A stretch of DNA of 64,000 nt from Planctomycetota bacterium. Its GTDB lineage: Bacteria; Planctomycetota; SZUA-567; H5-PLA8. The stretch is taken from NCBI GenBank assembly GCA_038227875.1, contig JBBRPR010000037.1, positions 20,502 through 84,501 on the forward strand, in the 5' to 3' direction. Position numbers and translations under genes: made by a program. Under the pieces are notes generated by a model. That model saw nothing but the letters and a program-made list of their open reading frames with translations. It had not been told where the DNA came from and did not search any database. Positions 1-64,000 of this stretch are shown one piece after another. How positions within the stretch are numbered: the stretch's first letter is position 1; each line of letters begins with the position of its first letter.

Positions 1-198
1 AGCCAGTTGAACTTCAAGAGTCAAGGCCTCCAGAACTACTCTGAAAACGTGTCCGCCGCGGAAAGTCGTATCCGGGATGTGGACGTCGCCGCCGAAACGA
101 CGAACTTCTCCCGACAGCAAATCCTGGTGCAAGCGTCGACTTCAATGCTCGCGCAAGCCAACTCACTGCCCCAGGGCGTGCTGAAGCTCCTCGGTTGA
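1..198 (+). CDS. fliC: Flagellin, C-terminal fragment (partial at window edge)
   Basis: [40 protein letters not shown]...VLKLLG is the canonical flagellin C-terminal helix; frame is open to base 1. Confidence 0.93.
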
Positions 199-217
199 TC
201 CCGAAAACTAGCCCGGT

Positions 218-254
218 CCGGGGCCGCAGATCGACTGCGGCCCTGGGCATTTTC
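218..254 (+). terminator. Probable intrinsic terminator after flagellin
   Basis: GGGCCGCAG-atcga-CTGCGGCCC stem followed by gcattttc. Confidence 0.5.
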
Positions 255-364
255 ACCCGCGGCCTGAAGCTTCGAATCGTTTCCAAGAAAGGGCCGCTCC
301 ATGATCGTCGCCACTCAAGCCGGGAATCTCGACCCCGGCTGGCGGGTTAAAAAGGGTTAAGCCC

Positions 365-1240
365 ATGACCCCGAATGTGAGCAGTGCCCCGAATGCCACG
401 CCGGCAGGTTCCAACTGGAATCTCCCGGCTACGCGCGTTTCAGGCCAGTCCGCGCCGTCCGACCCGTCGTCGGGAAAGTCCGCCGACGCCGCAGCCGCAT
501 CACAGCCTCAGCCACAGCCACAGGACAGCATCGAAATCGGCAAGACGCCCAATGCCACCACGCTGCCGTCCCTGGCCGTGATCACGCAGCGCATCATCTC
601 TGAAATTCGCACCGACGCGAAGAACCAGGAGAAGCGGACCAACGAACGCCGCGCGCAGGACGAAAGCGACCGCCGCGACGCCGAGTTGCGTCAGCGTGAG
701 GAGCAGGCGGTGGAACGTAAACAGATGGCGCAGAAGATCGACGCCGCGCGTTTGGATTCGCGCAAGACTGCCGCGCCGCAGCCCAAGCCCGAGGCGCAAG
801 CCGCCCAACCCAAGGCCGCGCCTGCTCAAGCACCATCACAGACGCAGTCCACGCACATTCCTCAGGACCCGAGGCCCGGCGACCCGGCCAACCCGTCCAT
901 CCTGCACGCGCAGGAAATTCAAGAGCAGGGCGCCAAGGCGCTCACCACTCTCAGCGCGCGCACGACGCCGATCCAGCCTCCACAGGATCTGGCCCCCGCG
1001 CCGGAAGTTGCAGTGCCAAAGTCCGCGAGCCCCATCGGTACCATGAACGTCATGAGTACCGCGAGCTCACTGGCGCCCCCGAGTTCCGCCGCGCCGATCA
1101 GCCCGCCGGTGGAAGCGCCGGCCAGAGCGCCGGAATCCAACCCCACGGAGCTCCTCCATACGATCACATCGCAGTTGAGCTCATCGAGTCTTAACGAGAT
1201 GTCGTCAGTGCATTTGCTGAGCGTGAATTTTCAGTCGTAA
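365..1240 (+). CDS. Hypothetical Pro/Ala/Gln-rich protein with central charged coiled coil
   Basis: 291-aa ORF with ATG start filling the gap between flagellin and the next gene; mostly low complexity. Confidence 0.55.
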   Translation: MTPNVSSAPNATPAGSNWNLPATRVSGQSAPSDPSSGKSADAAAASQPQPQPQDSIEIGKTPNATTLPSLAVITQRIISEIRTDAKNQEKRTNERRAQDESDRRDAELRQREEQAVERKQMAQKIDAARLDSRKTAAPQPKPEAQAAQPKAAPAQAPSQTQSTHIPQDPRPGDPANPSILHAQEIQEQGAKALTTLSARTTPIQPPQDLAPAPEVAVPKSASPIGTMNVMSTASSLAPPSSAAPISPPVEAPARAPESNPTELLHTITSQLSSSSLNEMSSVHLLSVNFQS

Positions 1241-1250
1241 CGCCGCGCGT

Positions 1251-1309
1251 AACCTCCCCCCGGCCCCCTTCCCTATTAGTGAAGGGGGCCGGGGGTCAGG
1301 TTATTTTTT
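1251..1309 (+). terminator. GC-rich hairpin with T tail (terminator or REP-like)
   Basis: CCCCCGGCCCCCTTC...GAAGGGGGCCGGGGG followed by ttattttttg. Confidence 0.55.
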
Positions 1310-1348
1310 GCAATCGACAACATCCCCTTTCCCGCCGATGATCGTGGT

Positions 1349-3205
1349 ATGATTGAAAACCTTAAACGCCGTACAGGCATCCGCGTGCGTATCCACGGCA
1401 CGGCGCTGATTTCCAGCATGGACCTGGGTGGCGAGGAATTCACCTGTTCGCTCGACGACATCAGCACCAGCGGGTGCCAGTGCCGTATCGCGTTGGACAA
1501 CGCCAGCGACGCCGACGTCAACGCCTGGAAAAAGATTCTTTCCAGCGGCCGCATCTTCTCGCTCAAATTCGTCCAGCCCAAGGAATTCAACGGGCTTGAA
1601 ATTCAGGAAGCGGAGATCCTCTGGGTGCGTGAACGCCCGCCCGCGGCGCTCATTTTTGGCGTCAAGCACCTCGCCGTCACCGCTGAGCAGACGCAGATTC
1701 TTTCCAATACATTGACCAAGCTTTCGTCCAACAAGCTGCGCGTGAAATCGGCCGACGAATCGGGCCAGAATTCAGCCGTGACCGGCACGCCTGACGCAGC
1801 AACGGCGCCCGTCGCGACAGCCACGGCCGTTCCTGTCGCGACGGCGGCACCGGTCCCGACGGCACCTCTTGCGCCAGCAGTGCCGGTCGCAAAAGTAGCT
1901 GCGCCCCACCCCACCAGCGGAGGCAACGGCGGTGGCGCGGCGAAGCCCCTCGGAAAAGCCGCACGCCCCGCGCCACCTCCCGCCGCGGCAGCGGACGATG
2001 TCGCCAATCGGCAGGAACGCGTGGCCAGCGGCTATCCGGTCACCTTTTACTTCGGCAATACCGCCGGCAAACGGCTGCACAAAACCGCCATGGCCGGGCG
2101 CGTCACCAATTTCAGCGAAGGCGGCTTTCTGATCGAAGGCGACGAGCCGGGCTTCTGCGAGGCCTCGGATCTGCTCAAAAATATTCTGATGCACGCCGCG
2201 ATCCGCACGCCCGAATCCGAATTCAACGCCACGCTCACGGTTCTCTCCGTCCGGCCCGCGGACACTCCGGGTCGCCTCTTCTACGGCGTGAAGATTGTCC
2301 AGATGGCGGAAGACGACCTGCTCCGCCTGCGCGCGCTCTACGAACGCGATTCGCGCCCGACCAACAAGTACACCCGCCAGATGCGCGATAAGAATGTGGC
2401 TGAACTGGAACTCGCCAGCCTGCGCGAACACGCCTCGCGCGCCTCCAGTGCGCTCAACGAACTGCAGCGCAGCCTGGAAGCCGCACGCAAGACGCAGGTC
2501 AAAATGCTCCCCGACCGCCCGCCGGTCGTGGAAGGTTACGAACTGGCCGCGCTCTACGAATCCTGCGTGGAACTCAGCGGCGATCTCTATCATTTCCTCG
2601 AAGTGCGGCCCGGCTACACCGGCCTGCTGATCGGCGACGTCGCCGGCCACGGCGTCGAAGCCGCGATGGTCATGGCCGCAACCCTGCGCTGCTTCGCTGC
2701 GCGCTGCAAAGATGTCGCCTCCTCGGCCGCCGTGCTCACGGAAGTCAACAACGACCTGCACAACAACCTGCGCCGCGGCATGTTTGTTAGCGCCTTCTAC
2801 GCGGTCCTCGAACACAAGACCGGGAAACTGACCTACAGCCGCGCCGGCCACAATCCCGCGATGCTCTTTACTCCGTCGGAAGGCATGCGCAGCTTGGACT
2901 CCAACGGCCTGGCCTTGGGGATCGCCGGCGACGTCAAATTCAGCAGCACGATCGAAGAACGCCAGATCACCCTGCCTCCCGACGCGTTGCTGGCGCTCTA
3001 CACCGACGGCATCCCCGAAGCCGAAAACGCCGACCGCGAACAGTTCGGCATGGACCGACTATGCAGTCTGCTGAAAGACAACGTCACGCTCCCCAGCGCC
3101 ACGATCCTCCAGAAAGTGCAGGAGGGCCTCTCGGCCCACACCGTCGGCCAGGCCGTCGCCGACGACCAGACACTGGTGATCCTGAAAACCGCAAAGACCC
3201 GGTAA
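1349..3205 (+). CDS. Tandem PilZ-like domains + SpoIIE/PP2C (RsbU-like) phosphatase
   Basis: PilZ motifs RTGIR/DISTSG and NFSEGG; PP2C motifs LSGDLY, IGDVAGHG, RAGHNP, LYTDGIPEA, DDQT. Confidence 0.85.
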   Translation: MIENLKRRTGIRVRIHGTALISSMDLGGEEFTCSLDDISTSGCQCRIALDNASDADVNAWKKILSSGRIFSLKFVQPKEFNGLEIQEAEILWVRERPPAALIFGVKHLAVTAEQTQILSNTLTKLSSNKLRVKSADESGQNSAVTGTPDAATAPVATATAVPVATAAPVPTAPLAPAVPVAKVAAPHPTSGGNGGGAAKPLGKAARPAPPPAAAADDVANRQERVASGYPVTFYFGNTAGKRLHKTAMAGRVTNFSEGGFLIEGDEPGFCEASDLLKNILMHAAIRTPESEFNATLTVLSVRPADTPGRLFYGVKIVQMAEDDLLRLRALYERDSRPTNKYTRQMRDKNVAELELASLREHASRASSALNELQRSLEAARKTQVKMLPDRPPVVEGYELAALYESCVELSGDLYHFLEVRPGYTGLLIGDVAGHGVEAAMVMAATLRCFAARCKDVASSAAVLTEVNNDLHNNLRRGMFVSAFYAVLEHKTGKLTYSRAGHNPAMLFTPSEGMRSLDSNGLALGIAGDVKFSSTIEERQITLPPDALLALYTDGIPEAENADREQFGMDRLCSLLKDNVTLPSATILQKVQEGLSAHTVGQAVADDQTLVILKTAKTR

Positions 3206-3249
3206 TTTCGTCATACCGTAAATTTAATTAATATTTACCGAATTCATAT

Positions 3250-3278
3250 TTGACAATCCGCATTTCACGGTATATTGT
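3250..3278 (+). promoter_or_regulatory. Sigma70-like promoter
   Basis: TTGACA-17 nt-TATTGT with an AT-rich tract upstream. Confidence 0.5.
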
Positions 3279-3398
3279 AAATAGTTGGAACGATCTGGCT
3301 CTCTGACAACCGAATAGCGGCTGGTGGCGCGAGCGTCTGTCGCTCGCGCGAAGTACAACAGCACTGTTGTACGGAAAACATCCGAATACCTGAAATGC

Positions 3399-3428
3399 GT
3401 AACATTCTGTAACATTTTGTAACATTTA
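3399..3428. repeat. Three phased 10-bp repeats GTAACATTnn
   Basis: GTAACATTCT GTAACATTTT GTAACATTTA; inverted copy AAATGTTACA at 3471-3480. Confidence 0.85.
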
Positions 3429-3600
3429 CCTATGAGACCCGTGTAGTACTGCACCCCGTGCAAACGACCCAAATGTTACATCGAACGGGGCAATGGCATT
3501 CCTTACAGGTGCTCTTTTCGTCTGGACCCGCGCCCCGTTCTCTACTAAACCAGCATCCTCTTAATTCACTCTACCGACACTTTTCTGGAGGTTCGATACC

Positions 3601-4521
3601 ATGCGGCAGGGAAGCGGTTCGCATTCGTTTGATGTCGAAGAAAACTGGGCCAAGTTGCCGGCCGGCGTCACACTGGGTTACACCCACGGCGTCGTGATCG
3701 ATGCCAAGGACAACGTCTACATTCACAACCAGAGCAAAGATTCGGTCATCGCGCTCGACCGCGACGGCAAGTTCCTCAGCTCATGGGGTCCGGAATTCGC
3801 CGGCGGCGCGCACGGCATGTACCTCAGCAAGGAAGACGGCGTCGAGTACCTCTACCTCGCCGATCCCAACCGCCACATCGTCGTCAAGACCACGCTCGAC
3901 GGCAAAACCATCTACACGCTGGAAGTGCCGCCGCTGCCCAACGTCTACAAGACCGCCGACCTCTACAAGCCGACCGACACTGCCGTCGCGCCCAATGGCG
4001 ACGTGTATGTCTGCGACGGTTACGGCCAGAGCTGGATTCACGTCTACGATAAGAAGGGCACGTGGATCCGTTCATGGGGCGGCGCCGGCAGCGAACCGGG
4101 CAAGATGAAGTGTCCGCACGGCATCTGGATCGACACCCGCAAGTCGACGCCCCGCGTCTACGTCGCCGACCGCGGCAACAACCGCATCCAGATTTTCTCG
4201 CTGGTCGGAGAACATCTCGGCTTCGTGACCTACGATCTGCGCCTGCCGTGCTGCTTCTATCAATACGGCACTGAGCAGTACATCCCCGACCTGCACAGCC
4301 GCGTCACGATCCTGGACGAACACGACCGCTTGATCACCCACATCGGCGACGTTCCCGGTGCGTGGACCAAGACCGGCTGGCCCAACGTGGCGAAGGAAGA
4401 GCTGAAGCCCGGCCTGTTCAGTTCCCCCCACGCCTGCGCGCTGGATTCCAAGGGCGACCTGTACGTGGTCGAATGGATCGCCGTCGGCCGCATCACCAAG
4501 CTCCGCCGCGTCGCCCACTAA
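3601..4521 (+). CDS. NHL-repeat six-bladed beta-propeller protein (PAL/peptidylglycine lyase-like family)
   Basis: Repeated PTDTAVAPNGDVYVCDGYG, CPHGIWID, YVADRGNNRIQIF, SPHACALDSKGDLYVVEW; GGAGG RBS upstream. Confidence 0.85.
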   Translation: MRQGSGSHSFDVEENWAKLPAGVTLGYTHGVVIDAKDNVYIHNQSKDSVIALDRDGKFLSSWGPEFAGGAHGMYLSKEDGVEYLYLADPNRHIVVKTTLDGKTIYTLEVPPLPNVYKTADLYKPTDTAVAPNGDVYVCDGYGQSWIHVYDKKGTWIRSWGGAGSEPGKMKCPHGIWIDTRKSTPRVYVADRGNNRIQIFSLVGEHLGFVTYDLRLPCCFYQYGTEQYIPDLHSRVTILDEHDRLITHIGDVPGAWTKTGWPNVAKEELKPGLFSSPHACALDSKGDLYVVEWIAVGRITKLRRVAH

Positions 4522-4550
4522 ACCCTTCGTAGGCGGCAATCAACAGTACG

Positions 4551-4585
4551 CGCGCGCCAGGAAGTTCTGGCGCGCGTTCTATTTC
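4551..4585 (+). terminator. Intrinsic terminator
   Basis: CGCGCGCCAG-gaagtt-CTGGCGCGCG then ttctatttc. Confidence 0.7.
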
Positions 4586-4672
4586 ATGCGCTCGACCCTC
4601 TTCGCACTCGTGCCCAATTTCGCTTTCAAAATTCTGGCGGGATCGCAGCGCCTCGTTCGTTAGCCAATTGCT

Positions 4673-6352
4673 ATGCGAACCACACCTCCTGCGCTATTGC
4701 GCACTTCATTTTACGTTCACTGGGGCGCGCTGGGAACATTGGTAGCGACCGTCGCGTGCGCCTACTACCTGCCCCACGGCGAACAGGCGCTGACCATCGC
4801 GGGATACATGGGCTCCATCACGCTGGTGCTTTTGGGCTGGTCGGCGGTGCTGTCGCTCCGTGCACGGTGGAATGGCGATGCGACACGGTGGTGGCGCGTC
4901 GTCCCAATATTCACGATGCTGGAATTGAATGTGGCGGTGATCGGTGCTTACGCCATGGCTGCCCAGTCCCATCCACGCTGCGAACTGCTCGACGGGATCA
5001 TTGAGAGCGGGCTACCATTGTTCCTCCCGTTTTTCACGATCGTCGGCGGAGTCGCAGTCGCGTGCGGCGCATTGATCGCAAGGCTTGCGCATCGCAAAGA
5101 CGATGAACCCATCTTGGCAGCGCAGGCGCGGAGGTACACCTGGCGAATAGGCTTCGTGATGACGGCTGTACTGCTGCCGATTCCACTGTTTTTGTACTGC
5201 GCATGTCCGCCAGGCTGCAGTCCCGAGTCAGAATCGGGCAATGAATCCGTCTACGTCCGCGGTTGGCGCGCGGCGATAGCCGACGCAATGCCTAACGTTG
5301 TTCGAGACGCGGCAGTGAACTGCGCGCTGTCACTACCAGGCGGCAATGTATGGTCCATGCTTGCAATTCTGAAGCACGGGCGATGCTCGCGCGCAGAGTT
5401 ATTTACGCATCTCTACGATCCCGTATACCATAACTGGCATGTCGATAGGACCGATCGAGAGTTTGCTTTCGAGGGTTTGATCCGCGCTTATCCGCGGGAC
5501 GCTTTGGTTCTGGCGCACGCATTCGCTCAAGACAAGGCAGGCATGGCCTGGTCGAGAAGCACAGCCTTACGCTCAGGAGAATGTCTGGCCGAGAATGGAA
5601 GCATTCAGGATATTCAAAATGATCTGGGGTTTGCACGGGAACCCAATTTCATCAGAGGATTACTCAATCAGCTCGCGCGCGACGACCGGCACGAGTTCGC
5701 ACCGGACTTGTTCTATTTTGTGGAGCGGTCGTTCATCGACGCCTACATCACAGACTGGTGTCCTGGCACAACCTTGGAGTTTGTCGATCCCGGAGTGATT
5801 AGCGAAACCCTGGCGGCAGAGTCGAAACTCGGCGAACCCGGCGTATTCATTCCACAATGGAGCCGCCTGCTCTGCGATCCGAAGCGACGGAAATTGCGCG
5901 AGTTTGGTTCGAGATGCCTTGTCGACATCAAACCAGTTCGAACACGTCTGCAAATCGTGATGAACGCCTGGGAGCGCGCCGACGACGAAGGCAAACGGCT
6001 GCTGCTCAGCGAGCGCCTCATGGAGGAGAAATCGAATGTGCTCCACTTGGACGCAGACGATCGTGCAATGGTCGCGACCTGGCTGACATGGCTGATCGCG
6101 CATAGCGCGCACGACGACTGCGTAATCCGGCGCGCCGTGGCGAATCGACTGGCGGAAGTTACAGGCATTTCACTGCACTCCACTCCGCAGCCGTATTCAT
6201 TCCTCCCGGGGGGGAACGAAGAAAAGCGACGCTGGAACGATGCGGACTACCAGACGGAGACGCCGGCAGAATTGCAGAACCGGGCATGGCAAATCGATGG
6301 GGCGAAAGCGCTGATCGCGGAGTTCGCCACGCGGGTGGCGGACCAACGGTGA
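4673..6352 (+). CDS. Hypothetical membrane protein (about 5 N-terminal TM segments, helical C-terminal region)
   Basis: 559-aa ORF; hydrophobic N-terminal 180 aa; weaker GC3 bias than neighbours. Confidence 0.6.
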   Translation: MRTTPPALLRTSFYVHWGALGTLVATVACAYYLPHGEQALTIAGYMGSITLVLLGWSAVLSLRARWNGDATRWWRVVPIFTMLELNVAVIGAYAMAAQSHPRCELLDGIIESGLPLFLPFFTIVGGVAVACGALIARLAHRKDDEPILAAQARRYTWRIGFVMTAVLLPIPLFLYCACPPGCSPESESGNESVYVRGWRAAIADAMPNVVRDAAVNCALSLPGGNVWSMLAILKHGRCSRAELFTHLYDPVYHNWHVDRTDREFAFEGLIRAYPRDALVLAHAFAQDKAGMAWSRSTALRSGECLAENGSIQDIQNDLGFAREPNFIRGLLNQLARDDRHEFAPDLFYFVERSFIDAYITDWCPGTTLEFVDPGVISETLAAESKLGEPGVFIPQWSRLLCDPKRRKLREFGSRCLVDIKPVRTRLQIVMNAWERADDEGKRLLLSERLMEEKSNVLHLDADDRAMVATWLTWLIAHSAHDDCVIRRAVANRLAEVTGISLHSTPQPYSFLPGGNEEKRRWNDADYQTETPAELQNRAWQIDGAKALIAEFATRVADQR

Positions 6353-6361
6353 CCCGAGTAC

Positions 6362-9142
6362 TTACGAGTGCGCGGCGACGGCGGCCCAGCGCTGCAGCGC
6401 TTCTTGCAGGGCCGCCCTCGAGATGGGCTTGGTGAGGTAATCGTTCATGCCGGCGGCCAGACAGGCTTCGCTGTCGCCCTTCATCGCGTTGGCCGTGAGC
6501 GCAATGATGGGCACGGCCGATAAAGGAGACGACATTTCCCGGATCAACCGAGTGGCCTCGTAACCGTCCATTTCGGGCATCTGACAGTCCATGAGGATCA
6601 GGTCATGGCCCCCAGCTTGCGCCTGAGCCACGGCCTCCTGACCGTTGCGTGCCACCACCACGCGACAACCCATTCGTTCCAGCATCACTTGAGCCAGCAT
6701 TGCATTGATGGGGTTGTCTTCAGCCAGCAGTACATTGCATGGCGACTTACCCGACGGGCTGTTGGGGAACGGAGCACTCGCGCTGCCGGTCTCGGCGACG
6801 GGCGTGCGCTCCGTCTGCGGCCGAGACAGCGCCCGCGGCAAGGTGAACCAGAAGATCGAACCCTTGCCGGGTTTGCTTTGCAAGCCGATCTGTCCGCCCA
6901 TCATTTCGACCAGGCGTTTGCAGATCGCCAGGCCCAGCCCCGTCCCGCCAACGGAGCGCGTGGAGGAGGAATCGCCCTGCGTAAAGTGCTGGAACAGCCG
7001 GGACTGAACGTCGGGTGTGATCCCCACTCCGGTATCGCAAATGCTGACTTTCAGGTGGGGTGAGTCGGCGATGTCTTCGAGTTTGACGAGCACCTGTCCC
7101 GCGGCCGTGAACTTCACCGCGTTTCCGACCAGATTGTACAGGACCTGGCGCAGACGGGTGGGATCGGCCAGCACCACGAGGTTGGCATCCGCTTCGGCAT
7201 CGAATTCCAACCGCAACTTTTTCAGCTCAGCCTGTGCGCGCAGGGACGCGAGGATTTCCACGGTGGCCTTACGCAGGGATATCGGAGCCGGAGAGAGCGT
7301 CATCTTTCCGGCTTCGATCTTGGAGAAGTCGAGGACGTCGTTGATCAGGGAGAGCAAAATGTCGCCGGAGATCTTGATGTTTCGCACGAATTCCAACTGC
7401 TCGCGATTCAGCGGGGATTCCAGGAGCAGATCGCAGTAGCCCAACACGCCGTTCATCGGCGTACGGATCTCGTGACTCATGGTCGCCAGGAAAGCGCCCT
7501 TGGCGCGGCTGGCGGCTTCGGCCTGGTCGCGGGCATGGCGCAAGGCTTCTTCGATGACGCGTCGTTCCTGAATTTCAGACTGGAGGGACTGCGTCCGCTC
7601 CGCGACGACTTGTTCGATGCGCGCAGTCCGGCCAGTCAGAATCAAAAGGAAGACCTCCAGCAGTGCGACCAGCGACAGACCGCCACTCAGCACCGCCCAG
7701 GAGTAATCGGTAACGTGCGCGCGCATGTATTGCGCGGTCGGACGAATCTCGACCCGCCAGCGGTGATCGGCCAAATCCAGGTGTTCAGAATAGCAGATGG
7801 ACGAGTGAGCCGGCGCTGTGGTGCTGGCGTAGAGTGCCTGGGGTTCGCCGGACTGGGAAACATCGTGTACGGCCACGGCGAATTCGCCAGCCTTGTCGGC
7901 CAACGTACGTTCCACCAATGGAGGCACGCGGAAGGCGAGGGTCGTAAAGCCGATCAAGTCCTTCTCCGACGAACCGGCGCGGAAGATGGGCAGCGCCAGG
8001 ATCTCCGACCAGATTGTCTCGTCGTCTTGAGCCAAATGGATGCGGGAGGAGATGGCCAGGTTGTGGGTTTGCCATGCGGCACGAAGCGCTTCTGAACGCC
8101 GTGGTTCGGAGCGCTGATTGAAGCCGATCGCCTTGAGATTGGCCTGGGATGGCGAAAGGTATGTGATCGGCCAGTACTCATTACTGGGCGTTGCGCGCTG
8201 GCGGCCAGCCGGGCCGTACTCCCAGATTTCCCCATGCTGCGCTTCGAAGGCGCTGCGTCCTTCGTCGGGGAGGCGCTGAATCAGCCCAATGGTGCTGCCC
8301 GTGGGATAGCGAGCCTGGAACGGCTGGGTGAAGGCTTCAAACTGCTCGGCCGATAGAAAGGGATTGATCGTCATGAATTCACGGGCAGCACGCAGGGTTT
8401 CGATCGTGATTTGAACGTCGTTCTTCATGCCCTGGAACGATTGCGCGGCGCGTTCACGGAATTCGCTGAGCCGGCGCCGGTCTTCCTGAGCCCGTGCCTG
8501 GAGGAAAAACAGGACGACCACAGTGAAGGCCAGCGACATTGGCGCAGCAACAGTCCAGCGGCGGCTCGACCAGAGCAAACGCGGCTGGCCAAAGTACACC
8601 AGGAGGACAGGGGTCAGCGTCAGCACGCCGATCGTGTCGCCGACCCACCACGTCCACCAGGTCTCCAAGACCTTTTCGGCCGGCAGCAGTCCGTAGAGGG
8701 AGAGCATGAAGATGCCGTTGCTGGCGGAGATCAAGCATGCGCCGACACCGCCCAGCAACGTAAACCAGAACACGCTGCGCTCGGTATCGAGAGCCAGGTC
8801 TCCAACGCAGCGCTGCATGCCAAACCGGCCGGCCGCGGCGCTCAGAGCCGCGCCCACGCCAATGCCGGCGGCAAGAGCCAGCGTCGAGCCGTCGCAAGGC
8901 GCGCCGCGTTCCACCGATACCCAGAAGTTGAGTACCGTGGAGCCCAGCCATACGGCCAGTGACATGCGGTATCCCAGCAGCAGAACCGCAGCCAACGCCA
9001 GTCCAGATGGCAACCACACCGCGGTTGCATATCCCGGCGGAATAGCCAGCAACAACCCTGTCTTCCCGGTCACCAGGTACAGCGCAGCTACCGCAATGAA
9101 CTGGATAGCGCTACGCAGGTACGAGTTTGATGACGTTTGCAT
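6362..9142 (-). CDS. Hybrid sensor histidine kinase MASE1-CHASE-HisKA-HATPase-REC
   Basis: MASE1 (VWLPSGLALA, TWWVGDTIG), CHASE-like periplasmic region, MSHEIRTPMNG, NLVGNAVKFT, GGTGLGL, REC DLILMDCQMPEMDG...KP; start 9142 or up to 9232. Confidence 0.92.
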   Translation of the reverse strand: MQTSSNSYLRSAIQFIAVAALYLVTGKTGLLLAIPPGYATAVWLPSGLALAAVLLLGYRMSLAVWLGSTVLNFWVSVERGAPCDGSTLALAAGIGVGAALSAAAGRFGMQRCVGDLALDTERSVFWFTLLGGVGACLISASNGIFMLSLYGLLPAEKVLETWWTWWVGDTIGVLTLTPVLLVYFGQPRLLWSSRRWTVAAPMSLAFTVVVLFFLQARAQEDRRRLSEFRERAAQSFQGMKNDVQITIETLRAAREFMTINPFLSAEQFEAFTQPFQARYPTGSTIGLIQRLPDEGRSAFEAQHGEIWEYGPAGRQRATPSNEYWPITYLSPSQANLKAIGFNQRSEPRRSEALRAAWQTHNLAISSRIHLAQDDETIWSEILALPIFRAGSSEKDLIGFTTLAFRVPPLVERTLADKAGEFAVAVHDVSQSGEPQALYASTTAPAHSSICYSEHLDLADHRWRVEIRPTAQYMRAHVTDYSWAVLSGGLSLVALLEVFLLILTGRTARIEQVVAERTQSLQSEIQERRVIEEALRHARDQAEAASRAKGAFLATMSHEIRTPMNGVLGYCDLLLESPLNREQLEFVRNIKISGDILLSLINDVLDFSKIEAGKMTLSPAPISLRKATVEILASLRAQAELKKLRLEFDAEADANLVVLADPTRLRQVLYNLVGNAVKFTAAGQVLVKLEDIADSPHLKVSICDTGVGITPDVQSRLFQHFTQGDSSSTRSVGGTGLGLAICKRLVEMMGGQIGLQSKPGKGSIFWFTLPRALSRPQTERTPVAETGSASAPFPNSPSGKSPCNVLLAEDNPINAMLAQVMLERMGCRVVVARNGQEAVAQAQAGGHDLILMDCQMPEMDGYEATRLIREMSSPLSAVPIIALTANAMKGDSEACLAAGMNDYLTKPISRAALQEALQRWAAVAAHS

Positions 9143-9300
9143 TGGCGGCTGGCACTCAGACGTAATCTTCGGGTCTACACACTCAGACCCGTCACTCTTA
9201 CGAAATCTGATCGGCCGCAAAGTGTGGTGCAATAGGTGACAACAGAAGAAAATATCGCGCCTGTGCAGGCGAAGGATTCAGAATGCCAATCACTGGAATG

Positions 9301-9328
9301 CAAAACGGCGCCTTGCGGCGCCGTTTTG
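9301..9328 (-). terminator. Hairpin terminator after the PilC/GspF gene
   Basis: CAAAACGGCGCC-loop-GGCGCCGTTTTG. Confidence 0.65.
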
Positions 9329-9354
9329 GGTCTTCGAATCGTGCTCGCGTTGGC

Positions 9355-10608
9355 TTACTTGCCGATGCGTTCCATGATCGCGATCAACGGAAGGAACAGG
9401 CTGATGACGATGAATCCGACCGTAATACCCATGCCGATGATCAGGATCGGTTCCAACAAGCTCATCAACGCGCCGACCAGCGTGTCGACTTCACCTTCGT
9501 ACGTGTCGGCGACCTTGATCAACATCTTGTCCAGTTCGCCGGTTTCTTCACCGACCTGGATCATGTTCACGACCAGGTCGTCGAAGCAGCCGGAATGGCG
9601 CAGCGGTTCGGCGATCGTGTCACCTTCTTTGATCGAGGCATGGACCATTTCGACGGCGTTGGCAACAACCTGATTACCCGTCGCGTTCTTGATGATCGCC
9701 AGCGCGTCGAGGATGGGCACACCGGACTGGACCAGCGTTCCCAGCGTGCGGCAGAAGCGGCTGATGGCGGTCTTGGAATTGATGATGCCGAAGACCGGCA
9801 GCTTGAGCTTGAAGCGGTCGACGAACAAACGGCCGCCGCTGGTGCGGACGATTAGGCGGAAGCCGACGTAGATCAACACCGGCAGGAAGACCAGCACGAA
9901 CCACCAGTCGACCATCGCGTGCGCGACGTTCAAGAGGATCGTGGTCATCATCGGCAACTGACCGAGGTCCATTTCCTTAAACATCTGTTCAAACTTAGGG
10001 ATGATGAAGATCATGATGAACGTCAGGATCAACGCGGCGATCGTGATCACGGCCGCCGGGTACACCAGCGCGCCGATGATCTTCTGCTGCAGGCGCTGCG
10101 CCTTTTCGCGGTAGTCGGCCAGACGCGCGAGAATATCGTCGAGCACACCGCCCGCTTCGCCGGCGCGGACCATGTTGACGTAGAGCTTGTCGAAGACCGT
10201 CGGATGCTTCGAAAGCGCTTCCGAAAGCGACGAGCCGCCTTCGACGTCTTCCTTCACGTCACTGACGGTGTCTTTCAAAATGCCGGGACGAATCTGGGCC
10301 TGGAGAATGTCGAGGCTGCGGACGATCGGTAGACCGGCGTCCATCAGCGTGGCGAACTGGCGCGTGAACGCGGTCAGCTGTTTCTGGTTGACGCGGAAGC
10401 TCAGCGAAAACCCGCCGCGCTTGCGCTTCACGGACTGCGGGCCCTGGTTGGCCGGAGCCGCGGACTTGCCGCCCTTCGGAATCACCTTTGAAGGGAAGAA
10501 GTTCAGCGCTTTGATTTTGTCGATGGCATCCTGCTCAGAGCTGGCGTCGATCTCCGCCTTGACTTCCTTGCCCTGGCCATCCATCGCTTCGTACACAAAA
10601 GTCGGCAT
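9355..10608 (-). CDS. pilC: Type IV pilus / type II secretion inner-membrane platform protein (PilC/GspF)
   Basis: FTRQFATLMDAGLPI, MVRAGEAGGVLD, GEETGELDKML, LLEPILI. Confidence 0.93.
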   Translation of the reverse strand: MPTFVYEAMDGQGKEVKAEIDASSEQDAIDKIKALNFFPSKVIPKGGKSAAPANQGPQSVKRKRGGFSLSFRVNQKQLTAFTRQFATLMDAGLPIVRSLDILQAQIRPGILKDTVSDVKEDVEGGSSLSEALSKHPTVFDKLYVNMVRAGEAGGVLDDILARLADYREKAQRLQQKIIGALVYPAAVITIAALILTFIMIFIIPKFEQMFKEMDLGQLPMMTTILLNVAHAMVDWWFVLVFLPVLIYVGFRLIVRTSGGRLFVDRFKLKLPVFGIINSKTAISRFCRTLGTLVQSGVPILDALAIIKNATGNQVVANAVEMVHASIKEGDTIAEPLRHSGCFDDLVVNMIQVGEETGELDKMLIKVADTYEGEVDTLVGALMSLLEPILIIGMGITVGFIVISLFLPLIAIMERIGK

Positions 10609-10847
10609 TGTTCCTCTCCGGCGGGGTTTCGTTGCTGGCTCGTGTAAGGTAGCTCACGGGGCCGACGTTAGGACAAAGTATCGCTGTTTTTCACAATGCG
10701 TCAATACCTACTTAACAGAGTCATTGCTCAAGGGTCATTAGGGAACGGTTATTTTTCACTTTCGCACGCTGCCAGCGGGTGCACATGTGCCAAAACTGCC
10801 GATCCGTTCGGCACAAATCGCAGTCTTCGAGATACACAATGACTTTG

Positions 10848-11849
10848 TCAGGCCGTTCCAGCGGCGACAAGCTTCTCGATGGCCGCTTCGTGGTACTGGC
10901 CGATGGCGCGAAGTTTCTTGTAGCGCAAGTCCAGCAGCTTGGGGATCGGGATGCGTTTGAGCGCCGCCAGTTCCGCCAGGATGCAATCTTTGAGCAGCTG
11001 CGTCGCGCCGGCTTTGTTACGGTGCGCTCCACCCAGCGGCTCCGGCACGATGCTGTCGACGACACCCAGGCGCTTGAGTTCCGGCGCGGTGATCTTCAAG
11101 GCTTCGGCCGCGTCGGCTTTGCGGTCGGGATCTTTCCAGAGAATCGAGGCGCAGCCTTCCGGACTGATGACACTGAAGTATGCGTATTCCTGGATCAGGA
11201 ACTTGTCGCCCACGCCGATGCCCAGCGCGCCGCCCGATCCGCCTTCGCCGATGACGATGCAGACGATGGGTACCTTGATTCCCGACATTTCGAACAGGTT
11301 GCGCGCGATGGCTTCCGACTGGCCGCGCTCTTCGGCCTGAATGTCTGGCGCCGCGCCCTTGGTATCGATCAGACAGACGATGGGAATCTGGAGCTTCTCG
11401 GCCAGGCGCATCTTCAGCAGCGCCTTGCGGTAGCCTTCCGGCTGAGGGGAACCAAAGTTGCAGATGGAGCGCTCGTTGACGTCGCGGCCCTTGTGCTGGC
11501 CGATGAGCATCATGCGCACGCCATCGATCTGCGCCAGACCCGTGAGCACCGCGCGGTCGTCGGCAAAGTGGCGGTCGCCATGAAGCTCGATGAATTCCGA
11601 GCACATCGATTCAATATAATCACAGGTCTGCGGGCGATGCGGATGCCGGGCGACCTGGATGCGATCCCACGCCGTCAGCTTGGAATACGCTTCCTTCACG
11701 ACCCGATTCCGTTCGCTGTGCTGCTTGGCGATGTCGGCGCTCAGGTCCATGTTGTTCTGCTTGCTCAAGTCTTCCAGCTTGGCGATGCGATCGTCAATTG
11801 CCTTGAGCGGCTGCTCGAAGGGCAGGTAGTTGTGGTTGCGCGTAGCCAT
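10848..11849 (-). CDS. accA: Acetyl-CoA carboxylase carboxyltransferase alpha subunit
   Basis: ARHPHRP, ELHGDR, PEGYRKA, GEGGSGGAL, SVISPEGCASILW. Confidence 0.97.
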   Translation of the reverse strand: MATRNHNYLPFEQPLKAIDDRIAKLEDLSKQNNMDLSADIAKQHSERNRVVKEAYSKLTAWDRIQVARHPHRPQTCDYIESMCSEFIELHGDRHFADDRAVLTGLAQIDGVRMMLIGQHKGRDVNERSICNFGSPQPEGYRKALLKMRLAEKLQIPIVCLIDTKGAAPDIQAEERGQSEAIARNLFEMSGIKVPIVCIVIGEGGSGGALGIGVGDKFLIQEYAYFSVISPEGCASILWKDPDRKADAAEALKITAPELKRLGVVDSIVPEPLGGAHRNKAGATQLLKDCILAELAALKRIPIPKLLDLRYKKLRAIGQYHEAAIEKLVAAGTA

Positions 11850-11898
11850 GGCGGAATCATCCTCCCCTCAATAGGAAAATCAAGTCCGTCTGAACGGA

Positions 11899-12006
11899 GT
11901 CATTGGTCATTGGGCATTGGTCATTTTTCATTTGTCATTTACGGAGCGGAAGTCAGTCCGTGAAACACGGAATCACGCTCCTCGTAAATGAAAAATGACC
12001 GATGAC
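11899..12006. repeat. Inverted heptamer array (CATTGGT/CATTTTT ... AAATGAC)
   Basis: gtcattggtcattgggcattggtcatttttcatttgtcattt paired with aaatgaaaaatgaccgatgac. Confidence 0.7.
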
Positions 12007-12011
12007 TCTGT

Positions 12012-13043
12012 TCACGTCGTCGTCTTTGCTTTGCGCTTCCGAGGCGCGGCCTTCTTCTTCGCTGGTGCTGCAGCGGGGGCGGCGGCGGGAAGTTCTTCGA
12101 CGACGGGCGCGGGCTTTGACGCAAGGCCGTAGAGGTCTTCTCGGCGCTCCGCGATAAAGGGGCTGGTGAGGCGCTGGACGCGGATGTCGTCGATGCGGAA
12201 GGACGCGTGGAGGAGTTCGTCCTGTTGAAAATGGGCGATGGGGATGATCGCTTGCGGCGGGGCGCCGGCGAGGGTTTCCAGATCGCGCTGTACGTTCTGT
12301 GAGGGCTCGGCCAGCGGTCGGCCGTCGGCGTCGAGGATCACGCTGCCGCCGCGGCAGCGGGCGAGGAACGAGCCGTCCTTGTCCTGGACCAGCGCCATCG
12401 CCAGCGCGCTGAATTCCGGGACGCCCGGGTAGACCTTGCGGAAGCCGATGCGGTTGGCGACCAGCAGCGGCACGCGGTTGCGCAGCGCCATGGCGCTCAG
12501 GAAATTCACATCGGGATTGATCTGGTTGAGCGCCACGACGATCAGGTCCGCACCGCGCAGCGCCAGCGTGCGGAACGCTTCGGGAAATTCCGCATCGAAG
12601 CCCAGCAACACGCCGACGCGCGCGTCGCCGAGGTCGATGATCGACAGTTCCGAACCCGGCGCGAGCACTTCGGCATCGCGGTAGGAATCATGTCCGTGCG
12701 CGTCGCGAAAAAGATGCGTCTTGCGCGCGACGCCCTTCACGCCGTCCTTGGTGATGAAGGCACACGCGCTGTAGACCTTGCCGTCAGCGGCTTTCTCCAG
12801 CAGCGGCAGCGCGACTGTGGCGTTGCCCGCCGCGCGCTGGACCAACTCCGTTGACGGACCGGGAATCGCTTCCGCAAACTGGCCGGCATCGCGGTAGAGG
12901 TCGCTGACGCACGCTTCCGGCAGCACGATCAACTTCGACCCGCGCGCGACGGCTCCGGCAATCAGCAGCAGAATGTTGTGGCGGTTGGATTCGACGTCGC
13001 CGCTATCGACGTGGGTTTGAATGACGGTGACAGGATAAGCCAT
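12012..13043 (-). CDS. Carbon-nitrogen hydrolase (nitrilase fold) with catalytic Cys replaced by Gly
   Basis: LIVLPE, RKTHL, GVLLGFDAEFPE (family consensus ICYDxxFPE), ANRIG. Confidence 0.8.
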   Translation of the reverse strand: MAYPVTVIQTHVDSGDVESNRHNILLLIAGAVARGSKLIVLPEACVSDLYRDAGQFAEAIPGPSTELVQRAAGNATVALPLLEKAADGKVYSACAFITKDGVKGVARKTHLFRDAHGHDSYRDAEVLAPGSELSIIDLGDARVGVLLGFDAEFPEAFRTLALRGADLIVVALNQINPDVNFLSAMALRNRVPLLVANRIGFRKVYPGVPEFSALAMALVQDKDGSFLARCRGGSVILDADGRPLAEPSQNVQRDLETLAGAPPQAIIPIAHFQQDELLHASFRIDDIRVQRLTSPFIAERREDLYGLASKPAPVVEELPAAAPAAAPAKKKAAPRKRKAKTTT

Positions 13044-13096
13044 GGGGGGACATTAGATGCAGCGGGGGAAATGGCGCAAGGTTTTTTTGAGAAGAC

Positions 13097-13163
13097 GGGA
13101 ATCGGGATTCGGGATTCAGGATTCGCCGCTGTCCCCGATTCCCGAATCCCGATTCCCGAATCC
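13097..13163. repeat. Inverted heptamer array (GGGATTC)n ... (CCCGAAT)n
   Basis: Directly visible; forms a long imperfect hairpin. Confidence 0.85.
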
Positions 13164-13168
13164 CGTTC

Positions 13169-15217
13169 TTAGTGCTTATCCGGCTGCAGCTGCATATACC
13201 GGTAGTACACCTCCAGGCACAGCGCGCCGATGGCCGTTGAGCCGACGCGGCCCCAGCATTCGGAGTAGGTGCCCATCGGGTCCCAGCTGCCGTCTTCGTC
13301 GCCGCCTTTGCGCTGGTTGGGGACCAGCGCGGCTTTCAGGCCTTCGTTCCACTGCTTCCAGATATCCCCGCCCTGTTGGAAGACACAGAGCGTGCCGTAG
13401 TACCAGTAGTACATGTCCAAGGTGTTCTTGTGCTGCTTGTCGCCGTCGTCCTGCCACTTCGGCACGCCGCCGTCTTTGATGAACAGCTCGACGCTGGACT
13501 GCAGATCTTCCTTCTTCCAACCCATGAACTGGCGGCAGAGATTCCCGATGGCGCAGCGGCGGTGATTGGTGCCGGCGCCCTTCTGGTATTCAAAACGCGA
13601 CGCCGGACCGTAGCCGGAATCGGGCGCGGCGTTCTTCTGTTCCATCTGGTCGATGAACTTGATCGCGCCTTCGAAAGCGCTGGCGGGAACGTGGATGCCG
13701 GCGACCTTCGCGGACTTCAGCGCCATCACGAACCAACCGGTGACGGAAATATCGGCGGCCATCTTCGGCTGGTAACGCCACGCGCCGGTTTCCGATCCCG
13801 CGCCTTCGGCGTGGGATTCGACGCAGTAGGTCACGGCCCGCGTCGCGGCGGCGCGGGTTTCTGGAATGTTGCCCATGCCCGCGGCTTCGGAGAGTGCCAT
13901 CGTGGCCATCGCGCAGCTGTAGCCCAGGCCCAATTCGGAGCTGTCGGTGCGGTCGAAGACGCAGCCCTTGGCGTCCTGCATGCTCTTGAGCCACGCCACG
14001 GCGCGCTTGACGTTGTCTTTGTACTGGCCGACTTTTTCCGTGTGGCCCGCGCCGAGAAACGCCAGCAGGGAGAGCGCAGTCACGGCGGTATCGCATTTCA
14101 CTTCGCGCCAGTACGTGGCCTTGCCGCCGTCGTACTTGCGGGAATCCCAGTGGCCGTCGGCTTCCTGATGATACGCCAGCCACTGCAGAGCCTTGTCGAC
14201 GGCGTTCTCGGTCATCTTCGAACCGCCGTGCCGCTTGACCATCAAGCGGCGTCCGCCGCCGTTGCGCTGGCCGAAGCTGCCGCGGCCGGCGCCCGTGCCG
14301 ACGCCGACGCCGGTGCCGTCTCCCCCGCCCCAGCCGCCGCCGGTGCCTTTGCTGGCGACACCGCCGACGCCGATCAGGTCTTCCATCCCCATGCCGCCCA
14401 TGCCGCCACCGCCTTCGGGTTCATCGTTGCCTTCCACCGAGTGGAACATCCTGGCGTCGGGATTGCCAAAGGCGCTCTGGGTGTCCGGTCGGTCCGGGTT
14501 GATGGTTTCGAAGTGGTCGCCGAGTTCCGCCTTGGCCAGCAGGTCCGGCGGGACGACGATATCGGATGCTTCCTTAGATGTAGGATCGGTGGCGGGAGTG
14601 TCGTGCTTGGACTGCAGCGCCTCGAGCGCCGATTCGGGCTTTTCCTTCTGCTGTTCCTGTTCGACCTGCGGACGCGCGGCCAGTTCGGTCATCATGATCA
14701 CGGCATCGTCGTTCTTGGGAAGATCGATCGACATCGTCACCAGTCCGGCCAGTACAATGATGAGAATATGGAGCGCGCAGGAGACGGCCCACCACGGCGC
14801 GGCGCCCAGCTTGGCGAACAGGCCGCCGCTGGCGCCGACTTCGACGGGTTCTTCCTGGCCGGTTTCGGCGGCGAGTTCCGCGGCCAGCGCGTCGGGATCG
14901 GTTTCGTGCTCGATGGCTTTCATGCGCCGCGAATCCTGGCTGGTCACGGCCCGCGGACGATCGGGAGTCTGTCGCATTTCGGTTAACCTCTTGTTCGCGT
15001 TCAGATCAAATCCGTCGGAGATCCGCCGCTGACCCAATGTGTTTCCCAGCAGCGCCAGCACCTGGCGACGCCGCTCAAATTCTTCCAGGCAACCGGCGCA
15101 GACGGCAATGTGCGAATCCAGCGACGCGGACAGGTCCGGCGAAGCCTCGCCGTCCAGGACCGAGCGGATGGAAGCAATCGCCTCTTCGCAGTTGATGAAT
15201 GTTGTCGAATCGCTCAT
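13169..15217 (-). CDS. zf-HC2 anti-sigma domain + TM + prenyltransferase/squalene-cyclase-like repeat barrel
   Basis: N-terminal C..HIAVCAGC; TM WWAVSCALHILII; ALQWLAYHQEADGHW, AVAWLKSMQ, YYWYYGT, DGSWDP, LCLEVYYRY. Confidence 0.82.
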   Translation of the reverse strand: MSDSTTFINCEEAIASIRSVLDGEASPDLSASLDSHIAVCAGCLEEFERRRQVLALLGNTLGQRRISDGFDLNANKRLTEMRQTPDRPRAVTSQDSRRMKAIEHETDPDALAAELAAETGQEEPVEVGASGGLFAKLGAAPWWAVSCALHILIIVLAGLVTMSIDLPKNDDAVIMMTELAARPQVEQEQQKEKPESALEALQSKHDTPATDPTSKEASDIVVPPDLLAKAELGDHFETINPDRPDTQSAFGNPDARMFHSVEGNDEPEGGGGMGGMGMEDLIGVGGVASKGTGGGWGGGDGTGVGVGTGAGRGSFGQRNGGGRRLMVKRHGGSKMTENAVDKALQWLAYHQEADGHWDSRKYDGGKATYWREVKCDTAVTALSLLAFLGAGHTEKVGQYKDNVKRAVAWLKSMQDAKGCVFDRTDSSELGLGYSCAMATMALSEAAGMGNIPETRAAATRAVTYCVESHAEGAGSETGAWRYQPKMAADISVTGWFVMALKSAKVAGIHVPASAFEGAIKFIDQMEQKNAAPDSGYGPASRFEYQKGAGTNHRRCAIGNLCRQFMGWKKEDLQSSVELFIKDGGVPKWQDDGDKQHKNTLDMYYWYYGTLCVFQQGGDIWKQWNEGLKAALVPNQRKGGDEDGSWDPMGTYSECWGRVGSTAIGALCLEVYYRYMQLQPDKH

Positions 15218-15244
15218 GACCTGTGTGTTCCTGAATTCATCCGC

Positions 15245-15823
15245 TCAACTTTTCAGCAGCGAGGCCAATTTCTGTGCGAGCATTCCGTCGGCGCGCGTCA
15301 GTCGGCTGCGCACAGTTCCGGACGGGATGCCGAGCTTCGCGGCGATCTGGTCGGTCGACATTTTTTCCCAGTACCGCAGGATCACGACGTCGCGGTACGG
15401 TTCGGGCAAGGCATCGACGGCGCGCAGCACGGCCGCGTCATCGGGGCCGGGAATGCTGGGCGCGTGCGGAGCCCGGCGGTCTTCGGGCGCTTCGATCGCC
15501 TGCAATTTTTCCGTCGAGAGACGTTCCTCTTTCGCGCGACGGCTGCCGCGGCGCCAGGCCAGCGCGGTGCAGCGGTTGATTTCGCGCAGCCACACTCCGA
15601 GTTTTGCCGTGTCGCGAAGCCGGCCGATGTCGAGGAACGCCTTGCAGAGCGTTTCCTGCGCGATGTCTTCGGCGTCCTGCTGTTTATCGACGATGGTCAG
15701 AGCCTGGTGGACGAGGCCGGCGCGGAAGCGTTCGAGCAGAATCCAGAAATGGTCGACCGCCGCGGCGTCGGGATTCGCGCGGAGACCTTCCAGAGCTTCA
15801 ATCGCCATGTCCGTCGTGTGCAT
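15245..15823 (-). CDS. ECF RNA polymerase sigma factor
   Basis: DAEDIAQETLCKAF, WLREI, LPEPYRDVVILRY, IPSGTVRSRLTRA; start uncertain (15808-15844). Confidence 0.92.
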   Translation of the reverse strand: MHTTDMAIEALEGLRANPDAAAVDHFWILLERFRAGLVHQALTIVDKQQDAEDIAQETLCKAFLDIGRLRDTAKLGVWLREINRCTALAWRRGSRRAKEERLSTEKLQAIEAPEDRRAPHAPSIPGPDDAAVLRAVDALPEPYRDVVILRYWEKMSTDQIAAKLGIPSGTVRSRLTRADGMLAQKLASLLKS

Positions 15824-15909
15824 TAAAACTCCCGAAAACACCACGCTCCATAAGTAAGGCTGCTTGCCGCGTCCGTTTCGCTCCCGAAAAATTGAAAATA
15901 GTTTTGGGA

Positions 15910-15964
15910 GTACTCTGTGGCCAGCTGGCCACAGGGTACCTTAGGAGCAATTGCTCCTAAGGTA
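15910..15964. promoter_or_regulatory. Two abutting palindromes upstream of the ECF gene
   Basis: GTACTCTGTGGCCAGCTGGCCACAGGGTAC (1 mismatch) and perfect 28-bp TACCTTAGGAGCAATTGCTCCTAAGGTA. Confidence 0.6.
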
Positions 15965-16082
15965 GCATACCCCGTAGCGCGAGGAGAAGGGCTTGAGACG
16001 CGGATTGTCGCACTAAAGAGGGAGCGAAAGAGAAGTTTGCATCGTGCAACGAGCAACTCTTGCATAGTGCACGAACTACACA

Positions 16083-16601
16083 CTATGTGGGCATCGGCCG
16101 GTAGTCACTGCCACGCTCAATGCGCCGGAAGTCGCCGTTCTCAAGAAACGTAATCAGGCAATTCGCGGCGTGCTGGGCGATTTGCGGAACCTGCTTGCCG
16201 CCATACGGCCAGATCGAAGTCAGGCGCGGCGTCATCTTGCCGATCAGGTTCATCGTCGCCATCTTGTTGGGATCGGCGACGAGATAATCGCCCACTCCAC
16301 TTTCTCCGGCATGCAGACTTCGGCGCAGAAACAGAATTGGAATATCTTTGACCACTGGATCGAGCAGCGGCATCAGGTCCTTGGCGCCGAACGTATTGAT
16401 GACCACGATGGCTGGCTGGGTTTGCGCGGTCTGAGTCGACGCGAGGACGACGGCCAATTCTTTGAGATTGGATGCAAACGGCAGCGGCGCGATCTTGCTC
16501 TTGAACAGCAGTCCGCGGATGGTCGTGCAGATTCGTGTCTGCTCGTTCCCGGCAGCGGCTTCCGCTTCAAAGAAAACCGGTATGCGGCGCATAGGGCTCA
16601 A
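16083..16601 (-). CDS. Hypothetical protein, possibly a degenerate receiver (REC-like) fold
   Basis: TTG start overlaps the upstream TGA; pattern FASNLKELAVVL...PAIVVIN...DIPILFL resembles CheY-like beta2-beta4. Confidence 0.6.
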   Translation of the reverse strand: MSPMRRIPVFFEAEAAAGNEQTRICTTIRGLLFKSKIAPLPFASNLKELAVVLASTQTAQTQPAIVVINTFGAKDLMPLLDPVVKDIPILFLRRSLHAGESGVGDYLVADPNKMATMNLIGKMTPRLTSIWPYGGKQVPQIAQHAANCLITFLENGDFRRIERGSDYRPMPT

Positions 16602-18235
16602 CTGCTTGACGTGGCTTCACCCGTCAAACCCGTGCCGAGCAGGGACATCTTGACGTACGCGGCAGCGAAGTCTTTGAAGAACTCGTCCTGATTGTTGGCG
16701 TAGCGCAGGATGATCTCCCGGCACTCGGGATCCTTGATCATGTCCTTGTCGGTCGAGAGCATGTTCTTGGTGTTACCCGAGATCAGCGCTTTGTAGTAGC
16801 TGTTGTTGAACTTGTACCAGTCGTCGGTGAACGGAATACCTTTCAGCCGTCCGATGGTGTGAGCGCCGGAGAGCGCGACCATCTCCTGGACAGTGAGACC
16901 GGTGTCGGCAAAGCGATCCTTCAACTGCGTCGTCGTCAGGTTTTCCAGATCGAGCACATTGGCGGGCGTGTACTTATCGGAATCCACGCGGCCCAGCGGC
17001 ACGTGGATTTCCGGCCCGCCGCACTTCTCAACCGCCACCGCACCGCCGAGGGCGATCAAGTCGGCCCAGGAAACTTCCGGGAAACGTTCCTTCACCGGCT
17101 TGAGCAGATTGATTGGGATTTCCATGCCGCGATTTTCGTAGCGCGACAGTTGTTCCGGCAGACGCAGCGAACCGTCGGCGCCACCGGTTTTCATGCGCGC
17201 GCTGTACTTGCCCGCGTCGTGAAACGCGGCGCGCAGAAAGAGCGGTGCCTTCTGTTGCGTGACGACGTCGCAGAGCGCCCGGTTGACGCGGCGGCGCAGG
17301 TCGCCTTCGCGGTCGATGATCTGCGTCTGGTCGTAGAGGCGCACGACCTCATGCAAATGATACGATCCGCTTTTGCCTTTCAGCAGAGCGTCGTGGGTGC
17401 GGCCCAGCTGGATCCGGTTTTTGAGGTGAAAATACACGGCGTCGGAAATCAGCAGCGAGGCCTGATACGTCTTCGTTGCCGATTCGATGCGGCTGGCCAT
17501 GTTGACGTTGTCGCCGATCACGGTCATCTGGCGGCGGTTGGGATGGCCCAGTTCGCCGAGGATCGCTTCGCCAAAATGGATGCCGACGCCAATGCGGAAT
17601 TCGACGTCGAAATTGCGCTTCAGATAAACGTTGAGCGACTTGAGTTCGTCGACCATTTCCAGACCGGCGTTGACGGCGTTGAAGCAATTGATCTGCGGAT
17701 CGGAGGTGTTGATGCCGAAGAGCGCCATCATGCCGTCGCCCATGTACTTGTCGATGTAGCCTTCGTTGCGCAGCACCGCTTCGCCCATCTGGTAGAAATA
17801 GCGGTTGAGAATATGGATCGTGTCGTACGACAGGTGGCGTTCGGAAAAGACGGTGAAGTCGCGGATGTCCGTGAACATGATCGCCAGGCGCGTTTCACGC
17901 CCGGTCGTGACCTGCGGGCAATGGATCACCAGATCCGCGTCGCCATCGTCGAGCACCAGGCGGCGGACCGAGACCGGTCCGGTCACGCGGGTCTGGCAGG
18001 CGAGGCGGATGTTCTTCTCGAAACCTTTGATGTCGGCGAGTTTTTGTTCAGCGGCATTGCGTGGCGTGCAATTGTCGAGGTTATCGAGCACCATCACGCG
18101 GCAGGTGGAACAACGCGCCGTCGCACCACACACATGCATGTGCGGTACTTTGTTCTTCAACGCGATATCGAGCAGGGACAGGCTCTGGTCCGTCTCTTCA
18201 AACGTCCCGTCCTGATGAAAATCAATCAACGCCAT
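16598..18235 (-). CDS. 2Fe-2S ferredoxin - class III adenylate cyclase - heme peroxidase fusion
   Basis: CGATARCSTC...RLAC; FTDIRDFT, IDKYMGDG, TVIGDNVNMASRIES; LRAAFHDAG, SWADLIALGGAVAVEKCGGP, LGRVD, MVALSGAHTIG, FFKDFAAAYVKMS. Confidence 0.92.
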   Translation of the reverse strand: MALIDFHQDGTFEETDQSLSLLDIALKNKVPHMHVCGATARCSTCRVMVLDNLDNCTPRNAAEQKLADIKGFEKNIRLACQTRVTGPVSVRRLVLDDGDADLVIHCPQVTTGRETRLAIMFTDIRDFTVFSERHLSYDTIHILNRYFYQMGEAVLRNEGYIDKYMGDGMMALFGINTSDPQINCFNAVNAGLEMVDELKSLNVYLKRNFDVEFRIGVGIHFGEAILGELGHPNRRQMTVIGDNVNMASRIESATKTYQASLLISDAVYFHLKNRIQLGRTHDALLKGKSGSYHLHEVVRLYDQTQIIDREGDLRRRVNRALCDVVTQQKAPLFLRAAFHDAGKYSARMKTGGADGSLRLPEQLSRYENRGMEIPINLLKPVKERFPEVSWADLIALGGAVAVEKCGGPEIHVPLGRVDSDKYTPANVLDLENLTTTQLKDRFADTGLTVQEMVALSGAHTIGRLKGIPFTDDWYKFNNSYYKALISGNTKNMLSTDKDMIKDPECREIILRYANNQDEFFKDFAAAYVKMSLLGTGLTGEATSSS

Positions 18236-18393
18236 GCGGCGGATGTTAACAGAATTTCCATGCACGTCGAAGATGATTTCTTGACTTCTCACTGCCCTGT
18301 CGGCATCGTTTTACTCTATCGTCCCCTTCCCCGGTTTTGCGCCGTACTCCGCAACGCGGAAGGCAACCTCACGCTCAGGAGTTTGAACAGTCC

Positions 18394-19002
18394 ATGGCAT
18401 TGGTCACCGTCACCAGCAGCGGCGCGGAGCCGCGATCCTACGAAATCAACAAACCCCGCATCGTCTTCGGACGCGATTCGAACAATTCCGACGTCCATCT
18501 CGACAATCTGGCCATCTCCAAGAACCACTGCGAAATCGTCAAAGACGACCAGGGCTACCTGCTGCGCGATCTGAAAAGCTCCAACAAGACCTATGTGAAC
18601 GGGAAGGAAATCCAGGAGCACCGTCTCTCCAACGGCGACGAGATCGTCGTCGGAAATTTCAAGATGACGTTCTCCGGCGCCGTCGCCGTTGAGTCGCGCC
18701 CCAAGCCCGTGGCTGAGGATTCTTTTGAACCGACGCTCCAGCTTCCGCCGGAAATGATCCGCAAGAAGATGGAGGAAATGCAGCGCGAGAAGGAGCAGGG
18801 CGTCTCCGCCACCCGCGCCGCCGCCGCGACCACCGCCAAGCGCCCGACCGCGTCGAGCTCCCAGGACAATCACCCCGCGACCAGCCAGAACGCGCAGTCC
18901 GGATCGGGATCCGGCAATTCCAACATGGCCGTGATCATCGTCGTCGGCGCGATCATCGCCGTGATTGTGGTCAACGTGATCATCGCGCTGAGGCAGCACT
19001 AA
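18394..19002 (+). CDS. FHA-domain protein with C-terminal TM anchor
   Basis: FGRD, ISKNHCEI, LRDLKSSNKTYVNG; AGGAG RBS; hydrophobic C-terminus. Confidence 0.88.
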   Translation: MALVTVTSSGAEPRSYEINKPRIVFGRDSNNSDVHLDNLAISKNHCEIVKDDQGYLLRDLKSSNKTYVNGKEIQEHRLSNGDEIVVGNFKMTFSGAVAVESRPKPVAEDSFEPTLQLPPEMIRKKMEEMQREKEQGVSATRAAAATTAKRPTASSSQDNHPATSQNAQSGSGSGNSNMAVIIVVGAIIAVIVVNVIIALRQH

Positions 19003-19290
19003 CTTCAACGGCAACGGATGGCATCGGAGATCGGGCATCGGGCATCGGTTAATAAGGGTGCTCGGCGCTTTAACCTCATGCCGGTGCGAGTGGAGTTCGA
19101 TTTCAAATATGAGAAAGCGAACCCCGCTCGCAGATCATTATTCTGCATACAGAATTTACCATTGACCAATTTCTAAAGCCCGAATCCACGATCCAATCCG
19201 TTCGCGACGTTTGCGTTTTTCATATTTTCCCGATACATCGCCGGTGTATGCAGTTAAACTAAATGTGGCCTATTGATCAGGTTGGCAACC

Positions 19291-20463
19291 ATGCAACTGT
19301 ACTACTGCGCAAAATGTGGATCGCGTCTTCCGAACGATGAGGCGGCGCGCGTCCAGCCGGAGGAAGAACCCGCCAACATTCTTTGCGTGGGTTGCGCGCC
19401 GCAAGTGCCGGCAGCGGACTTCAGTCACGCCGCGTCTGGTCCGAAGTTAGCCACGCACACGCCGGCCATGCCCGCGCGCGCAATTTCCGCAGCCAAAACC
19501 CGCACGACTGAATTGCGCACGCGACCGAGCACCAATACCAATGTCTCGGCCAGCAACATCAGCCGCGCCACGCGTGGCGCTCCCGTTGCGCCCGGCAAAA
19601 GCGGCCCCAATTCAGGCCAGAAAAACAACACCATGATCTACGCCGGCGTGGGCGTCGGAGCGCTGGCGATTCTGTTCGGTCTGTATCTGATTGCCGGTTC
19701 AAGCGCGAAGCCCGAGGCACACGTCGCACGTACCGACGAGACCAAGCCTGATCCTTCGAAATCAACGACTTCGCCGGCGCCGAAAAGCGACAAGCCCATC
19801 GAAACGAAAAGTACCACCAACACGCCCACAACTGCTCCTGAAGGCACGCAGTCTCCAAAGCCCATCGCCGATCCCGTCTTCTCGCCGAAAGAAGATTACG
19901 AACGCCGCGTGAAAGCAGGCTTGATCAAGACCAACGAACCCGCGACGCCAGCAACTCCAGCGACGCCCGCCACGCCGGACGCGCCCAAAGCGACGGACGC
20001 ACCGGCCACCGGTCCGCTGCCGGGGTATTCCGCCGATGACCCGAGCTGGAAGCTGATTTTCAACGGCAAGGACACCACGGGCTGGCACGATCTCAAGGGC
20101 CACTTCACGGTACAAGACGGGTGCCTGATCCACGTTGCTGGCACGGGAAACGCTTTTATCTCCACCGATGTCAATTACGGCGATTTCGATCTGAGTTTCA
20201 AAATCATGCTCATGGCAGGCGGTCGGCACGCGGAAGTGAAAGTCCGCGAGAGCAGCAGTTCGTTTTATATTGATGGCGGAGACTTCAATGTCTGGCGCGA
20301 CGTGCGCGTCTCCGCTCACGGCGGGCAGGTGCGCGCTTCCGTCAATGGCGAGCCACTCGCCTCCGCCGAAGGAGATGGCGCGGCGCTGACCGGCCCGATT
20401 CAATTTTACTGTTCCAATGTGATTCAATACAAGATCAAGGACCTGGCCATCCGCACGAAGTAA
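19291..20463 (+). CDS. Zn-ribbon + TM + DUF1080 (3-keto-disaccharide hydrolase-like) protein
   Basis: CAKC...CVGC; TM IYAGVGVGALAILFGLYLI; WKLIFNGKDTTGW, YGDFDL, GPIQF. Confidence 0.75.
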   Translation: MQLYYCAKCGSRLPNDEAARVQPEEEPANILCVGCAPQVPAADFSHAASGPKLATHTPAMPARAISAAKTRTTELRTRPSTNTNVSASNISRATRGAPVAPGKSGPNSGQKNNTMIYAGVGVGALAILFGLYLIAGSSAKPEAHVARTDETKPDPSKSTTSPAPKSDKPIETKSTTNTPTTAPEGTQSPKPIADPVFSPKEDYERRVKAGLIKTNEPATPATPATPATPDAPKATDAPATGPLPGYSADDPSWKLIFNGKDTTGWHDLKGHFTVQDGCLIHVAGTGNAFISTDVNYGDFDLSFKIMLMAGGRHAEVKVRESSSSFYIDGGDFNVWRDVRVSAHGGQVRASVNGEPLASAEGDGAALTGPIQFYCSNVIQYKIKDLAIRTK

Positions 20464-20520
20464 CCCCACCGATTTTCGCTTTCCCCGCCCCGCCCTCGTC
20501 CGTATGAATGACGCCCTGAA

Positions 20521-21555
20521 ATGACCGAGCCGAACCAGACCCCGCCGCCGCCGCGTGCCCCTGTGAACTTCGCGCCCAAACGCAAGCCGCGCGATCCGTT
20601 CGTGGACAGCCGCGCCTTCGCCGTGGCCAACGCCGCCTTCACCATTCTCAACGCGCTGCCCGCGTCGTGGGCGCGCGCCTGTGGGCGGACGCTGGGCCGC
20701 CTGTTCTGGAAATTCGACAAGCGCCACCGCGCCCGCGTGCTCCGCCAGATGAGCATCGCCTTTCGCGCCGGAAAATCCGACGATGAAAAGGCGCGTCTCT
20801 GCGCGCAGTTCTTCGAACACATCGGCCTGTCGGTGGTCGAATTCGCGCGGATGAGTCAGCTGAACGCGGAGAACATCGACCAACTCGTCGACTTCTCTGA
20901 ACTGAAAGCCTTCGACGCGCTGCTGGCGCGGAACAAAGGTTTGCTCTGCGTTCCCGCGCACCACGGCAACTGGGAGCTCTGTGGCTACTCCGTCGCGTTG
21001 AAAGGCTACAAGCTCAAGTCCGTCGCCCGGCCGCTGGACAACCCGCTGCTCAACGAATTCGTGATGAATCACCGCGAACGTTCCGGCAACGAGATCATCC
21101 AGAAGTGGAAGGCGCTCTGGAAGCTGAAGAAACTGCTCGACCGCCGCAGCATCGTGACCATGTCCGTGGATCAGAACGGCGGCGTGGCGGGATTGTTCGT
21201 GCCCTGCTTCGGCTCGCTGGCCTCGACGGTGACCTCGCCTGCCGAATTGCACCTGGCCACCAAGGTGCCGATCATTGTCACGACGCTCAACCGCAAACCC
21301 GATGGCATTCATCACGTGCTGCGCATCTGGGACGTGATCGAACATGCCTCCAGCGACGACCGCGACCGGGACATCCGCGACGTGACCACGCGCATTAACG
21401 CCGCGATCGAAAAAGCCGTCCATGCCTACCCCGAACAATGGCTCTGGTTCCATCAGCGCTGGAAGACGCGCCCCCCGGGAGAAGTGGCAGCGGCAGATGG
21501 CTTGCCACCCTTGTTAGCGGATGGCAGATCGGGCGGAACAGCGGGCAACGGTTAA
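20521..21555 (+). CDS. Lipid A late acyltransferase (LpxL/HtrB family)
   Basis: HHGNWE, ARPLDNP, DQNGG, YPEQWLWFHQRWK. Confidence 0.9.
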   Translation: MTEPNQTPPPPRAPVNFAPKRKPRDPFVDSRAFAVANAAFTILNALPASWARACGRTLGRLFWKFDKRHRARVLRQMSIAFRAGKSDDEKARLCAQFFEHIGLSVVEFARMSQLNAENIDQLVDFSELKAFDALLARNKGLLCVPAHHGNWELCGYSVALKGYKLKSVARPLDNPLLNEFVMNHRERSGNEIIQKWKALWKLKKLLDRRSIVTMSVDQNGGVAGLFVPCFGSLASTVTSPAELHLATKVPIIVTTLNRKPDGIHHVLRIWDVIEHASSDDRDRDIRDVTTRINAAIEKAVHAYPEQWLWFHQRWKTRPPGEVAAADGLPPLLADGRSGGTAGNG

Positions 21556-21686
21556 TTGGCGCTATCGGCTGCTCGAAGATCGTTCCGTTGTGAGATGGGC
21601 CTGCAATATATAGCGCCAATCGACTATCCAAAATAACCGATGCCTGAGGCCCGATCCCCGCGGCCAGTTAGTTCCCCATTCGCCAT

Positions 21687-21715
21687 TTGACATCGATTTG
21701 AAAAACGACCAAACT
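21687..21715 (+). promoter_or_regulatory. Possible sigma70 promoter of fdhA
   Basis: TTGACA-17 nt-CAAACT. Confidence 0.3.
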
Positions 21716-21775
21716 GTGCACCCTCATTTGGCAGGTTGTCTAATTATCAACATTCTTTAGAAGAGGGAGACCCCC

Positions 21776-22996
21776 ATGAAAAACCGCGGTGTTGTCTATC
21801 TCGCCCCGGGAAAAGTTGAGATTCAGGAAATCGACTTTCCCAAACTCGAACTGCCGGTTCAGAAGCGCAAGTGCGAGCACGGCGTGATCCTCAAAGTAGT
21901 CTGCACGAATATCTGCGGCTCCGATCAGCACATGGTTCGCGGACGCACGACCGCGCCGGCCGGACTGGTGCTCGGCCATGAAATCACCGGCGAAGTGCTC
22001 GAATGCGGGCGCGACGTCGAATTCGTCAAGAAGGGCGACATCGTCAGCGTTCCGTTCAACATCGCCTGCGGCCGCTGCCGCAATTGTAAAGAAGGCAAGA
22101 CGGGCATCTGCCTGAGCGTCAATCCTGCGCGTCCGGGCGCCGCGTACGGCTACGTGGACATGGGCGGCTGGGTCGGCGGACAGGCGGAGTACGTGATGGT
22201 GCCGTACGCCGACTTCAATCTGCTGCGGCTCTCCGCGTCCTCCAAGGCCGACAAGGGCCTGCCGGACAAGGGCCACGTGATGGAGAAGATCAAGGATCTC
22301 GCCCTGCTCTCCGACATTTTCCCGACCGGCTACCACGGCGCGTTCTCCGCGGGCGTCGGACCGGGATCGACGGTCTACATCGCCGGCGCAGGCCCGGTGG
22401 GTCTGGCGGCGGCCTCGGCAGCGCAGTTGCTCGGCGCGGCGGTGGTGATCGTGGGCGACCTGATTCCCGAGCGTCTGGCGCAGGCCAAGAGCTTCGGCTG
22501 CGAAATCGTCGACGTCTCCAAGAAGGCGACGGTCGGTGAACAGATCGACCAGATCCTCGGCGTTCCGGAAGTGGATTGCGCGGTAGACTGCGTCGGCTTC
22601 GAAGCGCGCGGACACGGCGGCGATGCAGGCAAGGAACAGCCCGCGAAGGTGCTCAACACGGTGATGGAAATCGTGCGCGCCGGCGGCGACATCGGCATCC
22701 CCGGACTGTATGTCACCGGCGATCCGGGCGCGGTCGACGAGGAAGCAAAGATCGGCAGCCTGCGCATCCGCATCGGACTGGGCTGGGCCAAGAGCTGCAA
22801 GTTCACCACCGGCCAGTGCCCGGTGATGCGCTACAACCGCAACCTGATGATGGCGATTCTGCACGACAAGATCAAGATCGCCAAGAACGTCAACGTGCAG
22901 ATGATCAAGCTCGACGACGCTCCGAAGGGCTACGTGGACTTCGACAAGGGCGCGGCGAAGAAGTTCATCATCGATCCGCACAAGACCGTCGCGTAA
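21776..22996 (+). CDS. fdhA: Glutathione-independent formaldehyde dehydrogenase (Zn-dependent)
   Basis: TNICGSDQHMVRGRT, GHEITGEV, CGRCRNC, LSDIFPTGYHGA, GIPGLYVTGDPG, GLGWAKS. Confidence 0.95.
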   Translation: MKNRGVVYLAPGKVEIQEIDFPKLELPVQKRKCEHGVILKVVCTNICGSDQHMVRGRTTAPAGLVLGHEITGEVLECGRDVEFVKKGDIVSVPFNIACGRCRNCKEGKTGICLSVNPARPGAAYGYVDMGGWVGGQAEYVMVPYADFNLLRLSASSKADKGLPDKGHVMEKIKDLALLSDIFPTGYHGAFSAGVGPGSTVYIAGAGPVGLAAASAAQLLGAAVVIVGDLIPERLAQAKSFGCEIVDVSKKATVGEQIDQILGVPEVDCAVDCVGFEARGHGGDAGKEQPAKVLNTVMEIVRAGGDIGIPGLYVTGDPGAVDEEAKIGSLRIRIGLGWAKSCKFTTGQCPVMRYNRNLMMAILHDKIKIAKNVNVQMIKLDDAPKGYVDFDKGAAKKFIIDPHKTVA

Positions 22997-23021
22997 CGAC
23001 TGCCACGGCGTAAGAAAGAAC

Positions 23022-23066
23022 GCGGCCCTCCGGATTCAAAAGCAGAATTCGGAGGGCCGCTCTATT
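23022..23066 (+). terminator. Hairpin after fdhA
   Basis: GCGGCCCTCCG...CGGAGGGCCGC then tctatt. Confidence 0.55.
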
Positions 23067-23132
23067 GTAATTTATCGAAACACGCTCAAGCTAAACGCGT
23101 CAAAGACGCTGTCTCGGTCTTGCGGAGAGTCC

Positions 23133-24380
23133 ATGCGAATAGTGTGCGCGCTCAGTGTCTTTGTAATCTGTATGTCCTTGGGAGCCGCAGAGACGCCGTT
23201 CGTCGTTCACGAATGGGGCGTGATGGTCCGCGGACGCACCACCCACGGCAGCCTGTTGTGCGCGCCGGATGAGTTGATCACTGGACTTCCGCCGTTTGCC
23301 CTGCTGCTCAAGAACGAGTACACGCCCAAGACCGAAAACCATGGTTGGGACAAACCCGTTCTTCATTTTTATGGTCCCGAAAATCTCGCCATCACCGTCA
23401 AGGTACTGACGCCGCAGGGCCGTCCGACCGCCTATTATCCCAAGCCCAACCTCGTGGAAAAAACAGTCCATATCACCGACGTGAAAGCCATGGACGCGTA
23501 CAGCCTGACCGACTGCGTGGGGCTCGAATGGTCCGGGACACTTAGCGCACAACCGTCGAAAAAAATACCGCAACCCTCCGCCGGCCACTGGTGGAACGAC
23601 GCGCGCCAGATTCCGAGCATGTATGTAAACACGCCCAACGGCGCCGAGCGTTTTCTGTTCTACGAAGCGACTGCGTTCCAGGAGCCCGCGATCACCGGTT
23701 CTGTGTCCGGGACGGAAATCGTGCTGAAAAACAGCCACTCCGCCGCCAGCGACCCGGTGCTGCTGATCCTCAATGATGGAACGACGCGGTATCTAACCGT
23801 CGTCAAAGCCGTCCCCGCGGGCGGCAGCGTCACCGTTAGCAAGGCCGACTTGCTGCGCACACCGGTGGACGCCGCCGCCATTCTGGACGCCGCGCGCGCT
23901 CAATGGGAATCGTTCGGCATGACGCACGATGAAGCGCCCGCCATTGTCTCGGTCTGGAAATCGGACCTGCTGAATACCGTCGGCTTTCTGTGCATCGCGC
24001 GGATGCCCGAAGAACTCTATGAAAAAATGTTTCCACTGACCATCACGCCCAACCCAGCCAGCCAGGTCCGCGCAGGCGTGATTTTCGACACGCTCTCCGG
24101 TGAGGAGGCGCGGCTGGATTGGCTTCCGCAGATCAAGGTGAAACTGGAACCGATGATCAGGAATCTCTCCGACGACGATTTCGAAGTGAGGCAACAGGCT
24201 GTCTCACAACTCATACGGATGGGCGATATCATCCTTCCCCGCATCAATGAATTGACGAAGAGCGAGAATTCCGAACTCGGTTCCAATGCCCGGGAAATCC
24301 AGAAACGCCTGCAACCCCTGATCGTGGATACGCCGCTGGAAAAAGGCGGCGCTGAAAACTCGTATATTCGACGGCGCTGA
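23133..24380 (+). CDS. Secreted hypothetical protein with C-terminal HEAT-like helix pair
   Basis: Signal peptide; VVHEWG, KPVLHFY, ERFLFYE motifs; LSDDDFEVRQQA. Confidence 0.7.
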   Translation: MRIVCALSVFVICMSLGAAETPFVVHEWGVMVRGRTTHGSLLCAPDELITGLPPFALLLKNEYTPKTENHGWDKPVLHFYGPENLAITVKVLTPQGRPTAYYPKPNLVEKTVHITDVKAMDAYSLTDCVGLEWSGTLSAQPSKKIPQPSAGHWWNDARQIPSMYVNTPNGAERFLFYEATAFQEPAITGSVSGTEIVLKNSHSAASDPVLLILNDGTTRYLTVVKAVPAGGSVTVSKADLLRTPVDAAAILDAARAQWESFGMTHDEAPAIVSVWKSDLLNTVGFLCIARMPEELYEKMFPLTITPNPASQVRAGVIFDTLSGEEARLDWLPQIKVKLEPMIRNLSDDDFEVRQQAVSQLIRMGDIILPRINELTKSENSELGSNAREIQKRLQPLIVDTPLEKGGAENSYIRRR

Positions 24381-24500
24381 TCCCGTTAAATATAACCGGA
24401 AGAACCTGCTGAAAGTTCTTTCAATATATAGCGACACGACTAACCTCGTTATTACTGCTGACCCTGACTAAATTCTGTTTCAACCTGTGCGAGCGAACCC

Positions 24501-27245
24501 GTGTCCGCAAAGCAGACCCAGCACTCCGCCGAAATTGAGGCACTGCGCTCGGAGATCGAATCGCTCCGCGCCTCGCTGGCCCGCTTTGAACTCGACTCTC
24601 CGCTTCGCCGCAAGGAAAACGATCACTGGCGCATCCTGCTGGACCAGTCGCCGGACTTCATCTCCGAAATTGATCGTGATTACCGCATCATTTACACCAA
24701 TAACCTGCTGCCGCAGTTCAAGATGGATGACGTCATTGGCAAGAGCGTGCTGGATTTCATCGATCCGGCGCACCGCGCGATTCAGAAGGAAAGCATGGAC
24801 CGCGTCTTTCGCGAAGGCGTGCAGGTCAGCGTTGAAATCGATGCCGTCGGCCCCAACGGCACACGCGCGGTCTATGTGAATGCCATGGGTCCGGCCTGGC
24901 GCAACGGGGAACTCAATTCCCTGGTGGTGGTCTCACGCAACGTCACGGAACTGAAACTGCGCGAAGAGGCACTGCGGGCTTCCGAAGAACGCTTTTCGAA
25001 AATCTTTCACTCGTCGCCGGCGGCGATGGGCATCAGCCGGATGACCGACGGCAAACTCGTCGACGCCAACGACAATATGTGCGCGCTGATGGGATACCCG
25101 CGCGACGAACAGATCGGCCGCACCGTCGTCGAATTGAACATGTGGGTCTATCCCGAAGAGCGGCAGAAAATCCTGCAACGCCTGCGCAACGGAGAAGCGA
25201 TCCGCAATGAATTGGTCTCGCTGCGCACAAAAAGCGGCGCGCAACTGACCGTGATGGTTTCCATGGTCACGCTGAACCTTCACGGCGAAGAGATGATCGT
25301 GGCGATGCTCCACGACATCACCGAGAAACACCGCGCCGAACAGGCGCTGCGCGAAAGCGAAGAGCGTTTGCGCATGGCCCTGCAGTCGGCGCAGTTGGGC
25401 ACCTGGGAATGGAACGACGACCGCAAGCAGAACATCTGGGACGAGACGATGCACGCGATCTACGGCCTGGCGCCGGGATCGTTTGAAGGCACGCGCGAAG
25501 CCTTCCTCAAGCGCGTCCATCCCGACGACCTTCAGCGCATCACCGATGCGTCGTGGCGGATGATGAAACCGCCGTACCTGTTCAACGAGGAATTTCGCAT
25601 CCTTCGCGGCGACGGAGCGGTGCGCTGGGTGACGAGCAGCAGCAAGTCGTATTGCGACGACGCCGGCAATGTGATCCGCATGCTGGGAGTTCTGAAGGAT
25701 ATCACATCGCGCAAGGAGGCCGAAGCACAGCTGGCCGAAAGCACCGAACGCCTGAAGTTCGCCCTGCGCGAAGCCAAAATGACCGCCTACACCTGGGACA
25801 TCGCAGCGGATACCCTGACTGCCGTGAATACGCTGGGCTTTCTCGACGAATCGCGCCACACACGCCAGCAGGACGTACTGGCGATCATCCATCCCGACGA
25901 CCGCGCGATGATGTTACATCGCATCAATTCGGCCGTGAACGGCCAGACCGAAAACGGTGAATACTTCTCCGAACACCGCGTGCTGCTGCCCAACGGAGAA
26001 ATCCGCTGGATGCTCGACAAGGGCCGAGTCTCCTGGAACGCGCAGGGGCGCAAAATTCTCAACGGCATCGTCACCGACATTACCGAGTCCAAGCGCCTCG
26101 AAGAACAGCTCCTGCAGGCGCAGAAAATGGAAAGCATCGGCCGGCTGGCCGGCGGCATCGCGCACGATTTCAACAACCTGCTGACGGTCGTGATGGTCTC
26201 CGTCGAATCGCTGGCCGGTGCCGCCAACGCATCGGGGCCTTCGGCGCAGCGCCATCTCCAGAACATCCGGGACAGCGCCAACCGGGCCGCCAGCCTCACC
26301 ACCCAATTGCTGGCCTTCGCGCGCAAGCAGATGATTCATCCGCGCATCGTGGACCTCAATGAGGTCGCGCGAAAAATGGAAGCGCTGCTCTGCCGGCTGA
26401 TCGGCGAGAACATCCGCCTCGTCTCAGACTACGACAACAGTCTCGGCCGCGTGCGCGTCGATCCCACCCAGATCGAACAGCTGATCATGAACCTCGCCGT
26501 TAACGCCCGCGACGCCATGCCTGCCGGTGGCGCGCTGGAACTCCGCACCCGTAACGTTGACGTCACCGCGGCCGAAGCTGAAACGCACGAAGGCGCCACC
26601 GCCGGTCCGCACATCGAACTGGCCATCGCCGATACCGGCGCGGGTATGTCCGACGACACGATGAAGCATCTGTTCGAGCCGTTCTTCACCACGAAGGAAG
26701 TGGGCCGCGGCACGGGGCTGGGTCTGGCCACCTGTTATGGCGTGGTGCGGCAGAACGGCGGCCACATCCGCGTGCAGAGTTCCCTGGGTAAGGGCACGGT
26801 TTTTTCCATCTACTTGCCACGCGCCGAAGGCCTGGTAGCTGCGCCCGCCACGCCACTTCCGGATGCGCCGCCAACCGGCAACGAAACGGTGCTGCTGGTC
26901 GAAGATGAACCGCAATTACGTACGATCAACGCCGTCCATCTGCGGCAGCTGGGCTACACCGTGCTCGAAGCCGAAGACGGCGAGCAAGCGCTGCGGGTGG
27001 CGCGGGTGGCGGGTCCGATTCACCTCTTGTTATCCGACGTAATCATGCCGCGGATGGGCGGCGAGGAACTCGCCCGTATCCTCACGCAGGAACGACCGAC
27101 TCTGCGCGTGCTCTACGTCTCCGGCTATGCTGCGAACATCGCCCGCCTGACTCCCGACGCGTCCGCGTACCTGCAAAAGCCCTTCACGCTGACGGCGCTG
27201 GCCCTGCGCATCCGCGAGATTCTGGACGCGAAGGCACCGCGTTAG
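24501..27245 (+). CDS. Multi-PAS hybrid histidine kinase (about 4 PAS, HisKA, HATPase, REC)
   Basis: VHPDD/IHPDD PAS motifs, LAGGIAHDFNNLL, NLAVNARDAMP, FEPFFTTK, GTGLGL, LLLSDVIMP. Confidence 0.93.
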   Translation: MSAKQTQHSAEIEALRSEIESLRASLARFELDSPLRRKENDHWRILLDQSPDFISEIDRDYRIIYTNNLLPQFKMDDVIGKSVLDFIDPAHRAIQKESMDRVFREGVQVSVEIDAVGPNGTRAVYVNAMGPAWRNGELNSLVVVSRNVTELKLREEALRASEERFSKIFHSSPAAMGISRMTDGKLVDANDNMCALMGYPRDEQIGRTVVELNMWVYPEERQKILQRLRNGEAIRNELVSLRTKSGAQLTVMVSMVTLNLHGEEMIVAMLHDITEKHRAEQALRESEERLRMALQSAQLGTWEWNDDRKQNIWDETMHAIYGLAPGSFEGTREAFLKRVHPDDLQRITDASWRMMKPPYLFNEEFRILRGDGAVRWVTSSSKSYCDDAGNVIRMLGVLKDITSRKEAEAQLAESTERLKFALREAKMTAYTWDIAADTLTAVNTLGFLDESRHTRQQDVLAIIHPDDRAMMLHRINSAVNGQTENGEYFSEHRVLLPNGEIRWMLDKGRVSWNAQGRKILNGIVTDITESKRLEEQLLQAQKMESIGRLAGGIAHDFNNLLTVVMVSVESLAGAANASGPSAQRHLQNIRDSANRAASLTTQLLAFARKQMIHPRIVDLNEVARKMEALLCRLIGENIRLVSDYDNSLGRVRVDPTQIEQLIMNLAVNARDAMPAGGALELRTRNVDVTAAEAETHEGATAGPHIELAIADTGAGMSDDTMKHLFEPFFTTKEVGRGTGLGLATCYGVVRQNGGHIRVQSSLGKGTVFSIYLPRAEGLVAAPATPLPDAPPTGNETVLLVEDEPQLRTINAVHLRQLGYTVLEAEDGEQALRVARVAGPIHLLLSDVIMPRMGGEELARILTQERPTLRVLYVSGYAANIARLTPDASAYLQKPFTLTALALRIREILDAKAPR

Positions 27246-27320
27246 ACATACTGCGACAGAATTAAATTTAATACGAGGTGTCCGGATTTAACCAGCGGGT
27301 AAATTTACACCCAGGTTCGC

Positions 27321-28073
27321 TCAGCTTTCGGCGGAATCCGAGGACGTCAGATCCAGGAACAGATCTTCCAGGCGATGGTGTCCCTCGCCGGAACGCTCTG
27401 TCTGCTTCTGGCGCATTTCTTCCAGCGTGCCGAGCGCCACGAGATTTCCGAAGTTGAGGATGCCGACGCGGTCGCAGACCTCCTCGGCGACCGAGAGTGT
27501 GTGCGTCGACATGAAGATCGTCACGCCTTCTTCGCGCGAGAGCGACTTGAATGTGTCCTTCACCGTGCGCGCGCTCTTGGGATCCAGCCCCACCATCGGT
27601 TCGTCGACGACCAGCAGTCGCGGCTCGTGCAGCAGCGCCGCGGCGATGACCGTGCGCTGCTTCATGCCGTGGCTGTAGCTTTCCGTGAGCTGATTCAGAA
27701 AACCACCGAGCTCAAAACGCGCGACGACTTTTTCAATCCGCGCTTCGATTCTGTCGCGCTGCATGCCGTAGAGTTCGCCGATCATGCGCAGGAATTCATA
27801 TGCCGTGAGCTTGTCGTAGAGGTACGGTTCGTCGGGCACGTAACTCATCAGCGTCCGTGCCTGCAGGCCTTGCGTGGCCAGATCGTAGCCGCCGATGCTG
27901 GCGGTCCCCGATGTCGGCCGCAGCAGTCCCGCGAGGATTTTGATCGTGGTGGTTTTGCCCGCGCCGTTGGGTCCAAGAAACGCGAAGACCTCGCCGGTTT
28001 TGACGCTCAGCGTCAGGTCGTGGACCGCAACCTTCTCTTGATAAACTTTGCGCAGGTTCCTGATTTCGATCAT
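27321..28073 (-). CDS. ABC transporter ATP-binding protein
   Basis: GPNGAGKTT, YSHGMKQR, VVDEP, STH. Confidence 0.93.
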   Translation of the reverse strand: MIEIRNLRKVYQEKVAVHDLTLSVKTGEVFAFLGPNGAGKTTTIKILAGLLRPTSGTASIGGYDLATQGLQARTLMSYVPDEPYLYDKLTAYEFLRMIGELYGMQRDRIEARIEKVVARFELGGFLNQLTESYSHGMKQRTVIAAALLHEPRLLVVDEPMVGLDPKSARTVKDTFKSLSREEGVTIFMSTHTLSVAEEVCDRVGILNFGNLVALGTLEEMRQKQTERSGEGHHRLEDLFLDLTSSDSAES

Positions 28074-28163
28074 CGTGGATAGAAGGTAGATTGCAGCGCG
28101 CGTCTGTGCAAGGCGCAAACGAAAATCGGGATTGGGGATTGGGGGTTCCCGAATCCCGCACTG

Positions 28164-29150
28164 CTAGTTCTCTCCGCTTTCATCCCCATCACTTACAGCA
28201 GGTTTACCGCGGCTGCCTCCGTTGCGGATGATGAAGACGTCGAACAATCCCAGAAATACGTACGTCTGCTTCAACACCACGCCGTCGGCCGAATACCACG
28301 CGCGCGCGGTACCGTCTTCGCTCCGCACTTCGAACACCGTCACCAGGCTCCCGCGGTGTTTGATCTGCGTCTTGCCCGTGCAGGTCACCTTCATGCTCGT
28401 CAACTTCGGCTCGGCGGCCGAACTCATGTCGATGCTGCTCAAGTCCAGCTGCACCAGATCCCAGCTGTACTTCACCTGGATGTCCTTGTTGCGCTGAAAC
28501 GGCGTCACGTCCACCATCGGCGCCGAGCGTTCCCCCACCGGCAGCCGGTCGGTGGCGTGGTATGCCTGCTTGCCATCGAAAGACACGTCCTTGGTGATGA
28601 ACATCTCCGAACCGCTGCGCAATCCCAACGCGTAGGCGTCCAGCATGTCGCCGACGCTCAACTTTGCGTTGCAGTATTCCAAGCCTTGATCGAGGCTGAA
28701 GTCGGCGCGACTTTCCATGCGGATTTTGCGGAGCGGATCGGGAATGCGCAGCTCTTCAGGAAAGACGAGATTCAAATTCGCCGTTTGTTCCACGCGCGTA
28801 AACTTGCGCTTCATGTTGGTGTCGAGTCGTCCGACGTGTGTCAGGCCGGTTTCGTCGACGCCATTCCATTCCACGTGCGGCGGCGGATCCTTCTTGGGAT
28901 GCGCGCTGCCGTTCAGGTTCGTGTCCATGCCGGAGAACGGAAGAATGTTGCTGTCGTTGATCTCAGAGGGGCGCACGTACACGTCCCAGCTCATCGCGAC
29001 GTCGCCATTGTCGTCGAAGAGATTATCCAGCGCCGCTGTGTTGGCCGTGACAATATTGTGCGAAACCTGCGGCCCGAATTTCACGTACACAAAACGCATG
29101 CAGACCAGCCAGGCGATCAGAGTCACGATCAGAATCGACCATCGCAGCAT
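28164..29150 (-). CDS. Hypothetical membrane-anchored protein
   Basis: N-terminal hydrophobic segment, beta-rich remainder; co-oriented with the ABC ATPase. Confidence 0.65.
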   Translation of the reverse strand: MLRWSILIVTLIAWLVCMRFVYVKFGPQVSHNIVTANTAALDNLFDDNGDVAMSWDVYVRPSEINDSNILPFSGMDTNLNGSAHPKKDPPPHVEWNGVDETGLTHVGRLDTNMKRKFTRVEQTANLNLVFPEELRIPDPLRKIRMESRADFSLDQGLEYCNAKLSVGDMLDAYALGLRSGSEMFITKDVSFDGKQAYHATDRLPVGERSAPMVDVTPFQRNKDIQVKYSWDLVQLDLSSIDMSSAAEPKLTSMKVTCTGKTQIKHRGSLVTVFEVRSEDGTARAWYSADGVVLKQTYVFLGLFDVFIIRNGGSRGKPAVSDGDESGEN

Positions 29151-29160
29151 GGTTTACTGC

Positions 29161-29247
29161 AGTTTTGAATTTTGAGTTTTGAGTTTTGAGTTGCGTGCGC
29201 TATCGCGGCCCACGGAACTCAAAACTAAAAACTCAACGCTCAAAACT
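29161..29247. repeat. Inverted heptamer array (AGTTTTG)n ... (CAAAACT)n
   Basis: Directly visible. Confidence 0.85.
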
Positions 29248-29334
29248 GTCCTCAATCGTGGCCCACACTTTCCCTGCAATCAGGCACTCGCCCGGTTATA
29301 GTGCCAAGGGTAGGAATTGGAAGAGGCTACTGCC

Positions 29335-29535
29335 GTGACGATCTCGGTAAATTCAAAAGAACAGACCCTGGAACCCGAAAGCACCGTCCAATCCCTGCTG
29401 CAGCAACTGGGCTTCGCGGAGAAACGCGTCGCTGTCGAAGTGAACCAGGAACTCGTCGTCAAGTCACAGTGGAATGACGTCCGCCTGAAGCCGGGCGATA
29501 AGGTGGAGATTGTCAGTTTCGTCGGCGGCGGATGA
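29335..29535 (+). CDS. thiS: Sulfur carrier protein ThiS
   Basis: VAVEVNQELV...GDKVEIVSFVGGG; adjacent to thiG. Confidence 0.93.
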   Translation: MTISVNSKEQTLEPESTVQSLLQQLGFAEKRVAVEVNQELVVKSQWNDVRLKPGDKVEIVSFVGGG

Positions 29536-29542
29536 GCACGGT

Positions 29543-29680
29543 TAGTTTTTAGTTGTGAGTTTTTAGTTTTGAATTGAACAGCTACGCTATCCCGTGCGAG
29601 ATGAAATGCGGATGGTTTTGAGTTGATCGCCGCTCCAGCGCAACGCAACTTAAAACTCAAAACTGAAAACTCAAAACTCT
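29543..29680. repeat. Inverted heptamer array between thiS and thiG
   Basis: agtttttagttgtgagtttttagttttg ... aaaactcaaaactgaaaactcaaaact. Confidence 0.8.
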
Positions 29681-29697
29681 CAGTTCCCGAGGTCCCC

Positions 29698-30522
29698 ATG
29701 TCCGAACTCTTTAACACCGTCAAGTCTTTCAAGCTCGGCTCCTACACGCTCCGTTCGCGGCTGCTCGTCGGCACGGGCAAATATCCGTCGCTGGAGATCA
29801 TGCGCCAGGCGCTCGATGCCTCCGGCTGCCAGGTCGTCACCGTCGCCGTCCGCCGCGTCGAGATGGGGCAGAAAAACGCGGAAGGCATTCTCGATTACAT
29901 CGACCCGAAGAAGTACATCATCCTGCCCAATACGGCCGGCTGTTTCACCGCCGCCGATGCCATCCGCTCCGCGCGCCTCGCCCGCGAAGGTCTCGGCGTC
30001 GATTGGGTGAAACTCGAAGTCCTCGCCGACAAGAAAACGCTGCTGCCCGATCCGCTCGGCACGCTGGAAGCCACGCAGGTGCTGGTCAAGGACGGCTTCA
30101 AAGTTCTCTGCTACACCAACGACGACCCGATCATGGCCCGCCGCCTGGAAGACGCCGGCGTCACCAGCGTCATGCCCGCAGGCTCGCCGATTGGCTCCGG
30201 GCAAGGCGTGCTCAACCCCAACAACATCCGCATCATTTTGGAGACGATCAAAGTCCCCGTGATCGTCGACGCCGGAGTCGGCACCGCCAGCGACGTCTGC
30301 ATCGCGATGGAACTGGGCGCGGAAGGCGTGCTGCTCAACACGGGCATCGCCCACGCCAAGGACCCCGTCGCGATGGCCCGAGCGATGGGCCAGGCCTGCG
30401 ATGCGGGATATTACGCCGCGCGCTCGGGCCGCATCCCGAAGAAACTTTACGCCACCGCCAGCAGCCCGTGGGAAGGACTGATTGAATCCGTGAAGCGGCC
30501 GGAAACTATCCCCGGCGAGTGA
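29698..30522 (+). CDS. thiG: Thiazole synthase
   Basis: [40 protein letters not shown]. Confidence 0.97.
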
Positions 30523-30588
30523 CGCGGCGCTCGAACGGTGGTTAGAAGAATCGGTCCGAGAAAAATGGCGCGGTAAAAGGTATCCCCA

Positions 30589-31050
30589 ATGGATCCGGCG
30601 ATTGTAGCGGTGCTGGTGCTTTCTGCCTTGCCTCTAATCATGATCGTGATGCTTTTGCGTGAACTGCAAAAAGCCAAGTGGACACTCATGGATGTACTCG
30701 TCGGGTCGATCATCTTGGGGCACGTTGTAATTATTCCCATGGCAATCGCGTACCACCAAGAATACCGCGACAAGCGGCTGATCACGATGGCGATTGTCGG
30801 CGCGTTAAGTTGTGCGTTCGCCATGGCCATGGCTTACGGAACACTGTGGATTTTCCGCTGCCTGCATTCCATCGGCGAGAGAAGACCGGCAGTCCGAATC
30901 GGTTACATGGTCCTGGGATTCTTTTCGATTCCGCTGATCTTTGTTCCACCGTTGAATATCTTAATCTGGAGGACGTTGATAGAGCTATATCGCAAAGCAA
31001 AATCCATGGACCCTGCGGCGCCCCGAATTGAGCTCTTTGAGTCGACGTAG
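30589..31050 (+). CDS. Small multi-TM protein, paralog 1 of 3
   Basis: WTLMDVLVGSIILGHV; ERRPAVRIGYMVLG. Confidence 0.7.
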   Translation: MDPAIVAVLVLSALPLIMIVMLLRELQKAKWTLMDVLVGSIILGHVVIIPMAIAYHQEYRDKRLITMAIVGALSCAFAMAMAYGTLWIFRCLHSIGERRPAVRIGYMVLGFFSIPLIFVPPLNILIWRTLIELYRKAKSMDPAAPRIELFEST

Positions 31051-31192
31051 TATCTCTAACCCACTTCAAACTCATGATTTCAAGCAGCGCGCCCCAAGCA
31101 AATCCGCAATCCGAAATCCGAAATCCGCAATAAGCCGTGACCTCCCCGCCGCTCGTCGGTACAGCAATTGATTTACAGCTGGGAGCGCGCAC

Positions 31193-31696
31193 ATGTTCTA
31201 CGGAATCGCCATCGTTCTCGTGCTCATGGTCCTCCTGCTCGGGCTGGTCTATGCCGAAGCGCGGCGCACTCAGTGGTCGTTGTTTGAAGCACTTCTTGCC
31301 ACAGCGATCCTCGGCCACGTGCTGGTCGTGCCCCTTACTCTGGGCATCAATGCTCACGTCGGCGCGGAAAAGATCGCCGCAATCGTGGTCCTTTCCGTGG
31401 CCACCGCTTGTGGCATGAGCTATGGCGCGGCCTGGGTGTTTGGCAATCTCGCAGCGCTTCATGAGAAACGCACGTCCACCCGGCTGTTCTATATTCTGCT
31501 GGGACTGCTCTTCATCCCCAGCCTGCTGGCGATTCCGTTCAACCTGATCGGCGGATGGTTCATTTGGATTCCGTTGATTTCACTCCACAACAACGCCGAA
31601 ACCCAGCGCAACATTCTGGAAATTGACCAAAACCGAGCGAAGTTGGAAGAAACGTTTTTTCCCAAGTCAGAAGTTCCCAAACAGGAGACAGTCTGA
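31193..31696 (+). CDS. Small multi-TM protein, paralog 2 of 3
   Basis: WSLFEALLATAILGHV; EKRTSTRLFYILLG. Confidence 0.75.
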   Translation: MFYGIAIVLVLMVLLLGLVYAEARRTQWSLFEALLATAILGHVLVVPLTLGINAHVGAEKIAAIVVLSVATACGMSYGAAWVFGNLAALHEKRTSTRLFYILLGLLFIPSLLAIPFNLIGGWFIWIPLISLHNNAETQRNILEIDQNRAKLEETFFPKSEVPKQETV

Positions 31697-32289
31697 TGCC
31701 GGCGTTGCTGATCATCGCCTGGCTGATCACCGCCGTCGTTTTCGTGCGGACGCTCTATGTCGAAGCGATGCAGACGTCGTGGGACCTGCTGGAATCGCTG
31801 ATCGCCGCGAACATTCTCGGCAATGTCGTCGCCATCCCCATCGCCCTCGCGCTGGCTGAAACGACTTACTCCCGCGAAATTCGCCTGACAGAAGTGTTGA
31901 TGACCGGCCTGGTCGCCACGTTCATCGCCGCGTTCATGGCTGGCGGAGCAATCTGGGTGTTCCGCCGCTTGAAAATCATCGACGAAACCCGCCGCTGGCC
32001 GCGCATCGGCTACATGCTTCTGGGCTTGATGCTCTTCCCCAGCATGGTTGCCTTTCCATTCAATCTTTTCTTTGGCTGGATGATCTGGCTGCCGCTGCGG
32101 AGTCTCCATGGCGACGCCCAGCGAACCTGCCTGCGCGAAGCCATGCTCGCCGAGCGCGCTCGGCGCTTGTTAATTGAATCGCAGACGTCCGTCGGCGCTA
32201 CGGATGCGCGAACTTCCGAACGCCACGGAGATCTTCGCTCAACCGTGCCGAACCCCCCGCCATTGCAGCCCGTCTCTCGCACGGAGTAA
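31696..32289 (+). CDS. Small multi-TM protein, paralog 3 of 3
   Basis: WDLLESLIAANILGNV; ETRRWPRIGYMLLG; TGATG overlap with the previous gene. Confidence 0.75.
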   Translation: MPALLIIAWLITAVVFVRTLYVEAMQTSWDLLESLIAANILGNVVAIPIALALAETTYSREIRLTEVLMTGLVATFIAAFMAGGAIWVFRRLKIIDETRRWPRIGYMLLGLMLFPSMVAFPFNLFFGWMIWLPLRSLHGDAQRTCLREAMLAERARRLLIESQTSVGATDARTSERHGDLRSTVPNPPPLQPVSRTE

Positions 32290-32469
32290 CGATTCCCCGA
32301 TTCCCGGTCGCCCCGTACACTTCCCCCACTCCCTCTGCCCATTTTTCCCACATTGTTAGCGACCCAACAAAAAGCCGACCCACGTGGCACGCTGGTATGA
32401 ATATTGCACGTTGCCACGATTGCCATTCTTGACGATAATCGACGCATCACTGCAAACGGGAACCGCGCC

Positions 32470-33789
32470 ATGTCTCTTTCGTACTCGACCAACGTCCATC
32501 CCGCCGAATCGCTCGACGACCTCATGCGCAGCCTGCGCGAACATGTCGCTCCGATTTCGCGCGGCGCTTTCGGCGACTCGGTCGCCGCGGTGAACCTGCG
32601 CGTCGGCATCAAGCAGGTCGACGAACTGCTCGCCCACGCCGCGTTGCCCAGCAATTCGTTCGTCTCCGATGAAATTTTGTCGGCGGCGCCGTCGCCCGCC
32701 TGCCAGCAATTCCTGAACGAACTCGACGCGCTGAAACTCGACGTCGTCTCGATCAACGCTTTCCCGATCCGCGATTTTCATGCCCCGCGCGTCAAGGAGC
32801 AGGTGTACTCGCCGCCGTGGACCGATGGCGGCCGCGCGTTGTACTCGCTGAAAATTGCCAAGGCGATGACGCACTTCATGGCGCGCAAAGGCGTCGACCG
32901 CAAAGTCGCGGCGATCAGCGTGCCGTCCGGCGTATTCACGGGCCTCTATCCGGAAAGCGAAGACGTGCAGATGCAGTGCGCGCATTTCATCACCGAATGC
33001 GTCCGTGAACTCCTGCGCCTCGAACGCCTGACAGGCCGGACCGTGCAGCTGGGATTCGAACCCGAACCGATGACGCTCGGCGAAACCTGCTCCAAGTTCA
33101 TCACGTACTTCAAATTCATTCTCGCCGACGCACGCGAAAAGTTCCCGAAGCAACTGGGCGTCACGCGCACGCAAGCCGAGGAGATCGCGCGGCGTTTCGT
33201 CACCATCAACCTGGACCTCTGCCATCAGGCCGTCGAATTCGAAGACCCGGAGGACGACCTGAAGCAGCTCGCCGCCGCCGGGATCACGCTCAGCGGTCTG
33301 CATCTCAGCGCCGCGCTGCAACTCAAGCAACCCGCGCGCAACGCTGATGGCTGGGCGCGCCTGAAATCGCTCGACGAACCGCGCTACCTTCATCAAGTCG
33401 TGGCAAAGCTGAACGACGGCTCGTTCGTCCGCTACTCCGATCTCCCCGACCTCTGGAATCCGAAACGGTCGAAAGGAAAATCGCTCGAAGACTTCGCCGA
33501 GCTTCGCTGCCATTTCCATGTGCCGTTGTTCATCGAAGGCGATCTCGGCGGAGGCCTGTCGACGACCGTACAATCCGTCGCTCCGGCCGTCCGTTACGCG
33601 CTGAAGCATAAGCTGACCGACAACTTCATCGCCGAAACGTACACGTGGAACGTACTCGCCGGCCTCGCCGAAAAAGGCAACGCCGGCGCAAAGTCCGTCG
33701 TCGGCGGCGCCGGAGTTGACGTCCACGCGGGAATCGTCAAAGAGCTGCAGTGGGCGAAAGCGGTGCTGGAGTCAGGTCTTGGCTCGTAG
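32470..33789 (+). CDS. eboE: EboE-family metabolite traffic protein (xylose-isomerase-like TIM barrel)
   Basis: LSYSTNVHPAES, INAFP, VKEQVYSPPW, EPEP, DLCHQAVEFE, EPRYLHQ, RCHFHVP, ETYTW. Confidence 0.88.
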   Translation: MSLSYSTNVHPAESLDDLMRSLREHVAPISRGAFGDSVAAVNLRVGIKQVDELLAHAALPSNSFVSDEILSAAPSPACQQFLNELDALKLDVVSINAFPIRDFHAPRVKEQVYSPPWTDGGRALYSLKIAKAMTHFMARKGVDRKVAAISVPSGVFTGLYPESEDVQMQCAHFITECVRELLRLERLTGRTVQLGFEPEPMTLGETCSKFITYFKFILADAREKFPKQLGVTRTQAEEIARRFVTINLDLCHQAVEFEDPEDDLKQLAAAGITLSGLHLSAALQLKQPARNADGWARLKSLDEPRYLHQVVAKLNDGSFVRYSDLPDLWNPKRSKGKSLEDFAELRCHFHVPLFIEGDLGGGLSTTVQSVAPAVRYALKHKLTDNFIAETYTWNVLAGLAEKGNAGAKSVVGGAGVDVHAGIVKELQWAKAVLESGLGS

Positions 33790-33798
33790 CAATACCCG

Positions 33799-33987
33799 CG
33801 AAGGGTGGCCCGGCCCCTCGGGCCGGGTTGCGTTAGCAACAAGAAGCTCCGGGACAGACGCACCTATGCCGAGAGTACATGCGACTTCAGTGCAGTCAGG
33901 ACAATCGATCTCGTACGGCGAATTCCAAGATTGTCCTGGAACTTCTTGTCGCAAGCGACCCGGCCCGAGGGGCTGGGCCACCCTTCG
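33799..33987. repeat. MITE/REP-doublet-like element with ~57-bp inverted arms
   Basis: CGAAGGGTGGCCCGGCCCCTCGGGCCGGGT...GGGACA / TGTCCTGG...ACCCGGCCCGAGGGGCTGGGCCACCCTTCG. Confidence 0.75.
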
Positions 33988-34010
33988 AGAATGAGCGACG
34001 CACTGACCGC

Positions 34011-35426
34011 ATGAATCCCAAGAGCCAAGAGCCAAAAGCCAAGAGCCTGCTCGTCCTCAACGTCGTCGGCCTGACGCGCGAGTTGCTCAACCGTTTCCCG
34101 CAACGCGCGAAGAATCTCGTCACGTTCGGCAGCGAGGGCAGCTCGTGCACGCTCGGCACGGTCTTCCCGGCTGTCACCTGCACAGCGCAGGCCAGCATCC
34201 TCACGGGGCTGCTGCCGCGTGAGCACGGTATCGTCGCCAACGGCTGGTACTTTCGAGAACTCGCCGAAATCCATTTCTGGAAGCAATCCAACGCGCTCGT
34301 TAATGGTGAGAAACTCTGGGACGCAGCACGTAAACAGAGCGGCGGCGATTTCAAATCGGCACAGTTGTTCTGGTGGTACAATATGTATTCCACCAACGAC
34401 ATCGCCGTCACGCCGCGCCCGGCGCATCTGGCCGATGGCTCGCTGATTTCGCTCACCTACACGCAGCCGCCGGAACTTGCATTGCAACTCGACGACGAAC
34501 TCAGCCGCTTCCCGCTCTTCAAATTCTGGGGCCCCGATGCGGGCTTGGGTTCCAGCGAGTGGATCGCCCGCTGCGCCGAATCCGTGCAGCGACGCTACGC
34601 GCCGGGGCTCACGCTCGTCTACCTGCCGCACCTCGACTACAACCTGCAGCGCGTCGGCCCGGATGATCCGAGCATCGCCGACGATCTGGAAGCAATCGAT
34701 CTCGTCGCCGGAAAACTGATCGACGCCGCCCGCGCGCGCGGCCAGGACATCGCGGTCCTGAGCGAATACGGCATGACGCAAGTCGACGGCGCGATCGACA
34801 TCAACCGCGTGCTGCGCCGCGCCGGTTTCTTGAAAGTCCAGCAGCAAGCGACGTGGGAGCTGCTCGACTGCGGTGCCTGCCGCGCGTTTGCCGTCAGCGA
34901 TCATCAGGCCGCGCATGTGTACGTCAAAGATCCCGCCGATCTCTCCGCCGTCAAAGCGCTGCTCCAGAAAACGCCGGGCATCGAACGCGTCCTTGATGCG
35001 GCCGGCATTCGCGAACTCGGCATCGATCATCCCCGTTCGGGAGAACTGATCGCGATCAGCGCCGCGGACAAATGGTTCACCTATTATTATTGGGAAGATG
35101 ACGCCAAATGCCCGCCGTGGGCGCACGAAGTCGACATCCACAACAAGCCCGGCTACGACCCGGTCGAACTGTTTCTCGACCCGAAAGCGCATCTGGTCAT
35201 CCCGCGCATCCTGTGGCGCTTGGGCAAACGCAAGCTCGGCTTCCGCGCGACGATCATGGATTTCATCCCCTTCGATTCGTCGCTGATCCGCGGCAGCCAC
35301 GGCCGCCTCACCGATCATACCGACCAGGGCCCGCTGCTGATGCTCTCCCGCAAAAACGTCCCGCTGCCAGAGCATCTCCCCGTGACGGAAGTCAAAGCGC
35401 TGCTGCTGAAACTCCTGCGGGAGTAA
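34011..35426 (+). CDS. Alkaline phosphatase / nucleotide pyrophosphatase family protein (EboF-like)
   Basis: LNVVGL, FPAVTCTAQ, HGIVANGWY, YLPHLDY, LSEYG, DHQAAH, VDIHNKPGYDP, GSHG. Confidence 0.88.
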   Translation: MNPKSQEPKAKSLLVLNVVGLTRELLNRFPQRAKNLVTFGSEGSSCTLGTVFPAVTCTAQASILTGLLPREHGIVANGWYFRELAEIHFWKQSNALVNGEKLWDAARKQSGGDFKSAQLFWWYNMYSTNDIAVTPRPAHLADGSLISLTYTQPPELALQLDDELSRFPLFKFWGPDAGLGSSEWIARCAESVQRRYAPGLTLVYLPHLDYNLQRVGPDDPSIADDLEAIDLVAGKLIDAARARGQDIAVLSEYGMTQVDGAIDINRVLRRAGFLKVQQQATWELLDCGACRAFAVSDHQAAHVYVKDPADLSAVKALLQKTPGIERVLDAAGIRELGIDHPRSGELIAISAADKWFTYYYWEDDAKCPPWAHEVDIHNKPGYDPVELFLDPKAHLVIPRILWRLGKRKLGFRATIMDFIPFDSSLIRGSHGRLTDHTDQGPLLMLSRKNVPLPEHLPVTEVKALLLKLLRE

Positions 35427-35524
35427 TTTCGCCTCTGGGGGGCTCCTCCAAGCGGGCCGCCCGGACTACACACTGCACGGTAACCCGCGATGACCTGACA
35501 TGGCACTAAGCGGTTGAAGCGAAT

Positions 35525-37465
35525 ATGCTTCGAGTCACGTTTTGTCTGGGGAGAGCCGTTCGTATGACCGTCCGCCGTGCCGCCCTTTACGCCGCTCTAC
35601 TGCTCTGCCTTTCCGCCGTCGGCCGGTCCGCGTTTGCCGCGGCCACGCAGGCGGTCGCTTTTCAGGGGAAAGTCTACGACGTCACGTTCCTCACCCCGGA
35701 TGTCAAAGTCCCCCTTTTCGGCACCAACGACCTCATTTTTTATCAGGACATCAGCGGCAACCGCTACCTGATGCTTCCCACCGACCAGAATCTGCGCGGC
35801 GACTATGATATCAACGCGCAGCGCTTTTACATTCTGCAGCAGCAGAGTCTCAATAATTTCAACATCAACAGCTACGACCGCATCGACGCCACGGTGATGG
35901 ATCTGAACGCGCAGTTCATCAACTCCACCACCCTTTCACCGCTGACTCCGTATACGACCTACGCCACGCCCATCCCGGTCAATGAACTCTCGCAGGACGT
36001 CTGCATCGTCGACAATTTCTTCATGGGCCTGCGCACCGACGGGCCGACCACCGCCACCACCGCCACCACCGACGAACATCTGTTCACGATCACCCGCGTT
36101 TCCAACTCCACCGTTCAAGCCACGATCAATCCCAACCTCCACAATTCCACGGCACCCTTCATCGTTTACGATCCCAACAACGTCACGTATCTGACGATTC
36201 AGCGCACGCTCGATTCCAATCCGGCTGTAAACACCGACACGCGCCACCGCATCAGTTCTTTCAATCTCTCCGATGGCTCCCTCAACAGCATCATCAATCT
36301 CGATGGGCTCGACGTTTCGCTGGGCTTCAGCGGGAACACGGCCGGCATGACCATCGATCCCTCGACGGGCGTCATCTACCTGCTCGATGCCGGGTCGTCG
36401 ACGCCCGCCATCCCACGCAAGATTTTCACATTTACCCCGCGTGTCCCGCGCATCACGTCTGTCTCGCCGTCGAAGGGTACGTTCAAGGGCGGCACCGCGG
36501 TCACCGTCAACGGCGTCAATCTACCGGCGGATGCCCAAGTCTTCTTCGATGGCATCCTGGCCTCGAACATCGTCGTGAATTCCACGATCAGCATCAGCTG
36601 CACCACTCCGGCGCACGCACAGGGCGCCGTCGACGTCGTCGTCACCGGCACGGGTATCAACACGCAACTCACCCTCGCCAAGGCGTTCACCTACATCAAT
36701 CAACCGCCCTCCGCGGCACTCTCCGCGTCGCCGACGTCCGGCCCGCCCCCGCTGACGGTCAGCTTCAACATCGGCGCGTCGACGGATCTCGATGGCTCGC
36801 TCACCCAGCGCGTGATCACTTTCGGCGACGGCCAGTCGTTCACGTTCTCGTCGGACCAGAGCGTCGTGGACACCACGCACATCTACCTGGCCAACGGCAC
36901 GTACACCGCGACGCTTACAGTCACCGACGATCTCGGCGCGACCGGCACCGCGACGCAGACAATCATCGTCGGCACCGGCGGCGACGACATCTCCGACAAC
37001 AATCTCGTCCTGCGCCAACTGTCCTTTACGCTCAACGGCGGCTCGAAAGACAGTGTGAAAATCCGCGCGGAATTCATCCTTCCCACCGACGTACCGCTTG
37101 GCAGCGCCATGGTTGATATCGGTGTAAGCGGCGGCCAGCCCGGCGGTGTGGTCTTCTCCAACACGCTCAATTCCAGCGGCAATAAGGTCGTCGGCTTCCC
37201 CAAGTTCTCGCTGAAGCTTTTGAACAAGCGCGGCTTCGATCCACAGACCTACACGCTCTCGTTCTCGAAGAACAACACGAGCATCAAGGACGACCTGACC
37301 GCCTCCGGCTTGAATCTAACGTCCAGTAATCTGGCCACGCTGACGGTTTACGTGCGGATCACCACCGAACAGGGCCGCGAGATCACCCACACCAAGCCCA
37401 GTGCGGTGGTCTCCGTCAAAGCCGGCCGCAACTCGAAGTCATCAGTGAAGCTGACGCGCAATTAG
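35525..37465 (+). CDS. Secreted IPT/TIG + PKD domain protein
   Basis: Signal peptide; PRITSVSPSKG..GGTAVTVNG; FGDG...HIY..NGTYTATLTVTDD. Confidence 0.8.
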   Translation: MLRVTFCLGRAVRMTVRRAALYAALLLCLSAVGRSAFAAATQAVAFQGKVYDVTFLTPDVKVPLFGTNDLIFYQDISGNRYLMLPTDQNLRGDYDINAQRFYILQQQSLNNFNINSYDRIDATVMDLNAQFINSTTLSPLTPYTTYATPIPVNELSQDVCIVDNFFMGLRTDGPTTATTATTDEHLFTITRVSNSTVQATINPNLHNSTAPFIVYDPNNVTYLTIQRTLDSNPAVNTDTRHRISSFNLSDGSLNSIINLDGLDVSLGFSGNTAGMTIDPSTGVIYLLDAGSSTPAIPRKIFTFTPRVPRITSVSPSKGTFKGGTAVTVNGVNLPADAQVFFDGILASNIVVNSTISISCTTPAHAQGAVDVVVTGTGINTQLTLAKAFTYINQPPSAALSASPTSGPPPLTVSFNIGASTDLDGSLTQRVITFGDGQSFTFSSDQSVVDTTHIYLANGTYTATLTVTDDLGATGTATQTIIVGTGGDDISDNNLVLRQLSFTLNGGSKDSVKIRAEFILPTDVPLGSAMVDIGVSGGQPGGVVFSNTLNSSGNKVVGFPKFSLKLLNKRGFDPQTYTLSFSKNNTSIKDDLTASGLNLTSSNLATLTVYVRITTEQGREITHTKPSAVVSVKAGRNSKSSVKLTRN

Positions 37466-37474
37466 CGAAGTGCG

Positions 37475-40393
37475 CTAATTGTACGTGTAGATGTTGCTGG
37501 CGGAAGTTCCCGTTCCACCGGCCGTGGTGACCGTAACATTCACCGCACCAATGGCGTGAGCTCCGGTGACGCACGTGATCGTGGTGGAGTTGACCACTAC
37601 GAGAGACGTCACCGCCACGCCGCCAATTTTCGCTGACGTCGCGCCGAGAAAATTCGTGCCCGTGAGGGTCACGGACGTCCCGCCCAGATGCGTGCCGAGC
37701 GCCGGCGCGATGCCGGTCACGGTAGGCGCGATCACGCCGCCATCGGTGATCGTCCAGCTGCGTCCCGTCACCAGCGTGGTGTTGCGCCCTACGTAAGCGG
37801 TGTCGTCGTAGGTGCTCGTGCCGCCGCTGAAGGTGACCGTCGTGTTCGTGTTGGCCGCGATCGCGCCCGCACCGTTGGCGAGCTGATTGAGGATCGCATC
37901 GTATGCGGACGTGGACATCTTCCACCCATTGAAACAATTCGTTCCGTTGGTCATGGCGTGCATGTCCAGCGCGGGGAAGTTGTACGCGTTGAGTCCTGTG
38001 CAACCGCTCCACGTACTGGTGAAATTGGTTCCAGCACCCGTCAGCACGGCGTTGAAACTGGTCAGGGCCGTGCAATTGAGCCACGCTGAACTGAAGTTGG
38101 TTCCCACGCTCAGATTCAGCGCGGGAAAAGTCGTCAGGTGGTTACAGCCGCTCCACGTCGACGTAAAATTCTGGCCGGCGGTCATGGTCAGACTCGGGAA
38201 CGCCGTCAACCCGGTGCAGCCATTCCATGCGTTGGTAAAGTCTGTGCCGCCGCTGGTGTTGATGACGGTCATCGGCGTCAGCGCCGTGCAACCCTGGAAG
38301 GCCGAGGTCCAATCCCTGACCGCAGAGGTCGCGGCGGTGGCGCTGTCGGTGGCGGTGATCTTCAACGCAGTGCAGCCGTAGAACGCGGAGTTGAACGTGC
38401 TCCACGTATTGACGCCCCACTGCGCGATCGCGGTCACCTGAGTCTTGCTGCCGCCATTGTTGAACTTCATCGTGGGGAAGCCGCCGACCGCGTTTTCCAG
38501 AACTTGGACGGTGTACGTGGCATTCGCCGGATAGCTGTGCGCGATTGGCGAATTGCTGGTGATCGCCTGCCAGTTTGCGGTATCGCCCCAATTAACCCAG
38601 GCGTTGTAGGTCGAAACTCCGTCGAGCGGGAGCGTGAACGACATGCCGACGCCGGAAGTCACCGTCAGTTTGAGCGCCAGGGTCCCGGTTCCGCCGTCGG
38701 TAATAGTCCAGGCGCGCCCGCCGTTGCCCGTGGTATTCGTAAGCAGCGTGTGCGCGGCGATGGCTGAAGCATCATACGTGGCCGTGCCGCCGTGGAACGT
38801 GACGCTGGTATGCGTGTTCGCTGCGATGGCGCCCGCACCGTTCGCGAGCTGATTGAGCATCGCATCGTAGGCCGTCGTGGACATTTTCCAGCCGTTAAAG
38901 CAGGTCGTGCCGACGGTCATGTCATGCATGTCCATCGTTGGGAAATTGTAATTAGTCAAGCCGGTGCAACCGTTCCACGCGCTGGTGAAATTCTGCCCGC
39001 TGCTCGTGCTGACCGCCCCGAAGCTGGTCATCAGGTTGCAGCCCTGCCAGGCACTGCTGAAGATTGTTCCCGCGCTCAAATTCAGCGCCGGGAAGCTCGT
39101 CAGATGCGTGCAGTTCTGCCAGGTGCCGCTGAAATTGGTGCCACCGCTGAGCGTGCTGCCGGCCGGGAAACTGGTCAGCGCCGTGCAGTTCTGCCAGGTC
39201 GCGACGAAAGTGCTGGCGTTGGTGTTGGCCGTGAGCGTGCCAAAACTTGTCAGGCCCGTGCACCCGCTCCAGGCATTGTTGAACCGCACGCCGAGGGGCA
39301 CGTTCAGCGCCGGGAAAGTGGTGAGACCCGTACAGCCCTGCCATGCTCCCAGTCCCGATCCGTCGGCCTGAAAGTCGACCACGTTCGGACAGGTAATCGC
39401 AGGAAAACTGGTCAGGCCCGAACAGACCGACCAGGCCGCGCCGAAAATGACCGCGGACGAAAAATCCGTCGACGCAAAAGTCGTCAACAAATTATCGCCG
39501 ACCCACGCGTATTGAAAATCCGTGCCCTTGCTGAAATCCAGAGCGGGAAAAACTCCCGTCAGATGCGGACACGAATTCCAGCACGAATGAAACGTCAAAC
39601 CCTTGCTGGTATTGATCAGAGGAAAACTGGTCAGCGCCGTATTGCTGTACCACGTTTCCCAGAACGACTGAACGTTGGCCGTATTCAATGCCGGAAAGCT
39701 CGTCAGTCCCGTGCACTGAGCCCACGTGTCCATAAAAATGATGGCCGACGACGTATCGATCGCCGGAAAACTCGTCAGCGCCGAACACGCGCGAAACGCG
39801 CCTTGAAAGTCCGTCACGCCCCGCGTCAGCGGCAAATCCGTCGCCGGCATCGTCATGTTTGAGCAGCCGTAAAACGACTGGCTCATCGAGACCCACACGT
39901 TCGTGCCCCACTGCGTTAAGGACAACACCTTCTTGCAATCTCCGCCGCCGTTGAAGTTCAGCGTCGGAAATCCATTGGGCGAACGTTCGGTGATCTTGAC
40001 CGTGTAAGCGCCGCCGGCCGCGTAAACGTGCGTGACGTTGGGAAACCCCGCGACCGCGTTGTTCACGATTTGAACCGCGCCATCGCCCCAATCCACGCTG
40101 CAATCGTACGTAAATGCATAGGTCGGCGAGTACGCGAGATTGGTGCCCGTTACCACGGCCGTGCCTACGTTCTGTGCATACACGCCGGTGTAGCCTCCAT
40201 TGAGCGGCAGCACGAACGTATTCGCGGCCGATCCGGGTTTGGTTGTGTCGACCGTCAGCGTCAACGGCTTCGCCGGATTCGCCGCCTGCAGAATCGCCGC
40301 CAGTTCGTTCGGCTTGACACCGTTCAACGGCTGCGGCTCAGTGGGAAGCCCTGCGAGCAGCGCGACGGCCAGGAGGAGGACCTTGATTTCCAT
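37475..40393 (-). CDS. BspA/DUF285-like repeat surface protein with C-terminal IPT/TIG domain
   Basis: Signal peptide; VDWGDG; about 23-aa repeats FxxxWxxCxxLTSFPAL; APTVTGIAPALG...GGTSVTLTGTNF. Confidence 0.8.
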   Translation of the reverse strand: MEIKVLLLAVALLAGLPTEPQPLNGVKPNELAAILQAANPAKPLTLTVDTTKPGSAANTFVLPLNGGYTGVYAQNVGTAVVTGTNLAYSPTYAFTYDCSVDWGDGAVQIVNNAVAGFPNVTHVYAAGGAYTVKITERSPNGFPTLNFNGGGDCKKVLSLTQWGTNVWVSMSQSFYGCSNMTMPATDLPLTRGVTDFQGAFRACSALTSFPAIDTSSAIIFMDTWAQCTGLTSFPALNTANVQSFWETWYSNTALTSFPLINTSKGLTFHSCWNSCPHLTGVFPALDFSKGTDFQYAWVGDNLLTTFASTDFSSAVIFGAAWSVCSGLTSFPAITCPNVVDFQADGSGLGAWQGCTGLTTFPALNVPLGVRFNNAWSGCTGLTSFGTLTANTNASTFVATWQNCTALTSFPAGSTLSGGTNFSGTWQNCTHLTSFPALNLSAGTIFSSAWQGCNLMTSFGAVSTSSGQNFTSAWNGCTGLTNYNFPTMDMHDMTVGTTCFNGWKMSTTAYDAMLNQLANGAGAIAANTHTSVTFHGGTATYDASAIAAHTLLTNTTGNGGRAWTITDGGTGTLALKLTVTSGVGMSFTLPLDGVSTYNAWVNWGDTANWQAITSNSPIAHSYPANATYTVQVLENAVGGFPTMKFNNGGSKTQVTAIAQWGVNTWSTFNSAFYGCTALKITATDSATAATSAVRDWTSAFQGCTALTPMTVINTSGGTDFTNAWNGCTGLTAFPSLTMTAGQNFTSTWSGCNHLTTFPALNLSVGTNFSSAWLNCTALTSFNAVLTGAGTNFTSTWSGCTGLNAYNFPALDMHAMTNGTNCFNGWKMSTSAYDAILNQLANGAGAIAANTNTTVTFSGGTSTYDDTAYVGRNTTLVTGRSWTITDGGVIAPTVTGIAPALGTHLGGTSVTLTGTNFLGATSAKIGGVAVTSLVVVNSTTITCVTGAHAIGAVNVTVTTAGGTGTSASNIYTYN

Positions 40394-40395
40394 GA

Positions 40396-41970
40396 TCACG
40401 GTTTTCCCCCGACCACGTCGTATGTGTCGACGCCAGTCTGAACCAGCGCACACCACGGATTGACCTGGCCGCTGACGCGAACATCGTTAACCGTGGCGCC
40501 CGCGCCTGCGACAAACGCACACGAACCTTTCGACGCCAGACCAAATCCGTTCGGCATACCCGTGTTCACCGTAAAGGACGGGGACGCGGTGCAAATCAAC
40601 GTCGCGGCGTCATCGGTCGCGACCAGCGCGCGACCGGCGCTTTCGGCGCTCACCACTCCAACGCCAAGATTGGTCAGAGCCGCCGGAGCGGTCGTCGCTC
40701 CCGTTCCGCCGTTGGCAACCGCCACCGCGCCACTCAAATTCGCCGCGGTGAGGTTCGTTAGTCCCGAGCCGCTCCCTGAAATCGTACCCGTCGTGCTGAT
40801 GCTGCTGTTGCTCGCGAGATTCCCACCGGTAATCGTGCCGTTGGCAATCTTCGCGCCGGTAACCGCGCCGGCCGCGATGGAATTGTTGTTCGCCGCGCCG
40901 CCGACGTCGCCGCTCAGCGTCACGCCGCCGGCCACCGCACTGATCTTTCCGTCAGGCGCCACTGAGATCGACGAATTGTCCGCGTAAACAATTCCTGCCG
41001 TCGCAGGCGCCGTCCCCGCGAGCGGAAGACGCGCCACCGGCACCGTGCCTGTAGCGATGTTCGAACCGTTCAACCCAGTCAATCCCGCACCGCTTCCGAC
41101 CAAAGCGCCTTGAGCGTTGATCGCCGTCTTGACCGCGCCCGCGGCATCCTGCCACTGTTGCAGGTCGCCGGTTTGATTGACCGAGTTGGCTTTGACCACC
41201 AGCCCGGCCGTCGCGTCGCTGCCGGTCAGCACGGTCTGGGTTCCCGTGGTGAAGGTGTTGGGGGAATTCCGCAGCGCAATGTTGGGATTGAGCCGGTTGA
41301 TATTAATGGTGGAACCTGTCGCGCCGTTGTTGATCGCCGCGACAATGCTGTCGCCGGAATTCGCAGCCACACTTTCGGACGCAGGCAGCACCGACCAGAG
41401 CGCTCCGCCGCTTCCATCCGCCAGCAGCGCGAAGTTGGGGGACGATTGGCCGCTGGAAATCTTCAGCGCAGTGACCGCGCCGTCGGCAATCGTCGATGTC
41501 GTGACCGCGCCGTCCGCCAGTTTGTTCGAGGTAACCGCGTTATCCGCAAGCTGCACCGTGCCCACGCCACCCGACGGCGTGCCGATCGAGAACATTCCCG
41601 ACGTGGCGGTGAACACACCGTCGGAGACGCGAATCAGGCACGTGTTGGAGGCAGGCAGTCCCACCTGCCACGACAGGGTCGTGCGCTGCGACAATTCTGT
41701 TGCGCCACTATTGATCGTGCCCAACGGCGAAAACGTTTTTCCGCCGTCGCGGCTGAGTGTGACATTGAGAATCTTGATTCGAGACGAAACGCGGACAACC
41801 TGAGACTGACCGACGACGTAAATTTCTCCACCGGCAGGCGTCGTGAGCGTAACGCGAGCTTGCGCGGCAATCGCTGCCGTGCAGAAACACGACGTGTAGA
41901 TTACGAGACAGAGTCTCAGGATTCGGGACACTGTCCGACGACTGTTATTGCCAAACGGCAGTAGCTGCAT
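40396..41970 (-). CDS. Secreted Gly/Ala/Thr-rich fibrous protein with AVTxxKIADG repeats
   Basis: Signal peptide; LSRDGGKTF; NAVTSNKLADGAVTTSTIADGAVTALKI; VANGGTGAT; stop 2 nt before the next ATG. Confidence 0.72.
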   Translation of the reverse strand: MQLLPFGNNSRRTVSRILRLCLVIYTSCFCTAAIAAQARVTLTTPAGGEIYVVGQSQVVRVSSRIKILNVTLSRDGGKTFSPLGTINSGATELSQRTTLSWQVGLPASNTCLIRVSDGVFTATSGMFSIGTPSGGVGTVQLADNAVTSNKLADGAVTTSTIADGAVTALKISSGQSSPNFALLADGSGGALWSVLPASESVAANSGDSIVAAINNGATGSTININRLNPNIALRNSPNTFTTGTQTVLTGSDATAGLVVKANSVNQTGDLQQWQDAAGAVKTAINAQGALVGSGAGLTGLNGSNIATGTVPVARLPLAGTAPATAGIVYADNSSISVAPDGKISAVAGGVTLSGDVGGAANNNSIAAGAVTGAKIANGTITGGNLASNSSISTTGTISGSGSGLTNLTAANLSGAVAVANGGTGATTAPAALTNLGVGVVSAESAGRALVATDDAATLICTASPSFTVNTGMPNGFGLASKGSCAFVAGAGATVNDVRVSGQVNPWCALVQTGVDTYDVVGGKP

Positions 41971-42232
41971 TTTTTAGGTCCCCGTTTTAGGGTGGCATCC
42001 AGAAGTTTCCGCCACTCCTGCAATAGAGACTGCAAGTAATGTACCCAAAGTGCAATTTCTGTAAGAAATGCAGCGCACTGACTTTATATAAATATATAAA
42101 GGACGCATACCGACCCGTCTCACGGTAGGAGACCGAACCGCGCCGCCGCCGGTCTCACGGCATTTTTTTCAACACGTGTACTGCGGAGAACATCGACGTC
42201 GGAAAATTTTTTCCGTTCCGAATCAGGACATG

Positions 42233-42523
42233 TCAAGCTTCATCAGAGCCGCGATTTTTTCGCCGCTCAATCAGATACTCACACGCTTCCGCGACATAAT
42301 AAAGGAGCACCAGCAGCCCTGCGCACAGCACCAACACAAATCCAAACGCGACGAGAAGATTCTCGCCGCGCGCCGCCAGCTTTCCGGCAAAGCCGTCGCG
42401 CAAAATCGGCCTGAGATAATTCACCAACGGAAACAACAGTGTGCCGCCCACTCCGACCAGCACCAACGCCGTGCTAAGATGAATCTGGTAAAAGCGCCGC
42501 GTCTTATTTTCGGAATCGTCCAC
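42233..42523 (-). CDS. Small 2-TM protein
   Basis: RRFYQIHLSTALVL followed by two hydrophobic segments. Confidence 0.55.
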   Translation of the reverse strand: MDDSENKTRRFYQIHLSTALVLVGVGGTLLFPLVNYLRPILRDGFAGKLAARGENLLVAFGFVLVLCAGLLVLLYYVAEACEYLIERRKNRGSDEA

Positions 42524-42532
42524 GTTCGGTCC

Positions 42533-42787
42533 TCAACTCTCGTCAATTTCCCGGCTCATCCCGACAATCCACCGCCAGACCGCGAACAAGATCACGCCCA
42601 GATAAATGCAGATGAAGAACATGCGCCATCCTTCACGGTTGGATTCCTCAAATCGCCTCACGACCAACGGCATCAACAGTCCGCAGATCAGCATGATGGC
42701 GATCACCGTGCTCAGGCGAAAGTTGAACCGCTCGAGTTTTGAATCCGCTGAACTCTCGGTTGCGTGCGCTTCGGGGTCGTCGCTCAT
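42533..42787 (-). CDS. Small 2-TM protein
   Basis: RFNFRLSTVIAIML followed by two hydrophobic segments. Confidence 0.55.
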   Translation of the reverse strand: MSDDPEAHATESSADSKLERFNFRLSTVIAIMLICGLLMPLVVRRFEESNREGWRMFFICIYLGVILFAVWRWIVGMSREIDES

Positions 42788-42976
42788 ACGCCACTCCAAT
42801 GTCAAAATTCTCGCATTTGGTACGCCTGCGTAACATCCGATTCCTATTGCCATTTACATCTCCCTACCGGACACTCGCCCGTAAGGTCTCCAGATTTTTA
42901 CCGACATCCGCCCTGCAGTGGAGTACTAAGTACAACGTTTAGTTACACGGTGCTCGCATTCGAGGTACTTTCGACC

Positions 42977-45844
42977 ATGGCAAAGTCGATCCCAACCACG
43001 GTGGTATTGGTTGCCCTTAGCGCCCTCCTCTGCGCCACAACCTGGGCAGAATCCGACACACCAACTCAGGCCGCCACCGACTGGCCGCAATGGCGCGGTC
43101 CCAATCGCGACGGCATCGCGCCCGCCAGTCCCAAGCTCCTCGACACCTGGCCCAAGGAAGGTCCACCGCTGCTCTGGAAAAGCGATTGGATTCCCGGCTG
43201 CCAGGAAGGCGGCACCGGCAGTCCCATCGTCGCCGACGGCAAAGTCTACCTCTACGCCAGCGCAAAGTTTCCCGCCAACGGTGGCAAGCCGTACCAGATG
43301 ATCACGCCCGAACTCCTCGCCGACTCCGGCTGGCTGGCGAATCTCCCCGACGATCTGGCGAAGAAAATCGAAGCCGCGTGGTCGGACAAGGATCGCCCCA
43401 GTACCGCCGGCTGGGACTGGCTCAACCCGGAGCTCGCAAACAAACCCGCCGAAATGGATGCCTTCCTCGCCAAGAAGCCGGACGTCGACACGTACATCAA
43501 GAATTTCATCGCGACGCTCAAACCCGAGGAGGCGAAACAGTACGGCGACTACATCAAGAAGCGCCTGCTCATCGACCTGCCCCGCAACAAATGGGGCGTG
43601 CCCAACGGCCTCTCGTGGGACCAGTTGACCAAATTAAATGCCATGCGCGACACCGTGCTGCCGTCGTACCGGCAGTGGGGCCACGCGCTCGAGAAGCTCA
43701 ACCTGGGCTGGTTCGTCGAACGCGCGTTTCTCCGCGCCGTCACCATCACCGATACCGTCTACTGCCTGGACGCCGCAACCGGCAAGGAACTCTGGCACAA
43801 AACCTTCCCGGTCGACGTCGCCGTGCTGAAAGATCCCGGCGTCCAGTGGTGGTGCTTCGGCGCCGCCGACTTCGGAGCTGTCACGACCGGCTCGTGCTCC
43901 ACGCCCGCGTTCTACAAAAACAAGCTCTACGTCGCAGGCTTGATGGGGCTCTACTGCCTTAACGCCAAAGACGGCTCGACGGTCTGGCAAGCGAAAGGCC
44001 CGCCCGAACACGCCTCACCTTTGGTGAGCAACGGCGTTGTCTACAACGTCGGCGTCGCCTACGACGCGGAGACCGGGACGGAACGCTGGAAAAATCCGTT
44101 CTGGGACGGCAAGCACAAGAAGTACGAATGGACCGCGCGCTACACCTCTCCACTGCTGCTGGCGTCCGGAGGAAAAAACTACGTCGTCACCACCGATTAT
44201 CGCGAAGAAGCCACCAGTTCCTACTGCCTGCTGGATCTGGAAACCGGCCAATCACAGTGGAAGCAGAAAAGCCCCATCGGCGTCATCACCAACCTGCACA
44301 ACGATATCCTCATCGCGCCGCCCATGTACGGAGGCAGCGGCACCGTCGCCTACAAGCTCACGCCCACCGGCGCGGAGAAGCTCTGGAAAAAACTCGTCCC
44401 CGGCAGCGCCGGCCACGTCTACCAGGACCACCTCTACATGCCCAGCGGCGCGTACCACTGCGTCGATCTGAAAACCGGCGAATACAATTGGAAGAAAAGC
44501 ATCGGCGGCGGCGTGGCGGAATGTTCGTCGTCGGTGCTCGCCGACGGAAAAATCTTGACGCCACTCGGCGAATGCCACCAGTTGACCAAGAACTTCGGCG
44601 ACCTCACCTACTCGCTTTCCATGATCAAAGCCACGCCGGAAAAGTACACGGAGCTGGGCGTCTTCAACCCGAAGATGTGCATGATGACCGCCCCCGCCGT
44701 CGCCAACGGCAAACTTTACCTCCGCCTCCTCGACGGCATCGTGTGCTACGATCTGCAGGAACACGGCGTGTACACGGATAACGTTGCCGCCGCGAAGGAC
44801 ACCGTCACGTTCAACTTCAAACAGACCGGCGGCGGGCTGAGCGCCAAGGACATCGCCGCCATTCAAATCACCGCTGCTGATGGCAGCGCCAAACCCGCGA
44901 GCGCACGCATCGACGGCGACGCGCTGATCGTCGACGTCAAAGACGCCGCGCTGCCCTTCACCATCTCCGCGCCCGCCGGCGCGCTCACCGGCAAAAACGG
45001 TCTGCCCTCCCCCGCGCTGACGTGGAACGAATCCCGCGCGCTGAAATTCCAGAAGTGTTTCGACAACACCATCAAGCTGACCAGCGCGCAGCCGCTGCAA
45101 CAGGACGGCCGCTGGAGCAAACCTGAAGCATTCGAGGTCGCCGGCGCCAAAGTCACCAAAGTCGATCTCGATGCGCAGGGCCATTCCGTCAGCCTGATCA
45201 CCGACAAGACCTGGAAAGTCGGCGACGCAATTACGATCTCCTACAGCGCCTATCCCGTCGAAAAAGGCGAACCCCGCCGCGAAAAACTCACCGCCACCGC
45301 CGCCGAACCGCAGCGCGCCTCCGCCACGTTCGTCAAGCTCGACGAATCCACGCGCGGCACGTGGAAAGGCGTCTACGGCACCGAAGGCGCGCTGATCGCT
45401 GGCGACAAGGGTGTGACGCAAGCCCCCAAGTGTGCCACCGTCGAACTGGTCAACAAGACCGACGCCATCCCCTGGGCGCCCAACGCCGCCGAAGACCGTT
45501 ACGCGCAGAAAACCGGCGAAGCCAAGGATCGCACCGTGACCTCCTGGGTCGCGCCCGAGCAGTTCGACATCAACATCGACTTCACCGACGGCAAGGAACA
45601 CCAGGTCGCGCTCTATTGCATGGCCTGGGGCAAGCAGTGCGAACTGCTGGTCGAAGTCATCGACGCCGACACCCGGGACGTCCTCCATTCACTACCGGTC
45701 AAGGATTTCATCCAGGGCAAGTACCTCGTCTGGAACATCAAGGGGCAGGTGATCGTGCGCCTCTCCAGCACGATCCAAGCCGAAGGCACCGTCGCGCAGG
45801 CCAGCGGCCTGTTCATCGATCCAGCCGGCAAGGCCGGCAACTGA
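42977..45844 (+). CDS. PQQ-like (BamB-type) beta-propeller protein with large insert and C-terminal beta domains
   Basis: DWPQWRGPNRDG, SPIVADGKVY, CLDAATGKELW, TAPAVANGKLYLR. Confidence 0.85.
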   Translation: MAKSIPTTVVLVALSALLCATTWAESDTPTQAATDWPQWRGPNRDGIAPASPKLLDTWPKEGPPLLWKSDWIPGCQEGGTGSPIVADGKVYLYASAKFPANGGKPYQMITPELLADSGWLANLPDDLAKKIEAAWSDKDRPSTAGWDWLNPELANKPAEMDAFLAKKPDVDTYIKNFIATLKPEEAKQYGDYIKKRLLIDLPRNKWGVPNGLSWDQLTKLNAMRDTVLPSYRQWGHALEKLNLGWFVERAFLRAVTITDTVYCLDAATGKELWHKTFPVDVAVLKDPGVQWWCFGAADFGAVTTGSCSTPAFYKNKLYVAGLMGLYCLNAKDGSTVWQAKGPPEHASPLVSNGVVYNVGVAYDAETGTERWKNPFWDGKHKKYEWTARYTSPLLLASGGKNYVVTTDYREEATSSYCLLDLETGQSQWKQKSPIGVITNLHNDILIAPPMYGGSGTVAYKLTPTGAEKLWKKLVPGSAGHVYQDHLYMPSGAYHCVDLKTGEYNWKKSIGGGVAECSSSVLADGKILTPLGECHQLTKNFGDLTYSLSMIKATPEKYTELGVFNPKMCMMTAPAVANGKLYLRLLDGIVCYDLQEHGVYTDNVAAAKDTVTFNFKQTGGGLSAKDIAAIQITAADGSAKPASARIDGDALIVDVKDAALPFTISAPAGALTGKNGLPSPALTWNESRALKFQKCFDNTIKLTSAQPLQQDGRWSKPEAFEVAGAKVTKVDLDAQGHSVSLITDKTWKVGDAITISYSAYPVEKGEPRREKLTATAAEPQRASATFVKLDESTRGTWKGVYGTEGALIAGDKGVTQAPKCATVELVNKTDAIPWAPNAAEDRYAQKTGEAKDRTVTSWVAPEQFDINIDFTDGKEHQVALYCMAWGKQCELLVEVIDADTRDVLHSLPVKDFIQGKYLVWNIKGQVIVRLSSTIQAEGTVAQASGLFIDPAGKAGN

Positions 45845-45865
45845 TTTCATAAGGAAAGTCGACGT

Positions 45866-46615
45866 ATGCGAACGATCCTGAGCATTGCCTTGCTGGCCGC
45901 CGTACTTTCGGTGGTGGTCTCGGCCGCTGCCGAATCCGATCCGGGCGCGTTCACACTTCCCGCGACAAAGGATGTGCGCGTCACCTGCCACCGCGACGAA
46001 GCCGACTTCAACGGCGGAGCTTCCCCGCGGCTGCGCACCAGCAACATCAAGCAGAACGCCGCCGAAGTCACACTTCTCGACGTCGACCGCGCCGCGCTCG
46101 CTGCGTTTCTCGAGAAGAACAAGGACAAGACTATCGCCGCCAAACTCGTCCTCGTCAGCCGCGGGCTCCATCACGGCTCCAGCGCGAAAGTCGAACTCGC
46201 CGCGCTCGACACCGACTCCGATTGGATCGAAGGCGACAAGAACGCCGCCAAAGCCGTCAAAGGCGAACCCACGTTCCTCGCCGCGCAATTCGAAACCAAG
46301 CCCTGGACCAGCGCCGATGGCAAGGAAGTCGCCAACCTGCGCGACCTCTTCTACGACACCGCCGCCGACACCATCAAAACCCCGCTGAACGCCCACACGC
46401 TGACCGTCAAAGCCTCGGAAGAAGACAAGGAAGTATCCTTCGACCTGCACGCCAAATTCCTCGCCCACGTCGCCACCGATGCCCACTGCAAAGGCCTGAT
46501 CCTCTTCAACCGCGACCGCAACATGCTCGCCGACTTCTACAGCCGCGAACAAGACGGCAAAGGCGCGAAGCTGGTGCTGACCACCACAGAACCGCAAGCG
46601 CGCCAAGGAAACTAA
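45866..46615 (+). CDS. Secreted hypothetical protein (possible DNRLRE/CBM96-like beta sandwich)
   Basis: Signal peptide; ATKD..., FYSRE, KLVLT; RBS AAGGA. Confidence 0.6.
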   Translation: MRTILSIALLAAVLSVVVSAAAESDPGAFTLPATKDVRVTCHRDEADFNGGASPRLRTSNIKQNAAEVTLLDVDRAALAAFLEKNKDKTIAAKLVLVSRGLHHGSSAKVELAALDTDSDWIEGDKNAAKAVKGEPTFLAAQFETKPWTSADGKEVANLRDLFYDTAADTIKTPLNAHTLTVKASEEDKEVSFDLHAKFLAHVATDAHCKGLILFNRDRNMLADFYSREQDGKGAKLVLTTTEPQARQGN

Positions 46616-46923
46616 TTTCCCCGGACGTGACGAGCGATGGGTAATCCGTGGTTACTACTCTTAATTAAACACGCCATAAATCATAGCCGCATGCAGATGC
46701 CTGCCATTTAGACGTATGGGAAATGACACGGCGATTGCAATTTGGACAGTCAAGCGCCTCTTGCAATCGGGAACGTGAGTGTGTGCCACTGGTGGCTGGC
46801 CGTTAAGCCACCAGTGCGAACTCGCAAGCGTCCGTGTCCATCCGTGTTGCACGGATCGCGATGAAATTCGTGCCACTGGCTCAACCGCGACAGCGGTCGT
46901 TGGGTGCCATAGCGAATTGCTCA

Positions 46924-47498
46924 GGCGCGTGGCATGATTCAAACCCCACCGCGCTCGTCTCTTGCTCCGGTCGTTGGGTGCCATGCGTCTGAGGCCGTTT
47001 TCAGACGCATGCGTTGCGCGTCGCCACAAACAAATACGTCTCATTCCTCCGCCCCGACCCCAACGGGGTCCGTTTTCGTCAGCGAAGGGCAAAGGAGCAC
47101 GGACGCGAATGCGTCCGGGCTCCGCCGCCCTGGAAAAAATGCGCGACGATTCAAAATTGTCCTGAAGGGACAACCTAGTTGCCGCACGGTACTCAGCCCA
47201 ACGGGCTGAAATGGCGGGTGGCATGGTTCAACCCCACCGCTCTCGTCTTGCTCCGGTCGTTGGGTGCCATGCGTCTGAAGCCGTTTTCAGACGCATGCGT
47301 TGCGCGTCGCCACAAACAAATACGTCTCATTCCTCCGCCCCGACCCCAACGGGGTCCGTTTTCGGCAGCGAAGGGCAAGGAGCACGGACGCGAATGCGTC
47401 CGGGCTCCGCCGCCCTGGAAAAAATGCGCGACGATTCAAAATTGTCCTGAAGGGACAACTTAGTTGCCGCACGGTACTCAGCCCAACGGGCTGAAATG
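46924..47498. repeat. Tandem duplication of a ~287-bp unit made of REP-like palindromes
   Basis: Copies at about 46924-47212 and 47213-47498 are near-identical; contain GACCCCAACGGGGTC, GTCCTGAAGGGAC, CAGCCCAACGGGCTG, ATGCGTCTGA..TCAGACGCAT. Confidence 0.9.
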
Positions 47499-47736
47499 CG
47501 AAAGCCAGGGGCAACGCCCCTGGAAATGTCGCGCGCGATATTCAAAAGCTCTGAAAGAGCGACATGGCGGTACCGGCCAACCGCACTATTTCAGAACCTG
47601 CACGCGGTCCGAACCGAACCGCCTGGATCGCGCGCTATAATCCTTATAGTCTACTCGCCCGTTGCTCGTCTACTCTGCCCCTGGCCCCTGACCCCTCGCG
47701 CGTCAGCGCGCAAGCGCGCACGCGAGTAGTGCGCTA

Positions 47737-48087
47737 CTGCACGTTATGTATTATAAAATCTTTTTTACTAAATTTACAGAAAACACTTTTTTTTCACTTC
47801 TCGACCGCATAGATATGATAGAGAAATCGACAATCCTCGTTTTAGATGCCGTTCGTCCGTACTCATGCCGGAAACTTCACGCCGACCTTCGGCACGCCTC
47901 AAATTTGCGCTGTAGCAGCCTGTAAACCGCTCTAACACACCCTCCCGATCGAGAAGCCCAAATGACCGCCCACACATCCACAGCCCCACAGAACGCAAAA
48001 GACGAGGTCGTGCCGTACCACTACCCGGCACATTTTCTGCACGTCATGTATTATAAAATCTTTTTTACTAAATCACCAGAAAACACT
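47737..48087. repeat. AT-rich 51-bp direct repeat, two copies 300 bp apart
   Basis: CTGCACGTyATGTATTATAAAATCTTTTTTACTAAAT...CAGAAAACACT at 47737 and 48037. Confidence 0.85.
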
Positions 48088-48258
48088 TGACTTTCGCGTT
48101 CAATGACCGCTTATATACTATAGGAAAATATGCGATACCCGTCTCAATGCCGTCTCTCCACCCAAGGCCTCAACCCCCATGAACACCCCACCCGTCGTAC
48201 GCCGTTACATGCACCCCAAGCCGCTCACTGTGCACCCAAGAAAGGAGGCCCCCGCCCT

Positions 48259-48288
48259 GTAACATTTGGTAACATTCCGTAACATTGC
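48259..48288. repeat. Three phased 10-bp repeats GTAACATTnn upstream of pepT
   Basis: GTAACATTTG GTAACATTCC GTAACATTGC. Confidence 0.85.
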
Positions 48289-48415
48289 ACCTTGGTTCCA
48301 ACCATCGGGGAGTCTCAAACCCGCCAACCTAATCCGCAATCCGCAATCCGAAATCCGCAATGCCGTTCGAATCGGCAATTCCCTTCACCCAATACCCTGT
48401 GGTAAATCTAAACCC

Positions 48416-49663
48416 ATGCCTATCACCATCGACTCCGAAGATCTCCTCCAGCGCTTCCTGAGCTACGTCAGCCTGGATACGCAGAGCGATTCCCACTCCA
48501 CCACCACGCCCAGCACAGAGAAGCAGTGGGTGCTGATCCGTAAACTTGAGACGGAACTCAAGGCGCTCGGCATCGCCGACGTGCGCGTCACCGAGTTCGG
48601 ATACGTCCTCGCCACGCTGCCTTCGAACTCACCCAAGAAGGACGTGCCGCGCATCGCCTTCATGGGGCACGTCGACACCGCCGAAGGCTGCTCCGGCCTG
48701 GCCAAGCCGATCGTGCACCGGAAGTACGCCGGTCAGAAGATCGTGCTGCCCGACGATCCCACCCAGTCGATCAGCCCCGACGACACGCCGCTGCTGAAAG
48801 AGAAACTCGGCGAAGACCTGATCACCGCCTCCGGCAAAACGCTCCTCGGCGCCGACGACAAGGCCGGCGTCGTGATCGTCATGGCCGCGATCCGGCACCT
48901 GGTCCTTCATCCCGAAATCATTCACGGCCCCGTGCGCGTCTGCTTCAATCCCGACGAAGAGATCGGCCGCGGCACGGAGAAACTCTCGCTCGAAGAGTTC
49001 AACACGAATTTCGCCTACACGCTCGACGCCGAAGAACTGGGCGAAGTCGATTACGAATCCTTCAGCGCCGACCGCGCCGTGGTGAAGATTACCGGCGTCG
49101 CCGCGCATCCCGGCTGGGCCAAAAACGTGATGGTCAACGCCATCCGCCTCGCCGCGGATTTCGTCGCCGCCCTGCCGCGCGAGATCTCACCGGAATGCAC
49201 CAGCGGCCGCGAAGGCTTCGCCCATCCCGTGGAGATCTCCGGCTCGCCGGAAGCCGTGGAAATCCGCCTGATCCTCCGCGACTTCGAACTCGGGGGGCTG
49301 GCCGCCAAGCGCGAACTGGTCGAAATCGCCGCGGCAAAGATCCGCGCCGCCGAACCGCGCGCCAAGGTCGACGTCGAATTCGGCAAGCAGTACCGCAACA
49401 TGCGCTACTGGCTCGAAAAGGATTTCCGCCCCGTCGAATACGCTCTCGACGCCGTGAAGCGCACGGGCCTCAAACCGTTTTCCGACGCCATCCGCGGCGG
49501 CACCGACGGCTCGCGTCTGACCGAACGCGGCCTGCCGACGCCCAATATCTTCACCGGCTTCCACTACGTCCACAGCCCGCGAGAGTGGGTCAGTCTGCAG
49601 GATATGTGCAAAGCCGCCGAGACGGTCGTCCATCTCGTCCAGATCTGGGAAGAGCGCTCGTAA
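48416..49663 (+). CDS. pepT: Peptidase T (M20B tripeptidase)
   Basis: RFLSYVSLDTQS, HVDT, LLGADDKAG, PDEEIGRG, IRGGTDGS, PTPNIFTG. Confidence 0.95.
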   Translation: MPITIDSEDLLQRFLSYVSLDTQSDSHSTTTPSTEKQWVLIRKLETELKALGIADVRVTEFGYVLATLPSNSPKKDVPRIAFMGHVDTAEGCSGLAKPIVHRKYAGQKIVLPDDPTQSISPDDTPLLKEKLGEDLITASGKTLLGADDKAGVVIVMAAIRHLVLHPEIIHGPVRVCFNPDEEIGRGTEKLSLEEFNTNFAYTLDAEELGEVDYESFSADRAVVKITGVAAHPGWAKNVMVNAIRLAADFVAALPREISPECTSGREGFAHPVEISGSPEAVEIRLILRDFELGGLAAKRELVEIAAAKIRAAEPRAKVDVEFGKQYRNMRYWLEKDFRPVEYALDAVKRTGLKPFSDAIRGGTDGSRLTERGLPTPNIFTGFHYVHSPREWVSLQDMCKAAETVVHLVQIWEERS

Positions 49664-49706
49664 GATCGGCCACGATAACGAAGTCGGAAGTGAATCACGA
49701 TCCCCC

Positions 49707-51371
49707 ATGCCAGACCCGCAGCCCAACACTCCTCAACCCCCGCGAACGTCCCTCGCGCTGAGCCTCGTCGTTTCCGTGCTCTGCGGCGCGGTGATCGCCA
49801 TCCCGTTCCGCGACTACGAAGGTTCCGGTCCGATCTGGTTCATTCTTGCGCCGATGCTCGCCCTCGTCGCGGCGCAACAGAGCATCAAGCGCGCGGTCCT
49901 CTTCTCCGCGGCCTTCGCGATGACGTGGACGCTGCTCTGCTTCAGCTTTCTCTGGAACGACACCGCCCCCGGCGTCTTTGCGCTCTCGATCTACACGTCC
50001 CTCTACTACATCGCCGGTCTGCTCGTCGTCCGCCGCGTCGCGCGCGACGGACCGGTGATCGCGGTGATCGGCACCGGCTGCGTCTGGCTGCTGCTCGAAA
50101 TTGTCCGCTCGATCGTTCCCATCCTCGCCTTCCCGTGGCTGCTGCTGGGACACACGCTGCTCTACGATCCGCACCTGCGCCAAGGCGCCGACCTCTTCGG
50201 CGTCTACGGACTTTCCTTCATCATCGCCGCCTTCAATGCCTGCCTCGTCTTCGCCCTGCCTATCCTTCTGCCCGAGAAACTCCGCCGCCTCGTTCCGGGC
50301 TTCAGCGATGGCGCGCCGATGGACCACGCGCGCCGGCTGAGCGCCTGGCGAGCTCTGAGCATGGCGGTCGCGCTGATTTTCGGGCTGTGGTGCTACGGCG
50401 AACTGCGCACCGAGCGCATCGCGCCGCAGCTGGTGGCGGGGCCGAAAATCGGCGTGATTCAAGGCAACATCGTTCAGAAACTCGGGCGCTCGGAAGACGC
50501 CTTGTGGGACCAGCTCCGCGGCCACATCGAGCTTCACAAACAGCTGCTGAAGACGGCCGCGGTTTCCGATGACGGCATGCCGGTGCTCGTCTGCTGGGCC
50601 GAGACCATGGTTCCCGGCGCCTACAATTGCGAAAAGTGGGGCACCGAATTCCGCGACTACGTGACGCGCACCGGTATCACGACCCTCTTCGGCTCCAACT
50701 TCGTGCCGCGCGAAGACCTCGACAAAACCGCACTCGATCAACGCTGCTACAACACCGCCTACGTCATCGACGGCCACGGCGACGAACTCTTCCGCGTCTA
50801 CAAACGCAAGCTCGTCCCCTTCGGCGAGTACGTTCCGTTCGCCAAGACCTTCCCGCTGCTGCGCTACTTGCGCTCCGTTACTGAAGATCAGTACGAACCC
50901 GGAACTGATCCGTCGCCCGTCAGCGACATCGGCGGCTATCGCGTCGCGCTCAACATCTGCGTCGAAGACATCCACCCCGACCTGGCGCGGGAATCGAGTT
51001 GGATGGGCGCCGACACGCTGATCAACATCACCAACGACGGCTGGTTTTACGGCACGTACGGTCCGAAGGCGCATCTCCGTGCCGCTGCCTGGCGCGCGAT
51101 TGAAGTGCGCCGGCCGCTGTTGCGTGTCACCAATACGGGGATCACCGTTGCCGTCGATCCGCTCGGAAACATGACCACACTGATCCCGCCGGAAACTGTC
51201 GGGACCAGCACAGTTCGCCTAATGCGCATTCAAAACGAGAAAGATACACCCTTCGCGCTGCCGCACACCATGTACATGAGGATGGGAGAAGTAGGCGTCG
51301 GATTGATCTTTCTTAGCCTTTTGTTCGGGTGTCTGTGGGTGGGTTCGCAGAATCTGCCAGAAAACTTTTGA
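49707..51371 (+). CDS. lnt: Apolipoprotein N-acyltransferase
   Basis: Multi-TM N-terminus, FPWLLLG, QGNI, WAET, YKRKLVPFGEYVP, NICVE, ITNDGWF, RVTNTG. Confidence 0.93.
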   Translation: MPDPQPNTPQPPRTSLALSLVVSVLCGAVIAIPFRDYEGSGPIWFILAPMLALVAAQQSIKRAVLFSAAFAMTWTLLCFSFLWNDTAPGVFALSIYTSLYYIAGLLVVRRVARDGPVIAVIGTGCVWLLLEIVRSIVPILAFPWLLLGHTLLYDPHLRQGADLFGVYGLSFIIAAFNACLVFALPILLPEKLRRLVPGFSDGAPMDHARRLSAWRALSMAVALIFGLWCYGELRTERIAPQLVAGPKIGVIQGNIVQKLGRSEDALWDQLRGHIELHKQLLKTAAVSDDGMPVLVCWAETMVPGAYNCEKWGTEFRDYVTRTGITTLFGSNFVPREDLDKTALDQRCYNTAYVIDGHGDELFRVYKRKLVPFGEYVPFAKTFPLLRYLRSVTEDQYEPGTDPSPVSDIGGYRVALNICVEDIHPDLARESSWMGADTLINITNDGWFYGTYGPKAHLRAAAWRAIEVRRPLLRVTNTGITVAVDPLGNMTTLIPPETVGTSTVRLMRIQNEKDTPFALPHTMYMRMGEVGVGLIFLSLLFGCLWVGSQNLPENF

Positions 51372-51497
51372 TAGTCAGACCTGAAATGATGTACATAAGG
51401 TGTGCAACAAACCGGCTGCGAGTAACGTCTACTGAGTACGGTAATTCGTAAACGTGCGGTAGTTTCAAGGGCCTGCGGAAAAGGATGGCGTGTGACT

Positions 51498-52442
51498 ATG
51501 AAGCACGTACACGATCGATGGCTGGGCTTGGCGGGTGTCGCGTTGGCTTGCGGTTCAATGCTGACGGGATCCATGGTCCACGCGGAAGACGATGCCGCGG
51601 CAAGGGCGCTGGATAAATCGCTGGCCCAGGCTCACCAGCAAAGCCAGGTGCGCGACCGCCAGAACGCGGGCACAACGACCAAGGCCGATCAGGCCGCGCG
51701 CGCCAAGGAACAGGCCAAGCGCGATGTCGCTGAATTCAAAGAAAACATGCTCAACAACCTTGCGTCGATCAAGGAAATGTCGAAGCAGGCCGACGCGGAC
51801 ATGAAGGCCAAGAACTACACCGAAGCCGGCCAGTTTTACAGCTCGGTATCAATGGCCACCGTCCCCGGCGGCGAAGACCTCGCCGACCAGGCCCGCGGCC
51901 ACCTCGAAGAACTCGAAAAGATGGCCAAGGATTGCCTCCACGAAGCCGAAGATGCGGACATTCAGCGCGACTACATCAAGGAAGCCGAGAAGTTCCTCTA
52001 CATTCTGCAGCAGTTCCCGTACACGAAAGCCAAGGAACGCGCGCTGGCGGGCATCACTTCGCTGCGCAGCCGCCCGGAAGTCGCCGCCTTCGAAGAATAC
52101 AAGAAGGGCGAACAGTATGAAGCCGACGGCAAGCTGACCGAAGCCGTGAAGATGTACGAAGGCATCACGCTCAACCAGCGCTACGATCATTCCGTGGCCG
52201 CGCTGATGGCCAAACGCAAGCTCGACAGTCTCAACGACAATGAACAGAGCCGTGCCGCGATGAAGGCGGAACTCGAAAATCGCGCCAAGAAGGAAGCGCC
52301 GGGACTACTGGCCAGCGCCAAGAACTACATCGCCAACAGCATGCCCAAGGAAGCGATGCGCAAACTTCAGGACGTGATCGAGAAATACCCGAACACGACC
52401 TTCGCCGAAGAAGCCCAGAAGCAACTGGCCGAATTGAAGTAA
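51498..52442 (+). CDS. Secreted helical TPR-like protein
   Basis: Signal peptide; QQFPYTKA and VIEKYPNTTFAEEAQKQL TPR-type ends. Confidence 0.7.
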   Translation: MKHVHDRWLGLAGVALACGSMLTGSMVHAEDDAAARALDKSLAQAHQQSQVRDRQNAGTTTKADQAARAKEQAKRDVAEFKENMLNNLASIKEMSKQADADMKAKNYTEAGQFYSSVSMATVPGGEDLADQARGHLEELEKMAKDCLHEAEDADIQRDYIKEAEKFLYILQQFPYTKAKERALAGITSLRSRPEVAAFEEYKKGEQYEADGKLTEAVKMYEGITLNQRYDHSVAALMAKRKLDSLNDNEQSRAAMKAELENRAKKEAPGLLASAKNYIANSMPKEAMRKLQDVIEKYPNTTFAEEAQKQLAELK

Positions 52443-52463
52443 CTGAAGTCGTCGACTTTTCGT

Positions 52464-52497
52464 AAGCACGCCTGCGTTGAGCAGGCGTGCTTTATTT
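52464..52497 (+). terminator. Intrinsic terminator
   Basis: AAGCACGCCTGC-gttga-GCAGGCGTGCTT then tattt. Confidence 0.75.
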
Positions 52498-52625
52498 AAA
52501 AACGGCAGCGATTGTGGATCACGATCCACGTCCCGCGAGCCACCTTTTACCGTGACCCGCGCTTGCACTTGTGAGTAAGATTACATAATGTGGATTTTGT
52601 AAGGACTATTTCGAAAGGACTATCC

Positions 52626-53225
52626 ATGCGCTTTTCCATTCTCGCTGTCGCGTTTCTGGCGATGGTTGGTGTGTCGCTCCGGGCCGAAGAACTGAACGAG
52701 GCCGATAAGAAGAAGGCTACGACACTCATCACCGCACTGGGTGCCGACGATTTCCAGGTCCGCGAGAACGCCGAGAAGTCGCTCAACGGCATGGGCGCGG
52801 CGGTCCTTCCGCTGGTCAAGGAAACGGCCGGAAGCACGACCGACGCCGAAGTGCGTACGCGTTGCGAGCACGTCATTCAAGCCCTGGCGCTCGACGCCGA
52901 AAGCAATCCCGACGAGCTGGCCAAGCTTGCGAAGACGGCCGCGGAATCCAAGAAGTTCGCCGACGCCTCGAAGTTCTACGCCAAGGCGGCCAGCATTTAT
53001 AAGAAACAGTCCGGAGAGAGCGCTGACGACAAGAAGAAGACCGAGCTCGTCGCGAAGGCCACCAAAGCCACCGAACGCCAGCAGCGCGCCGACGCGATGG
53101 CCAAGAACGACGGACAGGACACCGCTCAGGTGCTCGTCAACGGGGGCGCGCGCATCCGCGTCATCCGCGCTCAAGGCGGCGTGGTGATGACCACGACCGG
53201 CGGCGCGGACGGCAGCGACTGGTAA
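52626..53225 (+). CDS. Secreted protein with HEAT-like helix pair
   Basis: Signal peptide; LGADDFQVRENAEKSL..DAEVRTRC; AAGGA RBS. Confidence 0.7.
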   Translation: MRFSILAVAFLAMVGVSLRAEELNEADKKKATTLITALGADDFQVRENAEKSLNGMGAAVLPLVKETAGSTTDAEVRTRCEHVIQALALDAESNPDELAKLAKTAAESKKFADASKFYAKAASIYKKQSGESADDKKKTELVAKATKATERQQRADAMAKNDGQDTAQVLVNGGARIRVIRAQGGVVMTTTGGADGSDW

Positions 53226-53261
53226 GCTTGGCACACATTTGATTCTGAGTGTCCACTTTCA

Positions 53262-53293
53262 ACCCTAGGATCAATTGATCCCTAGGGTACCCT
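53262..53293. promoter_or_regulatory. CAATTG-centred palindrome related to the one at 15937
   Basis: ACCCTAGGATCAATTGATCCCTAGGGTACCCT. Confidence 0.55.
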
Positions 53294-53309
53294 CGAAATC
53301 CCATCCATC

Positions 53310-54179
53310 ATGTCTGAACCCATCGACTTCGAACAGGAATTCGGCGTCATCATTCCCGGGCGCATCAAGCCCGAGGCCGAATGGGCGCGCACAGCGCTCA
53401 AGCACATGCCGCCGCCCGGGCCGCTCGATTGGGCGGCGATCTTTGGCCGCACCGCGCCGGTGATCATCGAGCTGGGTTGCGGTAACGGGCGCTACACGCT
53501 GCTAAGCGCGATTGCACGGCCCGATCACGATCATTTCTCCAGCGACATCTTGCCGGCCGTGATCCGCTACGCGACGCGGCGCGCCAATCAGCGCGGCCTT
53601 CACAACGTCCGCTTCGCCGTCAAAGACGCGCAGACGCTGATGCGCGCGTACATGGCGCCCGGGAGCGTCGCGGAAATCCATCTCTATCATCCGCAGCCGT
53701 TCCACGACCCGCGCCAGGCACGGATGCGGCTGGTGACGCCGAAGTTTCTCGCTGACGTCCACCGCGCGTTGAAGCCCGGCGGGCTGTTCGTCATCCAGAC
53801 AGACAATCCCGACTACTGGGAGTACATGAAGCGCATCGTGCCGGTCTACTTCGATTTCCACGAGCAGGATGGTCCGTGGCCCGACGCTCCCGAAGGCCGC
53901 TCGCGCCGCGAGATCCTGGCGCGCAGCCGCAACCTGCGCATCTTCCGCGGCTACGGTGTACGCCGCGATAACCTCGCCCCCGACGAAGCGCTGGCACTGG
54001 CCGAGCAACTCCCCCAGCCCACATTCCTCAGCCGCGGCCCGTGGTGTGAACTCGATGCCGAAGAAGAAAGTGGTGGCGTCAGTGATCGCAGATTCGGTGG
54101 TGGCAGAAGAGGACAACACGGAGGCGGAGGCAAAAATCCAAAACACAACGGAGGTCATCGTCGCCCGTTCAAACGCTAA
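53310..54179 (+). CDS. trmB: tRNA (guanine-N7)-methyltransferase-like protein
   Basis: IELGCGNG, LHNVRF, LKPGGLFVIQTDNPDY; Gly/Arg-rich tail. Confidence 0.78.
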   Translation: MSEPIDFEQEFGVIIPGRIKPEAEWARTALKHMPPPGPLDWAAIFGRTAPVIIELGCGNGRYTLLSAIARPDHDHFSSDILPAVIRYATRRANQRGLHNVRFAVKDAQTLMRAYMAPGSVAEIHLYHPQPFHDPRQARMRLVTPKFLADVHRALKPGGLFVIQTDNPDYWEYMKRIVPVYFDFHEQDGPWPDAPEGRSRREILARSRNLRIFRGYGVRRDNLAPDEALALAEQLPQPTFLSRGPWCELDAEEESGGVSDRRFGGGRRGQHGGGGKNPKHNGGHRRPFKR

Positions 54180-54185
54180 CTGAAA

Positions 54186-54221
54186 AAGAAACGGGACGAA
54201 GCTCTCGCCCCGTCCCGTTCT
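54186..54221. terminator. Terminator between convergent genes
   Basis: AACGGGACG...CGTCCCGTT preceded by an A run. Confidence 0.6.
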
Positions 54222-54276
54222 ATAATTTCCTTCTTTCGTTCACTCGACATTCGACATTCGACATTCGACATTCACT

Positions 54277-54660
54277 TCATTCCGTCGTTGCCGTCGTCTC
54301 TTTCGTCGCTTCGTCGTACTTCAGCGTGATCTTGGAGATGTCCGTGAGCTTGTAGCCTTTCCAGACCACCGACTTGCCGCCGACTTCCCAGACGATGCTG
54401 ATGTCCCACTTCGCGGCCGTGGCTTTGGGGCTGAAGGTGATTTTGAGCGTGCCACCGTCCTTGAGTACATCTTTCAGAATGTTGGTGCCCCAATCGTCGG
54501 AGGCGCTCGGCGCGATGTACAGTTCCTTGATGCCCCAGCCGGTGCTGTTGACGAGCGAAAAGTCGAGATTCAATTCTTCAGCTTTGACGCTGGAGGTGCC
54601 CAAGCAACTGCAGAGCAGGATGCCGAGGCCGAGCAGGAACAACACGTTTTTGGGCTTCAA
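54277..54660 (-). CDS. Small secreted beta-rich protein, copy 1
   Basis: TTG start after GAAAGGA; LDFSLVNSTGWGIKELYIAPSASDDWGTNIL. Confidence 0.78.
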   Translation of the reverse strand: MKPKNVLFLLGLGILLCSCLGTSSVKAEELNLDFSLVNSTGWGIKELYIAPSASDDWGTNILKDVLKDGGTLKITFSPKATAAKWDISIVWEVGGKSVVWKGYKLTDISKITLKYDEATKETTATTE

Positions 54661-54986
54661 TGCCAGGTCCTTTCCAAAAGGGATTGGGGTTCGCGGCGAA
54701 ATGCCTTCCCCCAAATTTAAGCGCCGTGCACTATAGGGCGGACCTTTCGGTTAGCTACAAAAAATGCATTTATTCCAATGCACCAGTTTCCATACGGGAT
54801 CCGAAAATAACAAGCATAGCGCCTCCTTGAGCATGGTTTTCGAGCCTATAAATAACGTCACAGAGGTAACAACCTGAAACTATAATGCGTGTGTAGGAAG
54901 TCAATCTTTTAGAATCGATAAATGCTGAATTCGACGAGATTTATACGCACAAGTGCGAACGACGTGGGCAGCAGGCGAACGCGAGT

Positions 54987-56312
54987 TCAGTGCTTCCGCC
55001 CGACGAAATAATACGCCAGCCACAACAGACTCAGCAGGATCGCAGAACTCGCCACAATCATCAGCACACGCATCGCTCTTTCTTTCACATTCAATATTCG
55101 AGCCGGCGCGGCCGGGGGTGGAATTTGGACGCTCACGTCCTGCAGTCTCAGTTCGTCTTTCTGCGGAGCCTCTACATGTTTCGACGGCGCCGCCGTCGTC
55201 TCTTCGAACAGCAATTCCAACTCGTTCAACTGAATGTCGGGCGCGCCCGCGCCGGAAGGCAGGCCCATCACTTTCGCGATCGATTGCGTCAGCCGCTTCA
55301 TGTCGGGCACGCGCTGGTTGCGGTCGCGCGCGCACATCCACTGGACCAGTTTGGCCGTCTCGGCGCTGATCTCCGGATTGATCGTGCGCGGGTCCGGCAC
55401 GGCCTGCTTCACGTGAGCCGTCAAAATATCGTACATGTTCTTGGCGATGAACGGCGGCCGGCCCGTGAGCATGTGAAAGAGCGTGATGCCGAGGCTGTAG
55501 ACGTCCGTGCGCGCGTCGAGGGTGTCGCTGGATTCGATCTGCTCGGGCGAAATGTAATGCGGCGTGCCCAGCACCGCACCGGTGGCCGTCAGCCGCAAGT
55601 CCTCTTCGGAATTGCTCCGCGCCAGGCCGAAGTCCATCACCTTGACCACGCCGGTGCGCGTCAGCATCAGGTTGGCCGGCTTGATGTCGCGGTGAATCAG
55701 GCCGTGTTCGTGGGCATGCGTCATCCCCCGCGCCGCCGCGGCGGTGATGGCCAGCGCCTGAGCTTCGGGAAGTTTCGAGCGCACTTTCAGAATGTCGCCG
55801 AGGTCCTCGCCGTCGATAAATTCCTGCGCCATGAAATAGCAGCCGGCGCTCTCGCCCACCTCGAGGCATTTGACGAGATTGGGATGATCGAGCTTTACAC
55901 CGATACTGGCTTCCAGAAAAAAGCGCTGGATGAATTGCAGGTCTCCGGTCAGGCGCTTAAAGAGGATTTTCAGCGCGACCGTTTTTCCGTCGGAGGTGCG
56001 GCGCGCTTTCCAGACGGAGCCCATCCCGCCCTCGTCGATCTGGTTGAGGACGCCGTAGCCGCCGATTTTGTCGGGAATCTGTTGCGTGGGCTCGGAGAGC
56101 GGCAGCTCCAATGCCGCGGCCGAGACGCTACCTGGATTTTCGCCGATCGCCTTGCCCGTCGCTTTAAAGCGCTCGAACTGTTCCCGGCAGTTTGCACAGG
56201 TCGTCAGGTGCTGACTCATTTCCGCGTTCTCGCGGCCTTCCGACGTATCGAGAAAATAGTCGAACACGGCGGACTCGGAGTACGGACAGGATTCCACCTT
56301 GCCTGGCGTCAT
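54987..56312 (-). CDS. Hanks-type Ser/Thr kinase with N-terminal zf-HC2-like motif and C-terminal TM
   Basis: HLTTCANC; GGMGSVWKA, VALK, HRDIKPAN, DFGLAR, GTPHYISPEQ, DVYSLG. Confidence 0.93.
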   Translation of the reverse strand: MTPGKVESCPYSESAVFDYFLDTSEGRENAEMSQHLTTCANCREQFERFKATGKAIGENPGSVSAAALELPLSEPTQQIPDKIGGYGVLNQIDEGGMGSVWKARRTSDGKTVALKILFKRLTGDLQFIQRFFLEASIGVKLDHPNLVKCLEVGESAGCYFMAQEFIDGEDLGDILKVRSKLPEAQALAITAAAARGMTHAHEHGLIHRDIKPANLMLTRTGVVKVMDFGLARSNSEEDLRLTATGAVLGTPHYISPEQIESSDTLDARTDVYSLGITLFHMLTGRPPFIAKNMYDILTAHVKQAVPDPRTINPEISAETAKLVQWMCARDRNQRVPDMKRLTQSIAKVMGLPSGAGAPDIQLNELELLFEETTAAPSKHVEAPQKDELRLQDVSVQIPPPAAPARILNVKERAMRVLMIVASSAILLSLLWLAYYFVGRKH

Positions 56313-56330
56313 AACATTCCACCCGGTGGA

Positions 56331-56948
56331 TTACGTTTGGGGAGAAAGATAGGTTCGCAACAATTTCATGGCGCGATAAAGCCGCGATTTGACGGTGGCC
56401 TCCGGACAGTCCATCGCCGCGGCGATCTCCTCGCGGCTCAAACCTTCCACGAATTTCAGCAACACCGTCGTGCGCTCTTCCTCCGACAACTGCGCCAGCA
56501 GCGCCTTGGCCTGAGCGCTGACCTCACGCGCCTCCACTCGGGAGGCCGGCGATGGATTGGGATCGACAAAGGCGAGCGGACCGGAGGCCGCGACGCTTTC
56601 GGACCAGTTGAATTCGCGCTTCTTGCGCAGGTCCTGCAAACAGGTGTTGCGGGCGATGCGGTAAAGCCACGGGCGGAGTTCCGCTTCAGGACGAAAGGTG
56701 CCGGCCTTCTGCTTGAGAATCAAAAAGGTTTCGTTGGCCCATTCTTCCGCGGTGCCCGTGTCGCGCGTGAAGTTGTGGCAGAAGCGCAGCACGCCCGACC
56801 AATAGCGCTCGTACAAACGCTCCCAGGAGGAGCGGCTGCCTTGAATCAGGTTGAGGACGTCCTGATTGTCCGGGTTGTTCTGTTTAGCGCACACGACTTG
56901 AAGGATAGGCCAGCCGCGGAACGCGTCAATCGAAATCGAACGGCGCAT
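56331..56948 (-). CDS. ECF RNA polymerase sigma factor
   Basis: WERLYERY, AEEWANETF, WLYRIARN, EGLSREEIA, TVKSRLYRA; start uncertain (56894-57029). Confidence 0.9.
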   Translation of the reverse strand: MRRSISIDAFRGWPILQVVCAKQNNPDNQDVLNLIQGSRSSWERLYERYWSGVLRFCHNFTRDTGTAEEWANETFLILKQKAGTFRPEAELRPWLYRIARNTCLQDLRKKREFNWSESVAASGPLAFVDPNPSPASRVEAREVSAQAKALLAQLSEEERTTVLLKFVEGLSREEIAAAMDCPEATVKSRLYRAMKLLRTYLSPQT

Positions 56949-56992
56949 CGGTTTGGTTTCTCCGGGCGAGACGCCCGGACTACAAAGGGCAA

Positions 56993-58876
56993 CTACTTGC
57001 CGTCGCTCTTCGGCTCGGGAAGCTGCCACGCGCGTACGTAGTCGATAACGAAATCGTCGGGCAACTTCGCGTCGTCGAGCGGGCTGTTGTCCCAGCCGCC
57101 GCAGGGCAGCGTGAACATCAAGTGCTCGGGTACATCGCCGACGCGCGGATTTTCGTAGCGCAGCACTTCATGACCGTTGCAGTAGTACACCAGCAGGCCC
57201 TTCTGCCAGAGCAGGCCGGAGACAATGTAACCGTCCTTGTCGGGCTGCGCGTAAATCTTGTCGGTGCCGGTGGCCTTGTGATCCTTCCCGTAGCCGTCCC
57301 AGTGCATCGCGATGTTGTAGCGGTGCGGTCCCCAGCGCGTGAGGTACTCCATGATGTCGAATTCCATGCCGCCATGGCCTGTGTCGGAACGTTTCCAATC
57401 TTCGCCCGCCTCCGGGCCGCGGTCAGGCATCATCCAGAAGGCCGGCCAGAGCCCCGGCGCGGTGGGCAGTTTCATGCGCGCTTCGAAATAGCCGTAGCGC
57501 TGCGTGAACTTGCCAAAGCTGGTGAGGAAGCCGACGGCGTAATCGGTTTCCTGCCGTTTCGGATCGTCGTTGTGGTGACCGTGTTTTTTCTCGAACCGGA
57601 TTTTCACCACGCCGCCGCCGAGAATCACGTTGTCCTTGCTGAAGTGGCTGGACTTGTCCCAGTAATTCTCGCCGGTGATCGACCAGATTTTATCGTCGAG
57701 TTTTCCCGATTCGAAATTCTCGTCGAGCGTCACTTTCCAATCGCCCGGAACCGGCGGCCGTTTGCCGAGCCACTCCGGCGCCTCGAAGACCGGGACGCCG
57801 GCCTTGATCGACGTGACCGAAAGCTTGCGCGCCGCCGCGGCTGCGTCGATCGCGAAGTCCACTTCCGTGGCCTTGTCGTTGACGAACTGCGTGCCCGTGC
57901 CTTTTTCGCCGTTCCAGATCGACGCGCTGAAGAACGGGATGACCAGCTCAGCGTCCGCATTCGGCGCGAGTTCCGCCAGGGCGCTCCAGTCGGTGGGCCC
58001 GGAGGTGCTCGACACGCGCGCCTTGAGTTTCAGCGGCGCGTCGCCGGAGTTGTGAAGTTTGACGCGGACTTCCAGTGCGTCGCGGAGATCCCAGCGGCCC
58101 GCCGCGAGTTTGTAGACGAGCGAACTTTCGGCCGTGCCCGCGGGAATGGCGATGGCCAGTTCGGAACCGGCGGGGGTGCTCGATACCGGCAGGTCTTTGC
58201 GGTCGAGCGACGCCACGCTTTCCGGCTGCGCGAGACCGGGGCCCAGCAGCAGGCCGTCCTTGGGCTTGTGCGCCTGCACGCGCGGATCGTCGGAGGGCTT
58301 CTCGCCGGTGGAACCGGCAGCCTGCAGCGATTCGATGCGGAAACTCCGTACCGTGTCCGTCTTACTCGAGAAGACGACCAGATTGGAGACGGCTTCAGGC
58401 TTCAGCTTGTAGCCGGGCTGTCCGCCGTACGAATAACCAAAGTGGACGACCAGCGTTTCCGTCGCGCCGGGAGCAATGGTGATGTTTTCCGAATTCCAGG
58501 GGTTGAGCTTGAAGTCAGCGGCGTTGTCGACGCGCAAATTCAGCGCGAGCGGTGCGGTGCTGGAGTTGGTCAGCTTCGCTTCGATGCGGCCGAAATTCCC
58601 CAGGTCGAACGGCCCGCCCACCGGCGTAATCGAAACTCCCGGATATCCATCCTTGCCCGGCTGAATCGTGACGCTCACGCCGCCGGTGGTCGATCCGTCG
58701 ATCGGCTTCACACTGATCTGCTCGCTGCTGCCGCTGATCTTCGGCGCGCCGCCTGTTCCGGTTGAGACGAGTAGCGGCCGCACTGCGCCGTCGGCGGCGC
58801 AAACGAACGACGCGGTCGCGGCGAGTATCACACTGACAGCGAGCGCGACTGTACGACTTCCGGAATGGGTGAGCAT
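56993..58876 (-). CDS. Secreted glycoside hydrolase family 16 with N-terminal CBM-like domains
   Basis: YGYFEARMKLP, GLWPAFWMM, catalytic EFDIME, IDYVRAWQ. Confidence 0.88.
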   Translation of the reverse strand: MLTHSGSRTVALAVSVILAATASFVCAADGAVRPLLVSTGTGGAPKISGSSEQISVKPIDGSTTGGVSVTIQPGKDGYPGVSITPVGGPFDLGNFGRIEAKLTNSSTAPLALNLRVDNAADFKLNPWNSENITIAPGATETLVVHFGYSYGGQPGYKLKPEAVSNLVVFSSKTDTVRSFRIESLQAAGSTGEKPSDDPRVQAHKPKDGLLLGPGLAQPESVASLDRKDLPVSSTPAGSELAIAIPAGTAESSLVYKLAAGRWDLRDALEVRVKLHNSGDAPLKLKARVSSTSGPTDWSALAELAPNADAELVIPFFSASIWNGEKGTGTQFVNDKATEVDFAIDAAAAARKLSVTSIKAGVPVFEAPEWLGKRPPVPGDWKVTLDENFESGKLDDKIWSITGENYWDKSSHFSKDNVILGGGVVKIRFEKKHGHHNDDPKRQETDYAVGFLTSFGKFTQRYGYFEARMKLPTAPGLWPAFWMMPDRGPEAGEDWKRSDTGHGGMEFDIMEYLTRWGPHRYNIAMHWDGYGKDHKATGTDKIYAQPDKDGYIVSGLLWQKGLLVYYCNGHEVLRYENPRVGDVPEHLMFTLPCGGWDNSPLDDAKLPDDFVIDYVRAWQLPEPKSDGK

Positions 58877-58974
58877 GGTGCGATGGTCCTCAATGTTGGC
58901 GAAGCGTACGAAGTAGTGGAAGTGTATACACCGGGCTGTTGAACTTGCGGGAAATTGTCCACTGATACTGCACT

Positions 58975-59475
58975 TCAACGGTTGGACAGTGCATCTTTCA
59001 ATATATTTCTGTTCTCCGCATCCCGCTCAACAGCTAGCGCTTTACGAAGAATTGCTGTTACCCTATCTCCGCCGATCTGCTCCACCGCCGTGATACTTGC
59101 GAATCGAATGTCGGAGTCCTCGTTTTCAACCAATGCCGCGAGTTCCTCAACCAGCGATGGATCGGGAAAGTTCACTGCAATTTGCGCTGACCAATACAGT
59201 ATATCGCGATTCCTGATTTGCAGTGCGATTCTCAATTGAGGTACGACCTTCGTTGCAGGAAATCGTATCATAAGGTCTTCGACCAGCTGATAGACACCAA
59301 AAGCGCATTTCTTTGTGTTGCCAAAGGAATGCAGGAAAAGTGGGATGCAGGCCTCGTCCGGATGATCACAAAAGAATTTTCGTACGTCATCGTATAGTTG
59401 TGCGCAGGAAGATTTTTGAGCATCGGTCATGACGGTATAGTTTCTGAGAAACTGTAGCGCATCGTCAACTGTCAT
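58975..59475 (-). CDS. HEAT-repeat protein, possible orphan immunity protein
   Basis: CIPLFLHSFG..FGVYQLVED; EDSDIRFASITAVEQIGG; lower GC than flanks. Confidence 0.65.
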   Translation of the reverse strand: MTVDDALQFLRNYTVMTDAQKSSCAQLYDDVRKFFCDHPDEACIPLFLHSFGNTKKCAFGVYQLVEDLMIRFPATKVVPQLRIALQIRNRDILYWSAQIAVNFPDPSLVEELAALVENEDSDIRFASITAVEQIGGDRVTAILRKALAVERDAENRNILKDALSNR

Positions 59476-59497
59476 GGATAGAGTTCCCGGGGCGCTC

Positions 59498-59534
59498 AAA
59501 TAAAAGCGGGGTGAAGCTTCCGCCTCACCCCGCT
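59498..59534 (-). terminator. Intrinsic terminator
   Basis: AGCGGGGTGA...TCACCCCGCT followed on the minus strand by TTTATTT. Confidence 0.7.
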
Positions 59535-59556
59535 CATCGTTCATCAATCACGTTCA

Positions 59557-59940
59557 TCATTCGGTAGTTGCGCTGGTGACCTGGGTATTTTCGTCGTACT
59601 TCAGCGTGATCGTGGAGATGTCCGTCAGTTTGTAACCTTTCCAATAGACCGATTTGCCGCCGACTTCCCAGACGATGCTGATGTCCCACTTCGCAGCCGT
59701 GGCCTTCGGGCTGAAGGTGATGTTCAGTGTTTCGCCGTCCTTGAGCACCTTCTTCAGGATGTTCGTGCCCCAATCGTCGGAGGCGCTCGGCGCAATATAC
59801 AATTCCTTGATCCCCCAGCCCGTGCTGTTGACGAGCTTGAAGTCGAGGTTCAATTCTTCGGCTTTAACGGACGACGTGTTGAGCACGCCGCAGAGCAACA
59901 TACCGAGTCCCAACAAGAACAACATGTTTTTGTATTTCAC
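59557..59940 (-). CDS. Small secreted beta-rich protein, copy 2
   Basis: GTG start after GAAAGGA; near-identical mature protein to 54277-54660. Confidence 0.78.
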   Translation of the reverse strand: MKYKNMLFLLGLGMLLCGVLNTSSVKAEELNLDFKLVNSTGWGIKELYIAPSASDDWGTNILKKVLKDGETLNITFSPKATAAKWDISIVWEVGGKSVYWKGYKLTDISTITLKYDENTQVTSATTE

Positions 59941-60112
59941 AGCCAGTTCCTTTCCCAAGTGAGCTTCTGACGCTGCAAGTATAGATTTGCTTTTCAAGTT
60001 AAGTATATGTAACGCTTTGCATATTCGGATGGTTCGAAAATCGTTCATTGGCATACCGCATTGGCACACCCAACCGTCAAGAAAACTTAAGTGAACTCAG
60101 CAGCTAAAAAAG

Positions 60113-60865
60113 TTAAATGGTGAGTGCGTCAATGCCATTAATTAAGGCCACCAGAAACGTCCTCTTCCCATTAGCTCCGTACTCAACGGGATAGGCGACC
60201 AAGGCCACGCCGAGCGTCATCTTGCCATCCACAACGTATGATTTCTTGCCGCCTGCAACCTTGTCGCCTTGTGCTTTCAAAACCCTGAAACAGTAATTGC
60301 AAAGCGGCTTGGGGTTCGGCAAATCTCCTTCAGCGTTTGCAAATGACAAAGAAGTACGGCTCTCCACGCCATCTTCCCCCTTGAGTTTCTGAGCGAACTG
60401 CACTACCCCCGTTGCCTTCTTCTTCTCGTATGCAATCTGCCCCGCTGAATCGCCGAACTGCTTGCACCAATGAACGGCGAGCATTTCATTGACTTCGCCA
60501 ACGCGGTCGGGAGCAACCTTCGACAAGGCAGTAACCGCCGTGAGAGAACCAGTGTGCTTGATTTCATATTCAAGCAGAGGTACAGCATCCTTCGCCTTTG
60601 GACCAATTTGTCCGAAGGCAATCGTTGCGGCTTCACGTACCTGTGAAAGTTGGAAAGTGGGCATACCTTTATAGGCTTGCTTGAACGCCAAAATCAGCGC
60701 GGGAACCGCAGGGCTTGCGGTTTCGCCCATTTTTCCGAGAGCAGTAGCAGCTTCAATGCGAGTTGGCACGTCAGCGTCGGAAAGCTTCTTTGAAAGAGTC
60801 TCGACTTCCCCGGCCAGTATAGCACCACTGAGGAATATGACGCAGCCTAACAAACAAGTTTTCAT
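60113..60865 (-). CDS. Secreted HEAT-repeat protein with DUF2950-like C-terminal segment
   Basis: TRIEAATALGKMG, VREAATIAFGQIGP; YCFRVLKAQG..GG..YVVDGKM..GVALVAYPVEYG. Confidence 0.65.
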   Translation of the reverse strand: MKTCLLGCVIFLSGAILAGEVETLSKKLSDADVPTRIEAATALGKMGETASPAVPALILAFKQAYKGMPTFQLSQVREAATIAFGQIGPKAKDAVPLLEYEIKHTGSLTAVTALSKVAPDRVGEVNEMLAVHWCKQFGDSAGQIAYEKKKATGVVQFAQKLKGEDGVESRTSLSFANAEGDLPNPKPLCNYCFRVLKAQGDKVAGGKKSYVVDGKMTLGVALVAYPVEYGANGKRTFLVALINGIDALTI

Positions 60866-60892
60866 TTGACGTTTCCCGCGCCACCAAATTGG

Positions 60893-61444
60893 CTACAACA
60901 TCCCGTCTCTCATTTGCTCCAAGATTACAGACCACCAGTTGTCCGGGTCTGTCAGAGCACTCTTATCGACACTTCGGAATTCCTTTTCAATGGCATCAAT
61001 GATAGGCTGAGCCTCTTCTTCCGATAGGTTGGGTATTTTAGGATTGTCGAGATAGTCTCGTTTATGCACGGTCAAGAAAAGCCCAAGTTCTCGCACACCA
61101 GAGTTGACGTAGCGTGTCATAAGCTTTTGCTTGGAGTCAACCGAAAGCACCGCTCCGCTCTGACTTTCATCCAAGCAAATAGACGGTTGACCATCCTCTG
61201 AGCCAATTACTTTGAGCCGTTTCCACTCTTTAGGCGCATTACGCTCTCCGCCAATATCCGTCATCGTCGGAATCCTGTTGTGCAGTTCAAAAGTCAGCAA
61301 AAGATGTTCATAATTGGGAAGTCCAATCCTCTGAAGATACTCCTTTTGGTCAGTGGGTATCAGGAGTCCTTCAATAGCGGTCTTGCTGGCTTTCTGAAGT
61401 TCAGCCGCAGTCCAAAGTGTTTGTGTATCCTTCTCCGAAACCAT
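60893..61444 (-). CDS. SUKH-4 family immunity protein
   Basis: YLQRIGLP, VIGSEDG..ICLD..SGAV, YVNSGV, VDKSAL...WWSVILEQM; GAGGAG RBS; directly downstream of the toxin. Confidence 0.82.
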   Translation of the reverse strand: MVSEKDTQTLWTAAELQKASKTAIEGLLIPTDQKEYLQRIGLPNYEHLLLTFELHNRIPTMTDIGGERNAPKEWKRLKVIGSEDGQPSICLDESQSGAVLSVDSKQKLMTRYVNSGVRELGLFLTVHKRDYLDNPKIPNLSEEEAQPIIDAIEKEFRSVDKSALTDPDNWWSVILEQMRDGML

Positions 61445-61471
61445 TTCTCGACTCCTCACGTCGGTATTGCT

Positions 61472-62488
61472 TCATTCCTCAAGGAACTTCAAGGACATTT
61501 GCAGCGCCTTCTTACCTGCGCGTCGAGAAGCTTCCGTAGCCCCATACTCAAAGCTATATGATACCTGCGCATTCGGGAAGGTACGAGCAATGAAATTCTT
61601 GCACATTCCGCCCGGAATTGAGCACGGCTCGAATTCGCTGTAGATTTGACTCACTCGCCCCGGACTGACGCCCAATGATTCAAGTTCTCTTGCGATAAGG
61701 CGTTCTGCGTGGCCCCCACCGAGTCCTTTTTGGCTGAACCCCGCAATCCTACTTACTACTCCACCTTCACTTTGATATTCGAATACGGAGACATTTCTTG
61801 CAGTAAACACGCCTTGCTCTTGACGGAATGCCTGTGCAAATTGACTCAACTCGGTCGAGCCGTAATCAACCAGTTGCGCGTCTGCAAGCCCTGAAACTGC
61901 GGGTGCGGTAGCGCCAAGAGAAGCCGCCGCGAAGGCTACGTTCGCCGCCTTTACGACATTACCTTGCGTCCGAGCCGTAGCCTGAGTCATCGTAATGGAC
62001 GGCTCATGGCGAGACGCAAAGTAATTTGCTAAATCGAGTTCTGCCTGAACTTCGTCTTGGTCATCAATTCCAATGATGGAACCGATTCTGTAATAGGCTC
62101 GTCCCCAATATTTCAGAGGACCGATGTCGTTTTCAATAGCGCCTGCCAATGGCTTCGCCGCATCAACCGTAGCAGCGCGGTCGGCTAAATAAGCCTGACG
62201 CTCGGAAACTCTTTTTTGCGCCGGGTGAACCCACGCTTCAAACTTCGCGAATCCAGCAGCTTGCGCGTCACCAACTTCACCCGGTGTATGAGGTCCACTC
62301 GACAAACGGGTCGATTCAAACTCACCGGCAGTTATGTTGGCAAGAGCGCCGCCGCTGTTTTCACCAGCGACACCTCTTGAAAATAGACGAAAGACTTCAT
62401 CATTGATGGTATATCCATTGTTGAAAACAACTTTGTGACTGCTCGGAATCGTGGGGTTGGTAGCTTTTCCAATCATGAATCTATTAAC
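61472..62488 (-). CDS. Polymorphic toxin C-terminal part with Zn-dependent nucleic-acid deaminase (XOO_2897-like); probably 5'-truncated by the IS
   Basis: GHAERLI...IYSEFEPCSIPGGMCKNFI...FPNAQVSYSFEYG; frame open from the IS junction (VNRF-MIGK). Confidence 0.78.
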   Translation of the reverse strand, partial: VNRFMIGKATNPTIPSSHKVVFNNGYTINDEVFRLFSRGVAGENSGGALANITAGEFESTRLSSGPHTPGEVGDAQAAGFAKFEAWVHPAQKRVSERQAYLADRAATVDAAKPLAGAIENDIGPLKYWGRAYYRIGSIIGIDDQDEVQAELDLANYFASRHEPSITMTQATARTQGNVVKAANVAFAAASLGATAPAVSGLADAQLVDYGSTELSQFAQAFRQEQGVFTARNVSVFEYQSEGGVVSRIAGFSQKGLGGGHAERLIARELESLGVSPGRVSQIYSEFEPCSIPGGMCKNFIARTFPNAQVSYSFEYGATEASRRAGKKALQMSLKFLEE

Positions 62489-64000
62489 GTGATTGTTTAG
62501 CGACCTGAGCCGTCGCGCGCAGTTCGTGATGGAGTGGAAAAGGACAAGCGTGGGGCGCCGCCGGGCGGTGCGCGCATGGTCGCGGAGAGAAAGGTGAGCG
62601 CATCACGTCCATGTTGATGTAGGGTTCTCAGAATGGACATCAGGATTTCCTGGGCGTGGGCCCCGGGATCAGTGCGGTTGCCACCCCAGACCTTGCGGTT
62701 GACGACTGCTGGACGAATGCTTTGTTCGGCGCGCCAGTTGGTGGCGTCAAGATTGGGACGGCGCAAGTAGTTGAAGACTTCTCCGATATGAAAATTCAGG
62801 AATGATGCGAAGCGCTGGTTGTCAGCGCAGGTCTTCGGACCGCAAATGCCGGCCAATCGTTCGGTGAGATGCTTGGCTTTCGCGGTGGCCTGCGCGAGTG
62901 AAATGTCTCCGGCATCGCGCTTGTCGCGCACTGCGAAACCTTCCTGAAGGAGCGCCTTGACCTGACGCGGAAAGTTAACCGCCCCACGCGTTGCTGTCTC
63001 CAGAATGTGGTCGCAACGCCGCAGCAGATGCTGATTGCATTGTCCGTGGCATGCGTTCACAAACCGATCGTAGGGTGCCCATCCATCGTGAGTCAGGTCG
63101 CCGTCGTAATCCGCGCCGAGAGCCTCCGCAGCAACGTCAAAGCCGCGGCTGGGCCGAATCAAATACAGCGTACCCAGTTCGGTCACGAAGACGTGCAACC
63201 AGCGCAGGCGTCCACCGACGCGCCAGCCGGTTTCGTCGGGCACACACCAAGCACTCTGGCGCACGACAATCTGGATATCTCGATAGGCCTGGACGCATCG
63301 TTGCGCGGTCCGCATCATAATCTGCGCCGACGCTCCACGCGTCAGCGTGGTATGGCAGAATGCCGAAAGCACGCCAATCACTTTGCCATGCGACAGACCG
63401 TATTCTTTATTGAGCGTCGTGGCTAGGGACTGCGCGTTCGACCCCATCTGACTTGCAGCTGCACCCAAGGCATCGGAAGTCTGTAGCTTGTGCCGGCCTT
63501 GGACACGACGGTGGCAGCGAGAACAATGGCCGACGGCCACGTTGAATTTTCGGTAGATGGGTTCGACACGTGGAATCTCGGTCTGATACTGAGCCGCCGT
63601 CCGTTCAAACACAATCTCGCCCGCAAGTCCACAGCAGGGACAACATTCCGGCAACACCGCGTCGTAGGTCTCATCGATGCGCGGCGGAATGGCGCGATGC
63701 GCGTGAAAGCCATGGTCTTCGCCGCTCTTACGCCCAGGCGTTCTGGGAGCAGGCTTCGGTGGTCGCTCGGAGAAAGGTGCCGCTTGACGTTTTCCTGCGC
63801 GCCGGATCTCTTCGACGAGTTGCTTGAGCTTCTCGACGTCGCGCTTGAGCCGTTCGACTTCAGAACGCAGCCGCTCATTCTCTGCGGCCAGTTCATCATA
63901 CGTGGGGCGCGGTGTCTCAGCCATGCCCTACACATGCCCACCGCACTCTAAAAAATTCCTCGAAATGGCAGAATTCTGGCGTGGGGCGCTAAACAAGTAC
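62489..64000 (-). mobile_element. IS66-family insertion sequence (single-ORF type)
   Basis: Terminal inverted repeats GTGATTGTTTAGCGACC (62489) and reverse complement of 63984-64000 GTACTTGTTTAGCGCCC (14/17 match). Confidence 0.88.
62497..63924 (-). CDS. IS66-family DDE transposase
   Basis: N-terminal coiled coil, CPCCG..CSRC zinc ribbon, DETGW, DGWAPY, QCNQHLLR, TNWRAEQSIRPAV. Confidence 0.93.
   Translation of the reverse strand: MAETPRPTYDELAAENERLRSEVERLKRDVEKLKQLVEEIRRAGKRQAAPFSERPPKPAPRTPGRKSGEDHGFHAHRAIPPRIDETYDAVLPECCPCCGLAGEIVFERTAAQYQTEIPRVEPIYRKFNVAVGHCSRCHRRVQGRHKLQTSDALGAAASQMGSNAQSLATTLNKEYGLSHGKVIGVLSAFCHTTLTRGASAQIMMRTAQRCVQAYRDIQIVVRQSAWCVPDETGWRVGGRLRWLHVFVTELGTLYLIRPSRGFDVAAEALGADYDGDLTHDGWAPYDRFVNACHGQCNQHLLRRCDHILETATRGAVNFPRQVKALLQEGFAVRDKRDAGDISLAQATAKAKHLTERLAGICGPKTCADNQRFASFLNFHIGEVFNYLRRPNLDATNWRAEQSIRPAVVNRKVWGGNRTDPGAHAQEILMSILRTLHQHGRDALTFLSATMRAPPGGAPRLSFSTPSRTARDGSGR

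Follow-up and report, generated by a model that had tools for sequence, protein, structure and literature searches.

Can a ferredoxin, a class III cyclase and a haem peroxidase, read from one gene, form a signalling protein that couples peroxide or redox state to cAMP? The question is raised by a single locus in the 64,000-nt stretch of Planctomycetota DNA analysed here (the window), for which an earlier note, made from the sequence alone, had proposed such a fusion. Haem domains control class III cyclases in soluble guanylate cyclase (H-NOX) and in the globin-coupled HemAC-Lm of Leishmania, but those are gas-binding haem folds without an Fe-S domain. Known bacterial peroxide sensing relies on oxidation of cysteine (OxyR type) or metal (PerR type) in transcription factors. 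To our knowledge, no peroxidase fold is known as a sensor.

A conserved three-domain gene

The reading frame runs uninterrupted through 16598..18292 on the minus strand and would encode 564 aa counted from GTG. Because homologues are 523-576 aa long and begin MA(L/Q)I(D/E)F, the ATG at 18235 is the likely start, which gives a protein of 545 aa and agrees with the start chosen in the earlier note (Table 1). The three domains read in this frame, Fer2, class III cyclase and peroxidase, all score above their Pfam cut-offs (domain limits in the text are quoted in the 564-aa numbering of the GTG start), and the translation contains each of the motifs that had been quoted: CGATARCSTC...RLAC, FTD, GDG, IDKY, MTVIG, VNMASR, LRAAFHDAG and LSGAHTIG. 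The 545-aa protein has no TM-like segment (peak Kyte-Doolittle 19-residue mean 1.08), and its AlphaFold2 model reaches a mean pLDDT of 91.7 with a pTM of 0.71.

Table 1. Features of the three-domain gene and its downstream neighbour, in window positions
Feature	Residues	Position	Strand	Remarks
Whole gene	1-545	16598..18235	-	545 codons plus TGA stop (16598-16600); predicted soluble
[2Fe-2S] ferredoxin domain (predicted)	1-105	17921..18235	-	PF00111
Fer2-cyclase coupling segment	88-120	17876..17974	-	VSVRRLVLDDGDAD...; conserved, near-constant length
Class III (IIIb-type) cyclase catalytic domain	112-300	17336..17902	-	PF00211
Variable cyclase-peroxidase linker	301-310	17306..17335	-	pLDDT 67
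Haem peroxidase domain (predicted)	311-545	16601..17305	-	PF00141, APX-R lineage
Downstream 172-aa gene		16083..16601	-	TTG start overlaps TGA (TTGA), or ATG 5 nt past stop

The host genome is a draft in 176 contigs, 88% complete, which leaves room for an assembly chimera or a decaying gene, and a chimeric join near 17300-17350 had been feared. However, all three Pfam domains occur together in 117 of the 120 best database clusters, on contigs of up to 1.69 Mb, and are therefore matched far beyond chance; the exceptions are P0020 and P0031, without a Fer2 match, and P0117 (324 aa), without the peroxidase. Thirteen genome loci carry a full-length three-domain gene. An 8414-nt contig from run X1 covers 16400-18500 with 0 differences, X1 being a possible source run and so non-independent. 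In a different study (X3, record 10), a 310-nt contig matches 17233-17542 with 4 differences; it runs through the cyclase/peroxidase joint at 17306-17335, which disposes of the feared join. There are no stops in frame, and composition is uniform, with GC3 values of 0.73, 0.80 and 0.80 for the Fer2, cyclase and peroxidase domains, similar to neighbouring genes. Chimerism or decay thus has a negligible probability, and the three-domain gene is confirmed as a real, conserved bacterial gene. An alignment of 118 three-domain proteins places all three active centres under purifying selection. A full-text literature search returned no paper and no characterised protein with the Fer2-cyclase-peroxidase architecture, as the earlier note had supposed.

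The ferredoxin and cyclase domains

The N-terminal domain matches Fer2 at 30-104 (E 9.6e-9, 35.5 bits against a cut-off of 21). Its predicted cluster ligands C36, C42, C45 and C80, spaced CX5CX2CX34C, are kept in all 118 three-domain proteins and in 152 of 152 Fer2-cyclase cores across all architectures. The best NCBIfam ferredoxin match is TIGR02007 fdx_isc, and among solved chains 1I7H FERREDOXIN comes first (2.4e-9), ahead of adrenodoxin homologues and putidaredoxin. From the Fer2 fold and the four-cysteine spacing, the domain is predicted to be a ferredoxin of the adrenodoxin / ISC Fdx type. Ferredoxins of the putidaredoxin/adrenodoxin type are electron donors to haem enzymes. The segment that couples this domain to the cyclase is conserved in every architecture class, with R92 present in 130, L93 in 128, D96 in 118 and D99 in 126 of the 152 cores; the stretch from D99 to F121 measures 22 residues in 82 of the 118 three-domain proteins (range 20-28).

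The central domain matches Guanylate_cyc at 133-308 (E 4.5e-22, 79 bits against a cut-off of 21.9). Each of the metal-binding residues D123 and D167 is present in all 118 three-domain proteins, the adenine-selecting K163 in 115, and the transition-state residues N245 and R249 in 116 and 117, respectively; position 238, the adenine-selecting Thr here, is Thr in 108 and Ser in 10. The earlier note's complete class III cyclase, with the catalytic residues it named, is upheld by both the Pfam score and this conservation. Both metal aspartates and the transition-state Asn and Arg lie in one chain, as in the homodimer type. According to Linder and Schultz, subclass IIIb is reportedly defined by the adenine-selecting Lys and by Thr or Ser in place of the Asp of class IIIa; the domain has the residues of this subclass, and cAMP synthesis by a dimer is predicted. 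The nearest solved chains are 2W01, 6FHT, 3R5G (CyaB) and 1WC0 (CyaC), and Foldseek gives TM-scores normalised by target of 0.85-0.89 against CyaB and CyaC. CyaC of S. platensis and CyaB of P. aeruginosa share the fold and the Lys/Thr substrate pair, but are regulated through domains that have no relation to Fer2 or peroxidase.

The closest precedent lies elsewhere. Beltz et al. 2016 describe 30 ferredoxin-linked cyclases, assigned to class IIIb, with the ferredoxin flanked by a cytochrome-b-like 6TM anchor on one side and the catalytic domain on the other (PMC4821796). In a second source, S. meliloti CyaC is described as carrying two haem B and a [2Fe-2S] cluster, with redox-sensitive activity, "activated after oxidation by quinones" (PMC10463352). 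By this published description, CyaC and the protein in the window both place a [2Fe-2S] ferredoxin directly before a class IIIb cyclase and carry a haem module in the same chain. In CyaC, however, the haem module is a 6TM di-haem-b membrane anchor at the N-terminus and interacts with quinones, whereas here it is a predicted soluble, C-terminal domain of peroxidase fold, and the protein has no CyaC-type 6TM anchor.

A peroxidase domain related to APX-R

The C-terminal domain matches the peroxidase family at 342-534 (E 5.6e-41, 141.3 bits against a cut-off of 27). Its distal residues are R335, F338 and H339, accompanied by N368, and proximal H459 is paired with D496. Among the 118 three-domain proteins, R335 is kept in 115, H339 in 117, H459 in 118 and D496 in 116. 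Position 338 is more variable (F 87, Y 29, W 1, A 1), as is position 469 (F 94, M 10, Y 7, I 5, L 2), where F469 occupies the place of APX Trp179. The loop after the proximal histidine has 9 residues here and in 114 of the 118, against 15 in APX, 6 in APX-R and 50 in KatG-N.

The best solved sequence match is cytosolic APX (2.4e-41), with TM-scores normalised by target of 0.87-0.88 to its structures. Cytosolic APX (soybean or pea; 1OAF, 1APX) shares the distal Arg/His and the proximal His/Asp, but its Trp41 and Trp179 are Phe here and its three ascorbate-binding residues are missing: Lys30 is replaced by Gln, Cys32 by Lys, and the Arg172 loop is deleted. Judged by its residues, the domain keeps all that haem binding and H2O2 splitting need, without the ascorbate site, and would therefore need another electron donor.

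The signature of APX sensu stricto is Arg38, Trp41, His42, His163 and the ascorbate-binding Arg172, and that of APX-R is Arg38, Phe41, His42, His163 and a residue other than Arg at 172 (PMC8069737); the APX-R of the Arabidopsis APX6 type are ascorbate-independent class I peroxidases (PMC8069737, PMC7825652). The domain carries the second signature in R335, F338, H339 and H459, with no residue aligned to Arg172. Assignment to APX sensu stricto is rejected on the Phe at position 41 and the deleted Arg172 loop, and assignment to KatG on the TIGR00198 score (61.1 bits against a cut-off of 770.25), the single peroxidase lobe and the short loop.

Phylogeny, which the earlier note had proposed for this domain, points the same way. 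A careful tree of 85 rows unites the peroxidase domain with plant and algal APX-R in a clade supported at 100/100, with cytosolic APX outside, and a quick tree of 114 rows recovers the grouping at 99% SH-aLRT; the placement holds among the sequences in these trees and does not extend to class II, class III, hybrid B or CcP peroxidases, which were not included. The APX-R resemblance read from the sequence is thus borne out by the tree, by the Phe-for-Trp changes and by the short loop. An AU test of a bacterial sister group against eukaryotic APX-R nested among bacterial sequences gave p 0.324. Plant and algal APX-R share the Arg38/Phe41/His42/His163 signature, the replacement of Trp179 by Phe and the shortening of the loop that follows the proximal histidine, but the domain here is bacterial, has no transit peptide, is fused to Fer2-cyclase and has a loop of 9 rather than 6 residues. 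We class it as APX-R-like, not APX-R, because it belongs to a bacterial fusion and not to a single-domain plastid protein of green eukaryotes.

The same clade includes a stand-alone bacterial peroxidase, L056 (227 aa), whose surroundings in a Bdellovibrionales MAG are housekeeping genes. It has no ferredoxin or cyclase neighbour and was rejected as a split version of the system. A search for other bacterial signalling outputs on the peroxidase domain found none in proteins of at least 579 aa, where the 15 matches were KatG enzymes or eukaryotic proteins, among them plant gene models that carry a chitinase domain; this search depended on a word index and is weak.

A conserved core with alternative modules

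The peroxidase is one of several partners of the Fer2-cyclase pair. At E <= 1e-30, 700 representatives match the Fer2-cyclase core. Our census covers the 150 representatives that most resemble the Fer2-cyclase part (142 scanned with Pfam and 8 already known to have three domains), ranked by likeness to the window protein, so that the peroxidase class is over-counted. Extra domains among them are peroxidase (17), globin (25), FNR-like NAD_binding_1 (flavin; 8), Rieske (7), and, more rarely, CDGSH alone (1) and a ferric-reductase haem membrane domain (1); redox-cofactor-binding domains make up 59 of the 64 recognised extra domains. Fer2 and cyclase are the only recognised domains in 79 of the 150, 24 of which have unassigned extensions, and in 7 of the 150 the globin precedes Fer2. 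The FNR-like, globin and bare Fer2-cyclase forms are also present in named genomes.

Alphaproteobacterial loci L045-L053 are 39-41% identical to the Fer2-cyclase core. Six of them (L045, L046, L047, L050, L052 and L053), together with L060 (34% identical), are preceded by 5-7 TM-like segments, several with His, and represent the architecture class of S. meliloti CyaC. In a quick and poorly resolved tree of the cores, the peroxidase-bearing cores form no single clean clade and at least 11 state changes are needed; P0330 falls across a branch of 99% SH-aLRT.

These sister proteins strengthen the view that the Fer2-cyclase pair is a conserved core to which the peroxidase would be attached as one of several exchangeable input modules. 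The earlier note had pictured a haem centre and an Fe-S centre flanking the cyclase; both centres are predicted here too, but they would not be equal flanking sensors, since one belongs to the core and the other to an exchangeable module. What is new here is the recognition of Fer2-cyclase as a conserved core with alternative redox modules.

A proposed route from peroxide to cAMP

We propose that peroxide oxidises the haem, that the haem drains the [2Fe-2S] cluster and that the state of the cluster gates cAMP synthesis, a reading to which we give somewhat less than an even chance. The Fer2-cyclase pair would be the sensor-effector core, with the redox state of the cluster setting the activity of the cyclase dimer, and the C-terminal domain would be an exchangeable redox input. 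H2O2 would take the peroxidase haem to compound I/II, and the tethered ferredoxin would act as the reducing substrate of the peroxidase, so that peroxide drains the cluster. The oxidised cluster would then alter cAMP output. By analogy with CyaC, activation on oxidation might be expected, the sign of the effect following a CyaC figure legend only. The switch would be reset when a cellular reductase or ferredoxin returns electrons to the cluster, and cAMP may act through the cNMP-binding proteins of the host genome, which has 12 PF00027 matches.

That peroxide or redox state controls cAMP, we infer from sequence, as the earlier note did. The idea is strengthened because the peroxidase gives way to other redox-cofactor domains in sister proteins, and because the ferredoxin-coupled S. 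meliloti CyaC is described as redox-regulated (PMC10463352). An electron relay through the ferredoxin is favoured because the Fer2-cyclase segment is conserved in all classes while the distance from L294 to P331, across the cyclase-peroxidase linker, varies from 30 to 50 residues in the 118 three-domain proteins, because the ferredoxin is of a type that donates electrons to haem enzymes, and because the peroxidase was found on no other bacterial signalling output among proteins of at least 579 aa.

Along the chain, the ferredoxin and the peroxidase stand on opposite sides of the cyclase, an order that counts against a relay. A complex prediction for Fer2 1-105 and peroxidase 311-545, with haem and 2Fe-2S included, gave no answer (score 0.01) and weighs on neither side.

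The haem could instead act on the cyclase directly, with H2O2 or the haem state transmitted through the linker or the domain interface to the cyclase dimer and the ferredoxin merely re-reducing the haem for reset; we consider this unlikely. The conserved haem catalytic residues would suit such a sensor, globins hold the same C-terminal place in sister proteins, globin-coupled sensors act allosterically, and the pTM of the model suggests some defined packing of the domains. Yet the linker on which direct transmission would depend is variable and poorly conserved, and it is the Fer2-cyclase segment that every class retains. Moreover, the FNR-like, Rieske and CDGSH domains found in the same position carry electrons and do not sense ligands, and a globin placed N-terminal of Fer2 is more easily explained by coupling to Fer2 than by coupling to the cyclase.

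Less probable still is a protein with two unlinked activities, in which the peroxidase protects an oxidant-labile cluster or detoxifies peroxide, and Fer2-cyclase responds to a different signal, for instance O2, NO, iron or the cellular reductant pool. More than half of the nearest representatives work without a recognised extra domain, so the cluster may sense oxidants directly and the peroxidase may be dispensable; the clade includes the stand-alone enzyme described above, and the three-domain gene is the sole PF00141 match in the host genome. Against this, the fusion is intact across several phyla and throughout most of one Leptospira genus, and the alternative redox modules at the same site argue for a functional link. 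A gas or small-ligand sensor, in which the ferredoxin keeps the haem ferrous, O2, NO or CO binds to it and peroxide is not the signal, seems to us very improbable. The globins that replace the peroxidase in 25 of the 150 would be in keeping with it, but the distal Arg-His pair, specialised for peroxide splitting, and the proximal His-Asp pair, which favours ferric/ferryl haem, are both kept almost throughout (115 and 117, and 118 and 116, of the 118).

Significance and distribution

Beyond the peroxide relay, it is possible, though we hold it somewhat less probable than the relay itself, that the Fer2-cyclase proteins are a large, unrecognised plug-in family linking redox state to cyclic nucleotides, with one [2Fe-2S] switch and many electron-exchange modules. 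If so, peroxidase, globin, FNR-like flavin, Rieske, CDGSH and haem membrane-anchor modules would all be read by a single switch, and the peroxidase form would sense H2O2 catalytically, through its haem, with cAMP as its output. This would add a third bacterial route of peroxide sensing beside the OxyR-type thiol and PerR-type metal sensors, and coupling a haem peroxidase to an enzyme that makes a second messenger would follow a different logic: fast, catalytic and self-resetting. The protein, predicted to be soluble and of moderate size, makes the hypothesis directly testable.

With the peroxidase domain, a deep bacterial group also joins the APX-R lineage, a lineage described solely from green eukaryotes in the cited APX-R literature (PMC8069737, PMC7825652). 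The domain would be the first bacterial APX-R branch and would reopen the origin of APX-R.

Of 22 genomes from the Leptospira genus that includes L. alexanderi, 20 carry a full-length ortholog (79-100% identity), and the L. weilii and L. noguchii loci likewise have the full-length gene. Nearly all species of one Leptospira genus would thus possess such a sensor, should the proposal hold. In Leptospira, peroxide defence is tied to virulence (PMC8638851), and in L. interrogans the adenylate/guanylate cyclase genes LIMLP_00130 and LIMLP_02085 are reported to be induced when perRA and perRB are both mutated (PMC8638851). A term search of a 2023 review of leptospiral oxidant defences found neither "heme peroxidase" nor "ascorbate peroxidase" (PMC10294975).

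Gene neighbourhood

Clustering of the neighbours at the 13 full-length loci and the window found no family shared across phyla, and neighbours are shared among the Leptospira loci only; with no conserved neighbour gene, the loci offer no hint of a pathway. The genes flanking the ortholog in genome G009 are unrelated to the FHA gene and the 172-aa gene of the window. A promoter and terminator scan gave counts no higher than in shuffled sequence.

The downstream 172-aa gene has no Pfam match and is probably co-transcribed with the three-domain gene here. It was rejected as a dedicated partner, since its family was not found in G009, a genome with the three-domain gene, and no homologue lies beside that gene at the 13 other full-length loci. 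Its paralogous family occurs in 11 of 17 genomes of the host's bacterial family, with 3 copies in the host genome (G000).

Gene structure and genomic context

The three-domain Fer2-cyclase-peroxidase gene lies in a single uninterrupted ORF (16598..18292, minus strand) in the ORF listing. Because homologues are 523-576 aa long and begin MA(L/Q)I(D/E)F, translation most likely begins at the ATG at 18235, giving 545 residues. This agrees with the earlier note, whose quoted motifs are all present in the ORF translation and whose three domains (Fer2, Guanylate_cyc and peroxidase) are all recovered by Pfam well above the curated cut-offs. NCBIfam adds an ISC-type ferredoxin match, and its KatG matches are sub-threshold (61-67 bits vs cut-offs of 770 and 981). 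No transmembrane (TM)-like segment was found in the protein by a hydropathy scan, and GC3 is uniform over the domains and near the value of neighbouring genes. An AlphaFold2 model on alignment A2 (the window protein plus 117 three-domain clusters) has a mean pLDDT of 91.7 and a pTM of 0.71, with dips at two linkers only. Foldseek matched it domain by domain, the peroxidase to APX and the cyclase to CyaB and CyaC (TM-scores normalised by target 0.87-0.88 and 0.85-0.89, respectively), with no multi-domain structural match among those listed.

Features of the window at and beside the three-domain gene
Feature	Position	Strand	Description
FHA-domain protein	18337-19002	+	221 aa; divergent; C-terminal hydrophobic tail
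Fer2-cyclase-peroxidase	16598..18235	-	
172-aa gene	16083-16601	-	abuts/overlaps the cyclase-gene stop; no Pfam match
ECF-type sigma factor	15245-15844	-	within 13169-15844
Anti-sigma-like protein	within 13169-15844	-	682 aa; follows the sigma gene; N-terminal zf-HC2 plus squalene-hopene-cyclase-like/TED-like repeat domain

The gene stands alone: neither the 172-aa gene, the sigma/anti-sigma pair nor the FHA gene is conserved beside its orthologs, and the FHA gene specifically is not conserved beside the ortholog in genome G009. Within the window's own genome (G000), it is the sole PF00141 match and one of 7 PF00211 matches, and there are 12 PF00027 cNMP-binding matches. The 172-aa protein belongs to a multi-copy family found in 11 of 17 genomes of the bacterial family, with 3 copies in G000. 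Its ESM Atlas features (score 0.92, 166 shared features) weakly recall the receiver-like N-terminal wing of Orn/Lys/Arg decarboxylases, which we take as a lead only.

Distribution of the three-domain protein

A chimeric join near 17300-17350 had been raised as a concern, but the gene is no assembly chimera. Pfam finds all three domains in 117 of the 120 best clusters from a 5.8-billion-protein collection (identity 94% down to 41%; contigs up to 1.69 Mb), and 13 full-length loci occur among the 80 kept from a species-genome collection. Moreover, the suspected cyclase/peroxidase joint is crossed by a 310-nt contig (17233-17542, 4 differences) that comes from a different study than the probable source. 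Run X1 holds an 8414-nt contig with 0 differences; it may be the source and is not independent. We regard the chance of an artefact as negligible.

Source names of the best 120 clusters include Planctomycetota, Phycisphaerales, Tepidisphaeraceae, Myxococcota, Leptospiraceae, L. semungkisensis and L. perolatii. The 13 loci are labelled Planctomycetota, Tepidisphaeraceae, Phycisphaerales, Gemmatimonadota, Leptospirales, L. alexanderi, L. weilii, L. noguchii and L. gomenensis, with one MAG labelled Cytophagaceae. Inside the window's own phylum the three-domain form is rare: 25 of 401 sampled genomes match at E <= 1e-40, only 3 of these (G000, G009 and G111) over all three domains, and the remaining 22 over residues 1 to ~305. 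In the genus of L. alexanderi, a full-length ortholog is present in 20/22 genomes at 79-100% identity. In L. interrogans, loss of both perRA and perRB is reported to go with up-regulation of two adenylate/guanylate cyclase genes, LIMLP_00130 and LIMLP_02085 (PMC8638851), either of which might be the three-domain gene.

Conserved residues

Residues were counted over the 118 proteins of A2. The ferredoxin cysteines C36, C42, C45 and C80 are invariant (118/118; spacing CX5CX2CX34C), and among solved chains 1I7H FERREDOXIN, adrenodoxin homologues and putidaredoxin lie closest. The cyclase residues highlighted earlier (metal Asp, Lys/Thr pair, N/R) are kept in 108-118 proteins: D123 and D167 in 118 each, K163 in 115, N245 in 116 and R249 in 117, with position 238 Thr in 108 and Ser in 10. 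Together they make up the complete residue set of a homodimeric adenylate cyclase bearing the subclass IIIb Lys/Thr pair. Of the solved chains, 2W01, 6FHT, CyaB 3R5G and CyaC 1WC0 come closest.

In the peroxidase, distal R335 (115/118) and H339 (117), proximal H459 (118) and its partner D496 (116), and N368 (101) are conserved. Position 338 (APX Trp41) is Phe in 87, Tyr in 29, and Trp and Ala in one each; position 469 (APX Trp179) is Phe in 94, Met in 10, Tyr in 7, Ile in 5 and Leu in 2. The loop from the proximal His to 469 has 9 residues in 114/118 proteins (APX, 15), Arg172 is lost through the loop deletion, and in the alignment APX Lys30 becomes Gln and Cys32 becomes Lys. Because of these conserved and missing residues, haem and peroxide chemistry is probably retained; the ascorbate site is gone.

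An APX-R-like peroxidase lineage

Of 692 candidates in a search with the peroxidase domain only, 147 matched at E <= 1e-5. They fall into three groups: metagenomic proteins without a name (213-270 aa), plant cytosolic APX, and proteins called "putative L-ascorbate peroxidase 6", a name borne by APX-R. Trees were rooted on the N-terminal lobes of two KatGs (L082, L084) and built without class II, class III, hybrid B and CcP sequences. In a quick tree of 114 rows, an 83-row clade (99% SH-aLRT) unites all fusion domains with the short proteins from metagenomes and with APX-R and chytrid sequences of eukaryotes, and leaves cytosolic APX outside. For a careful tree (85 rows, 240 columns, LG+C20+F+G4), 29 rows were removed beforehand, namely 22 near-duplicates and 7 with long branches or odd composition (P0239, P0206, P0209, P0146, P0138, P0113, P0104). 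It recovers the same clade at 100/100, with eukaryotic APX-R at 100/99 and the branching order inside weakly supported. Compared with APX, APX-R and KatG, the domain therefore groups with APX-R to the exclusion of cytosolic APX, bearing out the resemblance first noticed in its distal Phe and short loop after the proximal His.

The residue table is consistent with the tree. The fusion domains, 20 stand-alone metagenomic proteins and locus L056 share R/F(Y)/H, Phe at 179 and a loop of 9 residues; in plant APX6 and chlorophyte APX-R the pattern is R/F/H and Phe with a loop of 6, cytosolic APX has Trp, Trp and 15, and KatG-N has Trp, Trp and 50. The domain also satisfies the published APX-R rule of Arg38, Phe41, His42, His163 and non-Arg at 172 (PMC8069737). 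Zamocky et al. placed APX-R beside class III (PMC4232752).

An AU test did not reject a single clade of the 29 fusion rows when these were set against 25 named eukaryotic and outgroup rows (p 0.324). With KatG rooting, the whole fusion/APX-R clade is nested in class I sequences of eukaryotes, a placement that would point to a eukaryotic donor; we do not press this reading, given the long outgroup branch (1.70) and the many rows lacking a taxon. Free bacterial members of the lineage exist, since L056, from a Bdellovibrionales MAG, encodes a stand-alone 227-aa peroxidase of this clade (3965-4648, plus strand) flanked by genes for an RlmL-like methyltransferase and a pyrophosphatase. In grass gene models of 640-665 aa (P0384-P0389), an APX6-like peroxidase is fused to a chitinase domain (PF00182); these models may be merged neighbouring genes.

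A Fer2-cyclase core with exchangeable partners

Judged by domain content in sequence, Fer2-cyclase is the core and the third domain is exchangeable. Many species-genome loci match residues 1-300 only, and 19 such proteins scanned with Pfam are of four kinds. Residues 1-305, searched against 1.84 billion representatives, gave 700 matches at E <= 1e-30, the best 150 of which (8 known three-domain proteins and 142 Pfam-scanned at E <= 1e-5) form our census. Haem-, flavin- or Fe-S-binding domains account for 59 of its 64 recognised extra domains.

Architectures in the census of 150, which is ranked by likeness to the window protein and so favours the peroxidase class, and among the scanned loci
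Domain added to Fer2-cyclase	Census	Remarks	Loci
Peroxidase	17	one N-terminally truncated, without Fer2 match	
Globin	25	16 C-terminal, 7 N-terminal, 2 other arrangements	L029 (Ca. Parabeggiatoa), L033 (Bradyrhizobium altum), L036 (Terriglobia)
FNR-like NAD_binding_1	8		L011, L020, L021, L024, L025 (spirochaete MAGs)
Rieske	7	one additionally with four CDGSH units	
CDGSH only	1		
Ferric-reductase-type haem membrane domain	1		
YceI	3		
DUF2769	1		L026, L032 (preceding Fer2-cyclase)
DUF4079	1		
None (Fer2+cyclase only)	79	24 with unassigned extensions	L006, L013 (bare, ~310 aa)
No Fer2 match	7		

The four Cys are invariant in 152 cores of all architecture classes, which also share a post-ferredoxin motif (R92 in 130, L93 in 128, D96 in 118, D99 in 126). 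The adenine Lys is kept in 89/152 cores overall vs 115/118 in the peroxidase class, and many peroxidase-less cores have Asn (31), Asp (10) or Gln (6) in its place. Part of the family may be inactive or have a different nucleotide product. A quick core tree places most peroxidase-bearing cores in one 61-row clade (88% support) that also contains FNR-like, YceI and N-terminal-globin forms, separates P0330 from them by a 99%-support branch, and requires at least 11 changes of state. This poorly resolved tree suggests that the peroxidase module was shuffled or repeatedly lost. Three representatives (P0364, P0339, P0287) are a protein kinase-Fer2-...-globin in which Pfam sees no cyclase domain, a four-CDGSH-Fer2-cyclase-Rieske protein, and a Fer2-...-globin-cyclase protein of 664 aa.

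Precedent and proposed mechanism

Ferredoxin-coupled, redox-regulated class IIIb cyclases are already known. Beltz et al. 2016 (PMC4821796) described 30 class IIIb cyclases in which a ferredoxin sits between the catalytic domain and a 6TM membrane anchor that resembles di-haem cytochrome b subunits. S. meliloti CyaC is reported to carry a [2Fe-2S] cluster and to bind two haem B that make its activity redox-sensitive via ubiquinone, with activation upon oxidation by quinones (PMC10463352, attributing the redox statement to Wissig et al. 2019). Several of the 29 N-terminal extensions inspected here have 4-7 TM-like segments, some containing His, in alphaproteobacterial loci (L045, L046, L047, L050, L052, L053, L060) and representatives (P0375, P0376, P0349, P0360, P0381, P0378). 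Our link to CyaC is this shared architecture and the 39-41% identity of same-architecture loci (34% for L060). Full-text literature searches found no paper on a Fer2-cyclase-peroxidase protein, in keeping with the earlier note, and the best clusters bear only generic names ("peroxidase family protein", "adenylate cyclase", "guanylate cyclase"). Three features seem not to have been described before: the peroxidase as an input, the wide range of modules that can be exchanged, and a bacterial lineage of APX-R-like peroxidases.

The comparisons show that the three cofactor and catalytic sites are intact, that the coupler from Fer2 to cyclase is conserved, and that the peroxidase, which has no ascorbate site, is loosely tethered. 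We tentatively propose a relay from peroxide through haem and cluster to cyclase. The tethered ferredoxin would be the reductant of the peroxidase, so that H2O2 would turn a reduced cluster into an oxidised one; the redox state of the cluster would gate the cyclase dimer, as proposed for CyaC, and a cellular reductant would reset it. The many family members without a recognised third domain speak against the relay, as do the bias of the census and the scattered placing of peroxidase-bearing cores on the core tree, and we put its likelihood at slightly under even. The haem domain could instead act on the cyclase by direct allostery, which seems unlikely to us; a peroxidase unlinked to cyclase output, serving protection or detoxification, is more doubtful again, and a gas sensor we consider quite improbable.

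P0276, P0283 and P0291, which form one clade on the core tree, carry a C-terminal YceI-like domain. The binding of polyisoprenoid lipids by YceI proteins would be in line with an input of the quinone type.
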